From Octopus vulgaris (taxonomy: Eukaryota), in assembly GCA_951406725.2 (NCBI GenBank), contig OX597840.1, forward strand, positions 36,208,001-36,272,000: 64,000 bases of DNA, read 5' to 3'. Shown here piece by piece: positions 1 to 64,000 of this stretch. How positions within the stretch are numbered: the first letter of the stretch is position 1; the number at the start of each line of letters is the position of its first letter. The translations under genes were made by a program, and so were the position numbers. The notes under the pieces were generated by a model that was given only the letters and a program-made list of their open reading frames with translations, made no database searches and was not told where the DNA came from.

Positions 1-381
1 TCTATCACAGACTTTTTAGTGGCTGACGTATGTTTACATTCGCTATTGTGTACTTCATCTCTTTAAGTGTACGCGCGCGCCGTCCTGTGCATTATCTTAG
101 CTATTTCAGGTTACGTTCAAGTAATGAAACTAGCCATATTTTGAGTTGTACCACATGCAAGCTATTTTTTAAACTTAAGCAGAATAACTCGTGCTTATCA
201 TATTATGATAAATAGCTTTGTTTTCATAAACAAGTAGATATAAATGTACGAGTCAATGTTATTGTAACGGTGAACATAAATAGACACGAGCTCATTGGCA
301 CTTCTGTGCTTGTGTGGCCTCATTAGATAAAAATACAGGAGCAGTATCTCACATGCTTCAGGTAATACCAGCATCAAGGGG

Positions 382-595
382 TTAAACCCTCAATATTCAG
401 ATTATTCTGTCAATTGTAAAAGTGATTTATTCACATTTTTTGAATTAATCATGCATTATCTGACAGCTTTGGGATTTCAAAGATGTCATTCTTTATTTTT
501 AGAATGACATTGTAGGGTCATATCTGGTTAGTTTTGGCATAAAATAGGTAGTATATTTGGGATGTATATATCCGGATTAAATGTTAAAGGATTAA
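382..595. mobile_element. Possible piggyBac-type MITE
   Basis: ttaaaccct...aaggattaa termini with TTAA ends. Confidence 0.4.
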
Positions 596-746
596 GAAAG
601 AGCTGAATGATAAGAAGCCGGAAACATAGCCGAAAACATACCCTCAAATCGAGAACAATGGAAAGATAGTCGTTGATGGTCTGTGTTCCATAGGAAGTGA
701 AGGGATTAAGTCAAAAAGTATATTTACATACAGTCCTTTTACTCAC

Positions 747-32747
<32,001 letters not shown>

Positions 32748-33599
32748 TTTAAATCTGATTGTTAAACTATTTTTTAAACCAGTTTTTCTTTGATAGACTC
32801 TCTTTCTGTTAAGTAAGAACTGCAAATAGAAATAAAACACAAAGTGAAGGTTTCACGTGCAAGACATTTTGATACAATGTAAATATATAAGCAGACATTG
32901 CTTAAATTATTCAATATGTCACAAAAATACAAAATACAAAATATTGGTCTTCTTCCAGCTTATTTAAAGCAGGCAAATGTCTTCTACACTAGCTCTGGAC
33001 CAACCAAAGCTTTTTGAATGGATTTGGTTGAATGAAACTGAAAGAAACTTGTCGTACACACACACACACACATACATACATGCATATAGATAGATGGATA
33101 TAGATATACATACATAGAGAGAGAAGTTATGAGAGGTAATGGTGTAACACCCAAAGGTGTCAGGTAATGGGCTGACTAAGTGCTATGGATAGACCATAGT
33201 TAAGCTCCACATTCGATGATTATGCAAATAAGGAGTCCAATGGAGTCATATATCAGCATGTGCATATATAAATATTGTTTTTTCTAGAATGAGATAAAAA
33301 AAAACAAGGCTGTGCAGATTTTAGAACATCTATAAATAGAAGGTCTTGCAGCTGTTTCCAGGATATTTATTAAATCCCTTCATCACAGACAGTGTGAGTA
33401 AATTGTTAAGCAATTGTTAATTTAGATAAGATATGAAATACAGAGTGAAGTGGGGGAATGAAAATAGATATGAAATATGCAGGGATATTGTGTTTGAAGA
33501 CCCATTATTTAAGCCGAATGATATACATATAAAATTCCAATACCTTGTGAGTAAAATACAATAATATCTAAAATTGGCCATTCCAATGCAAAGTGAAAA

Positions 33600-33815
33600 T
33601 ATTTGCTGATGACACTAAACTCCAGCAAATCGTCAATGAAGAAGCAGACCGAACTCAACTCCAGTCTGATCTATATGCTGTGAGTCAATTGGGCAGACAG
33701 AAACAAAATGCAACTGAAGGAGGGAAAATTTGAGCTGATGCATTTTGGAAGAAATTCCTCACTAAAACAGACATACTCTCTTCCTTCAGGGGAACCGCTC
33801 ACAGCCTCTAACAAT
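33600..33815 (+). mobile_element. Older CR1-like RT fragment
   Basis: Translates FADDTKLQQIV...QLQSDL...GKFELMHFG with frameshifts. Confidence 0.65.
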
Positions 33816-33817
33816 AC

Positions 33818-36800
33818 AGGGAGAACAAAAACAAAAAGTTAAAAGAAGGGAAAAAAGCGCACTGACCACTACTGAAAGACGGTATGCAGATGTGGTGCGC
33901 GGAAACCCAACAGGTGGCCAGCTTCACCCAGATGTGAGAAGGGCGGCAGCTGAACAGCAGTCTTTTTTGTGCATGGCACAAAAAATTGTTCAGCAGCTGA
34001 CCTGGCTACAAGCACAAAGCTGGAACTACCACCACATAAGGCCACCTCCAACAGATGCAGGATGGCCACCACAGACACCAACACCAACACACACACCACA
34101 AAAATATTTCTACTGAATGTAGGAGGGCTGCTGCGCAGAAACTGTAAAAAGAAAATTTCATTCCTGAGAGACCTTGTGACATGCAATCAAGCTATATGCA
34201 TGGCACTCACAGAAACGCATCTTGAACCCGATATAGGTGATGCAGAAATACACATGCCGCAATATGCAGTCATACGCACAGATAGAAAAGGGAGGAGCCA
34301 TGGTGGAGTTGCAATGTACATCCGAGATGACCTCACGCCCCAGGTCCTGCTGTCATATTCAAACTCAGTATGTGAAACTCAAATTGTACACATAAGACAA
34401 CTGAATATCGTCATATGCACTACATATCGCCCACCAGACGCCCCAAAACACTCAGGCATGTTTGAAGACTGCCTAACAAAAATAGGAGAAGTCCTCACCA
34501 ACCTTGAACAGCACAACAGTGTATTCTTCATGGGTGACTTTAACCTCCCCAATGTGGAATGGCCTGGGGGGCAGATGCTCCCAGGGATGACACACCATCA
34601 GCAGGCACAGGTGGAGTCCCTGCTCCATCTCACAAATACCTCTTTCATGGAGCAAATAGTTCTGCAACCAACAAGGGCAAATAACATACTGGATCTCTGC
34701 TTCACAAACAATATGGATATTATCCATAATGTTAATGTGATGCCAACAATGATCTCGGATCACAACATAATAGAGCTGTCTATGTATGGAGCAAAAGCCC
34801 CCGCAGACACACAGCCTATACGAAGCACCCACCATCTCTCCAACTTAAACTTTCATAAAGCCAACTGGAAGTCGATTGAGAAAGAGATCCTCAAACAGGA
34901 TTGGCCTGAATGTCTCTCCACACCGGACATAAACATGAAACACAAACACTTCATGTCCATAATACAAGCCATATGTGACAAATATGTCCCAATGTGCAGG
35001 GCCAGCACACACAAGAACAAAAACAGGATCCCTAGAGAAAGGAGGATTCTTATGAGACGACGGACAAGGATTGCAAACCGCCTGAGCAAGCACACCAAAA
35101 GTGGTGAGAAGTCTCGGCTCGAAAGAATGCTAATGGAAACTGAGAAAAGTCTACATCAGTCCCATGAAAAGGAGAGAGCAGATAAAGAAGCTTGGGTAAT
35201 AGAAAATATAAAATCAAACCCTAAAGCTTTCTTTAAGTTTGCCAGTGCACCAGAGAATAGGACCTCTCTTCCAAAAAGATGGCTCTCTCACAGGAAATCC
35301 CACGAGGATAAGTGAAATACTGAACGAACAGTTCCAAAGTGTGTTCACTACACCTCTAGGACACAGGCAAGTAAACAACCCAGAAGAATTCTTTGCCACT
35401 TTACCAGCGGCCAAAGAGACAAAAATTGAGTACATCAACATCGAAGAAGATGATATCACACTAGCCATTGATGAGATAGACACAAACTCAGCTGCTGGAC
35501 CTGATGGATTCCCAGCAATCCTTCTCAAATCGTGCAAACGAGCCCTTGCAAAACCGCTACAGCTTCTTTTTCAGAGCTTTCTTGCAAGTGGTAAGCTCCC
35601 AGTCAAACTGAAAGAGGGGGTAATATGCCCTATCCATAAGGGAGGTAGCAGAGCAGATGCTAAAAATTATAGGCCTATCTCTCTGACCTCACACATCAGC
35701 AAAGTCATGGAACGAATAGTCCATAAGAAACTAATCATGTTCCTTGAAGAAAATGACTTACTGTCTGACACCCAGCATGGATTTCGACCAGGTAGAGGCT
35801 GCCTAACACAGCTCCTGCAACACTATGACTGGGTGTTGAAACAGCTACTAAATGGCTCAAATGTGGATGTAATATATCTTGACTTTGCAAAAGCCTTTGA
35901 TAAAGTCGACCATGGTATGATCTGTCACAAACTGCGTGGTCTCGGCATAGGCGGGAAACTTGGAGAGTGGCTGCACAACTTCCTAAAAGACAGAAAACAG
36001 GCAGTTCTGAGCAATGGAGCCACCTCCAGGGAAACGCAAATAACAAGCGGTGTCCCACAGGGCACTGTCTTAGGGCCACTGATGTTCATAGTGGCCCTTT
36101 CAGACATGCCTTCAGTTGCTACGATGACCACCCTTGCTAGCTATGCAGATGACACAAAAGTCTCCCACGCAATACAAAACCCTGAAAATATTGCGCATCT
36201 GCAACATGAGCTGGACACAATATACAGGTGGGCTGAGGACAACAACATGCAGTTTAATGCAGGTAAGTTCCAGGCCCTGCGCTACTGGCACACAAAGGTA
36301 AATGACGTGAAGACTGGATACACTGGCCCAGGAAGAATTGCAATCCCTGAGTCAAAATCAGTGCGTGACCTGGGCATTGACATGAGCAATGATGCATCTT
36401 TCCAAATGCATATTGCTAATCTGGTGATAAAATGCAGACGGCTAGCTGGATGGATTCTCCGAACTTTCAGAACAAGAGAGAAGGAGACACTGATGGTCCT
36501 ATGGAAAACATTTGTCCTCAGCCGCTTGGACTACTGCTCCCAACTTTGGTCACCACACAATATAAAACAAACAGCAGAACTCGAAGCAACTCAGAGAAGC
36601 TACACAAAGAAAATCGTCTCAATTCAAAATGTCAGCTACTGGGAAAGACTGAAGGTATTAAACCTCTTCTCCCTGGAGCGGAGGCGGGAGAGATATGCAG
36701 TGATATACATCTGGAAAATCCTGGAGGGTCTTGTCCCAAACTTTGGCATTCAAAGTTACTCCAACCGCAGAACGGGGCGCCGCTGCGTGGTGCCAAGGAT

Positions 36801-37143
36801 TCCAACATCACCATCAAAATACAGGTCCAGATACTGCAACAGCTTGGGTTTCAGAGGACCACAGCTCTTTAACATCCTCCCTAAATGCCTGAGAGACTTA
36901 CATGGTGTGGATGTGGGTTTCTTTAAAACTAAACTGGATCTCTTCTTGTTGGGAGTCCCAGATGAACCTACCTCACGACAGGAGACACGGATGCGGGCAG
37001 CAGCATCGAACTCCCTTGTTGATCAAGTGCCACGTATCAGAGGTGGATTCACAAACTAGTGTAGCTCATTCAGCGGTGGTGCCCCAGCATGGCCGCGGCC
37101 TTCGGGCTAAAACATTTTTAAGGATTTTTAAGGATTTAAGGAT
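33818..37143 (+). mobile_element. Young CR1/L2-group LINE, 5'-truncated in ORF1, with near-intact ORF2 (APE endonuclease + RT)
   Basis: ORF1 tail ends at 34116. ORF2 from ATG 34062 has APE motifs (LTETHL, GGVAMY, YRPP, MGDFNLP, ILDL, SDHN) and RT motifs (NYRPISL, QHGFRPGR, YLDFAKAFD, GVPQGTVLGP, YADD) to 37059. One frameshift near 35243. Short 3' UTR with (taaggattt)n tail. Confidence 0.95.
34062..37059 (+). pseudogene. LINE ORF2 (endonuclease-reverse transcriptase) broken by a single frameshift
   Basis: ORFs 33969-35315 and 35239-37059 overlap in different frames around KAFFKFA / VHQRIGPL. Confidence 0.9.
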
Positions 37144-38700
<1,557 letters not shown>

Positions 38701-38703
<3 letters not shown>

Positions 38704-38942
38704 TAATATTAATTAGAGACAAAACCACTATTTTGCAAAACAAACAAGGAAAGACTTAATCAATACATAAAATTTTAATAAAAAATTAAAAAACCGCCAC
38801 TACAATTGTTTCATGTCCTGATCAGGACATGAAACAATTGTAGTGGCGGTTTTTTTACTTTTTATTAAAATTTTATGTATTGATTAAGTCTTTCCTTATT
38901 TGTTTTGCAAAATAGTGGTTTTGTCTCTAATTAATATTATAT
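38701..38942. repeat. Spacerless palindrome of about 242 bp
   Basis: Centre atgtcctga|tcaggacat at 38821/38822; only about 3 mismatches over about 121-bp arms. Confidence 0.92.
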
Positions 38943-39019
38943 AATATTTTACTATAAAATTGGATTTAATCCTAAATCTGATTTTTTTCCCTGTAAATTT
39001 GGATTTATTCCCTAATATT

Positions 39020-39058
<39 letters not shown>

Positions 39059-39619
39059 TATACATATATATGCATATACATATATATACATACATTATAT
39101 ATATATATACATTATATATGTATATGTATATATGAGGAAAAATGAAAACCAAGGCAGAACAAGTATCTCAAGTCATTTAGAATAATTCAATTAGGTTCTA
39201 TATTTAAGAGATGAGGAATTATGTACATTATTTACATTTGACGGATATTTGTCCTCATCCCATGGCATATGGCATAGCGGTTAGGAGAGCGAGCTTCTAA
39301 CTTCAAGATCCCGAGTTTAATTCCAAGCATGACCTGAACAATAATAATAATAATAATACTATTGGAAAATACCTTACGACTGAGAACCCAGGTTCGAAAT
39401 TTTCCCAAGAAACCTGATAAAGGCTGGAGGGTATATCAGCTGAAATGTTGTGTTAACAACGAACAAGATGAGGACAAATATCCGTCTGTTGTAAACAATG
39501 TAAATTCATTTGGGTGAGTTTTAAGTCTTACAGCAGTTTCTGGAAAAACCCAAATGGTTGGTTAACATATCCATGCAGTGGGTATTCCGTCATCAGAGAC
39601 AAGGTATAAATATGTTAGA

Positions 39620-40040
39620 AAGGGAAAATTTGTGACCGAATGCCCGTTGCAAGCCCACTGCAGAGGATTTAATGTAGTGTACAAATTCATGGTCCACAAT
39701 ATATGGCATAATTCTATTAACTACTATATCATATCTACTATTAATTTTAAACAGATATATTCTGCACATGTTAACTCATTTAAATATGAGGAGCATAGCA
39801 AATCTACCTCCCTAGCCAACCATATGCACCATCTAATAAATAGGATACCATACAGGATATCCTGAGCCGTAATAGATACTGGGGTCCCATACCAAGGCCA
39901 GCAATCCACTTGTGGATTATGCCTAAAAGAAGCCTTCCAAATATTAATACATAATTCACTGCAATTACTAAACTAACAAAACAATCCTTTTTCTACATGT
40001 TGTCGTAAGTTCTATCACACATTTAAATTCTTCCATAGAT
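39620..40040 (+). mobile_element. PLE GIY-YIG endonuclease fragment
   Basis: CPLQAHC..NVVYK...FKQ.YSAHVNSF...STSLANH...CGLCLKE. Confidence 0.75.
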
Positions 40041-40183
40041 CCAAATGCAGACAAAATCAACACGCATGACACATCCATCCACTGTCGTTACAATATATGT
40101 ATATATATATAATGCATGTATGTAGGTATATCTAGATGTGCGCATCTTATATCTACCCTTATATGCATATATGTGCGTATCTA

Positions 40184-40515
40184 TGAAGGGATTTGTGGTT
40201 TGTTTGCCTTCCTACTTATTAGGACTTTGGTTTTAGCTAAGTTGACTCTAAGTCCCTTCAATTCTAATTCATGCTTCCACACTTGAAACTTCTCCTTTAG
40301 TTCTGATAGAGAATCAGCAATTAGAGCAAGGGCATCAGCATAGAGGAGCTCCCATGGGCATCCAGTCTTGAATTACTCTGTTATTGCCTAGAGGACTATG
40401 ATGAAAAATAGGGGGTTGAGGACTGATCCTTACTGGATGCCTACCTCTACCCGGAATTCTTCACTATACTTGTTGCTAACCCTCACCTTACTGACAGCAT
40501 TCCTGGATATGGCTT
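40184..40515 (-). mobile_element. RTE LINE RT fragment
   Basis: GIQ*GSVLNPLFFIIVL, PWELLYADALALIA and GLRVNLAKTKVL. Confidence 0.8.
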
Positions 40516-40794
40516 GCACACACACACATATAGACATACATATTTATACACATGCATACATATATATATATATACACATACATGCGTACATATATATACA
40601 TATATAAATGCATATATATACATAAATATATACATATATGCATACATACATATATATACATATTTACATACATACACATATATATACATATCTACATACA
40701 TATATATATATACATATATACATATATATATGTATATACATATATATATGTATATACATACATATACATGCATATATACATACATACATATACT

Positions 40795-41016
40795 CTTTTA
40801 CCCTTTTACTTGTTTCAGCCATTTGACTGCAGCCATGTTGGAGCACTACCTTTAATCAAGCAAATCAACCCCGGACTTATTCTTTGTAAGCCTGGTGCTT
40901 ATTATGTCAGTCTCTTTTTGCCGAACTATTAAGTTACGGGGACTTAAACACACCAGCATCGGTTGTCAAGTGATGTTGTGGGGACAAACATAGACACACA
41001 AACATATACACACACA

Positions 41017-41059
<43 letters not shown>

Positions 41060-41210
41060 GACAAGCTTCTTTTAGTTTCTGTCTACCAAATCCACTCACA
41101 AGGCTTTGGTCGGCCTGAGGATATAGTGGAAGACACTTCCCCAATGTGCTACGCAGTGAGACTGAACCCGGAACCATGTGGTTGGTAAGCAAGCTACTTA
41201 CCACACAGTC
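40795..41210 (-). mobile_element. tRNA-derived SINE, full-length copy
   Basis: Reverse complement of the same family. Confidence 0.85.
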
Positions 41211-41593
41211 ATACATACATACATATATACATACATATACATATATACATACATACATACGTATATATACATATATACATACATATGTATATATACATAT
41301 ATACATACGTATATATACATATATACATAAATATATATATATACATATATACATACATACATATATATACATATATATACATACATACGTATATATATAT
41401 ACATGCATACATATATATACATGCATACATATATATAAATACATACATATACGTACATACATACATATATACATACATACATATATTTACATGTATACAC
41501 ATACATACATACATATATATACATATATATACATACATATGTACATACATACATATATCTACATACATACATGCACGTGCGTGCATACATACA

Positions 41594-41628
<35 letters not shown>

Positions 41629-44600
41629 GCATGCATGTATGTGTGTGTGAATATGTTTCTGTTTGTCCCTCATCACTGCTAAACAACTGGTGTTAGTGTG
41701 TTTGCGTCCCCTAAACTTAGCAATTTGGCAAAAGAGAACAGTACCAGGCTTAAAAAATAAGTTCTGTGGTTGATACATTCAAGTAAGAAATTATTTAGGC
41801 TGGTGCGCGCAGCACGTCTGCAGTCTAATGACTGAAACAAGTAAAGGATAAATGACATAAAATATCTGAGTCTAACCCCTAACCCCTAAACAAACAAAGA
41901 TGTCAATCCTCTTGTTACTAACCTACCTGATATAGACCCATGTTTTCGCATACATAAACCACTTGTTTTAAAGATTTTGGATCTTAATTCAAAAATTTTC
42001 ATTATTATTTCATCAAAGATTTATTCTTTTTTTTAATGCAAATTATGTTTTAAAAAAAGGGCTTCCTGCCTTGTGTCCTAGAGATTTTTAGGGCCAGTTG
42101 TTTGGTTTTCTTGGTGTGTAGGTGATCAAGATCTTAACATTGCCTTCTGAATAACGCCAATCCATCACAGTATTATTTATTTACAGCTAAATGGACTAGA
42201 GTAGTACAAACCAATGTGTTTTTGCTATGAAAGAAAGTGTTTGGCTTAAGAACACAATTCACCACTTAGCCTGAGAATTGAAATTAGGGTTTCCTGATGA
42301 AGTGTAAAACATCAAAACCCCTAAGCCACGTGCTTTCATCTTAGACATTTCCTTAATAAAGGCAACTTATTTGACAAAACTTCCCTCCAAATTTTTCACA
42401 AAGTTGCATGGCTCAGTGGTTTGTGAGTTTCATTCCTGGACCGGGCTCTGTGATGTGTTCTTGATCAAGACACTTTATTTCACATTACTCCAGTTCAGAG
42501 GAATGAGTTGCAATGTCTCTGGTGCCAAGCTATATCAGTCTTTGCCTTTCCCTTAGATAATATCAGTGGCATGGAGAGAGGAGCCTGGTATGCATGGGTA
42601 ACTACTGGTCTTCCATAAGCAACCTTGCCAAGACTTGTGCCTTGGAGGGGAACTTTCTAGGTGCAATCTCATGGTCATTCATGGGATTGCACCTAGAAAA
42701 GGGGTCTTTACTTTTTTATTCTCATTTAGGGTGTATTATAAGATCCAACATCAAGTACTTGACTTGCAATTTATTTTTATCAATCTCAGGATAAAAGGCT
42801 AAACTAACCTCACCAAGATTTGAGCTCAGAATGTAAAGAAATACTACAGGTGTTCTGTGACTGTAATAATTTTGTAAGTTTACTGTGTTAATTATTCTAC
42901 AAATTAATTAAAACACATGGGCAATGTACTTCATTTAGAATTTACTAATATCTCTAAAAGAAATAAGCCTCAAAAAACAGCCACCAGCGCCTGAAATATT
43001 ACAGTAATGCCAAACATAATAGTAAGAAGAGCGACACTATAACAGAGGAAGAAAAAGACATCAACCAATCAATTCTAATTCATGTCAATCCAAAAATCTG
43101 AATTACTATATAATTGAATTAATTATTGTTTAAGACATTAAATCATTTGAAATAAATGTAAAGAAATAATTCATGAATTTAAATATGCTCACCTCAGATA
43201 TTCACAGCTTCTTATTTCAGTCACAAGTCTCTGACTGTCACCAATTAAACATTGAAATGTTAGTGGGTCAGAAGAGAAACAATTCTATCATAGATTCTAA
43301 ATGTTACTTCAGCCCTGCAGTATCAAATTACTACAAAGAATGAGGTCAGATTTTGAAAAGCAATTTCTGTTAGTTTTTCCCATGAAAGCCACCCATTAAC
43401 TAATTTTGGTCTGCAGATAACCAAATCGACACCTGTAATCTGCATATCGTATCAGATTGCTCCAGTAGAGATGGAAGGAGAGGGAAGTAGTTTTATGCTA
43501 CAAGATAAGGAGTCAAAGTATGAGAGAAGGGAATAGAGCAGGATTGGTTTCTTGCTGTAGAGAAGCTACATGGCGAAATTAAATGCATTAGCTAACATAG
43601 GGTGGATGAAATGGGGTTATTGATAGAACACACACACACACACACACACACAAGTTACGGTTATAGGATAGAATATTTAAATATAATCATTATAGGTGGT
43701 TTAGTGTGTGTGAAAGAGAGAGAGAGAGATTCTTTTCACATACATTTAGGTTTTACATTGAGTTTACCATTCTTCTCCTCCTCCTCATCATCATCATCAT
43801 CATTGCTGCTGTCAGTCATCATCATCTTCATTATCATCATTGTCATCATCATCATATTTATAATTGTTGTTGCTGTTGTCATCATCAACATCATCATACT
43901 TTGTTGTCAGTCTGCTATGCTGGCATGGATGGGACAATTTAACAGGATTTGACAGTTCCAAGGACTATATTATACTCCACTTTGCAGCAAATACCGGGTA
44001 TTTGTTTTTTTGTTTTTTGTTTTTTGGTTTTTTAATGGCACCAGCACTAGTGAGGTCATCCTGCAGCTTGCAAGACTAAAACCCTTTCTGACTGAGTAGT
44101 GGTACAGTAGAAATTGAAAGAGAGGGAGGTAGTTTTATGCTACAAGATGAGGGGTCAAAGTATGAGAGAAGGGAATAGAGCAGGACTGGTTTCTTGCTGT
44201 AGAGAAGCTACATGGCTAAATTAAATATATTTTGTTAAAATTAGAACAGTGTTTTTAAATTGGCATATTTTTTACAAAAATGTAGTTGTTGCATTATCTA
44301 GCCACAAAGCCCCAGTCAAATACAGCCAGCATCCCTGAAATGATACTATATCGGTCTTGAATTTTGGTGCAAGGCCAGCAGTTTCAGGGAAGGAGCTAAG
44401 TCAATTATATTGACCTTATTGTTCAACTGGTAATTATTTTATCAAGGCTAAAGGGCAAAGTTGACCGCCGTGGCATTAGACTTTGTGGCGCTAATTTGTT
44501 GATAAAAGTTAGACACTTGAGTCTGTTTAATGTTAATTCAATGACTGAAGATATGGAACAAACAGAAAAGCAAGGTTGGCTCAGCAAATTTACTGCTTAA

Positions 44601-46834
44601 ATAACTAGCTTTCTCTTGGATTATTCTTAGTAACAGTGATAAAACACGTTTAATCATTTTCAGGGGATGGATTTGAAAAAAAATTTTTTTTTCATCATGG
44701 CACAGTTTGTCTCACAAATAAAGAATGTTCAATACGATTGTATTATTTCTTAGAGTATATTACACATATTTAACAAATTCCTTTTTTTTTTTTTTGGAGT
44801 TGTTTTTATGTGGGCGTGTGCATACATTTTACTCTTGTATATACTGATTTCCAAATAAGGTAAAATCTTCTCATGCAAAATATCGGAAATTAAGGACACT
44901 GCTTGTATGACAGTGACAATCATTTACAACTGCAATATGGCGTCAAGACAAGGAGATACAAACACACACACACACACACACATATATAATATATATGTGA
45001 AGATGCGTGGCCTAGTAGCTAGGCTTTTGTACTCACAATCTCTAGATTGTAGGTTCAATTCCCAGACAGGATGCTGTGTTGTGTTCTTGAGCTGAGCATT
45101 TCATTTCGCATTACTCCAGTCCTCCTCTTGGTGGTGGGCAATGTTGGCCTGGCTGCCTGGCCAGCAGAATGGTGTCATTTGAAGGCTAAAATGAGGCAAA
45201 GCACATTGTGATCAGCAATGTGTAATAACATCTGATTGTCTGGATGGTCACATGATTAATATATATGATAAAATAATTTTGTCCTCATCATCAATTTCTG
45301 AAACATAACTGGTGATGGTGTGTTTATGTGCCTAGAACTTAGCAATTTGGCAAAAGAGATCAACAGAATAACTGCCAGGCTTAAAAAAATAAGTCCTAGT
45401 GTTGGTTCAATTAACTAAAAAATTCTTCATGGTCACACTCCAGCAGAGCCACACTCTAATGACTGAAACAAGTAAAATATATGGTGCTGAGCAAATAAAC
45501 TTGATGTTTGCCAAAAAGTGATGCTTGGAACCAGACGATACCCTCACCCCAAATTAGTCAGAAATTGTTGTAAACTTTAAGTACAGAAATAGTTACAGGT
45601 CAATGTTTGTGACATCAATGACATAATTTGAACCTTCACCCCAAATACATGTATGTATGTATATATATTTATGTATGTATATATTTATGTATGTATATAT
45701 ATTTATGTGTGCGTGTCTGTGTTTTCCCCACCACCACCCCACCATTGCTTAACAAATGCTTGTGTGTTTATTTCCGCATAACTTAGCAGTTTAGCAAAAG
45801 AGTTCGATAAAATAATTACTAGGCTTACAAAGAGTAAGTCCTGGGGGGCAATTTCTTCAAATAAAGCTTTTTAAGGCAGTGCTCCAGCATGGCCACAGCC
45901 TAATGTTTGAAACATCAAAAATAAAAGAATATATTTTCAAACTTAAAATTTATTAGTAATTGTATATAAAAAAAATAGTTAAAACGTTTTGTGTTTTGCT
46001 AGTATTTCAAGCACATCCGCTTCCTGCCTCAGTTGACTTCTGCTTCCGCTGTCATCATAGTGATACCTGCACCAAATAATTTGGTTCTCATGAGCTGGTG
46101 TACTACATATGTTCTAGTTCCTATATTCCTATGAATTCACCCACCCACCCCAAATCTCTTCTATCAGAACTAAATGGAAGCTTGAGCTTGTTACTGCTCC
46201 CATTGAACACAATGCTGCTCAAGTTGGAAAGCCAACCAGAGATGGTTGCTCTCCTTGTGTTTATAGCCTTCCACTACAAACCTAGGGTTTTCCTAGATGA
46301 ATAGGAGCCAGAGGATTTGTGGAGATGATGAAGAACTGAGATGATTTGCTATCTTCTGTGTTCTAGGAGACCCACCCAACACAGCAGAAACGATATCCTA
46401 AAACCAATTTGGTTATGCTTGTACGTATGGGGCCCTGCCCCTTATCTCTCTCTCTCTCTGCCCCATCAAGCTTTTTCTCCACATCTCGTCCCCAAATACC
46501 TCTCATTTCTCTGTCACTTCTCTACTATTCAGCTGTTGTAATCCCCTGTGAGCAGAATAGTCACATATTACATCCTCAACTGCCTGCAACCACTTCTTTT
46601 TCTCATTATCATCTCTGCCCACACTATTTCCACCAATCACCTCATTGTTCTGCCTTCAGCCATTGCTCAGCTCTCCTATTCTCCATTCTTAACAGCTTCC
46701 TTCCCTGCCATCACTCTCAGAGCTCCCTCATATCTATCATCACATCTCACAGTAATCACTGCCACCAAGCCACCCCCAACTCGCTCGCCCTTAGTCACTA
46801 CATGTACCTCTACCTCCATCTTTTCCCCTCTATT

Positions 46835-47048
46835 GGGGGTGCTCAAAACTTCCTGGTTTTGGGTGGTGAAAAAAAACAGGATGAATCAGTTAATTATGAT
46901 TCTATTCAACATATTCCTCTTCTCAGATTCACACACTTATTGCTGCGGTCCTTCTGTTATTCTAAGCCCTGTAAAAGTACTCAGAAGGATAGGCTTTCAG
47001 CCAGGCCTTTCACAGTACCCTTAAAGCTAGGAACTTCTCAGCACCCCT
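46835..47048 (-). mobile_element. Mariner-derived MITE (copy 3)
   Basis: ggggtgctcaaaacttcctgg...ggaacttctcagcacccc; reverse complement of the same family. Confidence 0.75.
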
Positions 47049-47190
47049 TTGTATCCTAATAAACCTCCTGTGATGCACTGCATCTTGAGATGTATCAGCA
47101 CCCCACAACCACCTTTGTCTTCATTCAAGTTTTCCATCTACTCAGCCTCATGTGGTTCTGGGTTCATATATATATATACATACATATATA

Positions 47191-47239
<49 letters not shown>

Positions 47240-47630
47240 GAAAGAATGGAGTTGAACGAAGATGTTAACAAAATTCATTTACTCTCGACATATGACGTGA
47301 ATTTGCTACCCAGGTTTCGGTTAAACAAATTTTCCATTCAATCGATAAACATAGAATAATTCATTCACCTATTTAAATATATATATATATATATATAATG
47401 TGCATCCAACAAATTTCCCAAGTTCACAACATTTCCACAATACAAATTCAAAGACAATTCTAGCCAAAATGACTGCATTAGCAAGGAAATACATTTCATG
47501 AGAAAATATCGACTGAGTCTAAATTCTCTAAACTAGCAACATTGAGACTTTTTTTTTATATGTGTATGTGAATACATATGTATGTGTGTATATATGTGTA
47601 TTTATGTATGTATATATATATACATGTGTG

Positions 47631-47706
<76 letters not shown>

Positions 47707-47791
47707 TATGGGTATGTATGTGCATGTATATATAGTTTGTGTATGTACATGTATGTGTGTATATATATATATGAGTGTGCATATGTATCTG

Positions 47792-49001
47792 TATCATCAT
47801 CATCATCATTTAACATCTGCTTTCCATGCTGACATGGGTTGGACGATTTGATTGGGGATTGGTCAAATGACCTCGCCCAAATGTTGTTTTCCATGTGCCA
47901 CCAGCATAAGTACCAGTAAAGCAACACTGGTAATGATCACGCTCAGATGGTACTTTTTACATGCCAATGGCACAGGAGCCAGTCAGTGGCCTTGGCAATG
48001 ATCACACTCTGCTGCTGCTCTTAGAGCTCAAGTGACATGGATGTCAGTCATGCAGTGATGTCATCGAATTTAATTTTTATTTCACTTGCCTCAACAGGTC
48101 TTTGCAAGTAGAGTTTAGTGTCCAATGAAGGAAAGGTTCTCATAAGTGGGCTGGTTACACAACTGGTATAGGCCATGTGTTATGGTCTCACTTGGCTTGC
48201 TGTCTTCTCAAGCACAGCATATTTCCAAAAGTCTCAGTGAGGCCTAATATTCGAAAGTCGTGCTTCACTACCTCATCCCAGGTCTCCCTGGGTCAATCTC
48301 TCCTAGAATTTTCCTCAACCATTATGGTGTAACACTTTTTCACACAGCTATCCTCATACATTCTCATCACATGACCATACCAGCCCAGTCATCTCTCTTG
48401 CACACCACATCTGATGCTTCTTAGGTCCAACTTTTCTCTCAAGGCACTTACACTATGTCGAGTATGCACACTGACATTACACATCGATTGGATCATACTG
48501 GCTTCATTCATTGCGAGAATACACATGTCCTCAGAAGTCACAGCCCATGTTTCACTGCCATGTAGAATGGCTGTTCATTCACATGTGTCATACTGTCTAC
48601 CTTTTACTCTGAGTGAGAGGCCCTTTGTTACCAGCAGAGGTAGGAGCTCTCTGAACTTTGCCCAAGCTATTCTTATTCTAGCAGCTACACTTTCAGAGCA
48701 CCCACCACCTCTACTGACTTGGTCACCTAGGTAATGGAGGCTATCAACTACTTGTAGGTTTTCTCCCTGGAATGTGTCAGAAGTTGTTCTCTGCACATTT
48801 TCAGTGTTTATAGTTCTTGAGCATTTGCCACATACAAAAACTATCTTCCCAATTAGCCTTCCTTTGATTTTGCTGCACCTCTTATGTGTCCATAGCTTAA
48901 ACTGGGGACATCTTATAGAGTTTCTACCTACACCTTTTCTACAGATCGAGCAGGGACAACTACCTGAAGGGATTTGTGGTTTGTCTGCCTTCCTACTTAT
49001 T
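47792..49001 (-). mobile_element. RTE LINE 3' fragment with (GAT)n tail
   Basis: LHYLGDQVSRGGGCSESVAARIRIAWAKFRELLPLL; tail tcatcatcatcatttaacatctgctttccatgc. Confidence 0.88.
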
Positions 49002-49687
49002 TTGTATATATATATGTATATGTGTATATGGGTGAGTCTATATAAGTGTGTATATCGATATATGGATATGCAAGTTATTCATAAGAAAGAAAGACAAGGA
49101 GTTGAAGAACCTGATTTCGATTAAAACCCCATTGGGAACAACTTCACAATGATTATTATTATTACTGCTGCTAGTTATTCGACGACTACAGCCACTACTA
49201 AGAAAACAAGTCTTGACCACATTATTTAATTTACAAAAACAGATAGTAATAATTTGCAGTCACGGTCAGTTCAACTTGTTACACCACCAAAACTAACGGA
49301 TATTACCACGTGCTCTTGCAGGAAAAAGGAAATTAAACTGTGAAGGTTAATTTTAATTTAATTTTATTTTATTTTATTTTATTTTATTAATAGCTCTTTC
49401 CTCTTTACATATTCCATTTTAGTACATCTTTTGATAAGGCTTTTCAAAAACTGAAACATCAAAATGCATTCTTATAAAAGGAAAATTAAAATGTACCCTT
49501 GTTGTATATCTCATTTCACTGTTTCTTTTTTCATTGTTCAGAAAAAGTTCGTTTTCTATGTTTTTGTGTTTTCTTTTCTCATTGTGTTCAACGTTTTTTT
49601 GTTGTTCTGTACCCATATATGCATGTATATATACATATATAAGTAGGTATGTACATATATGTATGTGTATATGCATATATTTATATA

Positions 49688-49737
<50 letters not shown>

Positions 49738-49976
49738 ATGTATATATATATGGGTATGCATAGACATAGGTGTGGCTGTGTGGTAAGAGAATTGCTTCCC
49801 TACCACATGGTTTGGGAGTCAATCTCACTGCATGGCACCTTGATTAAAAGGTTTTTTTCTGTACCCTTGGTCCAACTACAGCTTTGGGAGTGGATGTAGT
49901 AGATGGAAACTGAAAGAAGTATGTTGTGTGTGTGTGTGTGTGAGTGTGCATGTGTTTATGTATTTCTTGATTATGA

Positions 49977-49982
49977 TTTATT
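49977..49982 (-). promoter_or_regulatory. Candidate polyadenylation signal of gene A
   Basis: AATAAA on the minus strand about 78 nt downstream of the stop codon. Confidence 0.45.
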
Positions 49983-50059
49983 GATTGTAGATATTTGATT
50001 ATATTTTGTGTGGAAGCCAAAATTGAACAAAGTTAAGATAAAATCGTTGGAATGCTTCC

Positions 50060-50226
50060 TTAATAATTGACAAATGCTTGTGGAATCCTTTCTTCATTGT
50101 TGACAATCCTTTCACATTCCATAAAAAAATCATAAGTGATTCTGTCGCTGACAACAGAATCATTCTTGTAATCTTCATGATTTCTAACAAACTGCCTTGT
50201 CCATTGGGCTAATGTCATTATCTTTC
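50060..50226 (-). CDS. GCLC: Gene A terminal coding exon (GKIMTLAQWTRQFVRNHEDYKNDSVVSD...FVNY*)
   Basis: ttattttatAG acceptor; TAA at 50062-50060; homologous to [28 protein letters not shown]. Confidence 0.94.
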
Positions 50227-53200
50227 CTATAAAATAAATTGAAATAATAAATGGTTTATTATTTATTTTCTATGGAAATTCTTTGCTGCATTCGGTAACA
50301 ATATCCTATCCCCATGATCTAAGGCACAAATAGGTAAAGCCTGATCTGTTTCTTTGCTTTATTTGTTTTAGTGGTAATAATTGTTTCAAAAGTCTTATTT
50401 AAAACTAAACTGTGGCAGAATATTTTCATCACAGGACAGGATCTGGAACGAATACTTCACACACATGCATATACACACATTATCCTTCATATTAGTCTGT
50501 AGTATACGGAGTGTGAAGATTTACTAACAATAAGTGTTACTGGGTTAAAATACAGTTTAGCATTATATTTGATAATTGAAAAAGAAACTAGCATTATTGG
50601 AGGGTAAATGTTATATATTTAAGATAAAATTTGTTTAATATTGATGAAAACAAATGAATCGTCTCACCTGCCGCTTTGTCTGAGATATATTTCAGGTATT
50701 GCATTATTTGTGGCCTTTTACTGGCGTCATAGTCAAATTGATCAAGGTATTTGTGTATGAGAGGAATTAAACCAGGGAAATCATCCTGTTGATAATAGAA
50801 TCAAAATAATTGCAAATAGTTTGAGTTTTCTGTCCCGTAGTTGTTTGAGATTGCCCGACTGGTTATAAAAGTTATTAATATTTTTGGTTGAAAGGACAAT
50901 TACAAAAATACACAGAGAAATGGAAAGAATATTAACATAGGTGCAAACATGGCTGTGTGGTAAGAAACTTGCTTCCCAACCACACTGTTCTGGGTTCAGC
51001 TTCACTGTGTGGCACCTTGAGCAAGTGTCTTCTACTACAGCCTCAGGACAATCATAGCCTTTGAGTGGATTTGGTTGATGGAAACATAAAGAAGCCCATC
51101 ATGTGTGTGTGTGTGTTTGTATGTATGTATGTATGTATTTACATGTGTGTCTGTATTTTTCCCCACCACCACTGCTTGACAACTGATGGTGGTTTGTTTA
51201 TGTCCCCATGACTTAGCAGTTCACCAAAACAGACCTATAGAATAAGTACTAGGCTTACAAAGAATAAGTCCTGAGGTCGACTTCCTCAACTAAAAATCCC
51301 TTTAAGGCTGTGCTCCAGCATGGCTCCAGTCAAATGACTGAAATGTGTAAAAGAATAGAATATTCCCTTTTACATTAAAAATACTTCATCTGTATGTTCA
51401 TATGGTGTAATGCTGCATTCATGTACAAACATATGGACCATGCACAGTGGACCATCTACAAACAAAACTACACATAATTACTCAAATTATGCAGAACATA
51501 TGCAGAACACTACAGAACACTATGCAGCCAATAAGGCAGTCAAATTTCCCCCTGCACCATCATCAATACTCATCAAAACAATCAGTAATCTCCTCTTCAT
51601 GTTTTTAAAAAATAGTTGCTTCATCTAGATCAGTGGTTCTCAACCAGAATCCAAATAGCATTTAGGGGTCTACATGGCCCTTGTGGGTCCATGTAAGATT
51701 CCGTTGTACAAGAAATGAAATTGATTATTATTCTATAATACACAAAATATTTTAGCAATTTCCGTTATGCAATTCCTAATAATATTTAATTATAAAAATA
51801 TAATAGGATATTTTTTAAACATCAAATGGATACGAGGGTCCAGTTGAGCAAAATAAAGGATCAAAAGGGGATCCATGGGCAGAAAATGGTTGGGAACCAT
51901 TGATCTAGATTATACTTGTTTACTGATTTCACCTTTTTTCTGCTCACTCACACATACATCTCATCACATACACATTTCATGCGCATCGACATGCATGCAT
52001 TCACAAACATTTAGCAGAAAGACAGGTACCAAGCAAACACACATTTGTTACAATGCACATGTATCTTTGATCTTTTATCTGTTTCAGTCATTAGACTGCA
52101 GCCATGCTGGGGCACTACCTTGAAGAATGTTTAGTCAAATGAATGGAATGGATCGACCCCAGTACATTTTAAAAAAAAGTTTTGTACTTATTCTATCAAT
52201 CTCTTTTGTCAAACTGTTAAGTTATGATGATGTAAACACACCAACACCATATATATATGACGGGCTTCTTTCAGTTTCCATCTACCAAATCCATGCACAA
52301 GGACATGGTTGGCCCAAGGCTATAGTAGAAGACATTCGCTACTCAGTGAAACTGAGCCTGGAAACATGTGGTTGAAAAACAAGCTTTTTACCATTCAAAT
52401 TTACTATGATATAGAAGACACCAGCCAACTTCAGCTGCTTTTGTCCAGAAGCTCAGAAATAATTGAATTGGTTCACCGTACCAACTCATAGGAAGAGACA
52501 ACACTGACCCACAGACTACACTGCATTGACTCACAGACATAAAAGCACTGCACTATGTACAAGTCACTCAGACATTTGGCAGCACATAACTGACTTACAT
52601 ACATAAGTGTGTTCTCCAGTCTACAGATTGTTTTTTTCCTAATACTTTTGAATTGTACTTTGACCTGTATTCAACCGTTATTCTAGTTTCTCCTGTGTAT
52701 ACATACACACACACACATGCATGCATGTATAGACAAAGGAGTGCTGAAAAGTTCTTCGCTTAAAGAATATTGCAAAAGGCTTGGTTGATGGCCCAACCTT
52801 TCGAGCTCTTTAACAGGGCTTAGACTATATGAAGGACCGCTGCCAATAAGTGTGTGAATCTGAGAGGGGAATATTTCGAATAAAATAATTTACTGATCCA
52901 CCTGTATTTTCTTTTACCAAAAACCAGGAAGTCTTCAGCATTATCTCATATACATACATCATACATGGATGCATGAGTATGTATGTATATACATACTTTA
53001 TTACTTGTGACTACTGTACTTTACAGAAAAACTCTAGAAACATTCACGTTGACAAATTATTGGATTCAAACTTTGGCACAATTATATTTGATAATTGAAA
53101 AAGAAACTAGCATTATTGGAGGGTAAATGTTGTATATTTAAGATAAAATTTGTTTAATATTGATGAAAACAAATGAATCGTCTCACCTGCTGCTTTGTCT

Positions 53201-55194
53201 GAGATATATTTCAGGTATTGCATTATTTGTAGCCTTTTACTGGCGTCATAATCAAATTGATCAAGGTATTTGTGTATGAGAGGAATTAAACCAGGGAAAT
53301 CATCCTGTTGATAATAGAATCAAAATAATTGCAAATAGCAAGAATTGGCAAGAAAAACCCTTACCAATTCCTATTTGATATCTATCCCTTTCAACAAAGC
53401 ATGATTTTTAGAAGTGATATCAACACTTTCTGTCATTTATATTCTTTTAGAATCTAAAATGTGTTAGTGGGCCATTTTGCTTAATGGTAGATTACTCAGC
53501 CGGTATCTGAGGGGGTACAGGTTCAACTTCTATAGCTGTCTGCTGGCAACTTTTATAGGTGCAGGCATGGCTGTGAGGTAAGAATCTTGCTTCTCAACCA
53601 CATGGTTCCAGGTTCAGTCCCACTGAATAGCACTTTGGGCAATCTTCTTCTATTATAACCTCGGCCAACCAAAGATTTGTGAGGGGATTTGGTTGATGGA
53701 AACTGAAAGAAACCCGTTGTGTGTGTGTGTGTGTGTGTGTGTGCGTTCATGTGCTCATGAGTCTGTGTTTGTCCCCCACCATCGCTTGACAACTGGTACT
53801 GGTATGTTTATGTCCCGTAACATAGTGGTTTGGCAAAAGAGACTGATAGAATAAGTAATAGGCTTACAAAGAATAAGTCCTGGGGTCAATTTCTTCCATT
53901 AAAACCCTTTAAAACGGTGCTCCAGCATGGCCACAGTCAAATGACTGAAACAAGAATTCACGAACTTTCGAGGGAACATAAAATAATCTCTTTTTTGGGC
54001 TACAGAAGATCTCAAACCACGCATAAAGCTAAAAAAAAAAAAATGCCTGTAAATATTAGGTTTAAAGAAAAAATATTTGGATTGAAAATGTCAAATGCAG
54101 CCTTTGACTTTTCTGTTCAAAAGGTTTTTCTGCCTGATATTTGCAGGCCATTATTTAAGGTTTTCTGTGTGATTTAGAATTTATTAAAAATATTTTTTAC
54201 CTTTCCATTCATGATTTCATCTAAAGTCATCAAAGTGTAAATATCATTTGTTAGTTCACAATTAGCAAATTCTAATTGACAGAAAATAAAACAATTATAG
54301 ATTTAGTACAATAAATACTGTAAACACATCAGCTTATATAGGGTAACAGGCAAATAACTGTTTCTGTTTACAATGCAAAACCCTAATCTTAGAATGTTTA
54401 AACAAGGTGTGAGAGAAAAACTTCCCATGTTTTATGGTCAATGTTGTGCTTCTTGTAATTAGTTTGGTAGGTTGTAATGAGGTTTTCATGTAGCTAATGT
54501 GTTATTACTCTTCTTTAGTTATTATCATGCATTTGCTGTTCAAACGTTGATCAAAAACTAAATCACCCGTGACCCATTGGATCACCTATAGTTCAAGGTA
54601 CCTAGAAAATCACATATCTTAGTAACCTATGGTCCGATTTACATGAAACTTGTTTTATTTCATATTCACGTGAGCATCCTCAATATCTGATTCCTGATCC
54701 CTCTTGCTTCTCTCTCTTTCTCTTTGTTCCACAAGATGCTCAGCCCTTGCTTTATCAGTCTCATTGATCTTTCTATTCACATACCAGTCTTGACCTTGGG
54801 TAAATATTTTGTAAATGACCCGTTTGTACTTTCATTTGAAAAACGTATAATCGGCAAATTTATCATAAACATTTTGCAATGAGAAGGGGAGGTTGGCTGA
54901 ATTTGAAATGAAATACATATGGCCTTGGCAAACATGATATAGAAAGAACTGGGGAAATCCTAGATTCATCTACTAAGTCGCATTTGAATAATAATAACTA
55001 AGCTGTTGATTCAAGAGAGAGAGAGCAAGTAAACTGTTGATTCATGCACAGCAAAATGAAGAAAGGAATAATATTTGGGGAAACTATTTAAAATATACAA
55101 CAGATTCTGTGCACAGACCACAAACTAAGTTTAGTCCCCACATAGCTTGATGGGCTTAGAAGAAAAGTTGTATATTTAGCTATCATTATTATTA

Positions 55195-55233
<39 letters not shown>

Positions 55234-58200
55234 AATACTAAATTAATCTGTGTGTGTGTGGTCCCACCAGTGCTTGACAACCGATGCTGGTGTGTTTACA
55301 CCCCTGTAACTTAGTGGATCGTCAAAAGAGACCGACAGAATAAGTACTGAGGTCAATACATTCGACTAAAAATTCTTCAAGGTGGCACCAAAGTATAATT
55401 AATGAATGAAGCAGGTAAATATATCTTTATAGCCAGGAGTAGCTGTGTTAAGAAGCTTGCTTCCCTACCACATGGTTTCAGGTTCAGCCCCACGTGGTGG
55501 TACCTTGAGCAAGTGTCTTCTAATATGGCCTTGGGCCAACCAAAGCTTTGTGAGTGGATTTGGTAGACGGAAACTGAAAGAAGCCCATTGTATCATCATC
55601 ATTGTTTAACGTCAGTTCTCCATGCTAGCATGGGTTATATGCATGTATATATATATGTATTTGTGTATCTGTCCCCCCTGCCACCATCGTTTGACAACCA
55701 ACATTGGTGTGTTTACATCTCCATAAATTAGCAGTTCAGCAAAATAGACAAATAGATTAAGTACTAGGCTTACAAAGAATAAGTCCTGCGGTCAGTTTGT
55801 TTGACTAAAGGCAGTGCTCCAGCATGGTTGCAGTCAAATGACTGAAACAAGTAAAAGAATAAATGAATGTGTGTGTGTGTGTGTGTAAGTGCAGGCATTG
55901 ATGCGTGGTAAAAAGTTTTCTTCCCAACCACATGGTTCCATGTTTAGTCTCACTGTGTGACACCTGGGGAAAATGTCTACTAGAGGCAGACGGAAGCTGA
56001 AAGAATACTTGTGCGTATAAATTATATATATTTAGTTTGTGGCATATTTATATATATGTCAAAGGGGACATAACTAATTCTTTCCCTCCTCCTTTTTCCA
56101 TTTAGGCTTGCCATTCCATGTTTTGAACCCACTTTCATCTTACCTTTTCTCATGGTTTCTCTTGTTCTGTTTCCCGATTTGTAACCTGTAAAGGCTGTGT
56201 GTTCACAGCCTGACGATTACTTGAAGACACTTGCCATGTTTTAAACTTGCCTAGCTAAGATCTTCAATGTATAAAACTATTAGTATAGCTATATACTGTG
56301 TATTCTTTTACTTTTTCAGTTATTTTGACTGCAGCCATGCTGGAGCACTGCATTTAGTCAAGCAAATCAACCCCAGGACTTACTATTTTGTAAGCCTAGT
56401 ACTTATTCTTTCGGTCTCTTTTGCCATTCCACTAAGTTATGGGGATGCAAACGCACCAGCATCAGTTATTAAGTGATGTCGAGGGGATCAATCACAGACA
56501 TACAAACACACACACACACCCATACACACACATATGGCATTTTAGTTAAGTTTGCTTCTTTCCAGTCATGTACATAAACAACAATATATATTTCCTAAAC
56601 AATCACAATCTTTAATAAAAGTTAAAATTACATTTTCATTATCCTCAAAATTTCCAATAAATTTAGTTCTTACCTTTTTGGACATCTTTTCTGAAGTGAA
56701 ACTTTTCTTTATTAATGGCATCCCGCTTTTGTGCTGATGTGAAGTTTTCATCAACCTATGGGGTGAAATTGTAAGAAATAGGAATTTGTATATAAAAGTT
56801 AGGAGAGGTGAGAATATTTAATATGGTTTATATACTCCTCATGAAATAATTCTATCAATTGGATATGAATTTCAGCTGCATGAACACTCTACATTATACT
56901 CCTCTGTATTGAATTATTATGTAGACTGTTAGCCAAGTCCATAAGAGGAACTTATTGTGATAGCCACACAATTCTTTGAATCCATATCTTCTATTAGAAA
57001 TTTATACATACATATGTATGTATGTATGTGTATGTGTGTATATGTATGTATGTGTATGTGTGTGTGTATGTATGTATGTATGTATGTATGTATGTATGTA
57101 TGTATGTATGTATGTATGTTATTTAGTTTTATTTCAAGATTTCTTGCCAAAAGAGAAAGAGCCAGTTTCTAACCTAGATCCAAGGTTCCTTCATTGGAAT
57201 TTCAACATCAACAGGGTATTTTTGTATGTAATATTTATGTATATGTGCAAATTTGTATGTTTTATGTATGTATTCTCATGAATATAGTTGTATATATGTA
57301 TATATATATTTAAATATTCTGTTGTGTCTGGGGAGAGTCATTTTCTTTTTGTGCCTTATAATATAACACACTCACCAGCAAAATTTCAACTTTTTCTTAT
57401 TTTTATTTTTCTAAAATTTTCATTGTGTCTTGCAACTTTTTCAATAGTTTTGACTCTGTCCATTATTTACGCTGTGTTCCCTTTTGTTTGTTTGTGTGCA
57501 TGTGTGTGGGTCAGTGTGTGTGTGCCTATACATGCATGCATGCATGTACATATGTATGTATGTGTGTGTTTGCATGTGTATGTATGTATATATGTGTGTG
57601 TATGCATATGTATGTGTGTGCATCTGTATGTACGTATCCTGCATATTTATGTGCTTGCATGTCCGTGTTTATGTATTTTCTATGCATGTGTGTGTGAGCA
57701 TGTGTTTGTATATGTATGCACCTCTGTCTCCTAGTGTGTGCATGTGTGTGTTATGCAACTATGTACCATGTTTGTATGTATGGATGTGCATCTTTATATG
57801 TGTGGATCTGTGTCTGTTCTTATAGCCTATGTACCTATCCGTCTGCATATTGATCTGTTTATTTTCATATTTATATGCTTACATACAGAAAAAAAGTGGG
57901 GGACATACACACACACACACACTCACACACACACATACATACATTATCTATGTAACAGTCCACTAACTATTCTACTCTACCTGTGTAAACTGTGGGTATG
58001 ATATTTACTATATATATTTCCTATTTAGTCTTGGGGAGATTTCATTTATAAGGACGTACTCCCGTATTTGTCTGATGTTGGGTCTTTTGGGTGCTTGGAT
58101 AAGATATGGATGTCAAGTTGACCCAAGTTACCTCCATGGTGATCTTTGGCATGTTGATAGAGTATAGAGGACTGTTTTCTGTCGTCATATTGTCTTAGAT

Positions 58201-61200
58201 GTTCATTTATTCATTTCGCAATGCTCCTAGACATCTCCCCTATGTACGTCATGTCCATGTCCTTACAAGCACCTTCTATGCATCTTATGCTGTAAACTAC
58301 ATTTTGAGTTCTACAGTTAATACCAGGGCTAATCCTACATAACATGCAGTTATCATTGGTGCATGTGGTATTCTTACAGGGGTACATCCTACATAGTTGT
58401 GATCTGATGGAGTTCCCTGCCTTTTCAACAATTTTAATGTTCACAGCTTTTCTAAATCTACAGGCTAGCTCTCCATGGGCTGTGGCCTCTACAAACATCA
58501 CTCCTTGATATTTGTCGGTTTTGTAACATTTATTTGCCCTCTTATATACATAAATAGATGTGTGTATTTTCCCTTTGTTAATAATTAACATGGTAAAAAT
58601 ATATAAATAGTTAGCCGGGTAACAAAAACTCACACAAGTAAAAAGGTAGTAACTCCTTGTTTTTAAAGGTAGAAACTTCAGGTTTACGTGAAGTTTTTTG
58701 TATAATATATATAAATAAATAAATGGAGTTAAACACAGGTGTTATTCAAATTCTTTTACTTCCAACACATGTTTCGGAGATATCACTGGTATTATTCCAA
58801 AGGAATAAAATGGTGTAAAACAATGTAATCTTTTCTTCAGGGAAGTGAAGAAATGAAACTCGTCCATAAGACATTTTAACAGAAAACATGTGTTGGAAGC
58901 AAAAGAATTTGAATAAAACCTGTGTTTAACTCCATTTAAAATCAAAATAAGCAACAAGGATATGCATTACCGCTGGATATCCTTGTTGCTTATTTTGATT
59001 TCAATCATCTTATTTTGAAATTGTATGGATAATACCATACTAAATTCTGGTGCCTCAACCTAAGTACCATATTCGTCTGTATCTGTCTTTGTCCCTCCAC
59101 CAACGCTTGACAACTGGTGTTGCTGTGTTTTCATCCCTGTAACTTAGTGGTTTGCTAAAAGAGACAATTAGATAAGTACCAGGCTTACAAAGAGTAAGTC
59201 CTGGGGTTGATTTGTTCGACTAAAGGCAGTGCTCCAGCATAGCCACAGTCAAATGACTGAAACAAAAGAAGAAGTGAGTGTGTGTTGTGGCGAGAGTCAT
59301 TGAAACCCCTTTGGGATTGGAAGAATGGACAAAGGGAGATCAAATAGATCTTGGTAAATTAAGTAAGAAGCACTCTCATGTATACGTGTGCGTATCTTTA
59401 TGTTTGTGTTTGTTCTTGCCTCCACAAATGATTTGAACCATTGTTGGTTTGTTTTCATCCCAATAAATTTACAGTTTGATAAAAGAGTCAGACAGTAAAA
59501 GTATCAGACATAAAAACTAAGTTCTAGAGTTGATTCGTTCCACTATAACTCTTTGAAGTGGTCTCTCAGTATGGCTGTAGTCCAATGATTGAAACAAGTA
59601 AAAGATAAATATAAAAAGATAGAGTTTACATTAAAAGTGCTATATTTTGTAAAACCTATCGGTTTAGATATGCTTAACCATTTGCCATACCTTATATATC
59701 TATGGTTAGGTCTCTAGCAGGAATATTTGCAGAGATCTTAGCATCAACTCTTTCCCTAGGAATCCAACCCAAATCACTGTGTAGAAAGGTAAAGAGGGGA
59801 ACAAGATTTTGTAAAAGGCTGATGACATTGGCAAACAACTGACCAGTCAAGTTTGTGGTAGAAATCACAGTATCTAAATATAAAGGCAACTAATATGAAT
59901 GGGGTTCAACAAATGATTGACGACACGAGCAAAGAACTGACCACTCAAATCTCAGCTTATATTTATCTTACAGATAAAAAAGTCCAATGCTTATTATATA
60001 GAAATAAACATTTTAATATAAGAAATCAATATTTACCTTTGTTATTGGGATCAAAAGGTTTAGCTTGAGAGTAATTATAGCTCGGTTAAGAAGAATAAGG
60101 AATACAACAAGAGCAGCATTTTCAAAGTCAGTCAACTGATCCTGGAAATACATTAAAAAAATAGTGTCAAAATTTATTTAGTGTTCAGGCTAACCATGAC
60201 AGTTTGCATAAAAGGAAAAGAAGCCACAATATCTCATTCAAAAATAAAAGCATTTTCAGAAATAAGAAAATTTCAACCAGATTATGGCTGGGAGATAACA
60301 ATTTACTCAAGGCAGTTGACCTCAGTTTCCAACATGGCCTCAAAATGGCTCTGGAACGTGGCACATGCATTCTTTGGCCATCTTCCTCATGTTAGCTTCC
60401 AGTTCAGCCTTGTCTTACAAGCAGAATGGTTAGTGTCTTCTTCAATCATGCCCTACACATGGGATTACAATTGGGGGAAATAAGGGGCCAAAAATTGGAG
60501 CTGGTGAAGTTTAAGAAATTCTCCAACAACCACTTCTGACTCTGGAATCGAATCCTGCAGATACACATATGGGCTTCTAGTAATAACCATCTTCAGCCAA
60601 GGTTTGACCAGTCTCCAGCAGCTTTACATAGCCATCTGAATTCAACTTAAGGCACTGTTTATCGTTATTGGAGGAATTTCAATGTACAGTTAGTTGCTCC
60701 AGCTTGACCATAGTCCAATGACTGATACCATTGAAAGTATACACCAAATTCTGCCTCAAAAATATCGGACAACCACAAACTATTGGAAGACAATTTCTCC
60801 ATCTATCTTTAAGGAGGATTGAACTCAAAGCCATATGGTTGAAGAGCAAACTCACCATCCACATGATTATTCCTAAACTATGTCCGTCCATTGGAGTGAC
60901 AAGGACTGTGTAGCCATCCTTATGGATGATCAATGACTTGTGTAGTGATTTTGTTGAAAGAGAAGAATTGTGCATCGTCAGCCTCATTTTATCGTCTATG
61001 ACCATCTTCAACTTCAATCATGTAGCAAGACCAGCTCAAGACGACCGGGGATGAAGAGATGCAGTGGAGGCCCAAGATGTATTATTAGCCCAATTTTGTT
61101 GAAACTGTGAGGGGTGGGTGCTGAAAGTTCTTGGTTTTAAGGGTATTGCAAAATGCTTTGTTGGAGGCCCAAACTTGCAAGTTCTTTTACAGGGCTTAGA

Positions 61201-61488
61201 AAAACTAAAGGACCACTGAAATTAGTGTTTGAATCTGAGAGGGGAATATGATGATTAAAATCATAATTAATTGATCCTCATGTATCTTCTTTTACCCAAA
61301 GTCAGGAACTTTTCAGCAACATTTCTTATAAAGGAACTGAATATCTATGTGATGAAACAAAGAAATATCTAATACAAAAGCAGTTTCTAATAAAATGTTA
61401 CCTCCATTGTTCTGAATTCCACTTTCCATCCAGATTTCTCATCAGGGAGCTTCAATTTTAAGCTGTGTCCATTACTATTAAAGATAGC
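50060..61488 (-). CDS. GCLC: Gene A: divergent GCLC-like gene, 3' part (last 6 coding exons; 5' part lies beyond window end)
   Basis: Exons 61488-61402, 60141-60037, 56755-56674, 54271-54201, [53304-53187 or 50785-50668] and 50226-50060 splice in frame to 630 nt ending in TAA. Motifs GWKVEFRTME-DQLTDFENAA, VDEN...AQKRDA, FPGLIP and HEDYKNDSVVSD. Confidence 0.93.
50668..50785 (-). CDS. GCLC: Gene A penultimate exon, copy 2 (...DASKRPQIMQYLKYISDKAA)
   Basis: Same splice sites as copy 1; 3 substitutions (2 synonymous, 1 Leu/Pro). Confidence 0.8.
50938..51358 (+). mobile_element. tRNA-derived SINE, full-length copy
   Basis: Same family. Confidence 0.85.
51631..51902. mobile_element. hAT (Charlie-like) MITE
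   Basis: TIRs cagtggttctcaacc / ggttgggaaccattg with a perfect 8-bp TSD atctagat on both sides. Confidence 0.88.
52738..52942 (+). mobile_element. Mariner-derived MITE (copy 1)
   Basis: TIR gtgctgaaaagttc...gaagtcttcagca; internal KDR..KCVNLRGEY.E transposase C-terminus. Confidence 0.75.
53187..53304 (-). CDS. GCLC: Gene A penultimate exon, copy 1 (DDFPGLIPLIHKYLDQFDYDASKRLQIMQYLKYISDKAA)
   Basis: caacAG acceptor, GTGAGA donor, 118 nt, phase 0 to 1; duplicate of 50668-50785. Confidence 0.8.
53557..53955 (+). mobile_element. tRNA-derived SINE, full-length copy
   Basis: Same head, body and tail as 61868-62243. Confidence 0.88.
54201..54271 (-). CDS. GCLC: Gene A exon (FANCELTNDIYTLMTLDEIMNGK)
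   Basis: ttttctgtcaattAG acceptor, GTAAAA donor, 71 nt, phase 1 to 0; homologous to YTLMSIDTIINGK. Confidence 0.9.
56674..56755 (-). CDS. GCLC: Gene A exon (VDENFTSAQKRDAINKEKFHFRKDVQK)
   Basis: ccccatAG acceptor, GTAAGA donor, 82 nt, phase 0 to 1. Confidence 0.93.
57315..58510 (-). mobile_element. PLE 3' fragment (GIY-YIG plus microsatellite-rich 3' UTR)
   Basis: IKIVEKAG..CTNDNCMLC..NCRTQNVVYSIRC..YIGEMSRS; the UTR part matches 880-1315 in inverse orientation. Confidence 0.75.
58758..58846 (-). ncRNA. Type-I hammerhead ribozyme motif
   Basis: acttcc-CTGAAGA-[long stem II]-GAAAC-ATGT-GTT-ggaagt with a perfect 6-bp helix I. Confidence 0.55.
60037..60141 (-). CDS. GCLC: Gene A exon (DQLTDFENAALVVFLILLNRAIITLKLNLLIPITK)
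   Basis: atttccAG acceptor, GTAAAT donor, 105 nt; homologous to VQLTDFENSAYVVFVVLLTR. Confidence 0.95.
61108..61320 (+). mobile_element. Mariner-derived MITE (copy 2)
   Basis: Same TIRs and internal sequence as 52738-52942. Confidence 0.75.
61402..61488 (-). CDS. GCLC: Gene A exon (AIFNSNGHSLKLKLPDEKSGWKVEFRTME)
   Basis: tttccttttAG acceptor, GTAACA donor, 87 nt; homologous to NIQSTNWQTMRFKPPP...GWRVEFRPME. Confidence 0.92.
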
Positions 61489-61825
61489 CTAAAAGGAAAT
61501 GTATAACGACCCTGGTCATGAATGACAATTTAATAAAATAAAGTAAATTTACTGAAACAACAATATTCTAAGCAACACATCCCAAACTGAGGAGACCTTT
61601 GAAGACTGTAATATACATTTGTTATCTAATGTCACTAGCTTTAATGTTTATATTTAGCCACAGGCGTGGCTGTGTGTTAAGAAGTTTGCATCCCAAACAC
61701 ATTGTTCCAGGTTTAGACCCACTGAATGGCACCTTGAGCAAGTGTCTTCTGCTATAGCCTTGGGCCAATCAAAGCCTTGTGAGTGGATATTGTAGATGGA
61801 AACTGAAAGTAGCCCATTGTATGTA

Positions 61826-61867
<42 letters not shown>

Positions 61868-61869
<2 letters not shown>

Positions 61870-62001
61870 CGCAGGAGTGGCTGTGTGGTAAGTAGCTTGC
61901 TTACCAACCACATGGTTCTGTGTTCAGTCCCACTGCATGGCACCTTGGGTAAGTGTCTTCTACTATAGCCTTGGGCAGACCAAAGCCTTGTGAGTGGAAT
62001 C

Positions 62002-62041
<40 letters not shown>

Positions 62042-62243
62042 TTGTGTGTTGGTGTTTATCCCCCCCCCCCCCGTCACTTGACAATCGATGTTGCTGTGTT
62101 TACATCCCCGTAACTAAGTGGTTCGGCAAAAGTGACCAACAGAATAAGTACTAGGCTTACAAAGAATAAGTCCTGGGTTTGATTTGTTGGACTAAAGGTG
62201 GTGCTCCAGCATGGCTGCAGTCAAATTACAAACAAATAAAAGA
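61868..62243 (+). mobile_element. tRNA-derived SINE of the major octopus-type family (representative full copy)
   Basis: Head ggcgcaggagtggctgtgtggtaag...gttcagtccc (A/B-box-like), internal microsatellite, tail ggtgctccagcatggc..cagtcaaat. Further copies at about 4053-4330, 17418-17850, 28455-28765, 40795-41210(-), 41655-41850, 45300-45478, 45715-45930, 50938-51358, 52070-52395(-), 53557-53955, 55432-55862, 56305-56500(-), 59080-59270 and 62300-62510. Confidence 0.88.
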
Positions 62244-62899
62244 ATATATATATATAATATATATATGTACGTATACACATATATGTATATAAATGGATGT
62301 GTGTGTCTGTCTTCCTCCACCACTGCTTGACAACCAGTGTTGGTGTATTTACATCCCCGTAACTTAGCATTACTTGACAACAGAGCCCAAAATTATAAGT
62401 ACCAGGCTTTAAAAGAAATAATAAATACTAGAGTTGATTTGTTCTACTAAAAATTGTTCAAGGTGATACCCCAGCATGGTCGGAGTCAAATGACTGAAAC
62501 AAGTAAAAGATATATTGTTTTGCATTGTAATAATGCGTTTCCTCTTAATCTAACACACCTTCTTTCTACTGTTTCCCAGCCTATTCTTACTCACTGTACA
62601 CTAAAAAGCTTATAAAGTGGAATATATTGTAATCTGTCTTTATTTCTTATTTAATGTAACCTCATTTCATTTCTGTAACAGAGGATGTAACAAAATTACT
62701 TCTTAGGCAATGAAAAATTCAAAAGTTCTTCATTGTTCACTATTTTTTGCTTAGTCTTTCAAATATCAGGAAATAAGATTTTTTTCCTCTTTTCTAATAT
62801 TGTATCAAAATAGTGTGACGATTAACCCTTTAATCTTATCTCTATTAATAAGTATTCATGTTTGAAAAAATACACTCTTATGATAAGATTTACCCCTAA

Positions 62900-64000
62900 C
62901 ATAGACTAGTTATTAGTGACTTTAGACTCAAAGCCAGAAAGATGCCAAAAAGCAGACCAATCTGGAAAAGAAGGACTTGGAAGCTGAAGAACCCTTCACG
63001 TGGTCAAAGATTTAGGGATATTCTTTCTGAAAATTTTGATGAGTGGGAGGAGGGGGGAGCTACAGTCCTGTGACATAGAAGGCAGCTGGGAATTCCTGTG
63101 AGACAGCTTGCTGAGCACCACAGACCAAATCTGTGGCTGGTTCAAAGTCCCTTCCAGGCCTGGGATAACATTGTGGTGGGACAATACTGTAGACAGAGCC
63201 ATTAGAGCAAAGAAACAGGCCTGGAAGAGCTGGGGTAGCAAAGGTAGCAAGGGACTGTAGCAGGTATCCAGAAGGGAAGCTAGGAGACAGCTATATATAT
63301 ATAGCTAAGGGAGTAGCAGAAAACAAGAAGTTTGCCGAGTAGCAGAAAACAAGAAGTTTGCCAATATTCAGTGATATAAGGACCAAAGAACTGAAGTATG
63401 TGTGAGAGAAAACCATGATGTCATATGAGAGAAAAGTGTCCCCATGGATGATGGTGCCCTTGCATTTAATGATTCTGCAAAGAAAGATGCTTGGAGATGC
63501 CATTATGAAAGACTGCTGAATGTGTAGAATGAATTGGAGGAGAGTATGCCAAAGGTTGACCCAATTGAGGGACCAGCTACCCGAATTGACAGTATCCTGG
63601 TGGATAAAGCAATTAAGGATATGAAGACAGGGAAAGCACCTGGTCTATCAGAAATCATTGCTGAGATGCTTAAAATATCGGGTGGTATGGGTTATAGTCA
63701 TGTCACCCACATCGTAAATCAGGTAGTTCATGAAGGAGTTGTACCCAATAACTGCTGTAACAGCACCATAGTCAACTGCTGCAAAGGTAAAGGTGATGAT
63801 TTAAATAGAAATGACTATAAGGGTATTAATTATTGGATCAGGTGATAAAAGTTACAGAGAGAATCATAGCCCAACTAGTTACGGAGAGTGTTAGCCTAGA
63901 TGAGATGCAGTTTGGTTTTGTGCCAGGCAGAAGCACCACTGATGCTATATTCCTGGCAGGAGAAATATCTAGCCAAAAATAAACCTCTGTATTTGGCTTT
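62900..64000 (+). mobile_element. RTE LINE fragment (runs off window)
   Basis: KAIKDMKTGKAPG and MQFGFVPGRSTTDAIF; colinear with 18840-19900. Confidence 0.88.

Follow-up and report, generated by a model that had tools for sequence, protein, structure and literature searches.

A possible amide ligase with changed donor and acceptor sites among the divergent glutamate-cysteine ligase paralogs of Octopus vulgaris

Glutamate-cysteine ligase (GCLC; yeast Gsh1, structure 3IG5, EC 6.3.2.2, Pfam PF03074) is among the most conserved of animal enzymes, with an active site that is nearly constant over the eukaryotes. Here residues are given by yeast numbers, which were transferred through a HMMER alignment between the canonical octopus enzyme and its yeast counterpart 3IG5. 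We take R196, R205, Y97, M258, M262 and C266 to have roles at the cysteine site, and in T. brucei the change of one arginine is said to weaken the binding of glutamate. In yeast GCL, as tabulated in PMC5613772 (Table 3), glutamate is contacted by Y362, E52 and R472, the Mg ligands are E50, E52, E96, E103 and E470, and K451 binds ADP. The T. brucei residue, which matches R373 of Leishmania, influences glutamate binding according to PMC5613772, and by the offset of 60 that is seen at M322/Q328/Q332 Leishmania R373 would be R313 of yeast.

The fold and the metal-site design are also those of YbdK, PafA (Pup ligase), GmaS and 1-naphthylamine GS, which resemble the octopus protein studied here, that of gene A, in these respects (Z 10-28), while they are prokaryotic and only 6-15% identical to it. 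Judging from the entry titles, we take it that in these proteins the fold has been reused for new amines or for a peptide-bound donor, and that all of them activate the gamma-carboxyl of glutamate, which gene A may not do. For the gamma-glutamylhistamine synthetase of Aplysia we know of no gene. This enzyme (EC 6.3.2.18; Stein and Weinreich 1982) is recorded in PMC9547800, where it represents a molluscan activity that joins glutamate to an aromatic amine in an ATP-dependent amide bond. It differs from gene A in being defined by activity and in needing the glutamate site that gene A has apparently lost.

The window, that is the whole stretch of 64,000 nucleotides analysed here, is C27:36208001-36272000 of the O. 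vulgaris assembly. In the spliced model, the 3' part of gene A occupies 50060..64000 on the minus strand, and exons 1-10 lie past the window end on the same strand (C27:36273707-36291385), with E50 and E52 in exon 1/2, E96 and E103 in exon 3, R313A in exon 8 and R361G/Y362F in exon 9. Exon 11, treated below, is followed on the minus strand by exon 12 (60037..60141), exon 13 (56674..56755), exon 14 (54201..54271), two copies of exon 15 (53187..53304 and 50668..50785) and exon 16 with the stop codon (50060..50226). The protein resembles GCLC/Gsh1 in fold, in Pfam family (414 bits) and in having 16 exons. It is 49.7% identical to the octopus canonical GCLC, with a length of 607 aa against 649 aa, and is without Cys554.

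The two exon 15 copies stem from a tandem duplication of 258 nt that is 98% identical, with splice sites on both copies and 115 of the 118 exon nucleotides the same. Each of the O. sinensis models contains a single copy: P0002 stops after the first, and the full-length P0014 takes the second. The duplication is therefore common to O. vulgaris and O. sinensis. Intron 1 of gene A (C27:36291236, minus strand) has a GC donor in place of the GT of the other seven genes. At lower positions in the window lies the tandem neighbour, gene B, with exons 1-8 at 747..32747 on the minus strand and exons 9-16 before the window start; it retains W445, R313 and R361. Between A and B, at 33954-37056 on the plus strand, overlapping long frames of 453 and 615 aa look by eye like a non-LTR retrotransposon.

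Exon 11 of the 16 exons of gene A (61402..61488, minus strand), read from 61488 to 61402, is 87 nt long, with acceptor TTTTAG, donor GTAACA and phase 0/0. Its translation is AIFNSNGHSLKLKLPDEKSGWKVEFRTME, where the canonical octopus counterpart is NIQSTNWQSLRFKPP...GWRVEFRPME. An earlier note on this exon had described the replacement of a conserved Trp by Gly with VEFR kept. The spliced model agrees: the exon carries W445G, R449K and R468K, and retains K451, E470 and R472. The yeast number W445, which the note had given approximately, is also correct by the alignment to 3IG5, and the placement of this Trp at the cysteine site is borne out by the bond of 2.7 A between its indole N and the cysteine carboxyl O in yeast GCL (PMC5613772, Table 3). 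On its own, exon 11 matches Pfam GCS with E 1.1e-4 and 22.1 bits, below the 25-bit cut-off, and single-exon queries gave no useful match among the PDB sequences; with full-length queries the sole PDB match is yeast GCL.

The Gly codon GGA stands at 61468..61470 (minus strand; codon position counted along exon 11). It is two base changes away from TGG, which is found in the canonical gene and in the paralogs B, C, E, F and G, the codon in D being ACA. For comparison we used a canonical set of 107 proteins (P0025 and 106 others, from the best 120 of 599 matches minus 13 paralog rows) and a diverse set of 149 representatives at 50% identity (the best 150 of 4032 minus one octopus paralog). The residue is Trp in 107/107 of the former, from the best 120 of 599 matches, and Trp or Tyr in all 147 of the latter in which the position is filled (149 aligned, two gaps; best 150 of 4032). 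The orthologs of gene A in O. sinensis and O. bimaculoides have the identical Gly, so W445G is no assembly error. Gene conversion as a source of the change was considered and rejected, since the exons of gene A are at most 90% identical to those of any paralog.

Over the whole protein, gene A retains D49, E50, E52, E96, E103, Q268, Q272, K451, E470 and R472, and is changed by W445G, R313A, R361G, Y362F, R416K, R196Y, R205A, Y97S/C, M258K, M262V, G263S/C and C266V. The metal ligands E50, E52, E96, E103 and E470 are all present in gene A of O. vulgaris and O. sinensis; the O. bimaculoides model is without exons 1 and 3, so that E50, E96 and E103 are outside it. Among the nucleotide and phosphoryl residues, K451, R472 and Q272 are kept, and Lys takes the place of R449 and of R468, a residue seldom seen at either position (1/147 each among the best 150 of 4032 representatives). 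By contrast, the alpha-carboxylate contacts to glutamate fail through Y362F and R313A, together with R361G, in all three Octopus species, and the cysteine site fails through the change of W445, R196, R205, Y97, M258, M262 and C266. Eight residues (W445, R313, R361, R196, R205, M258, M262 and C266) that are each the same in 107/107 canonical proteins from the best 120 of 599 matches are all changed in gene A. In the diverse set (best 150 of 4032) R361 is Arg in 148/148 and R313 is Arg in 144/147, while Y362F is less unusual (11/148) and R205 is looser (109/142). Counted by function, the metal, nucleotide and phosphoryl contacts are kept 8/8 and the substrate-carboxylate contacts 0/3 (Fisher p 0.006, for groups that were picked after the data had been seen and with D49 a backbone contact). 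Because gene A fails both the glutamate-site and the cysteine-site features, it should not, as judged from its residues, be filed as a glutamate-cysteine ligase.

The large cavity for a bulky, for example aromatic, acceptor that the earlier note drew from W445G is not borne out in that form: near W445, bulk is added by R196Y, F197Y and Q441F. That reading also presupposes glutamate as the donor, and R313 and R361 are gone in gene A alone. Gene A gains Arg at 315 and Lys at 258, which might replace the lost contacts or supply contacts to a new acid.

The comparison with the other copies separates what belongs to gene A from what belongs to its relatives. Paralogs B-G and an Argonauta hians protein (GAB1605628.1, 'GCLC-like') lie on the same branch as gene A; in them too R196, R205 and C266 are gone, the absence extending to all paralogs, and R468 is Lys. 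Unlike gene A, they keep R313, R361, R416 and G263: R313A and R361G occur in A only, among seven paralogs and Argonauta, as do R416K and G263S/C, and the loss of W445 is common to A and D alone. Pocket residues do, then, diversify between the copies, as the earlier note had proposed to check. Its reading of the Arg-to-Lys changes as continued selection on ATP chemistry in gene A, on the other hand, has to be given up: R468K is present in 7/7 O. vulgaris paralogs and in Argonauta and R449K in 6/7 paralogs, so both are old features of the paralog clade and say nothing about gene A specifically. Of the canonical-invariant columns gene A keeps 79/116, the fewest, against 86-91 in the other paralogs.

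A Pfam search of the genome gave 49 exon matches among 78 candidates, from which spliced models were made for one canonical GCLC, intact on C4, and for seven divergent paralogs, all of them complete and all on C27. Genes A and B are in the window, C is at 23.9 Mb, and D-G are at 13.35-13.59 Mb; exon 11 used as a query across the genome finds seven places, one per paralog. The canonical gene and all seven paralogs have 16 exons, and the exon lengths and phases of the paralogs match the canonical ones, save at the uncertain canonical 2/3 and 13/14 junctions. A quick tree, which covers 37 of the 124 sequences, has no squid or cuttlefish row and carries no clade test, puts the 15 paralog rows, with Argonauta, on one branch side (SH-aLRT 100) and splits the paralogs together with the octopus canonical gene from the other animals (SH-aLRT 99). 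Both the exon structure and the tree position mark gene A as a descendant of GCLC. The matches listed and the rows clustered at 50% identity, which make a weak search, contain no divergent paralog clade outside octopods, decapods included, and the matches listed contain no divergent paralog in gastropods. A genome search for the glutathione synthetase family gave no match, and its controls gave none either. In the literature covered, which includes few subscription journals and leaves the supplements of cephalopod genome papers outside, no description of octopod GCLC paralogs was found.

We now consider whether gene A is intact. In the assembly its exon 6 (C27:36279970-36280029) has 60 nt and so exceeds the exon 6 of each of the other seven genes by one base, with six A where the orthologs have five, and the resulting frameshift leads to a stop three codons on; the public O. 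vulgaris model P0015 begins after the frameshift and has 412 aa. The O. sinensis ortholog (XP_029652703.1) is complete at 607 aa and in frame at exon 6, and the O. bimaculoides ortholog also reads in frame through it. In contigs from three of four runs (X1, X6 and X2, with three study codes and two organism codes) the intron of 1,336 nt is skipped and exon 5 runs straight into an exon 6 of 59 nt, while run X7 is without coverage at this junction; in run X11 exon 7 is joined to exon 8, and the sequence matches throughout. The runs were taken by guess as RNA, with contig joins at splice sites. At one site in exon 5, all four runs X1, X2, X6 and X7 agree with O. sinensis, and they are therefore possibly not from the assembled species. 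The DNA runs X18-X20, with an intron difference of about 1% from the assembly, leave the run of A uncovered (the adjacent repeat is skipped). With the O. sinensis-type base in the one group of runs and the gap over the run of A in the other, the extra A in the assembled individual may be either a homopolymer assembly slip or a real null allele. Apart from it, gene A differs from O. sinensis in only 6 of 606 residues, one of which comes from the choice of exon 15 copy. The earlier note had held that a stop or frameshift in the 5' half, or the loss of the metal-binding glutamates there, would speak against a working enzyme: the frameshift is in the assembly, though not in the transcripts and orthologs, and the glutamates are all present.

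By Nei-Gojobori, dN/dS is 0.35 between A and B (bootstrap 0.27-0.46) and 0.33-0.44 between A and all six paralogs, so gene A is not decaying. This purifying selection upholds the earlier note where it saw no decay. On the branch of gene A itself dN/dS is 0.35-0.56 (15 triplets), higher than the 0.21-0.33 of the pairs that do not involve A, and this rise is explained by relaxation as well as by adaptation. Between O. sinensis and O. bimaculoides, gene A differs at 27/495 sites (5.5%), with residues 1-50 and 464-489 dropped where the O. bimaculoides model is seemingly mis-annotated; the canonical gene differs at 23/628 (3.7%), C at 59/606 (9.7%) and F at 63/606, the last count including one doubtful segment. 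These rates suggest a fast phase in the history of gene A followed by firm constraint. The new pocket residues of gene A are common to the three species, which is not significant at a divergence of 5.5%. The predicted structure of P0014 has a pLDDT of 89.4 and matches yeast GCL 3IG5 with a Foldseek TM of 0.88 (VIA Z 45.1, rmsd 1.9 A over 592 residues), a likeness of overall fold, since the input alignment of mostly canonical proteins makes the model blind to small pocket changes.

From the residues, fold, exon structure, splicing and constraint described above we propose a model of the activity, substrates and pocket of gene A. The retained core is the part that the GCL fold requires for phosphorylating a carboxylate and for the attack of an amine on it, and the lost groups are those by which the far ends of glutamate and cysteine are recognised. 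The loss of the residues that grip glutamate and cysteine, with the metal and ATP core kept, makes it likely that donor and acceptor have both been altered, and our leading reading, which falls somewhat short of an even chance, is that gene A encodes an ATP-dependent amide ligase with a changed donor acid and a changed acceptor amine. In this model, Mg-ATP would be bound by E50, E103, E470 and K451, and R472 with the metal at E52/E96 would orient the donor carboxylate for phosphorylation to the acyl phosphate. The acceptor amine, placed by E96, would attack it and so give the amide. The donor is expected to have a free amino group (E52 is kept) and an alpha-carboxylate that is absent or blocked (R313A, R361G and Y362F); GABA-like acids or an N-terminal glutamate would be examples. 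For the acceptor we expect a molecule held without the contacts to the cysteine carboxylate and thiol (W445G, R196Y, R205A, Y97S/C and C266V).

It is also conceivable that the donor is still glutamate, which gene A would activate and move to an amine or amino acid that is bulky and perhaps aromatic, as in the Aplysia activity (EC 6.3.2.18). W445G removes the bond to the cysteine carboxyl, two of the three tabulated contacts to glutamate (E52 and R472) remain, the gained R315 might replace R313, and molluscan gamma-glutamylhistamine synthetase activity is recorded (PMC9547800, PMC4472778). However, R313A, R361G and Y362F jointly remove the alpha-carboxylate contacts in gene A only, while the recorded activity is from a gastropod and, among the matches listed, all members of the paralog clade come from octopods. 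Since B-G keep R313 and R361, this reading suits them better than gene A, for which we consider it improbable. If, instead, gene A were an ordinary and somewhat relaxed glutamate-cysteine ligase that adds glutathione capacity, the likeness in fold, Pfam family and 16-exon structure would be explained, and GCL is described as having a broad acceptor tolerance (PMC10741565); but the change of all eight residues that are each 107/107 in canonical proteins (best 120 of 599), with the intact canonical gene present on C4, makes this scarcely credible.

A more serious rival, although still unlikely, is that gene A encodes a retained pseudoenzyme, which folds and binds Mg-ATP with no ligation and serves as a regulator, a scaffold or an abundant structural protein. 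Near-invariant residues are gone from both of its substrate sites, no other paralog retains so few canonical-invariant columns or shows so high a branch dN/dS, and the loss of a glutamate-site arginine would also match the look of a dead enzyme. There are precedents: lengsin is a dead protein of the glutamine-synthetase fold that was recruited, and enzymes have been recruited as lens crystallins of cephalopods. Yet a dead copy would be expected to shed some metal ligands, while gene A keeps the five metal glutamates with K451 and R472, the pattern of 8/8 against 0/3 noted above. Decay of gene A into a pseudogene, be it only in the assembled individual or species, would account for the frameshift and stop in exon 6, the 412-aa model and the GC donor after exon 1. 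With the 59-nt exon 6 in the X1, X6 and X2 contigs, both orthologs in frame, only six other differences in 606 residues from O. sinensis and dN/dS far below 1, we hold this to be highly improbable, and the marks of a pseudogene (a fixed disabling mutation, lost constraint, the lack of a spliced transcript) are not found.

Returning to the amide ligase with changed donor and acceptor, a GCLC copy in octopods has become a family with gene-by-gene pocket differences, in which gene A goes furthest, the glutamate site included. If active, gene A would be a natural re-specification of both substrates on the GCL fold, and would offer a way to those octopus small molecules that lack a known enzyme. 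It is possible, though on balance rather doubtful, that its donor has switched from glutamate and that together with its six sisters it makes up an octopod toolkit for ribosome-free amide synthesis. Adenochrome, a peptide of octopus that binds iron and is made of glycine and thiohistidine-dopa adducts (2:1), has a biosynthesis described in PMC7504153 as not well clarified; a link of gene A or its paralogs to it is a guess that we think very unlikely to be right. Conjugates of GABA or of glutamyl-amines are other candidate products, to be taken as leads only.

Some further observations concern the paralogs. We take it that the human equivalent of Cys554 helps the activation by the modifier subunit. 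In each of the paralogs this canonical-invariant residue (exon 15) has been replaced, by Pro, Leu or Arg, and the C-terminal tail is shortened; given the role assumed for the human residue the paralogs may be free of modifier-subunit control. In the exon 11 of paralog D (C27:13378118-13378204, plus strand), the most divergent one with 64-74% identity to the other copies, W445 has been lost separately, to Thr, and the same is seen in O. sinensis P0367. Exon 1 of paralog G (C27:13592569-13592718, minus strand) has Lys (AAG) at E50, where the O. sinensis and O. bimaculoides models have Glu, which is either a null allele or an error. Near paralog B in sequence are 3'-only pieces at C28:20820461-20821133 (two exons) and C9:9406-13115 (five exons), which are partial duplicates or assembly leftovers. 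Finally, at C27:13.40-13.59 Mb, E and F are 98% identical in exon 11, E and G are 98% identical in exon 10, and F and G are 99-100% identical in exons 15-16, an exon-sized near-identity that suggests gene conversion among E, F and G.
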